In this document: piece after piece, positions 1 to 64,000 of the stretch
Layout: each line of letters opens with the position of its first letter
Numbering within the stretch: the stretch's first letter is position 1
Assembly (NCBI GenBank): GCA_021613535.1
Contig: CP075492.1
Span: forward strand, 10,726,001 to 10,790,000
DNA from: Adineta vaga
Lineage: Eukaryota > Animalia > Rotifera
Direction: 5' to 3'
DNA length: 64,000 bases
Translations under genes and position numbers: made by a program
The notes under the pieces: model-generated
What the model saw: the letters and a program-made list of their open reading frames with translations, nothing else
Told to the model about the DNA's origin: nothing
Databases searched by the model: none

Positions 1-474
1 TATCATCGAATAGCAAATAATTTTCCAGGTGGAATATTTAAATATGTTCGTAAAATTGAATTGTTTGATACACGACCTTTTCAACATAATTTCTTTTTTC
101 GAATTTCTTAATCATTTCCATTTGTGAAAGAATTAACCTTGATTAATGAAAAAGCACAATATGATAAACGATCTTCAACATCAAATGATAACAATGAACA
201 TTTATCAATCATTGAATATCCACATCTAACTAAACTTGATCTTAGTGAAGCTCATCACGATTATATTGAACAATTTCTTCTTGATACAAAAACATGTTTA
301 CCAAACGATGTTTATCTTGTTGTTCAGTTTGAAGAACTGAAAAGAATGACACACTGTTTTGAAAGCAATACAACAAGAACAAATTGTGACAAAATACGTT
401 CGTTAGCTTTAATTGATGTGTCTGCCATCCCTATATATTTAAGAAAATATTTTCCTTGTACAAAATTTTTATGA
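1..474 (+). pseudogene. 3' part of a bdelloid-type F-box/LRR-like gene with an in-frame premature stop (5' end outside window)
   Basis: Frame 1 reads YHRIANNFPGGIFKYVRKIELFDTRPFQHNFFFRIS*SFPFVKELTLINEKAQ...IIEYPHLTKLDL...HHDYIEQFLLDTKTCLP. This is the C-terminal signature I recognise from the expanded rotifer F-box family. TAA at 109-111 sits where Q (CAA) is expected. Confidence 0.65.
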
Positions 475-1253
475 TTGTTATCAATGTTTACATTAATAAA
501 TAAAATATGATTAAGATTAAGATTAGATTTATATAGAGTTGCATTTGAATGACAATAGAAGTGAGAGACAGTTTTAGTTCCGAGTATATTTCGAACGATT
601 TTCTTAGAAATGAAAACTCAATCATATCTCTTAACAGATATTCTTCGAAGAAATAAAGATATGAAGGATGTAGAACGCAGGCATTGAATGAGAGAAAAAG
701 AGAAGGCGAAGGAATATCATCGTTCCATTATATATGATGAAATAAAAAGTTTGTTATGATATGATCAATAGATGAAAGTAAACTGTCATTTTTCAGCTGA
801 TGAATATCTAACCATTCTTGCACTGGATGTTCTGCTGTTGTTGTCAGTCGAAACAAGGATAACAAACGTGGTGAAATTGTCAGTCAAATAGATGGAATAC
901 AACGGAAATGAAATTCACTTGTTTTTACCTTTTAGTTTTTAATTAAAGTCTTCTTACTTAAAAAGAAATATCTTAATTTCAACTTTTCACTATTGTGTAT
1001 ATGGAATATGTTATTGTTTTTCGCGACCGCAATAACAGTGAATACTCTTATGTAAATCGATAAATCTTCTACACTATAGATCTAAATTCGTTGATTCTGT
1101 TTTTTCAAACAGTCGCTTTGAACATTTTGAATCGCATTCTATTGATACACACGAATCTATTCTGTATCTCATTTATCAATTAGTTCATTCGTAATTCAAG
1201 TCGACAACTGATTATTGATAATAGATATTACCATAATACTAAGCAAATAGCAA

Positions 1254-1324
1254 GCACTGGTGGTTCAGTGGTAGAATGCTCGCTTGCCACGCGGGCGACC
1301 CGGGTCCGATTCCCGGCCAGTGCA
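1254..1324 (+). tRNA. tRNA-Gly (anticodon GCC), variant T-loop
   Basis: GCACTGG...CCAGTGCA acceptor stem, A-box TGGTTCAGTGG, anticodon arm CTCGC-TTGCCAC-GCGGG. T arm CCGGG-TCCGATT-CCCGG has C1306 instead of T55. Length 71 nt. Confidence 0.95.
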
Positions 1325-1325
1325 C

Positions 1326-1335
1326 TTTTTTTTTT
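1326..1335 (+). terminator. RNA polymerase III oligo-T terminator
   Basis: T10 immediately after the tRNA 3' end. Confidence 0.85.
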
Positions 1336-1533
1336 GTCGAAGTAAAGTGAGATGAATTTTGAAATGATGTAAAATATTTTCTTATTTTATTTAATAGCAA
1401 AAGGCAATTCGGTTTTCATCGTTCATAGTTACTTGTGAGTATGAGAAAACAGCAAAAAAATAAAGAGTTTACAAGACACATGACTTAACAGATAGATTGA
1501 AGAAAATAGATTCTTTATTTTTATCTTTATACA

Positions 1534-4500
1534 CTATGCAATATATTCATAAGCATTGGCATTGTCCGCTGATCGTTTCATATATTCGCGTTCTAATAAA
1601 CTTTCAATTCGTATTTTAACTGTCGACGTCTAAAAACGAAAAACAGAAATGAAAAGAATTCGATGCAATTCTGTATAATACATACAGAAATAGGAAATTT
1701 TAATTGAGCAAAAACTTCCGACATTAATTGAGCATGTGGTAATGTTTTGCGTGTTTTCATAATTCGGACTACTGCAGCATCAATTTGATAATGACGATCT
1801 TGTACAACACGTTGTGTTGTGGACGTATTTTCTTCTGGCTACAAAAGTCAATGGGTTGAAATAATGAAATTAACTAAACATATTCTATTTTAATACGAAC
1901 TGTTTCTTTTAATTGAACTTGATTGATTTTAATTCGAATTAATTTATGTTCAAACGATGTATTTAGAGTAAATTGATCATCCGGATTAATCTCTTTTGTC
2001 TACAGATAAAATTTGATTAACGAACAAAAGTAAAATTTACATATTTACCAATGGTTTTTTATTTAATAAACGAATTTTCCCACAAGCTAACGATTGTAAC
2101 GTTCGATTTAATTCTGCTTCTTCTATAAAAATTCAAATAGTTCAAATAAAATGCACTGCAATAAATACGAACGAAGTTTAGTTTGTTCTTTGATATCTTT
2201 ATAATTAAGTTCAAGATGTTGATTAAAGAGCAAGAGTATCAATGCTTGATAGAGTGATACTTGGAATTCTTTTGCAATCTATAATATTACCTTTTTTAGA
2301 GAATTTCATTTTCATTGATTAACAAACCTTATCTTTCAACCATCCTTTTAATAAACAATGATCTAACGAATGTTGCCATTGAAGTTTTCTCCCTGTATGT
2401 TTACTAAGATAAAATTTCGTAAAAATTTCTTGTAATCGACAAAACTAAAGTGAAAATTATATTTAAAGAATCTATTTTCAATAAAAACTTACTTCAGCTG
2501 GTAGAATAGCACTGACTGGTTGATATGTTGGCCAAAAACCCATCGTTAATACAGAAACATACATATTGATATTTCCAGGAATATCACGAGCATTCACATG
2601 CTACAGTTATATATATATATATATAAAACGAAGGTAAGATTTGAGTAGATTACTTACTTGTTCAAAAGCTGTCATAATATCTTTGGATAATTCCATATCT
2701 TTGAACATACCTTCAAGTTTACTTGTGAATACATTTCCACATTCTACGAATTGAACAAAACTATGACTTCTATATTCACAAATAAATCTAATTGAACATA
2801 CCTTGTTTAAGTTTAAGTAGCATAGATTTTTCTGCATCAACGGATGCACTTTTTCCTACCAATAAACGTTTCGCCAGATCTTTCTTATAAAAAGCTTCGA
2901 AAACATCTTTTCCATGAATAAATCGAAATAGAATCAATAATTTATCCAAAATTTTTTCTAATTCTTCTTCTGAAGCTTCCTTATTTCCAGTACGTAGTCT
3001 AGCATCGACTGCTTTGGCTAGAATAAAAGAATAGGACATCATTAAAACTAACAACTATAAAACAAACCAATTAATTCAGCTGGTTTATTTGAACGTTGAT
3101 TAAGAAAGTATTCAAATGAATCTTTTAATGTATTTGAAAATTTTTCATTATTATGAAAACATTCCAGAAGAAATCGATCTAATTTTTCTTTAAAGTCAAG
3201 TAATTCATCGACCATTTTCTCATCTTTCTCAGCATCGATGACAAGTGCACGACCATGCTTCTTTAAAATAAAATAAAAACAATCTTCACAATACGAACGA
3301 TCATTTACAAATTTATGTTACTTTAATATAATTTCCAAATGCTTCTCGAAGTTCTGTATTACCCGTCGGGCCAATGCGTTGTAATAGATCATACATTAAT
3401 GCAACTGAGATATAACGATTTTCATTAATCAATGTATCGAAACCTTTAGAAAGCATTTCTTTAGTATGAAGAGTTATTAAATTATTTTCCACTAGATGAA
3501 TTAATTGTACTCTAAGGAAAGAAAATTCAAAGTTAAGAATAAAGAAAATGAAATGATTAAAAATGTTTACTTGGTTGATTGATCAATATAATGTGTAATA
3601 CGAACTTGTTCTTCTCGAAGACGACGTTCCACATGTGTTAGATACTGACTGATTTCTAAAGTTTGAATTAATTGACGACCTTCATTATGATACAGTTGTT
3701 CAGTAGTTCGTAGAAATATGGGTTCAAAATCTTTTCGATATAACTAAAGATGAGATTATATTGAAATTTTTCGAGAGAAAAAGAATATTAGTGAATCTTA
3801 CATGAAGATCAATTAACATACGAATTAGATTTTTAATCAAACTTCGATCTATTGATTCGCCTCGTCTTTCTTGTTCGATTAATTTCAATAGACCATTGAT
3901 ACATCTAAATAATAGAACAATTATATTCCTAAACAATCGAACGTTTTTCGCTAACCTATTTGAAATCGTGGAATTCTGCATTATATGTCGACGAAATAAA
4001 TCTTGATTAAGTTCCCTAAATTATTACGACAAGAAAATTATGTTTTTTTTTTCAATCTAAATTATTAACTTACCAAATACTAGGTACAGTTGCATGTAAA
4101 ACATAAGTTCGATCAAGAACAATAAATAACTGACGAATAAGATTCTACAAATTTAATCAATAAGTTTGATATTCGTCAAGACAAAATACTTACAGATCGT
4201 ATCATATGATCATTCCAAGCAGAATTCAATGTTCGCAGATAATCTATATTGTCATTTATTTCACTAGAAATACAATTTGTTCGAATTATATAGATAATTT
4301 AACTTATGAATTACTTGAGTAAGATAGGTATTAGTGTTTGAATATGTTCATCGAGTACTCTTCTTAAATTTTCATAGAGAAGATTTGAGGATGTATTCGT
4401 ATCATTGGTTGATGTCGTACAGATATGATCAATATGTCGATAGAGTTGTTCTTCATTTGTTGGACTTGTTGTACCATTGAGAATAGCTTCTAAAGCTTGT

Positions 4501-4841
4501 TTTAATAGGGGCCAAATTTTATCAAAATAATCTGGTGGTGGAACAAGAGATGAAGCTAAAAAAATTGAAAGAATTGAAATTAATATTTTAAAGGTTTTCT
4601 TTTCGAACGAACTTTTCAAATTTTTAATCACAAGTTTTTTCGTCGAATTCGTCGGAATGAAAGTTGATGATGATGATCCATTTGGATATCGACTTCGTGT
4701 ATCTTTATCCATCAGAGTTGTAGTATGTTGTTGTTTCTGTTTTTTTATTGGTGATGGAGATATCGACGATTCTTCTGCTAAACTATTTTGATGATCGCGT
4801 TTTAAGCGAATCGATGAATTTGTAGCACTCGTTTTTGACAT
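1534..4841 (-). CDS. CUL4: Cullin-4 (multi-exon)
   Basis: KKLVIKN N-terminal motif; cullin homology [64 protein letters not shown]; neddylation domain [18 protein letters not shown]; ends ...NAYEYIA* (TAG 1534-1536). Confidence 0.95.
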
Positions 4842-5147
4842 TCACAACGATCAGAACATAAGGAAATGAATAGAAAAGGATATAGGATAAAATAAATGAA
4901 TGAATTGAGAAATATTGTTGCTGTTTGCTGGTTTTATTTGTTCACTTCTTCAAATGACTGACTAACACCAAAATAATAAACAGCTGATTACGTACATATT
5001 TCATATGATTGGTTAGATTTGAAGCAATCAGAAAGAAATGAAATTTTCGAGCGTTTATTTATATGTTGAAATCATGAGTTTTGATTTCTTTTTCTTTTTA
5101 ATCTTTTATTTATTTAGCCCTATGATTTATTTTTACAATACTAAAAT

Positions 5148-8100
5148 TTACGCTACAATATCAGATTTAAAATTTTGAATATATTTCTGTAATGCGAATG
5201 AAGTTTCTTCAGTTGTAAATGGTGTCCATTTATCTGTTAAATTAGGATCTAATAAAATTGATAGAATATCTTGTGCTGGAGTTTTCTTATTTGGTAATTG
5301 TCGTTTAATCATATCACTAATTAATTTACGTCGTTCATTTAATGCTGCTGTATCATGAAAGTCGTAAGGTGGTAATTGTCGATAATGAAGAAGTGGATAA
5401 ATGAATAATTCATATGTTCGAATGAATTCTTCTCGTCGTTGTTGTGCACTTGATGATGAACTGAGAGTAAGTCTTTGACGAGAACGATAAACTCGACGTA
5501 AAGCATAGATAAGATCAGGTTGTTGTAATGCTTGAAAAAATGTACTTAGAAAAATGGAATCAATTGGTGTTGTTGATAAACCTGTTGGATGACGACGTTT
5601 ATATATTTGATAAGCAAGTTCATTACGGAAAAATGCCACTGTTTTAATGAGATTTAATGGTACAATCATGGATTGAATCGGTAAATTATCATAGAGTAAA
5701 TCAATATCGGTTTCACGTGACTCAATTGAGAATTTAATTCGTGCTCGTTTTATTCGATCAATTTTACCTGATAAACCATCCGAACGAAGAATTTTATATT
5801 GTGGATCAAGAAGAACATTGGTTTCATCGATATGTCCACCACGTAAAAGTTCATTGTAACCTTTGGTATCACTTATTAAAGGTGGTTTTTCATCTTGTAA
5901 TGGAACTAATGTCCAACCACAAGCAACTTCACATTTTTCTTGTGTTACTGTCGATTGACACCATTGTGATAATTCAAATAGTAGATTTAAACGTTGATTT
6001 GTTGTTGCTGGATTTGATCTTATTAATAAATGGCTTTGTTCATCAATTAATGTATTGATATCATTTGGAGCAAAATACCAATCTTCTGTTAAATCTCGTT
6101 CGTCAATTTTCTTCGGAATTTGTGCACGAATAGTATGAATATTTGAAACAATTTCAAAACCATCATACAGACAAACTCGAACACTACGATCAAGTATACG
6201 AACCTAAAGAAATCAAAATAGAATTGTATTGATTATGTTAAAGAGCAGATATTTACTTGTTCGCCTTTAATTCGAGGTATTTTAACACATGTTTTTAATG
6301 TAAGAATTTTTTGATAAGTTACATCATGAACATGAATTTTATCAACTTCAGGACGCCAATATAGATCAGCAAAGGCCAAATTTGATTCCGTCATTTTTGG
6401 TACTAATGCTCGCCATAATTGATACTCTTCCAATTGCGTTAATGGTGCTAAATCTGAAGGAATAAAACCAGCAGGTACATTATTAGCAGCTTTGAATGCA
6501 TCGACAAGTACTGTAGCTGATGTACTTGGTTTAGCTCGACGTCGAACCACATGACCAGGTAGAAGTTGAATATGATTAATTGGTACAACACCTTGTTGTT
6601 GAGTTTGAGCATTTTTGAATATCCACCAATCGTCTGGACGTTGTTCAACAAGAATTAAAGTTTCACCTCGATGTATCGTTAAATCACCAGTTTGAACACC
6701 GGTTAAATCATGTGTAACAATGAATTGTGTTCCAGGTGCATATTTACTTGTTCGAAGTTCTTGAACTTTAGTATTAGCAGCAACAGGTTCATCTTCTTCT
6801 TGATCATTATAATCGTGATCCGACTCAGCTTCTTCATGTTCACCAGTTTCATGTAAACGTCGAAGTTCCTCGTCGTCGTCGTCTTCATCTTCGTCTTCTT
6901 CTTCTTCAAAATATGAATCTTCTTCTTCACTTTCTTCAACTCTTTTCCTTGTCGCAGGTGCTGCAGAACGTCGTCTAGGACTTGGCGTTTTCTTTCTTAC
7001 TGATGACGGTGGTAATGGAGATCTTGCTACTGCTGTTGATTTCTTAGATTTTACCGAAGGTGTAGTTGGTGCAGAGTCAACTTTAATAGTTGGCGTTTTT
7101 CGATTACTACGTGGTGTTGCTGGTGATCGTGATCGACGACCTTCACTGTTCGTATCTTTTGTATGCTCATCAGTCGTTGTTCTAGTTCGTAGTTCATCAT
7201 ACAATTCACGATTGTCCTTAACACCATCTTCGTCATCTTCATCATCATCACTTTCATCATCATCATCATCTTCACTGCCTACACTGGCTACTTCTGACTT
7301 CTTTGGAGTTTTCGGTGCAGATATCGCACTTTTAATAATTGGAGACGGCTGTTTCGATTCTAAATATCAAAATGATTGTATAAATAACTAAAAAAACTTT
7401 CATTAATGTCTTAATACCTGTCTTTCTATCCGATATTACGTCTTCATCATCTTCTTCATCGTCTACTTCTTCACTTCCTTCGTCTTCTTCTTCGTCTTCA
7501 TCTGCCGGCTTTTTCGAGTTTCATGACCTGTTTCTTCGCCAGGTTTTTCTGTTGTTGTTGTTGGTGGTGGTGGTGCTGCTGCTGTTGCTGGGGTCGTAGG
7601 GACGAGAGATTCTTTTGATGCTGATTTACTTTTACCAAATGGCAGTTTACCTAATAATGCTCCAAGTCCTCGACTATTTTCTCCTTCAGTTGATGCTGCT
7701 GGAGCATCTGTAGAAGTTGCAGTAGTGGACGGTATTGTATCAGTTGATCTCTTCAGATGTTTATCGGTTTGATCAACTTTTTTCGTCAGATTCGCTAATA
7801 TTTTCCCTGCATCCGTTCTTCTTTTAAAGAATGTACGATATAAAGGATCTGTTGGTGGTGGTTCTTTCATATCTTTTAATTCTTGTTGATGAGATTCAAT
7901 TCTTTTCTTCAGATCATCGATTTGTGCACGACCTTTGACTGCTGCATCACGATTTTCCACAGCTTTCCTACCACCAGTATCAATTTTTCCTAGAACTTTA
8001 ACAGCAGATTCTGCTTCTTGTTTTAATTTTTCGATTTCATCCAGTATTTGTTCTCGGGTTTTCTCCGTTGTTTCAGAAGTTGTTGATGTCGTTGTTGGCG

Positions 8101-8149
8101 GAGCTGCAGGACCTAGAAGTCCTGCTGCGATTGCCGAAGGAGCTGCCAT
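5148..8149 (-). CDS. NPHP1: Nephrocystin-1 (coiled coil, acidic tracts, SH3, nephrocystin domain); apparent 1-bp deletion near 7515
   Basis: N-terminal coiled coil, D/E-rich segments, SH3 (HDLTGVQTGDLTIHRGETL...DDWW...GVVPINHI), then ILDRSVRVCLYDGFEIVSNIHTIRA. Introns at 7360-7417 and about 6204-6256. ATG at 8147-8149. Confidence 0.85.
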
Positions 8150-8239
8150 ATATATATATATATGTATGTATTTATGCGGAAGTTGTTCTGTAGCAGGTAT
8201 GTGGATTAATTCAACCTTGACTACCTTGATAATGCAAAA

Positions 8240-8252
8240 GTATCTTAGCAAC
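8240..8252. promoter_or_regulatory. RFX X-box upstream of NPHP1
   Basis: GTATCTTAGCAAC about 90 bp upstream of the ATG of a ciliary gene. Confidence 0.55.
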
Positions 8253-8914
8253 CACACTCATAATCATTTTCATATTATTATTATTATTCGTAAACGATGA
8301 TTGAATAAAATAAGTGATGTTCGTGTATTTCAAAAAATACTAATTGTCATAATTATACAAATGAAATCGTAGTGACCTCTATCGAGCGAGTCAGTTCAAT
8401 ACAGACATAAATAATAGAGATACTCAAATGAACTGTTCATCCAGAAAAAAAAATACTATTCACGTTCTTTTCCGACTTCATCAATATATGTAAGTCTTCC
8501 TTTGCTATTTGAAAACAACAAAATTACCATATGAACTTGGTAATCAAGAGATACTGTCTTACAAGTATTGAATTACCGTCATGCAATATGCATAAACAAT
8601 GATGTAATTGCAATTATCAGATAACTAAACAATAAGAAAGTTTGATCAATATGTCAAAGATAAAAATCGAGAAGTTTTCTATTTCTTTATGAAAATTTCC
8701 GGAATAAATAAAAGTCCACCAAATGCATAGTTAAGTATATATGTATATATATTCTACATCGATAGTGACCAGACAGAGAAAAAAATGAAGAAGAAGAAGA
8801 AATTACATATAAAGGTAAGAAGAGATCTGATGATAAATACGGAATGTAAATATAATAAAATAAAGTTTGGCGAAATCAAATGAACAACATAAAATATAAT
8901 TATTACAATTCTCT

Positions 8915-10290
8915 TTAAGATCGAGTTTCATATAAGCCACTTTTACCAATATAACGTACCCATTTAATTGTTTCCGAATCCGAATAATTCAATTTATGTT
9001 CAAATACTTTTAAATATCGAACTTTAAAACCTGATGGTGCAAATGGTACTTCAAAATTCATTGAGATTGGTGGTCGATTCCATTTTTTCTTATCATTCGG
9101 TGTTAATTCAATTTCAGCACTCAATTGAGATTCTTTCATTCCACCCATACGTTTCATTTTCCAAACAATTGCATTATCTGATGCTTTATGTTTAGCTTTA
9201 CCTTTCATGCATAACAATTGCACATCACATGTATTTGGTGGTATAGGAATACGTATTTCGATTTTTTGTCCAATTAATGTTGGTTTAAAATTTGATTTAA
9301 CAACAACTTTAACTTCCATTTTTGTTCGACCTATTTCTCTTACTAAAGGAATGACACGAAATGGTAAACTAATATCTTTTGTTGTACGATAACGCATCAA
9401 TTCAAATTCACCATCAGGTGGAATAAATGATATTGCATGTTCAGATTCAAATTTGGATAATTTAACACATTGATGAAATTGACAATCATCAATAGCTATT
9501 GCCGTTTTTGTTGTTGTTGTTGTCGAAGGATTTGTCGAACCATTGTTTGATGTATCTGTTTGATTTTTAGTTCGATTTTCCACCGTAATCTTATCATTAA
9601 TACCAAATTTACATTCAGGCATACCGGATAAATAACTTTTCATCGCTACACGACCAGCAACATGAGTACTTAAAACTTGACCTTGCTGAGACATAAGTAA
9701 ATTAACTGATTCGATTACATCAAGAAATAATTCATTCCGACGATATTTAATACCTTCACGTCGCCAACCAATCTGTCCTGTAACAGCTGATGTTACATTA
9801 GTTTGTTCTTCTCGTGTCACTGGTCGAACACCTTGTTGAGTTATAAAAGATTTCAATACACCTGTATCACTATTTTGTGGATAACCAAAATCAAGTATTT
9901 CATCCAATAATTCATAGATTAAAACGAAATTATTCTTAACATTTTCTTCACTAATTTTACCAAAATAAGATTGCATGATATCGATCATTTTAGTTAAAAA
10001 TTCAAAGACCATAGCCGCATTAATATTCTGTTTTGCAACAGCACATAACCAAATATTCGAACGTTTTGTATAGAAAAAACTTGTACGAGCAATATTAACA
10101 ACTGGAAATCGTGCTTGTTGACGAGCGTGTATTACATTAACACGAAATGCATCAACAGCATTTCGTCCAATATCATCACGATAAACACGCTACAAAATAG
10201 ATTACTTAATCATAATTGAGAAAGAGAAATTATTCTTACTGATATGAGAACTTCACCCTTATGATTGTAGATAAAAACACCACCGATCAT
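8915..10290 (-). CDS. AP2M1: AP-2 complex subunit mu
   Basis: [17 protein letters not shown]|[25 protein letters not shown]; [20 protein letters not shown]; ends [17 protein letters not shown]; one short intron near the 5' end. Confidence 0.97.
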
Positions 10291-10779
10291 CTATCTATTT
10301 TAATGATGAGATTAAATGAGTAAAGAAAGAAAGAAATGAAATGAAAAGACTAATATTTGGATTATAGCTTCTATTCCATAAAATACCTTAGCGAGTCATC
10401 TATGCATCTATGTTTTCAATTTTCTTTTTCTTTTCTTTTCATTCTTATAATAATCATCATCCTATCCTGCTTTTTGTTATATCTATGGGTCACAATGAAC
10501 GAATGAACTTTTTTTTTACTTCATTATAATATCATGATGGCGTGTTTTTTCTCTTTTTACTGTTGATGCATTGCTCTACTATTCATTGCGCTACACAACT
10601 ACGTGTAAGTGCATATTTTCATCTCTTCTCCTATTGCATATTGTTTGCTCCAAACATACGATACGTTCTTAACATAGTACTTAACAATTTGACTCATTTC
10701 TAGATTGTTCTTTTCTTTTCGCTCTTTCAACTTACTTTTGCGCTTTATTTCTCACTTTCCTCAACAAAAATTCTCCACA

Positions 10780-13457
10780 ATGCCTTCGAATCCCGTTGAT
10801 CAATATACAAAATTATTATCACGAGAACAGCAAGAAAATGACAAATATGTAATTATTGATTCGAAATGGTTTGAGCATTGGAAACGTTTTGTTGGAATTG
10901 ATTCACCACCAGAGAAAAATGCTCCACCAGGTCCTATCGATTTCTCTAATCTCATTGATCCACAAACAGTTGATCATGTCGATGGTGTTCAGCTACGACT
11001 TGATGCTGTTGAAGGCAATGATTATGCATTTATTCCATATGAACTTTATCAAGAACTTGTACAACAATATAAAAAAATTGGAACAGAAATTGTTCGAAAA
11101 GTTATTCCATCAGGTGATTTTCAAACCGTAATTGAAACTTATCTTATACCATTACGTATACGAAAATCACGACAATCTTCATCTAAAACACAACAAATAT
11201 ATCGTAGTCGTCGAACAAAACTTGAAGATTTAAAAAATGATATATGTAAAACATTTTCTATTACACCAGATTCCAATCATCGTTTATATACATCTACAGA
11301 CGAATATGGTGACAATTGGGAGCCAATTGATGCTCGTCCCAGTTCAGTTCTTGCAGATATTGAATTATCTAAGAATGCCATTATTACCTATGAACCTCTC
11401 GCATTATCACGCAACAATTTATCACCTGTCCCTGCAGGAACATTTTATACTCCTGGTCTGTGTGGTTTATCAAATCTTGGAAATACATGTTTTATGAATT
11501 CAGCATTACAATGTATATCCAATGTACCAGCACTAACCGAATATTTTCTTCATCGTGACTATTTAAATCATATCAATCGAGATAATCCATTAGGAATGAA
11601 AGGTGATGTTGCACAAGCATATGGTGATCTAATTGCTAACATGTGGTCAGGTAAAATTAGTTATTATGCACCCAAAGCATTGAAACAAAATGTTGCACGT
11701 TATGCACCACAATTTAGTGGTTATTCACAGCAAGATTCACAAGAATTTATGTCATTTTTATTGGATGGTTTACATGAAGATTTAAATCTTATTAAACAAA
11801 AACCCTATATGGAAAAGAAAGATGATGATGGTATTGCTGAAGATTCGAAATTAGCTGCTGAACAATGGGATTATTATCGTAAACGAAATCAATCAAAAAT
11901 TCATGATATATTTCATGGACAAATTAAATCTGTTGTTCAATGTCTTGAATGTAAGACATTAGGACGAACATTTGATCCCATTTGTTTTCTTAGTTTACCA
12001 TTACCAAATAAAAAAAAGATTCGAATATTTAAAATTGAATATATTCGTCTAAATGGACAAATTAAATATTATTATATTAAATCGAATGAACGTGGACGAA
12101 TGCATAATCTTTTAAAAGATTTCTGCGAACGTTTTCAATCGAAACCCAAAAATGATACACATGAACCCATGGATGCCGATGATGATTCCACATCGAATAC
12201 AGCTAATTCAAATAATCAAGATGAGGAACAAGAAGAAGATTTAACATTAGCACCAGATTATGATGGACATCAACCTAAATCGGAATTAATCTTACCTGTT
12301 GAAGTTTATAATCATCGCATACATCTTCAATATAGTGATGATGCTTTATTAACAAATATTCTTGAACGTGATCAAATTGTTTTCTATGAAGTACCAGTTT
12401 CATTGAAAAAAGAAAATAATGATACTATTCTTATGCCATGTTTATTTCGAACAGCAGATAGTTTACATCAAAATTTTGGTCTACCAATTTATTTAAATAT
12501 TCCACGACATAAATGTACGGGAAAACATATTCAAGATGCTTTGCAGGTAAATAACTATGATGAATGGTTTTTTTTTTGAATCAAACAAATTGATTTTAGA
12601 ATTCAATTGGTAATTTTCTTCCATTATCAACTACAAATTCATCAGACAAATCTCCTTATACAGCATCATGTGTATTCAATCAAAATTATACCCAAACAAC
12701 TAAACCATTAGCATCCTGTCTTGATGATCATATTGATTTTAATCGTACAAATACAACTCTTGTTGTTGATGTGTCACCAGCTGTTGTTGAAAAATATGAA
12801 CAAGAAGAAAAGAAACGTTTAGATAAAGATCGTCTACAACCGACATCATCAACAAATAATAGTGGCGTACAAACACGTAGTCAACATAAACAATCAACAA
12901 CATCTCTATTAGATTGTTTTAAATATTTTACAACAAAAGAAACACTATCCGATAATGATCAATGGTATTGTCCAAAATGTAAACAATTAAAAAATGCATC
13001 GAAAAAAATCGATCTATGGTTATTACCAAAAGTTTTAATTGTTCAATTGAAACGTTTTAATTATACACGGCATTATCGTGATAAAATCGATCTATTCATC
13101 GATTGTCCTATCTATGATTTAGATTTATCTCAATTTGTTTTAAATCCAGCTGAAAAAGTGAATGCAAAATATGATCTAATTGCTGTAAGTAATCATATGG
13201 GTGGTTTAGGTGGTGGACATTATACTGCACATGCAAAAAATGCTCATGATCAAAAATGGCATACATTTGATGATTCATGTGTAACAGATATTGATGAAAA
13301 TAATGTGATTAGTAAATCCGCTTACGTACTGATTTATCAACAGCAGCAGCAGCAACAACAACAACAACAACAGCAACAACAATCCCAACTGAACCAACAA
13401 CAAGCGAAAGAATCACCACGAAAATCTAGTGCACGAGCGGCTAAAGCATCTAGTTAA
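10780..13457 (+). CDS. Ubiquitin-specific protease of the USP4/11/15 group (DUSP-UBL-USP)
   Basis: DUSP (KWFEHWKRFVG..PGPIDFSNL), Cys box GLSNLGNTCFMNSALQC, QQDSQEF, His box VSNHMGGLGGGHYTA, WHTFDDS; intron about 12547-12599. Confidence 0.92.
13338..13382 (+). repeat. CAG/CAA microsatellite encoding poly-Q (15 Q)
   Basis: caa cag cag cag cag caa... directly after the catalytic domain end (SAYVLIY). Confidence 0.9.
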
Positions 13458-14090
13458 ATGGAAAAACAATCTCGATTTTTTCTCTCATTCTGTCTATGTT
13501 CGATCGGTGTTGTCTTTTTCTCTCATTTTTTTGTCACTCGTTTCAATAGAAACACTAATATTGGCCTTGTTAAGCAAGCTTTCTGACAGAGAGAAAAAAA
13601 AAAATTCTACATATACATATATATTTTATGTTCCCATGCATACATTGCTCTTCTCTCTTTTTTTAATGTTATCCTTAAACATTCATATATACTATTTGGA
13701 AAAAAAACATACATACATTCAAAGAAATAATCAATTTTTTTCCTTTCTCTCTCTCTCTATTTCTTTTTGTTACAGCTTATTTAATAAACATGCTGCAATA
13801 ACTAGACGATGAACTTGATCGTCTCAAATATATAGATTATTTTAGATATATTGAGATATTTCTATGAACTAATTGATGATGTTGATTTGTTGTTCTTTTT
13901 GTACTACATATGAAGTTGTTTGACAAATATTATCATCAAGTATGACTATGATTACGATAGAACAGTGAACTATGTCGCAATTGTGTCATTCATTACATCA
14001 TTAAATATAAGAAAGAATGAATGTTAAATAGTTTTCATTCATTTTTAGATATTTGCTACATAAAATTAGGACTATTTGGATCTATTATTC

Positions 14091-16646
14091 ATGGATGTCA
14101 ATCGCGATAGTAAGTACAGAAGTCATTCGATAAGATTAATGAATTATGTTTTTAGATTTTTATGATGTTTTACCACAAGTTTTAAATGATATCAATGATG
14201 CGGATTATGTAGCAATCGATGGTGAATTCTCCGGAATCTTAGGATTTGATAAAATGAATTATTTTGATACACCCGCTGAACGATATAAACGTCATTATGA
14301 TGTAAATTGATGAATGTTATTATTATTATCAGAAATTGTCTTTTATGATTATATTTTAGTGTGATAGACATTATATGATGGTTCAAGCAGGTCTTGCAAT
14401 GATTCGATGTACTAATCCAGCAGAACATCGATATACATTAAAAGCTTATAATTTTTATCTCTTTCCTGAAAATGAATCTGACGCATTTGATTTTCGATCA
14501 AAGGTAAATTCGAAAAAATATGTTTTTCATAGAGAACTATAGTTTGATATATTTTAGAGTTCATCATTGCAATTTCTAGCGGCGAATCGTTTTGATTTTG
14601 CTCAATTGTTTCTCAAAGGTAAATTTTATTTGAATTCAAACTAAAAAGATTGATTTGTTTTTATCATTTAGGAATTCCTTTTGTTTGCAAGACAAGTTTT
14701 TTAGAGAAACGACGAACTCAACCATTTTCAATACCTCGTCGTAGTAATCGTCAGATACCGAATGGTAATACAAATGAAAAGTAAATAGATTTTCTTTAAT
14801 TAAAATCATAATTCATTTAATTTCAAGGAAATTTGAAACAAAAACAGATTCTTCAAAACAATCTGATATTGACAATATGTCAGATGCTGAATTGTTAAGT
14901 AAATCAATGACTGGATTTTCAGAAGTTATTTGGTATGTTTTAAAGTGATTTTTATTGATTACTATCTCATATTTTGAATCTATTTAGGAAATTACAAGAA
15001 TCTGTAAGTAATATAGATCTATTTCATTGTGCAAAAATACAATCTGAATGAATTTATTAAGGGAAAACCTGTGATTGGACATAATCTTCACATGGATATT
15101 CTACATATCATCAATCAATTTTTCACGCCAATACCTTCCGTATGTTTATCTTAAATTTCTTCTGTTCATCATCATCTTTTTTTATTCTAGTCATATGAAG
15201 ACTATAAATCCATTGTCAAATCATTATTTCCTAAGTAAATAGTTTGAATAATTTACATCAGAAATCATTTTCTTTCATTATTTCAAGATTGATCGATACA
15301 AAAACTATTGCGTCATCATCAATTTTTCAAGTAGAATCATTTTAGATCACTGAAAATATATCGACTTTTCTTTTATAGAATATTATTTCAAATACTGCAC
15401 TAAATGCTGTTTATAAAACGATTCGTGAAACATCTTTTCCAGCATGTCGTTTTGGTAATTACATATATACTTACTCGGAAAACGAGTTCATTTTCTTCTT
15501 CTTCTTCTTCTATAGAAACACCTGAAAATTTCAAGTATGGTTCAGGCGAACATGAACATACAGCTGGGTATGATGCAATGTGTACTGCAATTTGTATGGC
15601 TAAAATGATGGCTTTTATCGGTAGGGAATATTTTGAATTAATAAATGATGTTTGATGTAAAATTATGTATTTTAGTTGAAAAAACAGAATTCAAAGAAAA
15701 TCCTATTGAACATGTATTGATTAGTAAATTTAGTGGAAAGTAAGTTGAATTTCTTAAAATATCGTTCGTGAAAAGTATTTATATTCTTTAAGATTATTTT
15801 ACATGCGTTCGTTTGATTTGAAATATTCTGATCTTCTCAATGATGATGGTTAGTAAAAGATCTTTTGATAGTTTTGATTATATTTTGTATGAATTTCAAA
15901 GATTTACCTGATCGTTCATGTGTTTTTTATGTAACACATCCTGAATCATGTTCAACAGGAAATATCAAAGAATTCTTTTCACAATGGAATCTTCTCTCAT
16001 ATGATCGTTTCGATTTAACAACACATATCGTTGGAATATCAATGAAGAAAGATACTATAGACACAAGTAAATTATCATTTTTCTCATAGACTATTGAGGA
16101 ATATCTTTCAAAAAAGGACGATTCTTGATTGATTTTAAATAAATTCATATTGAATTGCACCATAAAGAATAGTATTTGCTAGTTATATTCTTGAATATTG
16201 GAGAGTACAAATGTGAGTTTTGTACAATATAAAATAATGATGTATATTTAGTGTTAACAAAAATGCGAGCGAATGATAAGAATTTTGCCATTATTCCATA
16301 TGCAGAATTTCATCGGTTAGATACTTCAACAATAAAAATCAAAGAGCCCGATCATCTTTTTGATGTTGATCCAGCAAATAGAAGATCAAATAAACGAGTA
16401 TATGTTGACAAAGATGCCATGGAATCAACTCAAGATATTGCAGTAACTGTAAGTGAAAATTAAGTTGTCGAAAACGAAATAAAATATCTATGTTGTTTCT
16501 CTTAGCCAATGGAGATGACATCTGATATGATACAAAAATCTTCACAAGTAACGAAAAGTCCAACAATTGAACAATTAATTGAACAAAAAGAAAAGGCAAA
16601 AGGGGTGAAAAGACCGAAATTGTTTGATTATGATGATGAATGGTAA
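14091..16646 (+). CDS. PARN: PARN-like CAF1-family DEDDh 3'-5' exoribonuclease, many small exons
   Basis: Spliced reading MDVNRDNFYDVLPQVLNDINDADYVAIDGEFSG..., GKPVIGHN, LIDTK, EHTAGYDA, degenerate RRM, PARN-like C-terminus KLFDYDDEW*. Splice phases checked consistent for the first 12 exons. Confidence 0.85.
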
Positions 16647-17085
16647 AAGATAATATATGTAATCTTGTTTTCGTATTTTGTGTATTTTCATTAAATAAAA
16701 AACTTGATTGTGTTTAATAATATAGATGGCAAAAGAAATGCAGAAAAATCATCGTTAATGTCTTAAAAATCTAACGAATACATTTAATAATGACATCTAT
16801 ATCACATCCATCGAATTATGTGAAAGAATGTTTGTTGTTGAGGATTAATAGTTGCATTTCAAAAAAATATGGTCGCGAGAAGCGATGAAAAACAGAACAC
16901 TTTTCGGGGATTTTTGTGTTTTCAAATCACTAACAACAGTACTCGACGCTGCGCAGAAAATTTTTCTTTGAAAGACTTGAATACACAATCCCTCTTTTCT
17001 CACTTCTTGTTTTTGTGCAGGTATTTCTATTACAAATTTTGTGTTACAAAAAGATCTAACAGAAATATAATCACCCGCAGTTAAT

Positions 17086-19235
17086 ATGAGTGAACCAAAA
17101 CCGCGTATCACACCTACCAAAACATCAACGGAACGACACGTCTTGCTCACAATTATTCACTTCTATGGGTCGATGCAAATATCGATGAAAACAACAACGA
17201 TTGTCAAAACACTTTGACACGTTTACGAGCTGTTGTCAACGATGTCAACTTATGCACACAACCAACAGACTGTATCCAGTTTCTCAACACCATCGGAGAT
17301 GAAAAAGCATTTGTCATTACTTCAGGATCTCTCGGTCAACATCTTGTTCCCGACATCCATGACATACCCAAGTTGAATAGTATCTATATCTTTTGTGGTG
17401 ACAAATCTCGACATGAACAATGGACGAAACAATGGATCAAAATCAAGGGCGTACATACCGATATTAAGGACATCTGCGATGCACTCCAAATGGATGTCAA
17501 ACAATACAATCAAGATTCGATTTCGATCAGTTTTGTTGGCCCCAGTGAAGCAACTAACAGCGAAAACTTGAATCAATTGGATCCAACATTTATGTATACT
17601 CAAATATTCAAAGACATTCTCCTCGAAATGAAACATGATCAAAAGGCTATCCAAGATTTAACAGAGCATTGTCGTGCTTTGTACATTGGAAATAAACATG
17701 AATTAGGTATTATCAAGGAGTTTGAACGCACTTATCGCACAGAACAAGCGATTTGGTGGTACACACGTCAATGCTTTACTTTTCAGATGCTTAATCGAGC
17801 CCTTCGAAATCTTGAATCAGATACAATCATCAAAATGGGCTTTTTCATGTGTGATCTGCACAAAAAAATTGTCGAATTACATCAACAACAGATCGATAGT
17901 TATGGCAAAGACTCCTTTCTAGTGTATCGAGGACAAGGTCTTTCAAACACAGATTTCGAGAAATTGATGAAAGTCAAAAATGGTCTGCTATCGTTCAACA
18001 ACTTTCTTTCCACCAGTAAAAAGCAAGAAGTATCTCTAGCATTTGCTAAAGGTTCATTAACTAATCCAAATATGGTTGGCATACTTTTTGTTATGTCGAT
18101 TGATCCTCGAGTCACAATAGTGCCATTCGCTTGTGTTGATACAGTTAGCTATTTCCAAACAGAAGCAGAAGTTCTATTCTCTATGCACACAGTATTCCGA
18201 GTGCATTCAATCAAACAATTGCAGAACAATAGCAGATTGTATGAAGTAGAACTTCAACTTACGGGTGATGATGATGAACAACTTCAGATACTCACTCAAC
18301 GTATTCGAACGGAGGCTGCCGGTGACACAGGGTTGAAACGACTGGGTAATTTATTACTCAAAATAGGTCATTTTAATCAGGCTGAAGAACTTTACAAAGC
18401 GCTGCTTGATCAGACATCTGACATGAATGACAAACAGCATTACTATCATCAACTTGGATGTGTCTATAATGATCAAGGTGATTATAAAAAAGCTATTGAA
18501 TACTACGACAAGGCACTTGAAATTGAACAAAAAACTCTTCCTTCTAATCATCCTTCATTGGCTACTTCTTACAGTAACATCGGATTGGTGTATAGCAACA
18601 TGGGAGAGTATTCGAAAGCACTTTCATACTACGACAAGGCACTTGAAATTGAACAAAAAACTCTTCCTTCTAATCATCCTGATTTGGCTACTTCTTACAA
18701 TAACATCGGATCGGTGTATAGCAAGATGGGAGAGTATTCGAAAGCACTTTCATACTACGACAAGGCACTTGAAATTCGAGAAAAATCTCTTCCTTCTAAT
18801 CATCCTTCATTGGCTACTTCTTACAGTAACATCGGATTGGTGTATAGCAACATGGGAGAGTATTCGAAAGCACTTTCATACTACGACAAGGCACTTGAAA
18901 TTCGAGAAAAATCTCTTCCTTCTAATCATCCTGATTTGGCTACTTCTTACAATAACATCGGATTGGTGTATAGCAACATGGGAGAGTATTCGAAAGCACT
19001 TTCATACTACGACAAGGCACTTGAAATTCGAGAAAAATCTCTTCCTTCTAATCATCCTTCATTGGCTACTTCTTACAGTAACATCGGATTGGTGTATAGC
19101 AAGATGGGAGAGTATTCGAAAGCACTTTCATATTTCGAACGAGCTCTTCATATTATGGAGAGTGCACTACCTGCTAATCATCCTCATATCAAAATCGTGA
19201 AAGGACATATCGAAGTTGTCAAACATAAACTCTAA
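17086..19235 (+). CDS. Receiver-like domain + ADP-ribosyltransferase (R-S-ExE) + TPR array protein, intronless CDS; apparent 1-bp deletion near 17137
   Basis: N-terminal NYSLLWVDANID...FVITSGSLG...SIYIFC; ART motifs WWYT..LNRALR, VYRG (17922), FLSTS (18003), EAEVLF (18162); 42-aa TPR-like repeats. ATG 17086 is out of frame with the long ORF by one base. Confidence 0.85.
18501..19130 (+). repeat. Five near-identical 126-bp tandem units encoding 42-aa TPR repeats
   Basis: TACTACGACAAGGCACTTGAAATT recurs at 18501, 18627, 18753, 18879 and 19005. Confidence 0.97.
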
Positions 19236-20108
19236 ATTTCACTAGCTGAATAAAGTATCTTTTACCACTTATTGCAAAACATGCCTACTCGAGCATATGA
19301 GTGCAAAGAAATGCTGAGTAATAGAAATACAAAAGATATGGTCGTTTCATAAGATAGTACACAGAGATGTTATTGAACTTCATAGACACGATAGTATTTT
19401 TATGATTTAAAAGTTCCCTCTATATAGCTGGCAAATAGAATGACCAGAAATGAACTTGAACTGGAAAATAAGGTGATTCTCAAAGTTACAGGTGAATGCT
19501 TTTTACATATTAATAGAGTATTACAGGATAAATAGATCAAGCTCTATTCGAAACAAAACTATAGTATGCTTATAATCGAAAGGTCGTAAAATGTATTTTC
19601 TTGTATCAATCGCATATGATCCTTTAATAATTTAGAGATAGACGCTGCAAACTGAAGGGACTTGTAGAGGAAATACTACTTCAAGTTTCAAAAATAGAAA
19701 ATCAAGTTGCATATTGAAATAGTGATAAATGTTATATTTGTATTTCTCATATGCACTTTGTAGAGTTCGTTTCTCAATTGTTACACATCTCTGACTCTGA
19801 GTCATGTAATCATAAATGTATGGGAAGAAATTCTCTGCCATGTGGATGGATTCGATATTTACAATTGATTAGATTGTCGTATAAGATACTGCAAATTTAG
19901 TCCATTAATTGAACTATGTACCTCAAAGAAAACAAAGCAGAAAGTGTATAAGTGAACTTTGCTTCGACATCACTTGTTTTGTTTTTATTTATAGCCTTAC
20001 TTTTTATTCGAATGGTTTATCACGTCTGTTCTTTTTCTTTTCGTTATATCTTCTGTTATCAGTATTCTAAACTATCTTGAGAGTTTACACTTTCATCATC
20101 GCTCTATT

Positions 20109-21029
20109 ATGACAAAACTGACTGTTGCTGTCTGTCAATGTGCTTGTCAACAATTTAATTTTGAGAAAACATTAGTTCATCTTCAAAACTTTAGCAAAGA
20201 AGCCAGTTCTAAAGGAGCACAACTTGCTTTATTTCCTGAAGCATTTATTGGTGGTTATCCTCGATATTCACAATTTGGCGCTGCCATTGGTCATCGTAGT
20301 GATGCTGGTCGTAAAGAATTTCTTGATTATTATCGAGCAGCAATATCACTTACAGATGGAACTGAAAAATCAAATGAAATACAACAAATAGAACACATAG
20401 CTCGTGATGAGAATCTTTTTCTTGTCATTGGTATTATTGAACGAGCAGGTGGAACTCTGTATTGTGGTGTTATTTATATTCATCCTGAACGTGGTCTTAT
20501 TCATTCACGAAGAAAATTGATGCCAACGGGAAGTGAACGACTTATTTGGGGTTTTGGTGACGTGAAAGATGTCAAAGCAGTTCCATTGAATAGAGACATA
20601 TCAATAGCGGCTGCAATTTGTTGGGAAAATTATATGCCTCTACTTCGATATCACATGTTTTCACAAAATATTCAAATCTATCTAGCACCCACAGCTGATG
20701 GACGAGATACATGGTTACCCAGTATGCAACACATTGCAATCGAAGGAAGAACTTATGTACTCAGTGCTAATCAATTCGTCCAAGTAAAGGATATGCCTGA
20801 TGGATATATATTACCAAAAGAATTATCTACTCCTAACAGTATATTAACCAATGGTGGAAGTGTTATTATTGATCCATTTGGCAAAATTCTTGCTGGTCCT
20901 CTATTTGGTGAAGAAGGTGTACTTGTTGCTGAAATTGATACAGATGAATGTATTAAAGGCAAAATGGATTTTGATGTTTGTGGACATTATGCACGTCAAG
21001 ATGCATTTACACTGATCGTCAAAGAATGA
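20109..21029 (+). CDS. Nitrilase (branch 1, carbon-nitrogen hydrolase), intronless, HGT candidate
   Basis: Catalytic E-K-C triad motifs FPEAFIGGYP, RRKLMPTGSERLIWGFGD, ICWENYMPLLR; C-terminal DFDVCGHYAR. Confidence 0.93.
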   Translation: MTKLTVAVCQCACQQFNFEKTLVHLQNFSKEASSKGAQLALFPEAFIGGYPRYSQFGAAIGHRSDAGRKEFLDYYRAAISLTDGTEKSNEIQQIEHIARDENLFLVIGIIERAGGTLYCGVIYIHPERGLIHSRRKLMPTGSERLIWGFGDVKDVKAVPLNRDISIAAAICWENYMPLLRYHMFSQNIQIYLAPTADGRDTWLPSMQHIAIEGRTYVLSANQFVQVKDMPDGYILPKELSTPNSILTNGGSVIIDPFGKILAGPLFGEEGVLVAEIDTDECIKGKMDFDVCGHYARQDAFTLIVKE

Positions 21030-21151
21030 CTCTAAACTTTTACTTTTAAGTTTTATCAATTAATTAGCGCCAATATAGATTATATCATAATTCTATCTTT
21101 TCTGTTTGATTTTTTGTTCAACATACAAACATATAGATTTACAAAGCACAA

Positions 21152-21828
21152 ATGACTGTATCAATATTAGATGAATATTGTCGATATTATTCAGATTTTA
21201 GTAACTAAATTATCCTTTTGTACAGAATTTCATAAGTTTGTTCTAATTTTCAGGTAAAATATTAGATATCTATGTAAAAAGTATCTATCCACAATTCCAT
21301 TTTGAATTTCAACAATTACTCGATGCTTCCTACAATATCTGGCATCGTTTAAGTGATAAAGATAAAGTTTCATTGGCAACATTTCTCGAAGAATTGAATC
21401 AAATAAATTCATCACCAAAAACAACAACATGTAATGCTATGATGAATCCAACTTCATTAGCTCTGAATACAAGTTCAAACATTACATCAACTCCAAAGAT
21501 AAGCAAAACAATTCTTACAAAACTTGTGTCAACATCACCATTTCAAATATATCTAAAAGATGAACGAAAGAAACTTATTCAGAGACATTCGAAACTGCCT
21601 ATGCGTGAGATTAACAAACGACTATCTAAACGTTGGCAAAAAATGTCCCATCGAATGAAATATAACTATGAATACCGTGCATATCTTTCAAAAAAACGTT
21701 TATATAAAAAACAAGGCAAATCAATTGAATTAAAAAAACCTTCCTTTATTAAACGAATGTCATCGAGAACAGTACAAAAACAAGTAATAAACTCATCACG
21801 AGGCAATCTTTTCGTTAGGAACAAATGA
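21152..21828 (+). CDS. HMG-box protein (one degenerate and one clear HMG box)
   Basis: ATG 21152; intron 21201-21253 joins in frame to SKILDIYVKSIYP...YNIWHRLSDKDK. Second box SPFQIYLKDERKKL...EINKRLSKRWQKMSHRMKYNY. Confidence 0.7.
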
Positions 21829-21890
21829 ATTATATTATTCGACATCTTTCGTTTTCTCAATGTCTTTTTCCTTGTATAAATAAACTAAAT

Positions 21891-23097
21891 TTATTGATTA
21901 GTAAAAAATGCATGTTGTAATAGTTGTTCAGCATTCGGACGACGGGCAGGATTGACTTGTAAACATTGTTTAAGTACATCACGTAAATTAGGATTTGCTG
22001 TTGGTGGAATTGCTGGCGTATGTTTTAATCGAGCTATATATGACATTTTATCATAATTATCTTGAACATGTTCGAATGGTCGATAGCCGAAGATCATTTC
22101 GAATAGAAGAACACCTAAGAAGTATGTACTATGTTTGATTTTCGGTAAAAAGAAAAGAGTGAAAATACGAACCAAGTGCCCATATATCTGATGCACGTCC
22201 TTGATGAGAATATTGACCATTTTGTATTTGACATACTTCAGGTGGCATATATTCAGGTGTACCTTTGAATATGTTAGAAGAATTTTACATTAGTAGAAAA
22301 ATTATTCAAATAGTTCCACCTGCAAATGGTCTTAGTACAGATGTTTGATTTTGTGGTAATCGAAATGAAAGACCTAAATCAATAATACGAAGGTGACCAC
22401 CTTGTGTCAATATGAAATTTTCTGGTTTAATATCTAAAAGAACAACAAAGATTCATATCGACAGTAAACTTTCATTCGTTACCTGAATGAACAATTCCAT
22501 TTCGATGAAGTAATGCAACTGCTTCAACCATTTGTTGCCAATAATATTTCGCTTGTGGAACACTCATTTTTTTCTCATTGGGTGGTGCTTGTAATGGTAA
22601 GAGGAAACGAAAATCATGTCCCGTTTCCATAACAATTTTACCCGTTTGAGATTTACTATCGAATTCATGATTATAAACTCGTATAACATACGGATTACGT
22701 GGTTGTAATTTCGTTAAATAACGAATTTCTTTGAAGAACATTTTCGAATGTCCATGACTATCGATTGAATCAAGATTTTGTACAACTTTAATAGCAACTG
22801 ATTGAGTTGTTCGAGGATCGTACGCAGCATAAACTCGACTATGGAGTCCTTCGCCTAATAAACGTACGATTGTATATGGTGTACCATTGACAAAAAGAGT
22901 TGTTGCATGTGATTTGGAATTAACTAATGGAGCTGATGGAGATGTTTGTAAAGGATGATTCCAATTCACTGGAGCTGGTAGCGCTAAAATGAAAAAAGTA
23001 TTGTTTAGTTTTATCTTTGAATAGAAAGAATCTTACTGGCATCACATGTTGGTTTGTAGTTGGCCGGAAACGGTCGAAATGCATAGGCGACTTTCAT
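21891..23097 (-). CDS. Mps1/TTK-like protein kinase, kinase domain only
   Basis: LFVNGTPYTIVRLLGEGLHSRVY, VAIK, YYWQQMVEAV..HRNGIVHSDIKPENF, IIDLG, GTPEYMPPE, SDIWALG. First exon MKVAYAF... splices in frame. Confidence 0.75.
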
Positions 23098-23973
23098 CGT
23101 TGGATAAGAGGTTCTTCTCTATGATATGATCATATACGATGAGAAAGACATATCAATGTATAATCAAATATAGTTTTGTCCTTCTCGTTTCTCATTTTCT
23201 CTTATCCACCTTCAAATACAAACGTTTGCGTCTTCCTTCTACTCTTTTGTTAACACTGTCTAAGGTTAGATATCAATTGGGCGACGATGAACTATTGTAT
23301 TCTGAACTGGATTCAAGGCCAAGGTTTCTTTTTTCTTTTCTCTTTTTTCTCACTAAATAATACCGTCACACGTCTTACCTCTAATACTCTAAAGAAAAAT
23401 CGACATGTCAAATAATATGTTGATTACCCATTTGAACAGCTTGTCGCCGTTATTCATTCAAAATATTGTTATCAACCATCCTCGCATACGAATATATCCT
23501 ATGCTTGTTACATGCTTGATTGATGTTTGTGTCGTGTATATATATATAGCTAGCAAATGCTGATCCAATGTTCGTCGTCTTCTCTCTCTCTCTTTCTTTT
23601 CTCTTTATTGCATTCAATTTACGTAAGATGAAAACGACAATATAACGCTGTGCGAACACTTCATGCATCATTTTCTCTTTTTTTTCTATATTCAGTATAT
23701 ACGTATGTATGTTGATAAAACTTGATTTCATACGATTGATAATCATTTTGACAAAAAATGAAAATCTTTTCATATTGACCTCACTACCTACTATGAATGG
23801 ATTATTTTCGAATTCTTCATCGCTCTTTATTTAATTATAGTTTGATGAAAAAAGAAAGCAGAAAAGTACATAAAAATATGTTATTAAATATGTCTATATG
23901 AATTCATTTTGATTGGATAAAAGAGAAAGTATAATCAGGTAGTGTGCGTCTATGTCATATCAAACTTTGTCTT

Positions 23974-26900
23974 TTAAACCATAATACGTGCACCGGGTAT
24001 ATAACGTGTATCCTTCCAAATATTTGATTTACCGAAATTATCCAAAGTTCGTTGACATTGAGCACATCGTTTATATTGATCACATTGTTCATGAACAAGA
24101 ATACCTTGTGGAGCTTTTAAATGCATTTTTTCATCTTCATCGCGTTGATGTTTTTCATCCATAGCATCGATCCAATCAGCTTCAAGATTCTTACGAATTT
24201 TCATATCACGACGATGTCGTTCACGACGTTCAGATATTAGACTAAAATAAATAAATTTTATACTTCCAACTTTAAGTAGAATAATCGATCAAGATTCATA
24301 CTCTTCTTTCATAACATCTAATGCTTTCAATTCATATTCTTGTTCTTGTATTTGTTTCAATAATTGTTGTCGTTGTCGTTGTTCAATAAGGTCTTTCTGT
24401 TGACGAACGATATCCATTGCATGAAGACGACGTTCTTGTAATTTTTCAGTAGACATATCATTAAGACCAAAGAGAGTAACATCAGGTTGATCAGGCACTT
24501 CTTGAGGTTTACTACGAATCTATTTTTTTTTGAATTGCAAAACTACTTTGAATCATTTCAAACTCTAAAACGAAGAAATTCACCTGATTGATTAGAACAC
24601 TCTTTAATTGTTCTTGTTGAAGACGTTTATTTCGCATATAACTTTCTCGTTCTTGAGCCAATCTAAACAAAAACAAATATGTGTAAGTTAAATGAAAGTT
24701 GTTTGATGCGTTCGATTAACATACGATTCAGCTAATTGTATTTGTTCGAGACGTTCAGTAAAATCTTTATCTAATTTTTCTGCACGTTGTTCTTCGTGTC
24801 GCCATTTCATTTGTGCTTCGATTTGTCGAGCAAAATCCTGTTGCTTAAGATAACTAGGAGGTGTACGAAGACGTTTTCGAAAAATAATTGAACGCTAAAA
24901 GAAGTATACAAAGAATAGATGATCACTTTTTTGAACTTTCAAAACGAAATTCTTACTGGTATTTCAAGTTCTTGCGATCGATCGAATTTCTTCGCTCGTG
25001 TTGCTTCAGCAATGCCCAAATTGTACTAGAAATACAATGTTTACTCTTAGATTTGATAGACAATTTAATAACTTACAGCTGCAACTTTTTGTCGCTCCTC
25101 TCGAGCTGCTTTCAATGCTTCCTGAAAATAAAATAAAACATGATATATCAATTGCAAGATTTTCAAACGAATTTACATCTTGTTTCTTTTGTTCTTCCAT
25201 ATCTTTATTATCTCGATATTGATTAAGAAGTTTATCTTCTTCAGCTTCTCGTATACGTCTTTCTTCTTGTAAATAAACTGGTATATTAAGTTTAGCGCGT
25301 CGATGGCATAGACGACACATATCTTGACCAACACCAAAATGACCACATGATGTCATATGTGGCGAATCACTAGCGATCGAATAAGAGAGACGTCGTGATT
25401 CTGAACGGGGTACACTATACGATGGCATATCTTCGTTTCTGGAACGAGATGCAACAGAACTTGGTCGTGGAAATCTAAAGAAATGAGAATAAAAATCATC
25501 ATGTTACCAGCAGAAAAATGAGCAAGAAAGAATAGAATTTCATAAAGCAGCAAGAGAATTTGTATTAATTGCTTACGATCATATAATTGTGAATTGTCTT
25601 CGTACAAACTATGAAGAATATACTTATTTTAGATCGATGAATCTATGATGCAGTCTTGCACTCAAATGAATTTATTTTGATAGTTCCAATTTGAACTATA
25701 TTTTGCATCTTTCTATGACTTTTATAACGATCAATCTATCAAAAAATTTTGATTGTCATCTGTTATAGTTCACTGTCAATCTTTCAACAGTCACTCTTTT
25801 ATTCTTAAGAATGAATGACTTGATAGAAAACTTCAATGCATCATTTCCTTTCTTCTATTATTTATATACATGCAATGAAATTATTTTTTTCTAAAAGTCC
25901 TTCATTACTGACATATCAGATGGATGTATTATTTTTTGTTTCCTTAACAACTGAAATTATTTTGACAGATTTAAACTACGTTTGAACTTACATAGGTGCT
26001 GGTAATTGTCAGGTTCTGTTTGATACATTGATATTGATCGTTGTAGTGGAGTGGGTGTTCTTGACGATTTCTTTTTCGTTGCTGCTGCTGCTGTTGTTGG
26101 TCGTGCGGGTACTGATGGTTGAATAAGATCAGCCGAAGAAAAAAGCGATGCAATTGGAATAACTGATTCTTGTGTGTTTCCTCGACCAGTTGTTTTGACA
26201 ACATGTGGGTTATGTTTTGTTGGTTCTAAGATAGGATTAGATAGAATTGAATTATTCGAGTAACCATATCTTCCAACAGAAGTTTTACATCGACCAAATT
26301 TTTTATTGAACATACTCTTCTCTGACATTTCATTTAAGTAATATGAAAGGAACTATTTAGATTCTCTCCTTTTTTCTTCTTCTTATTCTCTCCGTTCTTT
26401 AGTAACAAACGAATGAGTCTTTTCTTTTCTCTGCCGAACAACAGATGCTAAACAGAGCTTAATTTACATTCTTTTCCTCGTCGTCATTTAATAAATGATA
26501 TTGAGAATAGAAAATCAAATATATGCATTAAAAAAAATCACATTGTTCATATATCACTAACTAATTACATAGAAACAGAAAACGTTTCTTTACCTTGTTG
26601 TGATCCCTCTTGTCTAGCAGTATTTTGTTGTTGTTCATCTTCATTTTGATTCTCTTCTTGAATAACTTGCATTGTTAGATTACCAACACGACTATTAAGT
26701 CTATAGAAATATTTAAAACAAAGTTTAATAACTATCCACAATACGATTTATTTCGCTAATCAATTGGATACGTACCGGGGAAGAACAACATTTGAAGCTG
26801 TTGGTGGTCTACCAGCTTCTCGAGCCGACATGACTGAATCACATGTTTGTGGTCTCTAAATGAATACAAAATAATTTTCAGACAAAATTTGATGTTCCAA

Positions 26901-28213
26901 CTACTTACATTGCACATATTGTCAATAATATGTTTCCCATTTTCATCCACAGTACTTACAAAATCTTTAAAGAATCTCATTTTAACTTTTCCATCTCGGA
27001 TTTGTAATTTTCCAATATGTGAAAATGTAAATTCGACATTACGTTGTGCAGCTATCGAACGATTGAATATTTGAAGAACATGTTTAACACAAAGATCAAT
27101 TTGATCACGTGTATAAACGGATTGTGTTTGAATATAAAAATAATTTAATGGATGAACTGGTATTGAACCATTAACAGGATATTGTGTTGTTTTTAAACCA
27201 TGAGTTTGAGCAATTTTTTCCGAGAAAATAAAAACTGGTCGTTGAAGAAGTAAATATTTATTATTTCCAACATCAACACGTTTATGTATAAAACTAAATG
27301 TACCAAATCCCGGAATAGAAATACCCTTAACAAATCCATATTCACATAGAATCTATTGATACATATTAATGAATAATCTTACTTTCGATTGTTTCATATA
27401 GGATTCAATATAGGCCGATATAGCATCCCAGATTTTAACAACATCTAGGAGAAAGAAAAGCAAAAGAAGTTTTTTTTATTCAATTGCTTATCGTTTGTTT
27501 ATTTAACGAATGATTTATAAAAATAATGTAGCATACTTTCAATAAAGTATGTTTAAACGTTCGTATTGAAGGGGAAAAAAAACAACAACAACATCAATAA
27601 GAAAGAATCTATTTATCATTTCTAAATACATTTCGGTATTCAAAGAATAAAAGCAATAGGGATAGAATTGTTAAATTTTCTTCCTTCTTTTACTCGAACA
27701 AAAAGCATTCGTCTGCAAAATATAAAGTGATTATTTGACTGGAAGTAATGAAAAGAATATATATATATATACATTCAATATTTCATCAGTAACAATGCTT
27801 GTCTCTCTCATATGTTCAGTTATGAATATGTTAAACCTTTGAGAAAAATCATTAATAAATGAGATTTATAGAATTTGTTTGGAAAGAATAATAAAAGATG
27901 CATAACAAAACATATATGTTTGAAGCATCGTAGCGGATCACTTGTTACAATCAAAATTAGACTAGATTTTCTCTATCAATTGTTACTTTCTTTCATACAA
28001 ATTCAAAAGAAAGAAGATTCTCGTCTTATGAAAGCTTCCTGCCAGATCAATAATACAATGAGTTTTATCTATATAAGCTGTCAGATCTGTATTTTTTCTG
28101 AATAGAAGTAATGTTGGCTTACCATCATCTGTCAAATTAGCAATTGAAGCCGTTGTTTGCTGTTGTTTATTTCCATGTAAATTTTGTGATAATTTATTTA
28201 TATTATCCGTCAT
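23974..28213 (-). CDS. CCDC81: Coiled-coil domain-containing protein 81 (HU-like domains); apparent 1-bp deletion near 26009
   Basis: VVKIWDAISAYIE..GISIPGFGTFSF..QRPVFIFSEK HU-like domains; CGHFGVGQDMCRLCHRRA; C-terminus CDQYKRCAQCQR...SNIWKDTRYIPGARIMV. Confidence 0.88.
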
Positions 28214-28293
28214 AATTCGAATTTAGGCACTGAAAATTCTTCACAAAAATACTTTCTCGTTGTTTCTCTCATTTACACTTTCAATGATCAAAT

Positions 28294-28306
28294 GTTGCTT
28301 AGCATC
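28294..28306. promoter_or_regulatory. RFX X-box upstream of CCDC81
   Basis: GTTGCTTAGCATC, one mismatch to GTTGCTTAGCAAC, about 80 bp upstream of the ATG. Confidence 0.55.
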
Positions 28307-28574
28307 ATATTCAATTATTCACATAGATGTCGTTAATACAGAAGGAAAAAAACAAGATAACTCCATCTATTTCTATCCTTCTTAACAAAGATGTATCAAT
28401 GGTCCATAAGATTCAATCATTGATTAGTCGAGTATCATCTCATTCTTAGATTCATAATCAAAAAAAACCATATCACTTTCAATGTTTACATTTCGTTATT
28501 GTGATTTCGTTTGACAATTCGATTATTTTGTTCTATTCTTCAGACTACATGGTATCATCCATTTTGTTGATTGT

Positions 28575-31011
28575 ATGACGATAAAAATGGATGAAAATGA
28601 AACAATAAACCTTACTAATGCTAATTCAAAACAACCGACTGTTGGCCCACCAGTATCAACAATATCACTTGTGCCAAGTGACATTCGTACCGGAGGCCGT
28701 GGGCCAGGTTTAGCTTCAACAACAGTTGAAAAATCTAATGAAACATCAACATCAGCTACAGCTACAAGCAGTTCCGGTCCAAATGCTATGCTTATGGTTG
28801 GACCTAATTTTCGTGTTGGAAAACGAATAGGCGCTGGTAATTTCGGAGAAATTCGATTAGGAAAAAATTTGTATAATAATGAACATGTTGCGATCAAACT
28901 AGTAAGTTAATTGTTATAAATGAATTCGAGAAAGTAAATAATCTTCGTCACAGGAACCAATGAAATCTCGTGCTCCACAACTTCATCTTGAATATCGATT
29001 TTATCGACAACTTGGCACTTGTGGTTTGTTTCTATTAAAACAATTTATTTCATAGGAAATTGATTATTTTCTATAGAGGGTGTGCCACAAGTACATTATT
29101 TTGGACCATGTGGAAAATACAATGCATTAGTTGTGGAATTACTTGGCCCATCACTTGAAGATTTATTTGATAATTGCGATCGTAAATTCTCCTTGAAAAC
29201 TGTTCTGATGATAGCCATTCAATTGGTATGAGAAAAAAATATCATAGAATCTATCGTTCAATGAATTTGATTATTCTTTAGATTTCTCGAATGGAATATG
29301 TTCATTCGAAAAATTTAATTTATCGCGAGTAAGTTTTATGAAAATGAAATTTTTGATGAAAAAAAAACCGAAAATTTATTTCCAGTGTTAAACCTGAGAA
29401 TTTCCTTATTGGACGTTCATCAACACGTAAACAGCATTTGATACATATTATTGATTTTGGATTAGCAAAAGAATATATCGATCCAGATACGGGTCGACAT
29501 ATTCCATTTCGTGAACATAAAAGTTTAACTGGTTTGTTAAAGAATTGAAAAGGGAAAACTAAATTATATGTATCGGAATTTCCTTTAGGAACCGCCAGAT
29601 ATATGAGTATTAATACTCATCTGGGAAAAGGTGAAGTTCATATTTGAAAATAAAATTTGCAGTTCTTTTTATTCGTCTGTTATAGAACAAAGCCGTCGAG
29701 ATGATTTAGAAGCATTGGGGCATATGTTTATGTATTTTTTACGTGGCAGTTTGCCGGTATAGTTTCTTTATTTCATATTTGAAATCAATCAGTCATTGTT
29801 GATTTTTAATTTCAGTGGCAAGGCCTAAAAGCTGAAACATTAAAAGAACGTTATCAAAAAATAGGTGATACAAAACGAGCCACACATATTGATGTTTTAT
29901 GCCAAAATCATCCTGGTATGATTATTAATAACAAAACAAAAAAAGAAATATTTCTCAAACAAATACGTTTCTTTTTATCTTATTCTAGAAGAATTCGCTA
30001 AATATTTAAAATATGTACGAAATCTAGATTTCTTCGAAACTCCAAATGTAAGAAATAATTTGATTAATTTCGAAAAATCATTTGCTATAATATTTTCTTT
30101 TCTAGTACGAATATTTAAGAAAACTATTTAAAGATCTTATGGATGCAAGAAATTATGTATGTGATTATAATTTTGATTGGGTAGAAAAAATGCAAAAATT
30201 AACAAATCGAGTATGAAAATCTATTGTTTACAGAATTCTTTCATCATTGTTTGATTTAGCCGCCTCCAAATATTTCTCAATATCCAACGTCAACTCAACC
30301 GGAAATACCATCTAGTCCAGCTGTTCGACAAACTAGTAAAGTAAGTAAAACATCTTATCTAAAAAATGGATTTGATTTCGAAAAGAGAAATTCAATTGAA
30401 TTTTCCCTTCCCTCTCAGACGGGCCAAAATGGTTCAGAATTTTTAAATGTGCATCCTTCACCATCGACTGAGCAAGTACACGGATCAATCCAGGTATTTA
30501 ATTATCTCTTCGTCTGTAGTCCCGTACCTTTAGAATGAATGCGTAGTGTCTTCTTTTGATTAAACTACGTTGAAAAGTCTTTAATAGTAATAGAAAATTT
30601 ATTGTCCTTTTTTGTTTGTTTTTACTTTAGCCGACCAATGCACCTGATGAAGATACTGGTCGAGAACATGCACGTATTATTATACCATCATCTCCGCCAA
30701 ATGTTGATGTTATTAGTGATACAAAGTAAGTGATTCTTCTTCTTTTTCTATGTTTTTTTTATAAGAAGACGACAAAAATGCATTGTTTTAGTCAAAAGAA
30801 TATCTTTTTTAATGATGATTATTCGACTAGGAAAGTGTAAGATTGAATTCCAAGATTCTTCTTTCTACTTAGATTCACTTCTTCTTCTTATTATTTTTCT
30901 TTCCAAATTGAAATGAACATAGAATCAATATTTCTTTCTTGTCTTTCTAGGTGTTGTTGTTTTTTTAATCGTCGTACAAGACATGCAAATAACAAACAAA
31001 CAAGGAAATAA
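28575..31011 (+). CDS. CSNK1G: Casein kinase I gamma (gilgamesh type)
   Basis: [76 protein letters not shown]-terminal palmitoylation motif KCCCFF. Confidence 0.95.
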
Positions 31012-32435
31012 TATCATCAAAAATGGCATCAATTGTTTCAGAACAGTTTAACACATCAAATATGACGTGTAAGTGATGAGAAATGCACCTTGTTTTCTAT
31101 TGAGAAAGAAAAAAAGGTTAGAAGAAGTCATGCTAAGAACAAAACAATTATTCCAATGAATAAACAGCAAGACCGTATGGTACTGTTCTTTCATAGACGT
31201 GAAGATCAAATATCGACACATCACTTCAGGCTATATTGATCTTAGGCAAGGAGAAGTTTTGATTCATATGTCTTGATGAAAGTTTAATGGAAAGGTTAAT
31301 CTTTTTCTTGCTGAGAAGTCGAACAACTTAAGTGTCTAAAGAAGAATAAGTTAAGAAAAAAAAATGACACGCCTTTTCCTCATGTCCTCAATCATTAAGT
31401 GAAGAGTTTCGTGTCTTAGCGTTTTATCTTGGTTTCCTCATCGGATGTTGGATAATCCTTCCGGATTGAAAATAGAAAAAACATTAGTATCATCAACACT
31501 TTATTCATGATAATTATTTCGAAAATAAAATCATTCTTCATTTAAATTTTAGTGTTATCAAATCGGTTCTATATCTTTGTATCTGCTCGTTTTCTTATCT
31601 TTTCGTCCAGTGATTTTGGCGTTGGTGAAAACGATAACGACACAAAATTCACTGTTTATTCCTTCCAATCGGCACTATGGATAAATCTTGCCGTTGCTCT
31701 CTTCTTCTTCTTTTTTTGTTTGTTGTTATTGAGTGTGTGCGTGTGTACTATTGTATTTCAAATCATTTCTTTTTTTCTCTCTCGTCTCTTACTGTATCCA
31801 CCTGCTCATTGTTATAACTTTCGCTTATGCCTTGTTCTTTTCTCTTTCTATCTATTTCTCTTTCTCATTCTACTAATGTCTGTGCTTGAGCATGCTTTCG
31901 CAAGCGAAACAAAAACCAAAAAAAAAGAACAAAGAAAGATGAAATATTTTTTATTTATTATCTGAGAAAAAACAACAACAACAATTAATCACCGAATAAA
32001 TATTCTGAGAGAACAGTCTAGGTCAAATTCTATGTATATAAAAGACTGATAAGAACACATACATATTTATAAATGAGAAAAAAAAACAAATCAAATAAAA
32101 GACGATTTAGTACGCACACTGATTTTTTTCGAAACTTAAGTGTTCGAGCTTTTTTCTTCTCTTTTTTTGTCAATATCTGATGCGCGTGTGTGTGTGTGAT
32201 TTCTTCTTCGTTTTCTGTACTAATTCTTACAGACATCAACATTTTTTCTTTCTCTTTATCTTTCACTTTACGTTCGTCATATTTTCCTTTACATTATCAT
32301 TTGTTATACGCTTCTATGGTATGTGTGTGTGTGTGTGCGTGCGTGTGTATTGAGAAAATAAAGACATTAGCAGTCAAATATCAAAGAAAATACATTTTGA
32401 TTGTTGTTTTGTTTGAAGGTTACTTTGATTCAAAC

Positions 32436-33536
32436 ATGGATGATGATGAAGCACCGAGTATGGCCGAAATTCATATTGCAGCAAGTCATTTACGTTCATT
32501 ATCGCTACCAATTACACCGATTTTAACCAGTTCTACATTGAATACTTTAACGGGAAGAAATATTTATTTAAAATGTGAAAATTTTCAACGTACCGGTTCG
32601 TTTAAAAGTCGTGGTGCACTTAATGCCGTATTAAATGCAATGAAAGTTGATCCAAATGTAAAAGGTTTTGTTACACATTCATCAGGAAATCATGGACAAG
32701 CTTTATCATATGCAGCATCAATTGTCAACCGACCATGTGTTGTTGTCGTACCTCGAGGAACGCCTAAAAATAAAACAGATGCGATCGAACGTTACGGAGC
32801 AGAATTAGTTGTCTGTGAACCGACGCCAGCAAGTCGAACATCAACTTCTTTACAAATCAGTCAAGAAAGAGATTATCTTATGATACCACCGTTTGATCAT
32901 CGAGATGTTATTGCTGGTGAGATTCATTAATCTTCTGTCATGTTGTTTCTATGTATACTGTTTAGGACAAGGAACAATTGCTGTGGAACTTCTCGAACAG
33001 TTACCTAATCTTGATGCGATCTTAGTTCCAGTTAGTGGTGGTGGTTTAATTAGTGGTATTGCTCTATATGCTAAACGAATTAATCCAAATATACGAATCT
33101 ATGCTTGTGTACCCGAAGGAAAAATGTTAGAAGAATGTTTAAATGAACAGAAACGTCTATGGCCTAATCCTCCCGAGTTTCTTCAAACAAAATGTGAAGG
33201 TATTTAAAAGTTACATATTGATCTATATCTCTCATTATTCTCGTTCTTTTTTTCATATTCAAAGCTTGTCGTTTACAACAATGTGGTACACTTACTTTTC
33301 CGATCATGTGTTCCTTCATTGAAAAACAAGTATTCACAATATCAGATAAAACAATGATCGATGCTACACGATTTGCTTTTGAACAACTAAAATTAGTCGT
33401 TGAACTTGCTGCTGGTCTATCCTTAGGTGCCATACTTTCACAATCGGATCGTTTGGATTCCGATATACGTCATGTTGCTCTTATTCTTTGTGGTGGAAAT
33501 ATTGATTTGAATGAACGATTGCCTTGGCAACAGTAA
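32436..33536 (+). CDS. SRR: Serine racemase-like PLP enzyme (fold type II)
   Basis: KCENFQRTGSFKSRGALN (PLP lysine), VTHSSGNHGQA, VPVSGGGLISG, ILCGGNID; two short introns in consistent phase. Confidence 0.85.
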
Positions 33537-33556
33537 AATTTTGAATAATTTTGTAA

Positions 33557-34028
33557 TTATAATTCAGTGCATCTTTGAGTATTTGTTATTGTCCTAGTTG
33601 GAGATAGATGTTGATTAATAAATCGGCGAAGATAAAAAAATGAAGTCAATGAAGTATCACTTTTCCTATCATAACGTGCTTTTTCATCTTCAATACATCG
33701 TCCTGAACGAACACTTCGTTCTAGAACTCTTAAATAAGTTCTTTTATCTTGATCGACTATGGAAGATTTTCGTTCTAAATCTAAACAAGCCATATTAAGA
33801 TCAGCTTCAGCTTCATTGATTTGTTTCAATGCAGTAATATAATAAATTCGTTCTCGTCTTTTATGCAAATAGCTACAAAATAAATGGTCACATCAAAACA
33901 TTTCATATTTCAGTTACGGAAACTTACTGTAAAATTCTCGGTTGTAAAGCACAAATCACTATAAATAAACAAATTCCACAAATGGTTAATATAGTTATAG
34001 TTATAAGGATAACTGCAAAAACATCCAT
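33557..34028 (-). CDS. Small single-pass membrane protein of unknown function
   Basis: Exon 1 MDVFAVILITITILTICGICLFIVICALQPRIL (hydrophobic) splices in frame (GT-AG) to HYLHKRRERIYY...CTEL*. Confidence 0.6.
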
Positions 34029-35950
34029 CGATAACAATGAATGTCAACTTATTGAGAGACACTAGAGTTTCATCCAGTTCTTAACATTATCGAATACTGC
34101 TGAAATGTCACTCCAAATGGAGTCGTTCGAAGAAATAAGAAGAAATATTTCTATACATATGCAACAAGCCCGGAAACAATGAACATCAACGTAAATCAAC
34201 AGTCAGAACTGGATGATAATGATGGATGGCGGTTTTATCTCTTCGTCGTTCTCTTGACATATGCAGAAACAATTTGCAAGTATTACAAGTTGGACTAACA
34301 TACATTTTTTTCTTTTTTGTTCGTTGCCGAGCCTCATTTTGTTTTGATCGAACGACTAGGCGGAAGACAATGCCCAATATAAAGAAGACTATTCATTGCC
34401 GTTAAATGAGAACGATCAATGTAAACACCTGCTTTGTTTAACAAAAAAAAAAGAAAAAAAAAGAAAGTGAATAAAAATTCAGAACTAAAAGAAACATTGA
34501 GAATACAAAATGTCAATATTGATGACTCGATAAGGGAACAAGATTTTCTCTTCATATAGAAAGATACAAATAGATTTCTTTATTAGACATAGATGCGTGT
34601 TGATAAACAATTGATCTGTGATAGTGATGATGATTGCATGACAGAAATCTTAAGAGAATCAACCTTGATTGCAATTTTGTTAGTTATGATTGATCGAAGC
34701 AAATGATTGTTTGAAAATAAAATGAAACTCTATCAATGGGATTGTTTTTCTTTTCAAAATAAAAACACAATGTTCACCGGCTCTAATCAATGATGATTAA
34801 CTCCAGATGAAATAAATAACTACTTGTTGTCACTATTCTCTTTCTTTTGGATATGAGAGAATAGACAATCATTTGGCATTGTTTATAGATATCTAGATGA
34901 GTTGAAATATTTGATATTACATTCCTATCTGTCTTAAATGAATATGATTAGATTCATCACTGAAGAAGAAGAAAAAAACACAAAACTATTAATCGTCTTG
35001 CATAGTTGAAATTTCATTTGTTTTTATACTATGAAAGTTATAGTTAGTTATCAATTAAGAAAAAAGGCATACGAACAAGCAACTATCTATATATACATAT
35101 ACATGTAAGTCGATATCTATTATTTATTTATTTATAGATTGAAGTAACATTGATCTTTACCTAGCATTTTTCTTCTTCATTCCCTAATATTATTTATTTA
35201 AGTAATGAATTTATGGTTTAGATATTCATTTAATACATTCGTCTGTTGAAATCTGTTAATTATTGAAAATGAAGATTATTTGAGAGTTTAAACAAAAGAA
35301 TAAATCACAAATGTGTAAAAGCTTACAAGTAACTACCAACCTTTCAATACCTCACTAACTACTACAACTTCTTCATTTATATATTGTCTGTCTATCTATC
35401 AATGATTTGATGATGACTATGTTATAGAGTGACAAAGCGGAATCTATTTAATGTTTCTAATTGCTATTCTAGTAACAACTCTTGCATACTTCCTCATAAA
35501 TTAATCGTATGTTCTGAGTAAGAAAAGAAGACGAAGAAAGAGAAGAAGGAAAAGAGACAAGTAGCAAAATAACATTCAGATAATGATGATGAAGATGAAT
35601 TAAGTGGAAGAGATTAAAGAGACATGAGAAAAGGTTAGTACTCTAAGCATAATGCATGCAGAATAAAAATGAACCATAATTAGAAAGAAAGTAAGATGTA
35701 CTGGTAAGAGTCATTATAATTATTTTGTACGACAATGAGATTAAATTCATCATTATATATATATCTTTATATGTAAAAATTATTATCGCTTGATAATCAG
35801 GTCATTAAAACTTTCTTACTTTTCACTTAAGAGGAATTTAAAGAAAATGAAGCATTATCATTATTTACATCTTAATTGCTTATTCATTAACTGATTGAAT
35901 TTATCAAATGTTTTTAGATTCCATAATATTTTTCCTTTGTAAATATCGTT

Positions 35951-36554
35951 ATGATGCCAATTTCAACTAGTAATATTTACCAATGTTACTTATCGTCGAG
36001 AGATATCCTACGAACAACTCATAAGCCAATATCAAGTTTTTATATCAATGATATTCTTGATCATTCCAATAATACATCAAAAGATAAATTTTATCGATCT
36101 ACTTCATCAAATAATAAAGGAGATTTAATCAAAATTAAACAGAATAAAAAAACTAGAACGACATTTACAGGCAAACAAATCTATGAACTTGAAAAGAAAT
36201 TTGTAGATAAAAAATATCTTTCACCAACTGAACGTGCAGAAATGGCTTCGTTACTAACTGTAACAGAAACACAAGTGAAGATTTGGTAGGCTTTTTTTTA
36301 TCAATCATAGAAAACGGGTAGATTGTTTTTCTTCTTTTTTTAGGTTTCAAAATCGTCGTACAAAATGGAAAAAGATTGAAAATGTGTCGAATGACGTCGT
36401 TGCTGAACATAAATTAACCACACGGAAAACGTCATTCAATCAAGATCACACACAACTTGCTCCGTTACGTACTGATGGCAGTACAAGTAGCAAAAGTAGT
36501 AGTTGTAGTTCAATTAGTCCTTGTCGATCTGATCAAAGATCATGCGATTTATAA
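35951..36554 (+). CDS. NK7: NK7 homeobox transcription factor
   Basis: eh1 motif SFYINDIL; homeodomain [45 protein letters not shown]|[16 protein letters not shown], typical of NK7. Confidence 0.85.
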
Positions 36555-37448
36555 TTTACTTTCTATTGTATGAATTCAATCTTTGATATCATTTTCCAAG
36601 TGTTGAGTATTTTATTTGAAATAGATGTGTAATTCGAAGAGTACATTCCAGATACGAACAAAATACAACTGTTTATTTGTCTCAACATTTTCACTTGGAA
36701 ATAAAGAATCATGATTAGTAAAGTATCAAATTATTTACTGATGTTGTTGCATTTCTATTATTTTTTTATCAATCGTGTTTACTATCAATTTATCTTTGAG
36801 TAGATGGGATGATATAGAACTTTTCTCTGTTTCTATAACAAAAGCATTTATTTGTCATGAATTCTACTACATTATTCGGTTTCAAATCTTACTATTGGAT
36901 ATCTGCTAGTCTTATTTCATTTTCAATGATACACAACGGAGATCAAAATAGAGTAAAACTCAGCTCAAATCAATTCTGTGTAAATATGACACTATCAAAA
37001 TCTAATACAATTATCTATCTATCGTACGACATTTTTTTTTATTTGAGGCATTTTTTATGAGACTTTTTCTACAGTGTATCCATGAATATCTTTCAAATAA
37101 ATACATCTTTGGACCAAAGCTCAGAACCATGCGAAGTATCATTTAATACTCGACTTGTCACGATAAACAAAGAGAGAATTTATGTTATTAATCCTTCTTG
37201 GAATCCATCAAACAAAATCACACATGTATTCTTTGATTAAAAAGGTATATCTATTTCAAAGTAATGAATATTTCTATAGAACAACAAAATACCCATACTT
37301 AAATGGCACGAATCAAAAGACAGTGAAAAGTATCCAGATAACTCTCTCTTAATCTGCCAACTCATATAATCCTTGGTTTTCGATATCATCCTGCCAAAGA
37401 TATAGTTTAGTGAACGTCTAAATAACGTAAAATTTTGATGCACACTAC

Positions 37449-37532
37449 CGTGTTTACTAATAAAGTATCAGCCAAGTCCTGTGCTTCTTTGCTTCCGATG
37501 TAAAACGAGTGAAGACCCAGAGTGGTAAGTGT
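37449..37532 (-). pseudogene. Orphan 84-nt phase-0 exon encoding one RI/NLRC3-like leucine-rich repeat
   Basis: cacAG|TLTTLGLHSFYIGSKEAQDLADTLLVNT|GTagtg. Exactly 28 codons, matches TLTTLxLxxNxIGxxGAxxLAxxLxxNT with N->F and G->E changes. Confidence 0.7.
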
Positions 37533-38248
37533 CTGTGTACGTAGAAAGTACGATGCTACTACGCTTTATACATTTTCAATGATCTATGATCTTTGGATTA
37601 GAATGTATTAAATAGATGTAACGACCGTACATCGCAGCTTCCGAAGCAACTGATCAACTCACTTGTCTTATCGATGGTAAGTGTATATGCTTACCTAATA
37701 CTGTGGATAAGTATCAAGAATTCGACTGGTAATGCAATGTTTTCGATCAAATGTATTTCCCGTTTCTTTCTCTGATTTTTTTGACAGTGACGAAAATATC
37801 GCTTCTATATCAGATATCGTTTGTGTCCTTTTGTTTGCAATATATGAATGGAACCGTCATGAAAACTCGTTCTAGATCAGTTAGATATATCTGAAAGTTA
37901 AATGCTAATCGAAAAGACTGCAAATTCATTGAATCGACCGATTTCCATCCTACACCACTGACATCGGAAACTATTCAATGTTATTGTTGAATTATCTACA
38001 AATGTGAAATCGATATAGGAGTAACCATTACTATTTCCAACAGATGATACTTCAGTGTTATAACAACAAAATGAAAGCGTTTTTAGAAAGAATTGAACAT
38101 ATCGCTTAGTAGCGCTAACTATTGAAAAGCTTATAAAATTTATAAAGAGGTCGTTGCCTCTTTCAAGTGCAAAGCAATGGCAAAATGTAAAAAAAACTGT
38201 AACTATTAACTATACATATATTAAATTGTTGTCTACTGTTTTATCGAC

Positions 38249-39748
38249 ATGTCTGACGAAGAATCTGAACATGAAGATGCTGAAGAAATAGAAAACGAAA
38301 CTAAATCAGGTACTAATATAAGAAGTTGTATTTAATTTGTTTGTTTTTTCTTAACATAGAAAATGAAGGTGAAGAAGAAGAAAAATCTGAACATGGTGAA
38401 GAAGAAGCTCAAGAAGAAGTAGGATCATTCTTGTTGTATTCTTTTCTTTTTCTCAAATATTCAATATCTATTTTAGGCTCGTGAAGAAATTCCCTTAACT
38501 GATGAGATCATTGCTCAATCACTGTCACTATTGGCAAAAACTGGGAATGGTTTAGCACATGCTTATACTCGATTTGAAGCAACAAATCGGTAAGAAAAGA
38601 CTGGCTTTCTTCTTATTAACTTTATGAAGATTAATTCTAGAAATCTAACGGATATTACTCGTCTTGAACCATTTGTTCATTTACGTTTCGTTGATCTATC
38701 AAATAATGGTCTTCGAACAATTACATCGTTAAGTCGTTTGAAATTTCTATTAACATTAAAATTAGATTCAAATGAATTATCAACATTTGATTTACCACCA
38801 TTTCCTTATTTGCAAACACTTCGTCTCAGTGATAATCGTATACGATCTGTCAAAGGAATTGAACAACCAAGATTAGAAATACTGAATCTGAATCGTATGG
38901 ATATTGATTTTTATAGATAATGAAACTTTGGTTTTTTTCGTCTTCTTCTAGAAAATCAAATCGACAGTTGTGAGGGTTTGGAACAAAGTAAATTACCAAA
39001 TATTGTGACATTGGAAATGCGTCAAAATCGTTTAATAACAACTAAAGGACTATCATTACCTAATTTGAAGAGTTTATTTCTTGTATATATAATAATTGTT
39101 CGATTTATCGCAATGATTTACTTTGCGTTTTCATTTTTAGGCTGCAAATGAAATCACTAAATTGGAAGATATACATGAATTAAGTCGATTAACAACACTT
39201 CATTTACGTGATAATAAAGTCGGTACATTAGATGGTTTTAGTGAAAATATGAAACAATTGCAATATGTCAATTTACGTGCGAACGAAGTAACTGATCCTG
39301 AAGAATTGAAAAAATTGGCTATATTACCAATGTTACGAGCATTAGTTCTCCTAGGTACGAATCATTGAATATGAGAAAGATAGACGTCTGTTCTTATGTG
39401 AAATTTCAATTTATAGAAACACCTTTATCGGAAACGGATTCATATCGAACAGAAGTTTTAGTTGCACTCGAAAAACTCGAACGGTAAATTTTCCTGTTCT
39501 TCGATTGTGCTATTTTTATTTGAAATTTATCATTGTTATAGATTGGATAAAGATCAATTTGATGAAGATGAACGAGCAGAAGCAGATGATGAACGAAAAC
39601 GTCGAATCGAAGAAAAACAAGAAGTAGAATATTTCAATAGAAAATTTTCAATCGAACCTTTTATTCTTGTCATCTTTAGGCTGAAGCTGCTGCAGCTGCT
39701 GCCGCTGAAGAGGGTTCAAATCAAGAAGAAACTGTTGAAACACAATGA
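38249..39748 (+). CDS. LRRC23: Leucine-rich repeat-containing protein 23
   Basis: Acidic N-terminus, SLSLLAKTGNGLAHAYTRF, FVHLRFVDLSNN, LHLRDNKV, LRRcap YRTEVLVALEKLERLDKD. Confidence 0.9.
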
Positions 39749-42159
39749 ACTTCCTTTTTCATTTACGCGTGTAGTATGAAAAGAAACTTTTTTTCATATT
39801 TAAATAAATCATTTGTTGAGACAATACTCTTTTCAAATAGTTTTACAGCTAACGATATCAACGAAGAGTAGCACTTTTCTATAACCTTCAAATATCAAAT
39901 TACATTCAAGTAGTAACCTTCGATCCATAGCATTGATGTACACAGGGAAATGAAATTAGACACATGCTTAACTGGACTTTACAAGAACGTAATACCATTG
40001 AGTCGATCAATCATACGATTCGATAAAAGAAAATAGAATCAGACAACATCGAATGAATGTAACTAGGAAGATGATTAGACAGGAGAGAGAAAAAAGACGA
40101 CTAGCGGGCATCAAGAACAAGTAAAGTGATTTTTCAACAAGTCACCATGAAGAATACCATCAATGAGATGAGTTCAAATAAAAGATGTTAGCTATTATCT
40201 TAAGATGAGAGAAAAGATACCGCCAAAAGCGAATGTTAATACAAGGCAAACGAAGAACATTGAATGGTTATTTGCAAGTAGGTGAAAAGATATTCATTCC
40301 AATTTGCTTGTGCATTCATATCTGATACCATTCGATTTCGTAATCTTTAACCTTTACAAAATAAATATGAGTTATGTATGTAATGTGAAGAACAATCAAA
40401 AGAAAAAGGTGTGTATGTATATGTGTATATGTATCGAAAGAAAAACTATTCGATTACCGAAAAGATTCAATAATGATCAAAAGAAAGAGATACAAATAAG
40501 TTTTTATCTTTACTTTCATTCATTCTTATATTTATATAATCAAAAGAAACCAATGTGTTAGAAAGTAAGTATAATATTTGTTTCGTATATAATTAGAAAT
40601 AAACAATATAATGTCTTTAGAATTGAACGATAGTTCAATTAGATGATATAATATATATATATGCTTATGCTTTTAGCACATTGATGAAGCAGAACGATGT
40701 ATTTTGGATGGGTATGTAGAAATCATCGCACTTCTCTTCTGGTTTGTAACGAGAGATATGTCCCTTCTGTAGTTCATTCTCACAAAATAAAAATAAAACA
40801 TTAAACTAGTCGATAATAGATCAATCATTATCAGACATCCAAATGTTCAATCGATCGATCACAGGTCTTTATTGTCATTTATGATGTTATTTCACTCGTA
40901 CATCATTTGTTCATAGAGTCAGACTAGACGAAAGAAGATATTCAATGATAGATTACATACAAGAAAAAAAGAAAGAAAGAAAAAAGAAGTTACTACCACA
41001 ATTTTTCAAGGTTGTTCGATATAACTTATTTATCAGGCAAGAGAAGAGAAGGTATACCTTGCCAAGTAAATGAACTGATGAATTCAATAACCTTATTGAT
41101 TGACACTATATGGATAAGAGAAATAACATACAATTGATGTTATTTCAAGGTCAGTTCAATCGTTCGTATACATACGTACACTTAAAAGCGCGAGAACGAA
41201 GAAAAGTAATGCACCATTAGCTGTACATATACATATATATATATGTACATAGTATGTATGATTGACAGGAGTAGTAGTAAATGAGTAGAAGGGAGAAAAG
41301 TCTCTTCATCAATTTCATTTATTTTTATTTCTTGACAAGATTAGATGGTGATGTTTAGAAAAACACCTCTGATAAGATTATCATGGTTTATTTTTATACG
41401 CCATTTGACCATGAATTGTACTCTCTTTTTTTTAAAGTAGTTACAATTTAATTTAACTGTCAAAAGATGACTTTCATCTTTTCTTTGCTTTTTTTGTGTA
41501 AAATCATTCTTACTAATTTTATGTATAATGAATGCTGTCATCGATGTGTAATTTGAGATGTTCATTTACTGATTAGAAAAAGAATAAAAATTAATGTTTT
41601 TAACATATTCTATAAGATTACAGAGGCATCATCATTCATTGAATTCAAGGTTAGTTGTCTTTTGAGCATTCGTACAGTAGTTTATCATGTCTTTAATCAA
41701 TGAGAATACTGTTCTTTTCAATATGCTAATAAGTATTCATTATTCTTTAGTTTAAAATGATCTTCTTTCTTTTCTGTTAGAATATATAATTAAAAGTTTT
41801 ATACATTGAACAAGTCTGATGTTATAACACTTAACAATGTAAGAAGAGAAGAGCAGAACGTATTGTCACAGATGTTGTTGAAGATAAAAAATAGTCAATT
41901 CTTTTCTTCGTTTTTTTTTCTTCATACTGAATATTGAACAGGGATGAAATCTAAGAAAGTTTATTGCCTCTTGACGAATGTAGCAGCCGTGTAAGCGTTA
42001 CAATTACGTCATACATATGTATATGAACTGAAAAAAAATCTTCTTTCTCTACGAGAAAGTCATGGTTCTATTCAATGGCAACATGTGTTGACCAATGCTG
42101 ACGTTAACTAATACAGAAAATGTTTGAAAGAGATTATGCTGTTTCCAACTTTACTAGGT

Positions 42160-42179
42160 ATATGCATGCGCATGCATAT
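42160..42179. repeat. Perfect 20-bp palindrome followed by an (AT)n tract
   Basis: ATATGCATGCGCATGCATAT equals its reverse complement. Confidence 0.85.
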
Positions 42180-43583
42180 TATATATATATATATATATCT
42201 ATCTAATTTTCCTTCTCGTATTCTCACAATGCATACAACACATGTCTAGAATACAGTACCTTCTAGTAATATATCGTATTGAATAAATATGAACGTGAGG
42301 CTGAGTATAAGTATCTTTAAACATATATATGAAGGTTAACTGAAGCCATATAGTTTTATAAATTTGAATCCATCAATCAGTATGATGATGATGATCAAAA
42401 AAAAAGGCCGTCTTCAATCACATTAGTTTCAATATGTCTAATTTTTCAAGTGGTATCCTGGAGTGCATATTGAATTTCGTTTTCTTTCTTCTTGTTCAGT
42501 TAACTTCTTTTTCTTTTTCAAAGCAACTAGTTAATTTTCGTTTTCGATGTCGTATACCACTTGATCATTTTCTTCAAATAGAAATGAACGTTTGAATATG
42601 TAGATAGAGGAGAGAGAGAGAGAGAGCAAGAGCAATAGAGAGAAGAAATAAGAGAATTATGATTATTCCCTAACGAGAGTAAGAGAGAAAAAGAAGAAGA
42701 AGAAGAAGAAAGGAGAACAAACGAGTGAGTAGTCTTGAATAAACTTACTTTTGTTGAACATGAAATTCGTTCACTTAGAAAAAATTAATGATGTCTCTGA
42801 TAAATACATAATCATTTTTCCTTCTTGTCATCTATCGGTAAGGTGCCTGTTTTTCCACGATATGTACGTATTACAATTTAATGATTACTACACACCTCAT
42901 TGTATTGATGTATACATGATAGCGATTCTCTATTTTCTTTCTTTTTTACAGTCTGATGAAAGATCTTCTATCTACATTCGTCATTTCCGCTTGTCAAACT
43001 GTGTCATTGTTACAAGGCTACAATAAGAATGAAGCATGAGAGAGAGAGAGAAGAAGAAAAGAGACGATTCACATAATCATGTCTCATTTCTCTCATTTTT
43101 TTTTGCGTCGAAACTTGAATAAGAAAGTAGTGTACATTAAGTAAAGAAATTGTATAGATGTGTTAATCACTGCTTGTGTGCATGATTGAATTTCGAGTAT
43201 TTCATACAATTATGGGTAAATGTTCAAAACTAACCCTTCAGGAAGAAAAAGAAAGTAATGTATGTATGTTTATGTTTCTGACTGTATCTTAGAAGATTCA
43301 AAGTGACCGATACAATTCGAGCATATACATATTGAATTAGATATGGTTGTTCACTTCGAGAAAAGAAAAAATCATAACATGATCGATGATCATGTCAGGT
43401 TTTCATCAGATTAGAAACTATTTAACACCTGTTATTCGCAGACGAACGCTTTTATATACGTGCTTCATTAAAATGTATATATGTATATATAGATTATTTC
43501 TATTTAATTAAACTAAAAATGGAATGAACTTCTTTTCTTCTCTCTTTCTTTGAAGATCTTCAATAAATAATTGACTGAAAAAA

Positions 43584-46500
43584 ATGTTCAATAATTTATT
43601 CGTTTTATTTATTCTTATATCATTATCATTCATCCATTGTGATCCAATTGAATTATCTAATGTAATTATACGTGAACATACACCAATTGGTCATCTATTA
43701 GTAATATTAAATAGCACAACTACACAACGAAATGCTTATCGATTTGTTAGTAATAATTATCGAGATATTCAACGATATTTTTCATTAAATTCTTCAACAG
43801 GTGAATTACGTATTGCCATGGATATTGATCGAGAAATCATTTGTGCACATCGACGTATACAATGTCAATTTTTATTGAAAATTTTCGAATTATTTCATGA
43901 GAAACTCTATCATATACCGATTATTATTGAAGATATTAATGATCATCGACCAATATTTCCTTATCAAAATTCTCCACTTGAATTACATATTTCAGAAAAT
44001 TCTCCACCCTATCAATCAAAACTTTTCATTCAACAAGCGTATGATCAAGATCAAATCGATAACCAAAAACAATTGAAATATGAATTGAAAAATTTTGATA
44101 AAAACTTTCCATTTACTCTGGAAATTCATGATGATATTTCAAATCGTTTAACTCTTGTATTAACTCAACCATTGGATAGAGAATTAATTGATTCATATGA
44201 TTGTACATTATATGTTATTGATACAGGTGGACATGAAGAACAATTACAAATAAAGATTATCATCGATGATGTCAATGATCAATCACCAATGTAAGTGAAT
44301 AATTGAATTCAAGATATCTAATCTTTCTGTCGTTTTAGTTTTGAAAGTAACACATATTCAGTTGAATTATCTGAAAAAACATCGATCAATACAACTATTC
44401 TTCGTGTTTTTGCTAATGATGCTGATATTGGTTTAAATGCACGTATTACATATGATTTTACTGATGCGTCCAAACAATTCAGTAATATATTTTTTATTCA
44501 TAATGAAACCGGTCTTCTTCGTCTTCGTTCTCCTCTTGATTACGAACAACGTTCATCGTATATATTTTATATTGAAGCTCGTGATTCTGGAAAAGAAATT
44601 CGTTCATCTCAAACATTAATTAACATAACAGTATTAGATGAAAATGATTGTTATCCTGTCATTAATTTTCGTTTCCTTCCTGATCTATATTACAATTCTT
44701 CAGTCGATGTTTTAGAAATCTCTGAAACATATCCGATTGATAAATTTTTCGTTCAAATTCTCGTCACCGATCAAGATAGTTCGTTCAATGGTTATGTTCG
44801 TTTATGGTTTGAACTACTCGATGATCATCCATCATTGAATAATCATTCATTTGATCTCTATCAAATCGATAATTTTACCTATTTTCTGAATCGTACTCAA
44901 TCATTTGATTTCGAATCTCAACAACAGTATCGTTTGAAATTTTTCGCAGAAGATCTAAATCCTAAACAACCTTTACAAACAACAAAACTTCTAACAATCA
45001 ATATTCGAGATGAAAATGATAATTCTCCTCAATTTCATCATTCATTTTATCATCTATCAATTCATGAAAATAATGAACTCAATGCAATCTTAACAAAAAT
45101 TGAAGCATTTGATTCGGATAATGGAGAAAATGGTCGAATTAAATATGAAATTTTAACGAATGAAACCTTTTTACCATTTGACATCGATAGCAAAACTGGT
45201 TTTCTTCGTTGTCTAGAATCGTTCGATCGTGAAAAACGTTCATCTTATCATTTTGAAATACTTGCACGAGATTTTGGTTTTCCGAAAAGTCTTTCATCGA
45301 AAATTCCCATTGAAATCGAAATTAAAGATTTGAATGATAACAAACCAAGATTTGAACATGAGAATTATGAATTTTTTATTAAAGAAAATCTTGAACCAAT
45401 GATAACATTTGGAACAATTCAAGCAATTGATCATGATTTCAATCCACAATTAACTTTTCGAATGGGAAATGATGAGAAAAAATTTGGTATTCATCAAAAT
45501 GGTGAACTTTATCTTCAAGGACCAATTGATCGAGAAATTCAAGATCAATATCATTTTACTGTAACTGTTGATGATAGTCTATATCGAACATCGGTTTCTA
45601 TACATATTCAAATCTTAGATGTCAATGATTGTCAACCACGTTGGATCAATCCAGCAGAAAATCGAACAGTTTTTATCATTAATAAAGATATTCTATCAAT
45701 TGGTATGAGTATTATGAAATTTCAAGCAATTGATAATGATGAGATATCGAATGGAAATGGTTTAGTTAGTTATACATTAGAAAATCAGTATGAATTTTTT
45801 GATTTAATAAATAATGATGAATTGATTTTAAATTCCACTCCAACACTTGGAAGATATCTATTGAAAGTTTATGCGAATGATCATGGAAAAGATATACAAT
45901 ATTCTACATTAATTGAAATTGATCTATTCATTGGAAGTAATCATACAAATGGTAGTATATTTTATGATAAATTTTATAAAATTAATTCTTTATCAACTCT
46001 CAAACGTGTGATTTTATTAGCAACATTTTTTCTTTCGATTACATTTATTCTTGTGTTTATTATTTCAATTATATTCATTATGATTTGTCGATATAGAAAA
46101 CAGAAATATTTATATTATGTCAAATGTAATGAACAACAAAAAATGACAATGATTGAAAATCGTCTAACAAGATCAAGTTCAAATTCATCGAAATTAAGTT
46201 TGGTAAGAATAAGACACATTCAAATGTTGTTTTCATTTGTTTTTCTTTTGTAGGAAGATCTTCAACAAAAACGTTTTCTTGATCATTCTACTTCACCTTC
46301 ATATATCGGTAATAGACATTGCATGAATTGATTTTACCTTGAGAATAAATGAGTCGAAAGAAAAACAAAAGATTTAAGTTTTAGTAAATGAGTCCTTCTC
46401 ACGCATCGAACGAGATGAAAGAAAAATGTTTTTCTCTTCTTTCGATATTGAACAGATGAAATTAAATTTCATTCTTTAGGTACAAATATCTATACTCAAC

Positions 46501-47006
46501 ATCATCAAATCTCATCAATCATTCAACCTACAAGTGATTATTATAGTAATAGTAGCAAACATGATGAAGGTTATATTAATTTTGTTTGATCATTTCTTTT
46601 TTCCCTTCTAAATTCTATGTCATTATTAGATGTCGATGAATGGATTGATGAACAACATCGTTCGACATTGACAAATCCTAGTAATCAATGGTCAATTGAA
46701 AAAATTCTCTATCCTGATTGGTTATATAAAGATATTCCAGTATCATCAACAAAACCATTCAATACATCGACATTTACAGAATTGAATTCCTGTCAAACAT
46801 TTATCACAAATGAGAGTACAATGAGTAGTTCAAGTAGTGGACGACGAACAATGTCATCGAATAGTCAACCATCACCGAAACAAGTTCGATTTGGTTATCA
46901 AGATCATGTGCATTCACAGCCACATTTAAATACAACTATTCGACAATTTAAATCAGGAACAATGACGACGATTTCAAATGATGGAACACCACATACATTT
47001 ATTTAA
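43584..47006 (+). CDS. Non-clustered (delta-like) protocadherin, 7 EC repeats, TM, cytoplasmic tail
   Basis: Signal peptide; repeated DRE/DYE and DxNDxxP motifs; EC1 DREIICAHRRIQC; TM VILLATFFLSITFILVFIISIIFIMIC; no catenin-binding domain. Confidence 0.88.
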
Positions 47007-47683
47007 TTTCTATGTTTTGTTTTGTTTTTTCTTTTGGTACAGTTTTCACGTTTTCGTTTTTTATTTCGGTGTCCTTTGTTTGTTGGTATAATATTATGAA
47101 AAGGAAGAAAATAAAACTGAATTTTGTATGATTAAATGAATAATACTTTCATTTTCTTTGATTACTGAAGTATAACGATGAAAATAAGTTATGACGTAGT
47201 TACTTACTCGTTCAATTGATGTTATCATAAGAATAAGAAAAATCCCCGGATGTCTTTCTTTTGAAACTAGATTAAATTCAAGGTATCGAATATCAATTTT
47301 CATCTCTTGGGGCTTATCAAATGACTACTTTTTATCTTATCGGTTTTTGGTACTCATGGTCTTTCGACTTTTCTCTTGTGTGATCGATATCGTGAAACGT
47401 ACTTTTATGTAAAAAAAACACACGCACACATTGTACACACAGTTGGTGCATCTATATAGAAAGAAAAAAAAACGAAGCAAGATAATAACAATCGTGCGTT
47501 TTGCCTCATCCTTTCTTTTCGTTTTTCTAGACAAGAGAGTGCTTGTAATGCATACAATAACGAGACGCACCCATGTTGCTGACGCGTGTTTTATGATGAA
47601 ATCTAACCTTGATAGGATATAACAGTATAACTATCAAGAGAAAAATGTACTTAGTAAACGCATTCTTAAATCTACGACTAGTA

Positions 47684-49209
47684 ATGAGTAGTAACGGCCA
47701 TACAAACGGATGTACAGCACGAAAAATTAATTTCGGTGCAGGACCAGCTCAATTGCCATTAGATGTATAATTAAAGATTTGATTGTTCGAAAAGATCGAC
47801 AAATTGTTTTACTTTAGGTTTTAGAAACAATTCAATCGGAATTCTTAGATTATAATGGATCGGGATCGAATGTTATGGGTATACAAGACAAAATTTCCTT
47901 TGTTTCTTAGTTATAATTACAAATATCATTTTTGTTTTTGAATAGAACTTAGTCATCGATCAACTGCATTTGCTAAAATTATCGAAGAAGCTGAACGTGA
48001 TATTCGCGAGCTATTGTAATGAAATTTGATTCCCTTTTCCAAAAAGATTCATCATCAATTTTAGAACGATACCAGATTCATATGCTGTTCTCTTTTTACA
48101 AGGTGGTGCCACAGCTCAATTTAGTGCTGTTGCATTGAATTTTCTTAATTTGAAACCATCACAAACAGCTGACTATCTTGTCACCGGTTATTGGTCCGAA
48201 AAAGCTGTGAAAGAAGCAGAAAAATTCGGTAAAGTCAATTGGGTTGTGCCGAAAACGAGCAAATATCAAGGTTTGATTACCAAAAGAAAAGTAAAGATCT
48301 CTATATAGTTTGAATAAATAGGTGTACCTGCACAAGAAACTTGGAAATTAACAGAAGAACCATCTTATTTCTATTATTGTGCAAATGAAACAATTCATGG
48401 AATCGAATTAGATGATATTCCTGAAGTTGTACCAAAAGACGTTCCTATTATTTGCGATATGTCATCGAACTTCTTGACACGACCTTTCGATGTTACAAAA
48501 GTACGACAACGATAAGAATTATATTTAGTATTTTCATTTGTTTGTTTGCTCTCTTTTTTTTGTAGTATGCCGTTATCTTTGCAAGTGCTCAGAAGAATTT
48601 TGGTGCAAGTGGCCTTGTTCTTGTCATTCTGAGAAAAGATTTAGTTGGAAAGAATATAAATAAATCTATACCAGTCATTTTAGATTACAAAGTACAAATT
48701 GATAATGGATCAATGTATAATACACCACCAACATTCTCGTAAGTAGTTCATTTCTATTGTTATTATTGTTATTCTATCGATACTCCTATGAATGTGTCAA
48801 ACAGTTGTAAAATGGAAATTGTCTTTATCTATTTAGAATTTATGTTGCAAATAAAATGTTTGACTGGACAAAACAACAAGGTGGTTTAAACGCATTGAAT
48901 GAACGAATGGATAAAAAATCTTCTCTTATCTATGAAACAATTGATCAATCGAATGGTTTCTATGTGAATGCTATCGATAATAAATATCGTAGTCGTGTGA
49001 ATATTCCATTACGTATTGTAAGCAATGGTACATTCAATGAAAAACTTGAATCTTTATTTCTTGCTGAAGCAATTAAATCGAAAATGTTAGAATTAAAAGG
49101 TCATCGGGCTGTTGGTGGTATTCGTGTAAGTCTTTACAATGGTATTACGGTCGAAGAAACAAAAAAATTAGCTAATTTTATGCGTACATTTCAAACAAAT
49201 AATAGTTAA
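47684..49209 (+). CDS. PSAT1: Phosphoserine aminotransferase
   Basis: [69 protein letters not shown]. Confidence 0.96.
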
Positions 49210-49268
49210 ATCGAATAGATTTTATTTTTTTGCTGATGACTCTTTATGATACATAAAAGAAACTGTAG

Positions 49269-51203
49269 TTATGAACGTGAACGCGTTTTCATTGTTAAGT
49301 AACGTTGTAATTCCTAGAAAAGAAAAGAATTTTAGTTGTTTGTTTTTATTTGTATTTCAAATGAAAATAATTCACTTACAGCTATTTTTTGTTCACGCAT
49401 TGCATCAATTGATGCATCAGCATACTGAGGATCACGACCATAATCTTGCAACAAGGATGGATCACGTTTTTCCACCTTAATTAAGAAATTTAATCAAAAC
49501 TAGTACGATACAATTACACTTACTTCTTGAGGAAATCGTGTGCAATAAGCAGCCCTCCAAACAGCTAACGGTGTACTGAAAAGAGAAATAATACAAATTG
49601 AAGGGACTATATTTCCTTATATATAATTTACTTTTCTTGCATATCTGGAAGATCAGTCTGACGAATAGGTGGTGCACCAATTTGTTCAAATGTTTCACTA
49701 CCAGATTTGACATATAATGGTCTCGAAGCATCTATCTGTGGTTGTTTTCTAAAATCAGAAGGATTAATAGAAAAAATAAAATCCCGATGTTTCTTACTCA
49801 GGTAATTTCGTATCGAACAATAAATGATTAAGTACTGATTTCAAATAGACCGTTTCTTTTTCACTGTAAGACTAGAAAAGAAAAGAAAGAGATTTTGGAC
49901 GGTCATCTATGGCATTGAGTTTATACCATCAATGTGGCGCCATGATAAAATGCTAGAAAACGCAGTGTTTTATATATAGTTTTTCTAGCATCCGGTTCTA
50001 AACTCTACGCGAAAAAGAGAAAAAAAGAGTTCATTTCCTGAAGATTTAAGAAATAATTGGATTACTTCAAATTTATCATATTTTGATGCGATAATTAACA
50101 ATGGAATACGAAGAGGTTCAACAAGATTTTTATCCTAAATGATATATGGGTAAATGGTGACTTATACAATATTATTTCTTCTACGGACCGCATCGCCAAT
50201 TCGTTTGAGAATAGATTCTTTGAGTTTTTCTTTTAGATTAGGATTTTGTTTTGATGCTTCACTAATACAATATTTAACTCGTTTAGCTATTGCTTCATAT
50301 AATGTTTCATAGGTATGCCATAATTCTTCTGGTCGTGAAAGGTCAAGTACAAGTGCTACAGAGGCATTTCTAAAGATTTGAAAAAGAATTGAAGAACATC
50401 TCGATATGAAAATCAAAATTTACCCAATTGTTTCTGGTGTAAGAGCTACATCAATTAATTTCGTGAGAAAAGTTCCATCACCCAATTCCCATAGATGACC
50501 AACATCTTTTCCAACCTATGACAGATGAATGTAAGAAAAAAATAAAAGTTGAAATTATATCTTACTGTATCGACAGTTTTCGGTTTTCTAGCATAATTAT
50601 AATCAAGTGCAATAGTTGGTTTAACTGATTCACTTGTTCTAGAAGAAGAAAAAGAAGAAGATGATGTCGTTTTACTTTTGTTCTAGTTCTCAGATTCATC
50701 AACAAAAGGAACAAACCTTTCTAAATAACGTAGAATCATCGTTGATTTACCCTAAACAATAATATTTTCATCAACCATTCATCATATTCATTTCATCTTA
50801 CTCCACCATGACTGCCTACAAGAAGAACAGTATTTGATTCCGTTGGTAATGTTTCCGCTATTAAAATTGAAAATTACAATTACAAAAATTATATTATTAA
50901 ACGAATATACACCTTGTTCTCGACTTGCAACAATATCTCTTGCTGCATCCCATAATGATTTACCTCCACTACCACCTCTATAACAATAAATAGATTATAA
51001 ATACCATACCGTAGCATCTTTGAGTTACCCTAAATCTGTTTCTTGTTTTTTTCGTCCACCGTAGAAATCTTCATCATGTCTAAACACATATTTCAAAAGT
51101 TGACATTATTCGATTCTTTCAAAATATCAAACTTTTTATTCGTTTGTACATCATCATCATCATCATCATTGTCTCGATCATCATGTTGAACACGTCGTGG
51201 CAT
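49269..51203 (-). CDS. DYNC2LI1: Cytoplasmic dynein-2 light intermediate chain 1
   Basis: SLWDAA, VLLVGSHGG|GKSTMILRYLER, KPTIALDYNYAR, HLWELGDGT, LVLDLSRPEELW; last exon ELQRYLTMKTRSRS*. Confidence 0.9.
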
Positions 51204-51337
51204 ATTTATGAATAGATAATACTTCCGTTCAGAACTGATACCATGTAAATGCCTATATCTAAAGTAACAACCCTCATTTCATTTCTTTAAACACGACATC
51301 TATGTGTTGTGTGAAACAATTGATAGAGAGAATTATC

Positions 51338-51351
51338 GTTGCTCAGGTAAC
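51338..51351. promoter_or_regulatory. RFX X-box in the DYNC2LI1/MOK divergent promoter
   Basis: GTTGCTCAGGTAAC, a 14-bp imperfect palindrome fitting the X-box consensus, 135 bp upstream of the DYNC2LI1 ATG. Confidence 0.7.
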
Positions 51352-51793
51352 AATACTTCTGATGATTGAAGAAGAAAAAGAATAAGCGTGAATCTGTGTA
51401 TTCAATTCTGATCTATGCTTCTTAGGTCGATAAATATGAATAAAGTCATTTGATCCTTCAAGAGTTTTCGGAATTTGAAAATATTCACGAACATTGAACA
51501 TTTGACTTGTATACAGATTTTTTTATTAACAATATGAAGAAAAGAAAATACATTAATCAATGTTTTCTTTTCTTTGATTTGAATAACGAAGTTTGTCTCG
51601 CTCTCTTTTTTTTCTCGATCAGTTTCGATTAAAAAAGACAACCAACGGCATTTATATCGCTTCACATCTTAACCATGAAAAATGACAGATGAAAAGAATT
51701 ATTTGTTGTTTTGCTTTTAGATGATAAAAAGAACTTTTTCAGTTCGATCTTTAACTTTCATTAACTACCGGTGATTAGAAATAGTTTATTCCA

Positions 51794-54400
51794 ATGGAAA
51801 GTAAGAACATCAAATGATACAAGATGATCGAAGTTGACATCTGTTCTCTTGTACTGTAGAATATCGAATACTCGGGAAAAAAGGTGAAGGAACATTTTCC
51901 GAAGTATTAAAATGTCAAAATGTTCGCGATGGAACATTCTGGGCAGCGAAAAAGATGAAACAAGTGTATAAAAGGTAAGAAAATTCATAAAAGAATTTGT
52001 TTTTGAAAATATACAGACAGAGATTTCATTACAACATCATATGCTTACCATATATTTGTTTGTTTTTCATTCTGTCATTGACAAGGTCATCTTCATAACA
52101 AGCAGTCTAGTGTTTACAAAACAAAATCTTACTTCTTTAACTTTGAACAAGAAAATAGTATCGTTTTTATAACTTTTCAGTATGGATGAAATTCAACAAA
52201 TTCGTGAAATACGTATTTTGAAACAATTGAATGGTCATCCAAATATAATCTTTCTACGTGAAATTATCTTGTAAGTTTATCATTCTTATCCTGTTTTCTC
52301 TGTGAATATGATTTCAATGTTACCTAGCGATAAACGATCAGGAATTTTATGTTTAATATTTGAATTAATGAATTTGAATTTGTACGAATATATTCGTGGC
52401 CGACAACGGTTATTATCAAGTGAAATTGTATGCAAATTTATGTATCAATTACTTAAAGCTCTCGAGTTTTTGCACAGGTATTTGATCGAATAAAAATTAG
52501 TTTCTCAAGAATATGTATTCTTTTCTTTTCTCATTCTTAGACATACTTATTTTCATCGTGACGTAAGCGTACAGAAAAAGAAAAGATATCGATGAAATCT
52601 AAAGAAACATTTTCTGTTGCTAGGTGAAACCAGAAAACATTCTAATCAAAGATGATATTTTAAAACTAGCTGATTTTGGATCATGTCGACAAACTCTATC
52701 AAAACAACCATTTACTGAATACATCTCAACTCGATGGTGAATAGAAGATATCCTTTCTTATGTCTAATTTCATTTTTCTACTTCATAAAGGTATCGAGCA
52801 CCGGAATGTTTACTTACCGATGGATATTATCGAAGTCAAATGGATATTTGGTCTGCTGGTAAATGACTAAGTTTTTCATCGTTTATTTGTTAGTATTATT
52901 TCATTTCTATTCAAGGTTGTGTTATGTATGAAATCATTACGTTGAAACCATTATTTCCTGGTAGTAACGAAATTGATCAGATTAGTAGAATTCATGAAAT
53001 ATTGGGTACACCGTCTGCTACTGTACTTGATAAATTTCAACAGTAAGTCGTTTTTTCTTTCTTAATTGAGTTTTGCCGGAGAGAAAAATGTCTCGGTAAA
53101 CATTGTTGCTTCTTTGCAGCATTACACTTATCTGAATAGTGAAAAAAACATTTTGACTTGATTTTTTCATGACAGTTACCTATTGAATCACCATACAGTT
53201 AAAGAAAATTATGTTCACAGACGCTACTATACATATTTAATTGAATATATAAATGTACATAGATGATCATAATATTTTGATTTTATCATAAAAAGTTCAA
53301 AATATTCTAGGTAATATGTTCTTTTTATCTATAGTCGTAACTCCGCTATCGATTTCAATTTTCCTCCTCGTGCCGGTACTGGTATTGCTCGACATCTCAC
53401 ACACTGTTCAACAGATACTGTTGAACTTATCAATCATCTATGCATTTATGATCCTGATCAACGCATATCTGCTGTTCAAGCACTTCGACATCCATATTTT
53501 GATACTGTTCGGTAAATATAAATCAAATTATAAATGATATATTTCTCGTTTGTGAATAGAGCACAAGAAGTTGTTCAATTGCAAGAACAGCAAAATAATC
53601 AATTGGAAAATGGAGTTCGTCTAGTAAAAACAAGTGAAGATCGATATGAACGATCTGATTCTAGTGACAGTAAATCTAATGCAGCAGATGAAAATATATC
53701 TCCAAGATCCAATCCACATCTCTCTCCATCATTCCATCCATCACAAACTACCAGACCTGATGTGAACAGAGTATTTCTTCATCTTTTTTTTCTCAATTTC
53801 TTCTTACAAACATTATTTTTATTTTCTAGTTGATTTATGTTCCAGGAAAAACTCAGTCATTAGTTGATACTGGTATTAAAGGACAATCGATTAAAAAAAC
53901 AATAAAACCATATCCTACAAATACGAAAATGAAATATACGCATTCCAATCCTCCTCAACTACATACAAATCAAGCACAAACATTTTACAATAGTTTATCA
54001 TCATTAGGAGCAAATCATTCACATTATCAAACACAAGCAAATAGAAAAACAACAAAAAATGGTCCTACACCTTTTCTACCATCTGTATCGGGTGCTTCTG
54101 CCTTTTCGAATTATTCAGTAAATAGTGGTCCTTCTGCATCCATAGTCACCAAAGTAAATAACAAACCAGAATCGTATCGTTTGAGATGAAAGATTGAAGT
54201 TGAGATTTTTAAAAAAGACGATCATTATATAAGTAATCTCTTCTCAATGTTTAACATTGACCTTCAGAATTCTGTTTATATATGGAAGAATATCTATCTG
54301 ATGACAATCAATCTTTTCTTTTTCGTTTTAGAATTCTTATCCAACAAAGAATCTGGTTGGCTACTATCCAATAATGTCCTATCGACCGTATAAAAAATAA
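51794..54400 (+). CDS. MOK: MAPK/MAK/MRK-overlapping kinase
   Basis: ME|[64 protein letters not shown]; choice of last exon less certain. Confidence 0.9.
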
Positions 54401-54774
54401 CTTTTACAAACATTTCTTGTACTATGAATGTTTATATCAAATCTTGTACATTAACATTTCATTGATTTTTGCTTTATCTGTTCATCTCTCTTTCGCTTAT
54501 TGACTTGACATATTCTAGACGAAGAATTTTTTAAAAAGAAAAATATCGAAGAACATCTAACTAATTACTGATAAAATTCGATTTGTTTATATCAATCATT
54601 TTTATGACAGAAAAGAAGAAGAAAAAAAAAGAAATATTCTGAATAAAAGTTTAACTACAGAAGCAGGAACAAGAGAGATATGCACATGAGTTAAAAATTA
54701 TGACACTGTTCAGCGCGTAATCATCGACTAGAGATTTGCATGTAATAATATATTAGTTTGAGAATAACTATGAT

Positions 54775-57700
54775 TTATGATGATTGAAAATTTTTAAAGT
54801 CAATACGAAGAGGAAGTGAAGGTGCTTGTGATGGTGAATTCATTGATGAATGATATGATTTAGATAGATAATTGGGTTCTTTTTCATCTTTCTGTTGTTG
54901 TTTCAATTGTTGCTGACGACGAATTGCATTTTCAAGTTTTGTTCGAAGATCAGGTAATGTTTGAAGAATGACACGAATTTCATTCGAATAGATTGGTATT
55001 AAATGTTGTATACGATCAGTTATATCACTTATTAAACGCATATTTGAATTCGTCGATTGTGCAACAGGATCAGGAAGAAAATTAATAAATAATGGAATGA
55101 TCAAGGATGCTAAACGTATACCTGAAAATATACGAAAAAAATTACAAGAATAAGTTTAATTTGAAAATACATACGTAATGTTGAGTCGACTACTGCTAAC
55201 AATGTTTCAAAATTCTTCAAAATTTCCATAATAATTTGTTGTTGTTGTTGATTTTCATTGTGTTTTTTCAATTCGTCTAATAATAATGTTGTAAATATTT
55301 GTATAAATTGATTTCGTATAGAAATATTTGAACATTGAAATAATTGATTGAGACATTGAAGAACACGAATATGAGTCTAAATGAAATAATAATAATAATA
55401 ATAATAATAAAAGTTTTCTTTTGACAATTAAAAAAATATCTTTACTTCAGAATCTTCATCATCAAATGCTTTACGATAGAAATCGATACATTGATCTGTT
55501 AATTGAATTGATGGTGAATTAATAATTAATGATGTTAAACTTTGAACAAAATGTCCATTATCAGAAATATTCTTATCGATAACTAGAATGACAATAGAAT
55601 ATGTCGATTAGTTTTATGAGAAAACATTTACTTACGATTAGTTCTGAAATTAATAATAGTTACTATTGTACAGTACAGAATATCTTTATCAATTGTTGTT
55701 GAAAAAATATTTTCAAGAAATTGATTAATTGCTGATAATAATTGCTTTTGTTTATCATTTTTAGTTGAAAGAAGAACAAAACTTGTCGATAATAATAATT
55801 GCAAAATCACAGGAATCAATGCTTGAAGACCTACATCAATATTTCAAATTCTTTCATTTTTCAATAGACGAGAAAAACGGAAACAAATTTACCTTCCGTT
55901 GTTGTACAAAGAGTAATTAATTCACTAAGAAGTTTAACATTCGCTAAAAATAATTCATTGATTTGTTGATTGTCAGTATTTGTTTTCATTGAAAGTTTCA
56001 TTTGAAAAATGGGGCCTAGTTGTAAATCACCAGCAATATTTGGATAATAACTGATGAGAACACAAATCAATAATTCTAATGAAGCAAATAGAAATGATTC
56101 GCCAGGTACAAGATGATCTTCAGCAGCAATAGTAGTTATTTGAGAACAGGATGGTACAATGTGAAAGATTTTATCGACTATTTTCAAGATTCGAAGATGA
56201 GTTTTTAAATCAGTACGAACAAAATATAAGCTAAAAGGAAAGAAACAACAATATTCTTCGAAAATCTTTATCATGAACGCTTATTGTCATCATTACCGAT
56301 GAAGTACATTGAGTATTTCAATACAAACAGGCATTGTCAATTGATTAAGAGTTATTTCTGCTTGTAATAAATTAACTAACGATGATAAAATATCTTCAAC
56401 TGTTTCATCTGTTTGTTCAGACACAGATATGGACAAAGCTTCAATACAACAACCTAATAACATTGCAAATATGTCTTCTTTCTTTTCAGGAAATGTTCGT
56501 ATTTTATTGGATAATGTCGATGTAATAAATTTTGTCATTAGACTATCTCGTTGTCGATATCCAATTAATTTTTGATTAGCTGCTAATGTTTCAAGTTCAT
56601 AATGATGTTCACCAAGCCATTGAGTTGTTGCTTGCACAATTGATGCCCAATTCGCTTTATATATTGTTCGTGTTAGATCAATATTTGATTCTGCTGAATA
56701 AAAATTTCCTCCATGAGAATTGTCATCGGCACTACTACCACCAAATTCATTTGGTAAAATTAGAAATGCATAATCCGTTAATGCAGCAAGCCAATGATGT
56801 ATAAGAACATTCAATTCTGGTTGTACAAGAATGAGTAAATTACTATTTGGACTATTTTTTTCTTCATTTTGTCGTCGTGTCGCAACATTGTATACGTCAG
56901 CCCAGGCTCGAAGAACTGCTAAATTTTCAATTGTCAAAGCATTTTCACTATAGATCATTGATACATCATTTTTATGTTGTTGAAGTGAAGTAAATTTTTG
57001 TAAGGATGATACTAATAATTGATGTACACGTCGAAGATCATTTAAATCATGTGCAACACCACTCGATATCCATGTACTACATACATCACAGGCTTGTGCC
57101 GTAACATGAGATGATGTATCTTGAGAGAAAGCTGGTCGTAATGCAGCACCTACTTGAGCTTGATATTGTTCAAGGATAACATGATCAGGTAGATCGATAT
57201 CTTCTTGAACATGAGAAAATTTTAGAATAATCTGTTTTAATAATGATAAACCAGATAAACGTAATTGATCACTAGTCGATGTACAGGACATAAATGAAAA
57301 TGTAATTAAAGTATTTAAATGTACGACAAGATAATCTTCATTGGGATGTGTACGAAGACGTTCTTTAGCAGCTATGTAATCGAAATGAAGATTTGCTAAA
57401 GGTATTTGTTCGCAATAATTTATTAATTTTTGTACACAATCAGCAGCAAAGACTTTTGTTGGCCATTTAGCTGATGATGTTGCACGACGAATAACATTTT
57501 GATTTGAAGATGTTTGTAGTTGTTCATCACCACCAGTATCAGCAAAATCATTATCATCATCTTGTAAACCAAAACTATCTTCATCATCATCATCATTATT
57601 GTTAGCTGCTGCACGTGAAGATGATTTAGAATATGATGTTGTGCCTGATGATGCACCAGAAGATTTCTTTTGTGATTGATCAGTTTCAGATGCTGGTCCT

Positions 57701-60700
57701 GTACCTGATGTTTCTGTATAGAAGATGAAAAAGAGATCATGATTAGTCTTTCTTTTTCCCATTCTAGAATTACCTGTTGTTGCTGCAAGAACATCTTTAC
57801 ATAATTGTAACCAATGCGTTAAATGACTTGCTCCTAATGCTTGTAGCATATAAACGAGTGTATCTTGTACATGTGAACATAATTTTGCATCTGCTTCAGT
57901 ATCTAACATTGAAAATAGCAATTCTAAAAGAAAATCATTGTTAAAATAGTGTTGAATAGAATCAAACTTTCTTTCTTTTTTACCTTCAAGACTTCGAAAT
58001 TCTGAAAGTTCATGTGTTAAATCTTGTGCTCGATCTTTCATAAATAATCTAGCATGTTCACTAACTTCTTTTGCTTCTCGTTGTGATAATTGTCTCAAAC
58101 ACGAAATACATGCACGTCGTAAGGATAAATCTCGACTTTTTAATGCTTTAATTAATTCAGGTACTAATGCTGATAAATTGACATGTCGTGGCGCAAATAA
58201 ATGTAATTGTTGTAAAGCCTGAATTGCTTCGGATTGAACAATAGGTTCAATATGCATTTGTAAAAGACTACTTGCTGTTAAACAAGATGAACGTAATATT
58301 GATATATAGTTTGTATTTGTTTGTAGTTCAGGACCAATTGTTGTAATTAAAGCACCAAGTAAACGTCCACAACATTGAAATACATCCGATTGTGAAGGTG
58401 GAATTGATAGCAGAAGATGTAAAATTAGTGCTAGACTTGGTTCCACATATGAACGAAACATTTGTCCACCACAATCAGCAATTAAAGCTAAAGCATGTAA
58501 TGCCCATACTTGAACAATGGATGCTGCTTGATCTTGTGCCAATGCAAGTAATATTGATACAGATAAATTTAAATATTGTCCAGTACTCATTCCACCAACA
58601 TACCGATGTAAACAACCAAGTGCTAGTGAATAACCTGTACGAGATGGTACATCACGTAATTCTTTCAAACGATCAAAACATATTTGAGCAATTTCTGCAA
58701 CAAATCGTCCATCGCCAACAACTTGTGTTAAACGACCCAGTGCTTCACCAGCTGCACAACGTAAAATTGGATTTTGATGACTTAATGTTTGCATGACAAG
58801 TGTACATGCAGATTTCTTGACATTTTCATCATCAATAGCTGACGATTGTTTTGTTTCAGCTAAGATTTTCAATGCCGTTAGAACAGCTGTAAATATATTC
58901 ACTTGAACAGCTTCTTGTCGTGGACCTTTCGATTGTTTGATTATATCAATAAAATGTTGTAACATATTTAAACGATGTTTATTTGGTACACGAATAAACA
59001 TCGTACCATAGAGAAGTATTGATGCATCAATAACAGCAACACCTAATGGTAATGGACCGGGAACATTTATTTCAGCGGGTCGTGAATAATATGCATTGCT
59101 AGAATTATTATCGGCTGTTGATGATGAACGGAAGAGATAATTGATTATATTAAATGAAGTTAAAGATGTATCACGTCGATAAAGATACGTTTCATCATGT
59201 TCAAGTGCACCTGAGCCACTTGCTGAATTTGGTTGAAGTTGTTCTTCAATCATCTGATAATCAGTTTCTTGAAGCCAATTACCTACAAACACAGAAAGGA
59301 ATACTAATACGAAAAAACGACAAAATGTCTTTTGTTCTTACCAAGTAAAACACTATCATTATCATGACAAACGGATCGAAGTAGAGAAGTTGTTGTATTT
59401 GATGAATTGTCGGTTAATGTAAATTCTGCCACTAATTCTCTTAATAAAACTTTAAAATGTTGTTCATAAAATTTGATTGGTATCAATAGAAGAAGTTCAT
59501 AGAGACGTAAACGAAACATGGCTGTTGATGCTTTTAATTGTGGACCAAATTGTTTGATCAGATTTGGTATATGAACAAGAACAAGAATCGCATTTTCAAT
59601 TGGATTTAACATACGTTTAAGTAAATCATCGGTTATTAAATTTTCATCACCTGTTGAACAATTGTTTAGAAATGATATCATCGAACAAAGTGCACCTGAA
59701 CGTTGATTAAATGAAAGTGTCCATGTAAATGAATCACCACGTTGTTTTTCTTGTTCAAAATCGGCTTGTGATCGAGGAAAGACATTACGCCAGAGAAGAA
59801 CTAAACGTGGAACAAATTTCTTTATCACCTGTTGACCAAGTGTACAACATGCAGCAAGTAAATGCCAAGCTGTATGAGTACGTTGAAGTATAACACGTGG
59901 AATCAATGATTGTTGTTGACCAGCAGTAGAAACTGTTGCTGTTCGAAGAAGATCATCAGCAAAATCAAAGATCGTTTTAGCACGTTGCGATGGAATACCT
60001 ATGAAAAATAGAACAAATACATCACATATCATCTTTTTCTATGATGTTTATTGAATGCAGTACAAATTTGATTAGTCGATGATTCAATATCGATCAATAA
60101 AAAATAACAAAATCGCTTTTGTTTTTATTGTCAATAATAGTACAACTCAATTACTTTTTCTTTTTTCTATTTCTGACATATCTCTAACGAAAATGTCAAA
60201 GTAATTTTTTTCCAATTACGAATCTATTGAATTATTTAACTAACCTAATGGACATCGATAAACAGCTCCAAGTAAAGCTTGTAATGCCATTGCAAATCCT
60301 GACATCGCATCGGTATTGTATGAAGTTGATTGTTTAGCTAGACTCTTCATTTTTTCTAAACATCGATCAATTAATGGTGTCATTAATGATGGTAAAGCTG
60401 TTGTTATTGAACGAAGACACCATGCTGCTGATAATCGAACTGAATGTGATGGATTAAGAATAACTAAGAATAATGTATCAATCAATCCATTACAACTATC
60501 TTGTAGCAATAATGTTGTGGATGTTCCAATACTTTGAACTAATAAACTTAGTTCATGTAAAGCACAAATGAGTATATGTTGAGTATATTCTAAATTTGAT
60601 GATGATGATTCAAATGTACTAGTTGATGATGATCCATATGATTGTATCATGGAATTTGTACTAGAATTAAGTGATGATGAACCTGTGGAAATATTTAATT

Positions 60701-62225
60701 CATTCATCGATGTTGGTGAAGTCGTCGAAGTGGGTTGTAATAATTGTGGATTTGTATATTTTGTAATAATTGTTGTTAGTTCTTTAGCAGCTGCAAATTG
60801 AGCTTTTTCACCTAGACGAGAACCAATTACTGAACGAAGAATAAATGCAATACATTTGCGTGAATAAACAGCATCAACATGTGATGTTGATGCTCGAGGA
60901 TTTCCAGCTAATTCAAGAACATGATTAATAAATAGTGATAAGTTTTGTTCGATCCATGATGTGCCAAGTACAAGAGCTAATTCGACATAAGTCTATAAAA
61001 TACATCAAAACAAATGAACAATTCATTCTTTTTTTCAAAAATCTTACATGAGTAACACCAATACGTATTTCACGTTGAACCGTTGTCGGTCCTTTGATTC
61101 GTTCAGTTGTATTTGATTTTAAAAAGCCGATATTTCCTCGTAGAAAACCACCAGCAAGATAATTTAGTATATCTTCACTTTTGATTTTCTTCGCATTTGC
61201 AGTGTTTGTACTTGATTTATTCATCGTACCTAAAAATGAAATTGAGTTTTTAAATGACATCACTTTCTTTCAGTTCATTGATAGTTTTACTTTGGCTTAG
61301 ATTTGACGTGACATCTTGAGTGGCAGCTAATAAAGCTGCTAAATATTTTGCTATAGAACATCGAACTTCATAATTTGAACCATCAAGTGCTCGAAAAGCT
61401 AATGTTACATTTCCTTCTAATTCTGTTGTATACATAGCATTATTTTGATTGATTAAAGCAATAAGACACTAGTGAAAATAAAGGATTAGATAGAGAGAAA
61501 AAAAGATTAGCTAGTAATACCATTGCAGCAGCCGATCGAACAGGCATTGCTCGATCACATATATGAGTTTTAGCAACTTTTAATATTTCTCGATGGATAT
61601 TATTACCGGCAGAACCAAGTCCATTGACAATGCGTTCCAATGTAAACATGATTTCAAAACGCATTTGAGAATCACCATTTTTTAATGTTTTCAATAATAA
61701 TTGAATAGTTTCTTCATAAGAACGACCTACTAAACGACCAAGACGTTCGTAAAGTGCACCAATCACAACTACTGTAGCTCTAGAAAAAGAAATTCATTAT
61801 TGTTTTTGAAATTCAAATTAGTTCGTGTTCAACTTACAATTTTGCGACTTCATCTTTAGATTTCAATGTATCATTACAACGATTAACTGTATTAAACAAT
61901 GGAAATGGATCTCCTACACTAAACACAGTTGCTAAATTTCGACCAATTAAAGTTCGTATAGGTGGTCCAGGTCCATATTGAACTTGTTGCATAAGTTGTT
62001 CAACAATTCGTGGTTGACATTCACGAATATCATTCTAAGAAATTGAAACACATTATTCGATAGAATACAAAAACAAAAAGCTGTTTTTTCTATTACTTTT
62101 TGAGCAGCAGCAAGTACTTTATTTAGAAAACAAAGCCATTCATAGATGAATACAGGTCGTTTATTTTCAGGCAAACTTTTAAGTGCTTCTTCATTTAAAA
62201 TTAAACTTTGAGCAAGTTCAAGCAT
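54775..62225 (-). CDS. HEATR5B: HEAT repeat-containing protein 5 (HEATR5A/B, Laa1 homologue)
   Basis: [15 protein letters not shown]...[10 protein letters not shown]; [14 protein letters not shown]; [21 protein letters not shown]. Splice phases checked consistent throughout. Confidence 0.95.
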
Positions 62226-62550
62226 CGATCTAGAAACGAAATTAAGTTGTCACTATGATCAGAATAGACAAATGAGATTATCGAACATCTTCTTTTCTCA
62301 CTCGATGGATAGTTTAGCAGAATGGAAGAAAAAAGATGCTTTGAGAGATGTGACAACAGTCTCAATAAATACTCATCTTCTTAGAAAAATGTAGACAAAA
62401 ATAAATAGCCGAGAAATGGTCTTTTATCGTAACGATTTTTCTTTCCTTCCTTCCGCTATGTTTTTTTTGTTGTATGTATTAGTCAGTTGTGTGAACTGAG
62501 CTCTAGCAGATAGGTTTTTCTTTTTTTTTCTTCTCTTTTTTGTTGTTCTA

Positions 62551-62576
62551 CCAATAGGAACAGCCGAACAACCAAT
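62551..62576. promoter_or_regulatory. Two CCAAT boxes upstream of HEATR5
   Basis: CCAAT at 62551 and 62572, 21 bp apart (about two helical turns). Confidence 0.35.
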
Positions 62577-63434
62577 AGCAGACGTCGATGAAAACAAATG
62601 AATACTAACGTCATCTTTTCAATATCATGAAGACAAGTGTATATTCTCGTTCTCGTTGTAAAACAAAAATACGTGCACTGTGTAGAAACAACGGCGCAAA
62701 TTACAGCGTGATATCGTTCGATTGATGGGTTAATAATGATATTTTCAAGCTCAGATCATTATATTAATGATCAATTATGTTCAACTTAAGTAAATGTATC
62801 GAATTGATCAAAACAAAACTGAAACTACAACATGTGTCGAGTGTTTTATTTATAGGAAACTAATCATATGGTGATAATTTCTTTGTCTATTGATAATGAT
62901 TTGTATAGAATTAGAACGATATTCATCTGAGATACTTTCTCCAACTTAGAGAATCAGTAGAACAATCGATAGATATAGATTGAATACAGATAGTGTAACT
63001 TTAAAGTATCTGAAGAAAAGAAAATTCTGTTCATGTCATTTCTATGATGCATTCTTTGGATAATTACAACCATTTTTTATGATTTATTTGTGCATAGATA
63101 TGCGTGTGTCAAACATATTGTCATAAATATCTTCTATCTGTATACTTTGCAATTTTCTTAAGGAAAAAAGAACGTCTTATTTTACATATATAATAATCAA
63201 TAGCTCTATATATAGTATAAGACGTAAATGCTATCATTTTTCTTCTTCGACAAGAAAAAATGTTTATCATTGCTTCTTTCATCTTCAGTTTCGTTTGACA
63301 TACGGTGAAAGAAATCTGATCCATCATTTCATGAAACCTAGAATGAGTTAGTCTATATGTTGTACCGTATTAATCGAGAGATAATACTGAACTTTTGATT
63401 TCATTTATTTTGACGCGAAAGAAAAAACACTTGA

Positions 63435-64000
63435 TTAAATAAGGGCAGCAGTATCAAATGAACTGAAACTATCTGGTAGTTGATGATTTCGAAATATTTC
63501 TTGTTTATTTCTGACTGTTACTGCTCCGTGTAATGATGAACTATGTTGAGAAATGGCTGCAATAGATTTCGTTTTTGAATGAATAGAAACACTTTCTGGT
63601 TCTAAATGTCGTTGTAATTGTTCATAATAGAGTGTTCGCATATTTTCAATACTAGCTCGTTCATCTGCCTAGAAAATAAAATAAAGAGAAATAGTTTTTC
63701 ACTTAAATACTACAGATTTCTTACTGTTTGAATAAGTCGTGTGACTAGAACACGTGAACTATCTGTCATTTTTCTTGAATAATTTGATTGTTGAGCTAAA
63801 CGTTCTTTTCGAGAAACGGATTGTTCAACAATTAACATGATTTTTGCCCATTGTCGTAACCATTCTTTTTTACGTTCATTCACCATCGCATATGTGTTAC
63901 CCATCACTAAATAAAACTTAATGTATCAAAACGAAATAAATATAGATGCTGTAGCATACTAGCGATCAACATATTCACCAGAAGTACAGCTGCCATAATG
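63435..64000 (-). CDS. TRPV channel, nanchung/OCR-like, 3' portion only
   Basis: S6 LLVNMLIA|MMGNTY, TRP box EWLRQWAKIMLIVEQ, RLAQQSNYSRKM. Confidence 0.88.

Follow-up and report, generated by a model that had tools for sequence, protein, structure and literature searches.

A near-identical TPR array with variation mainly at predicted ligand-contact positions in a receiver-like and ADP-ribosyltransferase protein of the rotifer Adineta vaga

Within a 64-kb stretch of the Adineta vaga genome (64,000 nucleotides, in the following termed the window), a gene termed here gene A ends in a tandem array of five nearly identical TPR units, which differ from each other at a handful of codons that mainly coincide with positions at which the modelled solenoid would contact a ligand. 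We consider this array to be, probably, a sensor-like HIC TPR domain, i.e. a domain in which sequence exchange homogenises the scaffold of the repeats, while different alleles are kept at codons of the concave face, likely selected for diverse ligand surfaces. The layout of gene A, with positions counted from the first base of the window, is as follows.

17086 to 19235, forward strand: coding region of gene A, a single exon with a receiver-like domain, an ADP-ribosyltransferase (ART) and a TPR array
17135 to 17140, forward strand: apparent 1-base deletion with a frameshift at codon 18; paralogues B and C carry one more base
17148 to 17519, forward strand: N-terminal alpha/beta domain with a CheY-like receiver fold, coordinates carried over from residues 22-145 of paralogue B
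17613 to 18266, forward strand: C3/HopU1/Vis-like mono-ADP-ribosyltransferase domain with the motifs R, S-T-S and E-x-E
18324 to 18500, forward strand: two divergent leading TPR-like repeats, unhomogenised (helices H26-38, H42-55, H59-76 and the start of H79-96 in the TPR model)
18501 to 19130, forward strand: five-unit 126-bp (42-aa) TPR array, units U1 to U5, from TRF, unit alignment and AF2 model
18501 to 18626, 18627 to 18752, 18753 to 18878, 18879 to 19004 and 19005 to 19130, forward strand: bounds of the five units in the frame of the stop codon
19131 to 19235, forward strand: divergent C-terminal capping repeat and stop codon, from comparison with paralogues B and C

Starting at the ATG at 17086, which is aligned to the starts of paralogues B and C, gene A has a length of about 716 codons, counting the base that is missing from the assembly; the open frame in the assembly itself runs from 17214 to 19235 (673 aa, with the stop codon at 19233-19235). 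The frameshift was left unmended and gene A was searched and analysed as two separate pieces, which matched TPR_12, TPR_10 and ART families in Pfam. The domain order is receiver-like domain, C3-type ART and TPR array. For the N-terminal domain, a Pfam search matched zero families and an atlas search returned only rotifer clusters without names, with every score below 0.9. The AF2 model of this domain, based on paralogue B (pLDDT 79, pTM 0.73), aligns with many receiver domains in VIA-align (Z about 12, rmsd 2.4-2.9 over about 113 residues). The ART domain of gene A matches PF03496 (E=8.9e-6) and PF01129 (E=6.8e-5), both above the gathering score, and finds Vis and C3 as structural matches (Foldseek E=6.5e-7 and weaker; VIA Z 12.5-13.4). 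All of 30 homologues share Y-R-G and S-T-S, and at least 90% of them keep E360 and E362. By its fold and catalytic motifs, it is thus a predicted mono-ADP-ribosyltransferase of the R-S-E clade (C3/ART2/HopU1-like).

Membership of gene A in the NLR or STAND proteins is rejected, as neither NACHT nor NB-ARC was found by Pfam or by fold. Only ART families were matched in Pfam by the N-terminal pieces (359 aa and 160/117 aa), and in the AF2 model and VIA-align a P-loop NTPase fold is absent, with a receiver-like fold (residues 22-145), a helical linker and the ART fold being present instead.

TRF places the array at 18500-19132 (period 126, 5.0 copies, 95% matches, zero indels) as the sole array of its type within the window, with the two leading repeats falling outside. 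Mean inter-unit identity is 95.4% at the nucleotide and 90% at the amino-acid level, neither stop codons nor indels occur in frame, and the TPR domain matches are strong (TPR_12, E=7.7e-80; TPR_10, E=6.2e-75). In the AF2 model (pLDDT 91), 16- and 18-residue helices alternate, with helix A comprising positions 18-33 of a unit and helix B positions 37-42 together with positions 1-12 of the next unit. Family matches and model together class the units as 42-residue TPRs (42PR; TPR_10/TPR_12, kinesin-light-chain type).

The five units differ in 10 nucleotide columns, which fall into seven codons (unit codons 9, 10, 12, 19, 25, 29 and 33) and generate the substitutions E/R (GAA/CGA), Q/E, T/S, S/D (TCA/GAT), S/N (AGT/AAT), L/S and N/K. 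All seven variable codons alter the amino acid, which confirms the statement of the initial annotation that synonymous differences are missing; its list of five unit haplotypes was reproduced exactly, and all four combinations that it had reported both for EQKT/REKS with S/D and for S/D with N/K are present. TCA/GAT includes one third-position change, which would be synonymous on a Ser background. Along the array, S-S and D-N alternate in a two-unit higher-order pattern. Taken alone, the lack of synonymous change within array A is weak evidence: with synonymous sites making up 28 of 126, the probability of finding none by chance is P=0.17 for seven codon events and 0.08 for 10 nucleotide events, or 0.09-0.15 if a transition bias is included.

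An important question is where on the solenoid these codons are located. By alignment to consensus TPR structures, unit positions 22, 25, 29, 32, 33 and 19 correspond to TPR positions 2, 5, 9, 12, 13 and 33. The most variable positions of TPRs are 2, 5, 9, 12, 13, 33 and 34, all of which are on the concave face (Magliery and Regan, PMC1261162), and the groove of 42-residue TPRs is lined by helix A (PMC5642895). Variable codons 19, 25, 29 and 33 of array A are in helix A, where they match the concave TPR positions 33, 5, 9 and 13, whereas codons 9, 10 and 12 sit in the last turn of helix B; codon 32 (TPR position 12) is variable in the 25-unit set that also includes arrays B and C. The proposal that the variable residues are mostly on the first helix of the unit, plausibly in a binding groove, can therefore be kept for four of the seven codons, which map to the predicted concave face of the modelled structure, but with three of seven in helix B, 'mostly' is barely true. 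Four of the seven variable codons are among seven predefined concave positions (Fisher P=0.009), and six of the 10 variable nucleotides are inside the 21 nucleotides of these positions (P=0.0015), with this a priori set excluding codons 9, 10 and 12. In arrays A, B and C together, variable codons likewise fall on the predefined concave positions more often than expected (P=0.005). The same positions rank as most variable in 16 other arrays of the A. vaga genome, in which arrays occur at no fewer than 40 loci, and 25 homologous proteins, largely of other Adineta species, vary most at positions 9, 32, 29, 19 and 33 (Mann-Whitney P=0.0017). Judged by the model, variation in array A thus appears to concentrate mainly at ligand-contact positions.

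Gene A and its paralogues B and C are located on one chromosome and have 5, 8 and 12 units, respectively; the two paralogous arrays lie at distances of 33 kb and 575 kb from array A. When the units are aligned across these paralogues, a check which the initial annotation had suggested, B and C turn out to vary at the same codons and with the same alleles: throughout all 25 units, amino-acid variation is found only at codons 3, 9, 10, 12, 19, 25, 29, 32, 33 and 37, and TCA/GAT at codon 19 as well as AGT/AAT at codon 25 are common to all three arrays. Synonymous variants are mainly array-specific; AAG at codon 4 is found in 5/5 units of A vs 1/8 units of B, and CTA/GAG at codons 6 and 7 in 11/12 units of C. 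The multi-base alleles TCA/GAT and GAA/CGA turn up in each of the three arrays, while the scaffold of array A is devoid of synonymous variation; recombination or conversion must therefore have transferred or preserved these alleles, and on this pattern the differences between the units of array A cannot be recent point mutations. The suggestion of inter-unit recombination or conversion is further supported by a Hudson-Kaplan minimum of two recombination events within the 126-bp unit in array A; the four-gamete minimum is at least two events in each array and at least seven over all 25 units.

Exchange also seems to reach across genes. Between the scaffolds of A and B there is about one synonymous difference per unit vs about five expected from a non-repeat dS of 0.18 (P=0.04), and the nearest neighbours of units A1, A3 and A5 include B units only 2-3 differences away. 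The C-terminal cap is almost identical in A and B (dS 0.047), with the C version having diverged. Mean pairwise amino-acid identity is 0.90 in A (210 residues), 0.90 in B (336 residues) and 0.92 in C (504 residues), with nucleotide identity being 0.94-0.95; all three arrays thus fall under the HIC definition of Dyrka et al. 2014 (PMC4986451), which asks for a repeat identity above 85% across a stretch of 100 residues or more. Taken together, these sequence relationships point to concerted evolution of the repeats, with exchange inside and between the paralogues.

Are the variable codons under selection? Calculated within arrays, omega for the predefined concave codons amounts to 12 in A, 10.8 in B and 1.5 in C, and 15 of 19 arrays have a value above 1. 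The other codons show an omega of 0.2-0.8 in 18 of 19 arrays, with the exception of array A, where it is 1.8 because of codons 9, 10 and 12 and a dS near zero. For the concave positions, segregating-site tests gave P=0.025 (A), 0.003 (B) and 0.004 (A+B), and an allele-event test gave P=0.02 (A) and P=0.0017 (A+B). Comparison of dN and dS per site, also suggested by the initial annotation, thus yielded an excess of nonsynonymous change at concave codons in arrays A and B, but not in array C, where neutrality is not rejected at these positions (P=0.38). The event test that pools A, B and C is likewise not significant (P=0.08). Given their relatedness and their exchange of sequence, the arrays do not provide independent tests. 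Across arrays in which scaffold pS ranges from 0.016 to 0.45, diversity at the concave positions is 0.16-0.44, and an MK-like table of shared vs private alleles (9, 1 vs 10, 9) is suggestive only (P=0.098). Evidence from sequence for diversifying selection is therefore significant only in A and B, the two most homogenised arrays.

These data have to be weighed against neutral turnover, i.e. a young array having arisen by tandem duplication and conversion, in which the variable positions are unconstrained surface and no selection for unit diversity operates. In most of the older arrays omega is near 1 at concave positions, as neutral turnover would have it; in the less homogenised arrays, values there are about 1-1.7, which relaxed constraint fits as well as positive selection does. 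The non-significant results for array C and the pooled test also speak for neutrality, constraint on TPRs generally is lowest at TPR positions 2, 5, 9, 12 and 13, and the S-S/D-N alternation in array A is compatible with block duplication. However, conversion should erase both classes of variants, whereas at the concave codons A and B keep a pN typical of the family (0.18-0.22) with a pS of about 0.02 (P=0.0017-0.004), and block duplication of old units would have brought in synonymous differences between S-type and D-type units, of which array A has none. On balance, we regard purely neutral turnover as unlikely, if worth serious consideration, and infer that it is probably selection rather than relaxed constraint that maintains the diversity.

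A second concern is the assembly itself: the array could be collapsed, expanded or mis-ordered, with some unit haplotypes being chimeric between haplotypes or between paralogues A and B. High-identity arrays need long reads for their assembly (PMC13449251), and our read check used public runs in the form of k=31 contigs (Logan), which are too short to span the array or bridge a unit junction. Moreover, the same assembly contains a demonstrable 1-base error 1.4 kb upstream: at about position 17137, every covering contig has an extra base (depth 19.8/19.8, 33.8/33.8 and 35.3/35.3 in runs X1, X2 and X12, respectively), and the apparent deletion most likely reflects a mistake made in assembling or polishing a heterozygous site. 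Such an artefact within the array is nevertheless very improbable, because the genome is assembled at chromosome scale into six contigs, the 630 bp of the array are well below any long-read length, the regime recurs in three separate arrays, the reading frame runs through all units with zero indels, and four runs contain no alternative letters at 18501-19130, where the contigs (70-76 nt) each fit several places. A joint 17767>18663 was taken as spurious, with one of its sides being just 22 nt.

That gene A is a decaying pseudogene, frameshifted at codon 18 and with its repeat variation reflecting drift in a dead copy, can be dismissed as extremely improbable, since, even though the ATG frame of the assembly stops after 43 codons, the long ORF has no ATG and the protein database holds no annotated protein for gene A, all contigs of three independent read sets hold the frame-keeping base, the ART motifs are intact, the array is free of stops and indels, the intact paralogues B and C share the pattern, and the non-repeat part, with an omega of 0.22-0.25 vs paralogues B and C, appears to evolve under purifying selection.

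In the NCBI model of paralogue B (P0001), the array has been spliced out; with the array missing from this gene model and gene A being frameshifted in the assembly, proteome-based surveys will under-count such arrays. Besides this mis-modelled paralogue, the nearest proteins are 59-67% identical over the ART part, to which the large protein search was confined, as short-read assemblies tend to get arrays of this type wrong. Across bdelloids, databases list more than 3,000 members of the gene family. Among the papers searched, none connects the TPR or ART families of bdelloids with repeats that are both homogenised internally and hypervariable, the sole related mention being a general remark on TPR family expansion (PMC3846280).

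A sensor-like HIC domain shaped by exchange and selection, which is our preferred reading, probably operates as follows. In a three-part protein, a CheY-like receiver fold and a C3-type ART are joined to a 42-residue TPR solenoid that would act as a C-terminal sensor-like domain. Unequal crossing-over and short-tract gene conversion, both inside the array and in exchange with its paralogues at distances of 33 kb and 575 kb, would keep the scaffold near-identical, including its synonymous sites, and would also alter the number of units (5, 8 and 12) and re-assort segments smaller than a unit. A few codons, on the helix A face (TPR positions 2, 5, 9, 12, 13 and 33) and at the end of helix B, hold several old alleles in each array, so that the set of side chains turned towards the concave groove would differ from unit to unit. 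This kept diversity is most likely due to selection for diverse or novel ligand-binding surfaces. Ligand binding by the TPR domain may control the ART as an effector, and the system may serve in non-self or conflict recognition.

Near-identical repeats with few hypervariable contact positions are a hallmark of rapidly diversifying fungal non-self receptors, and a 2026 survey has reported such repeats in NLR architectures beyond fungi. The closest likeness is to the HIC TPR arrays of Podospora anserina NLRs, e.g. Pa_2_10340 (PMC4986451, PMC13449251), which are of the same 42-residue TPR_10 (PF13374) type; the 42-residue repeat of P. anserina has been crystallised (PDB 4Y6C/4Y6W), and the rotifer units match structure 4y6c with E=6.6e-23. 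Both sets of arrays have in common a unit identity above 85%, variation at few concave positions on the helix A side, signs of exchange within and between paralogous genes, and unit numbers that differ among related genes. In contrast to P. anserina, however, the host is an animal, NACHT and NB-ARC are absent and the array follows a receiver-like domain and an ART; repeat-number polymorphism between alleles and strains has been found by PCR and long reads in Podospora, whereas the rotifer comparison covers paralogues A, B and C only; and positive selection is less firmly backed than in Podospora HIC arrays. The parallel to fungal NLRs drawn in the initial annotation is thus valid for repeat type, identity, concave hypervariability and exchange, but not for NLR membership, and for selection only in A and B. 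With this restriction, the rotifer array is a non-NLR animal variant of the fungal HIC repeat regime.

More distant relations help to delimit this regime. The WD40 repeats of HET-E, HET-D and HET-R (HNWD) in Podospora, in so far as the work of Paoletti et al. 2007 is summarised in PMC13449251, are likewise near-identical, evolve in concert with repeat loss, gain, shuffling and intergenic exchange, and have a handful of hypervariable positions, which determine specificity in HNWD; these proteins, however, form a beta-propeller of different architecture with a role in allorecognition, whereas the rotifer array is a predicted alpha-solenoid. Ectocarpus NB-ARC-TPR genes (Zambounis et al. 2012, PMC3341825) similarly contain 126-nt, 42-aa modules as shufflable cassettes in candidate receptors, also with signs of positive selection (PMC3341825), but each unit there is one exon and exons are shuffled, whereas the rotifer array is one uninterrupted exon without NB-ARC, in which unequal crossing-over or conversion would have breakpoints within units. 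The best natural sequence matches with solved structures are kinesin light chain TPRs (42PR; PDB 7AI4, 3NF1, 3EDT and 3ZFW; E=5e-39 to 1e-29), which share the 42-residue helix-A/helix-B geometry and have a cargo-binding groove lined by helix A; their repeats, however, are mutually diverged and conserved between species, with no internal homogenisation or behaviour as hypervariable cassettes.

The array of gene A places an HIC-type regime in an animal, on a chassis of receiver-like domain and ADP-ribosyltransferase without a NOD module. As a tentative and rather doubtful extension, bdelloids might possess a large intracellular sensor-effector repertoire without the NLR ATPase, built of receiver-like domain, ART and hypervariable HIC TPR array, in which mitotic or ameiotic unequal exchange and conversion, inside and among clustered paralogues, re-assort the binding surfaces and thereby renew specificities. 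If true, bdelloid HIC TPR-ART proteins would be a convergent counterpart of fungal HIC NLRs that operates with little or no conventional sex. Should the arrays vary among haplotypes or clonal lines, the question of how a lineage with little or no conventional sex keeps pace with its pathogens would become directly testable; candidate receptors, a delimited group of specificity codons and a predicted, assayable enzymatic output would then be in hand.

Tandem repeat analysis (TRF) delimits, at 18500-19132, an array with a period of 126 bp, 5.0 copies, 95% matches and 0 indels, which is the sole such array in the 64-kb window. The window is C3:10,726,001-10,790,000 of an assembly of 100.8 Mb in six contigs. 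The array belongs to gene A, a gene with at least 92 matching places in the same genome (DNA search), and the two closest relatives, paralogues B and C, lie on the same chromosome:

17086-19235, + strand: gene A, single exon, with the array as its C-terminal part
18501-19130, + strand: array A, five 42-residue TPR units (A1-A5), in frame with the stop codon at 19233-19235
33 kb upstream of gene A: paralogue B, 95% identical, 8 units
575 kb away: paralogue C, 90% identical, 12.4 units

Re-extraction of the units returned exactly the five haplotypes of the initial annotation, with differences in 10 nucleotide columns that fall into seven codons (unit codons 9, 10, 12, 19, 25, 29 and 33). Its claim that all changes alter amino acids is borne out, with the residue altered at 7/7 variable codons and the TCA/GAT pair at codon 19 having a third-position difference as well. 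By itself, this lack of synonymous differences is weak evidence, because only 22% of the sites in array A are synonymous; the probability that seven codon events are all nonsynonymous is 0.09-0.17. The two cases in which all allele combinations were said to be present both hold, and four-gamete analysis requires at least two exchange points within the 126-bp unit.

Across the 25 units of the three arrays, amino acid variation is confined to codons 3, 9, 10, 12, 19, 25, 29, 32, 33 and 37. TCA/GAT (codon 19) and AGT/AAT (codon 25) are common to all three arrays, and CGA, GAA and CAA recur among arrays at codon 9. Synonymous variants are mostly array-specific and close to fixation, such as AAG at codon 4, present in 5/5 A units versus only 1/8 B units, or CTA and GAG at codons 6 and 7 in 11/12 C units, a pattern that marks concerted evolution. 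Array A has zero synonymous variation in its scaffold, yet carries multi-base alleles common to B and C; its differences are therefore not new point mutations, and its alleles were kept through, or brought back by, recombination with breakpoints inside units. Exchange between paralogues happens as well as exchange within arrays, since the A and B scaffolds show about one synonymous difference per unit versus about five expected from the non-repeat dS of 0.18 (P=0.04), the nearest neighbours of A1, A3 and A5 include B units, and the non-repeat parts of B and C (receiver and ART region) form an identity mosaic of 0.83-0.99 per 150 nt. A mosaic of this kind is what gene conversion between paralogues typically leaves, here beyond the repeats too.

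In the public DNA run X12, and also in X17, the sole contigs on 17138-17446 and 19104-19287 bear paralogue-B-like letters at about twice single-copy depth, and the adjoining segments match gene A exactly; A/B gene conversion differing among A. vaga lineages may underlie this pattern. Within the array of paralogue C (L032:4475-6041), units C3, C7 and C10 are identical or 1 nt apart, and C4, C9 and C11 are likewise nearly identical to one another; both sets are multi-unit blocks duplicated within the array, i.e. higher-order repeats.

AF2 models the TPR region with confidence (pLDDT 91, pTM 0.81): helix A comprises unit positions 18-33, and helix B runs from position 37 to 42 and on through positions 1-12 of the following unit. 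In a HMMER alignment with crystal structures of consensus TPRs, unit positions 22, 25, 29, 32, 33 and 19 correspond to canonical TPR positions 2, 5, 9, 12, 13 and 33. The most variable TPR positions are 2, 5, 9, 12, 13, 33 and 34, all on the concave face (Magliery and Regan, PMC1261162), ligand contacts in the HOP TPR1 and TPR2A co-crystals are at positions 2, 5, 6, 9, 12 and 13 (PMC1261162), and helix A lines the groove of 42-residue TPRs (PMC5642895). Variable codons in array A occupy 4/7 binding positions set a priori versus 3/35 others (P=0.009), and 5/7 versus 5/35 in A, B and C together (P=0.005). Placement of the variation in the binding groove, as initially suggested, thus holds for the four codons on the predicted concave face of helix A; codons 9, 10 and 12 belong to the final turn of helix B, outside the a priori concave set, and may face either side of the solenoid.

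At the a priori concave codons, within-array omega (dN/dS) is 12 in A, 10.8 in B and 1.5 in C, and exceeds 1 in 15/19 arrays (sign test P=0.02), i.e. these three and 16 further arrays of the same genome with internal nucleotide identities of 72-92%. At the remaining codons it is 1.8, 0.82 and 0.18, respectively, and about 0.2-0.8 in 18/19 arrays, the value of 1.8 arising because codons 9, 10 and 12 combine with near-zero dS. Diversifying selection as originally proposed finds support in the comparison of segregating nonsynonymous concave with synonymous sites for A (P=0.025), B (P=0.003) and A+B (P=0.004) but not C (P=0.38), and in an allele-event test for A (P=0.02) and A+B (P=0.0017) but not A+B+C (P=0.08). 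Diversity in the 16 further arrays peaks at positions 9, 19, 22, 29, 32 and 33, and nucleotide identity exceeds amino acid identity in 19/19 arrays; among 25 homologues, for the most part from other Adineta species, variation within proteins is highest at the five positions 9, 32, 29, 19 and 33, and concave positions are more diverse than others (P=0.0017). Only A, B and C among the 19 arrays exceed the 85% internal identity that defines high internal conservation (HIC; Dyrka et al. 2014, PMC4986451). Homogenisation clears scaffold variation and spares variation on the binding face. Concave-codon diversity stays at 0.16-0.44 across scaffold pS (synonymous differences) from 0.016 to 0.45, and this steadiness argues for selection that would keep units different from each other, short of proof because the arrays are non-independent and omega is near 1 in older arrays.

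As assembled, gene A is one base short at codon 18 (approx. 17137; 17135-17140) relative to both paralogues, so that its ATG frame ends after 43 codons and a long ORF without ATG follows at 17214-19235. Contigs (k=31) from four public runs were placed on 17000-19400, and three runs cover this site. A real frameshift is contradicted by the extra base in every crossing contig of these three runs (depths 19.8/19.8, 33.8/33.8 and 35.3/35.3), which show the site in two haplotype versions. Both this result and omega of 0.22-0.25 between the non-repeat parts of gene A and its paralogues argue that gene A is intact and that the missing base comes from faulty assembly or polishing at a heterozygous multi-base site. 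The N-terminus was analysed on paralogue B, the remainder on the uncorrected ORF 17214-19235. Runs X1 and X2 cover the rest of the gene and have no contig on 19106-19400 (C-terminal cap and 3' flank), an absence that may reflect filtering or a 3' end that differs in those samples.

The C-terminal half of the protein matches Pfam TPR_12 and TPR_10 (E=1e-75 to 1e-80), its middle weakly, yet over threshold, Pfam ART families. Modelled by AF2 outside its repeats (pLDDT 79), intact paralogue B has a receiver fold of the CheY type at residues 22-145 (Z about 12, rmsd 2.4-2.9 across about 113 residues), followed by a helical linker and a C3/HopU1/Vis-like ART fold (Z 12.5-13.4; best Foldseek match E=6.5e-7), whose motifs R, S-T-S and E-x-E are kept across 30 homologues. 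The receiver-like domain (17148-17519 in the window) has no Pfam family despite its Z score. Its strand 3 apparently closes with Ser or Thr in place of the phospho-acceptor Asp of receivers, and inspection of the sequence suggests a pseudo-receiver. Neither Pfam nor fold comparison of the AF2 model detects a NACHT or NB-ARC domain, and the protein is therefore not an NLR. The family counts more than 3,157 matching database proteins, chiefly from A. steineri, A. ricciae, Rotaria and metagenomes; beyond A. vaga, the best matches share just 59-67% identity in the ART part. No protein for gene A itself is present in a 5.8-billion-protein database. The NCBI model of paralogue B (I4U23_014176; L031:2810-5338, chromosome C3:10709809-10712337; P0001) retains a single TPR unit, the first, treats the remainder of the array as intron and joins the gene to an unrelated ORF further downstream. 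HIC arrays of this kind will be missed by proteome-based surveys.

Fungal NLRs carry TPR_10 repeats with >85% internal identity that are polymorphic in number and under positive selection at sites on their concave side, and such HIC repeats are reported to be rare in Metazoa (0.8%; Dyrka et al. 2014, PMC4986451). Repeats are exchanged among HIC NLR paralogues, and HIC NLRs are reported from all domains of life, including animals (Ament-Velasquez and Saupe 2026, PMC13449251); exon shuffling of 126-nt TPR units occurs in the NB-ARC-TPR genes of Ectocarpus (Zambounis et al. 2012, PMC3341825). The fungal NLR parallel drawn initially extends to repeat type and evolutionary regime, with >85% identity and a match of array A to the crystal structure of a 42-residue P. 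anserina repeat (4Y6C, E=6.6e-23), but stops at the protein, which joins receiver-like and ART domains with no NOD and encodes its repeats in one uninterrupted exon of an animal. None of the papers searched describes this repeat regime in bdelloids. The gene A product may be an immune sensor, and its array would give an asexual animal new specificities.
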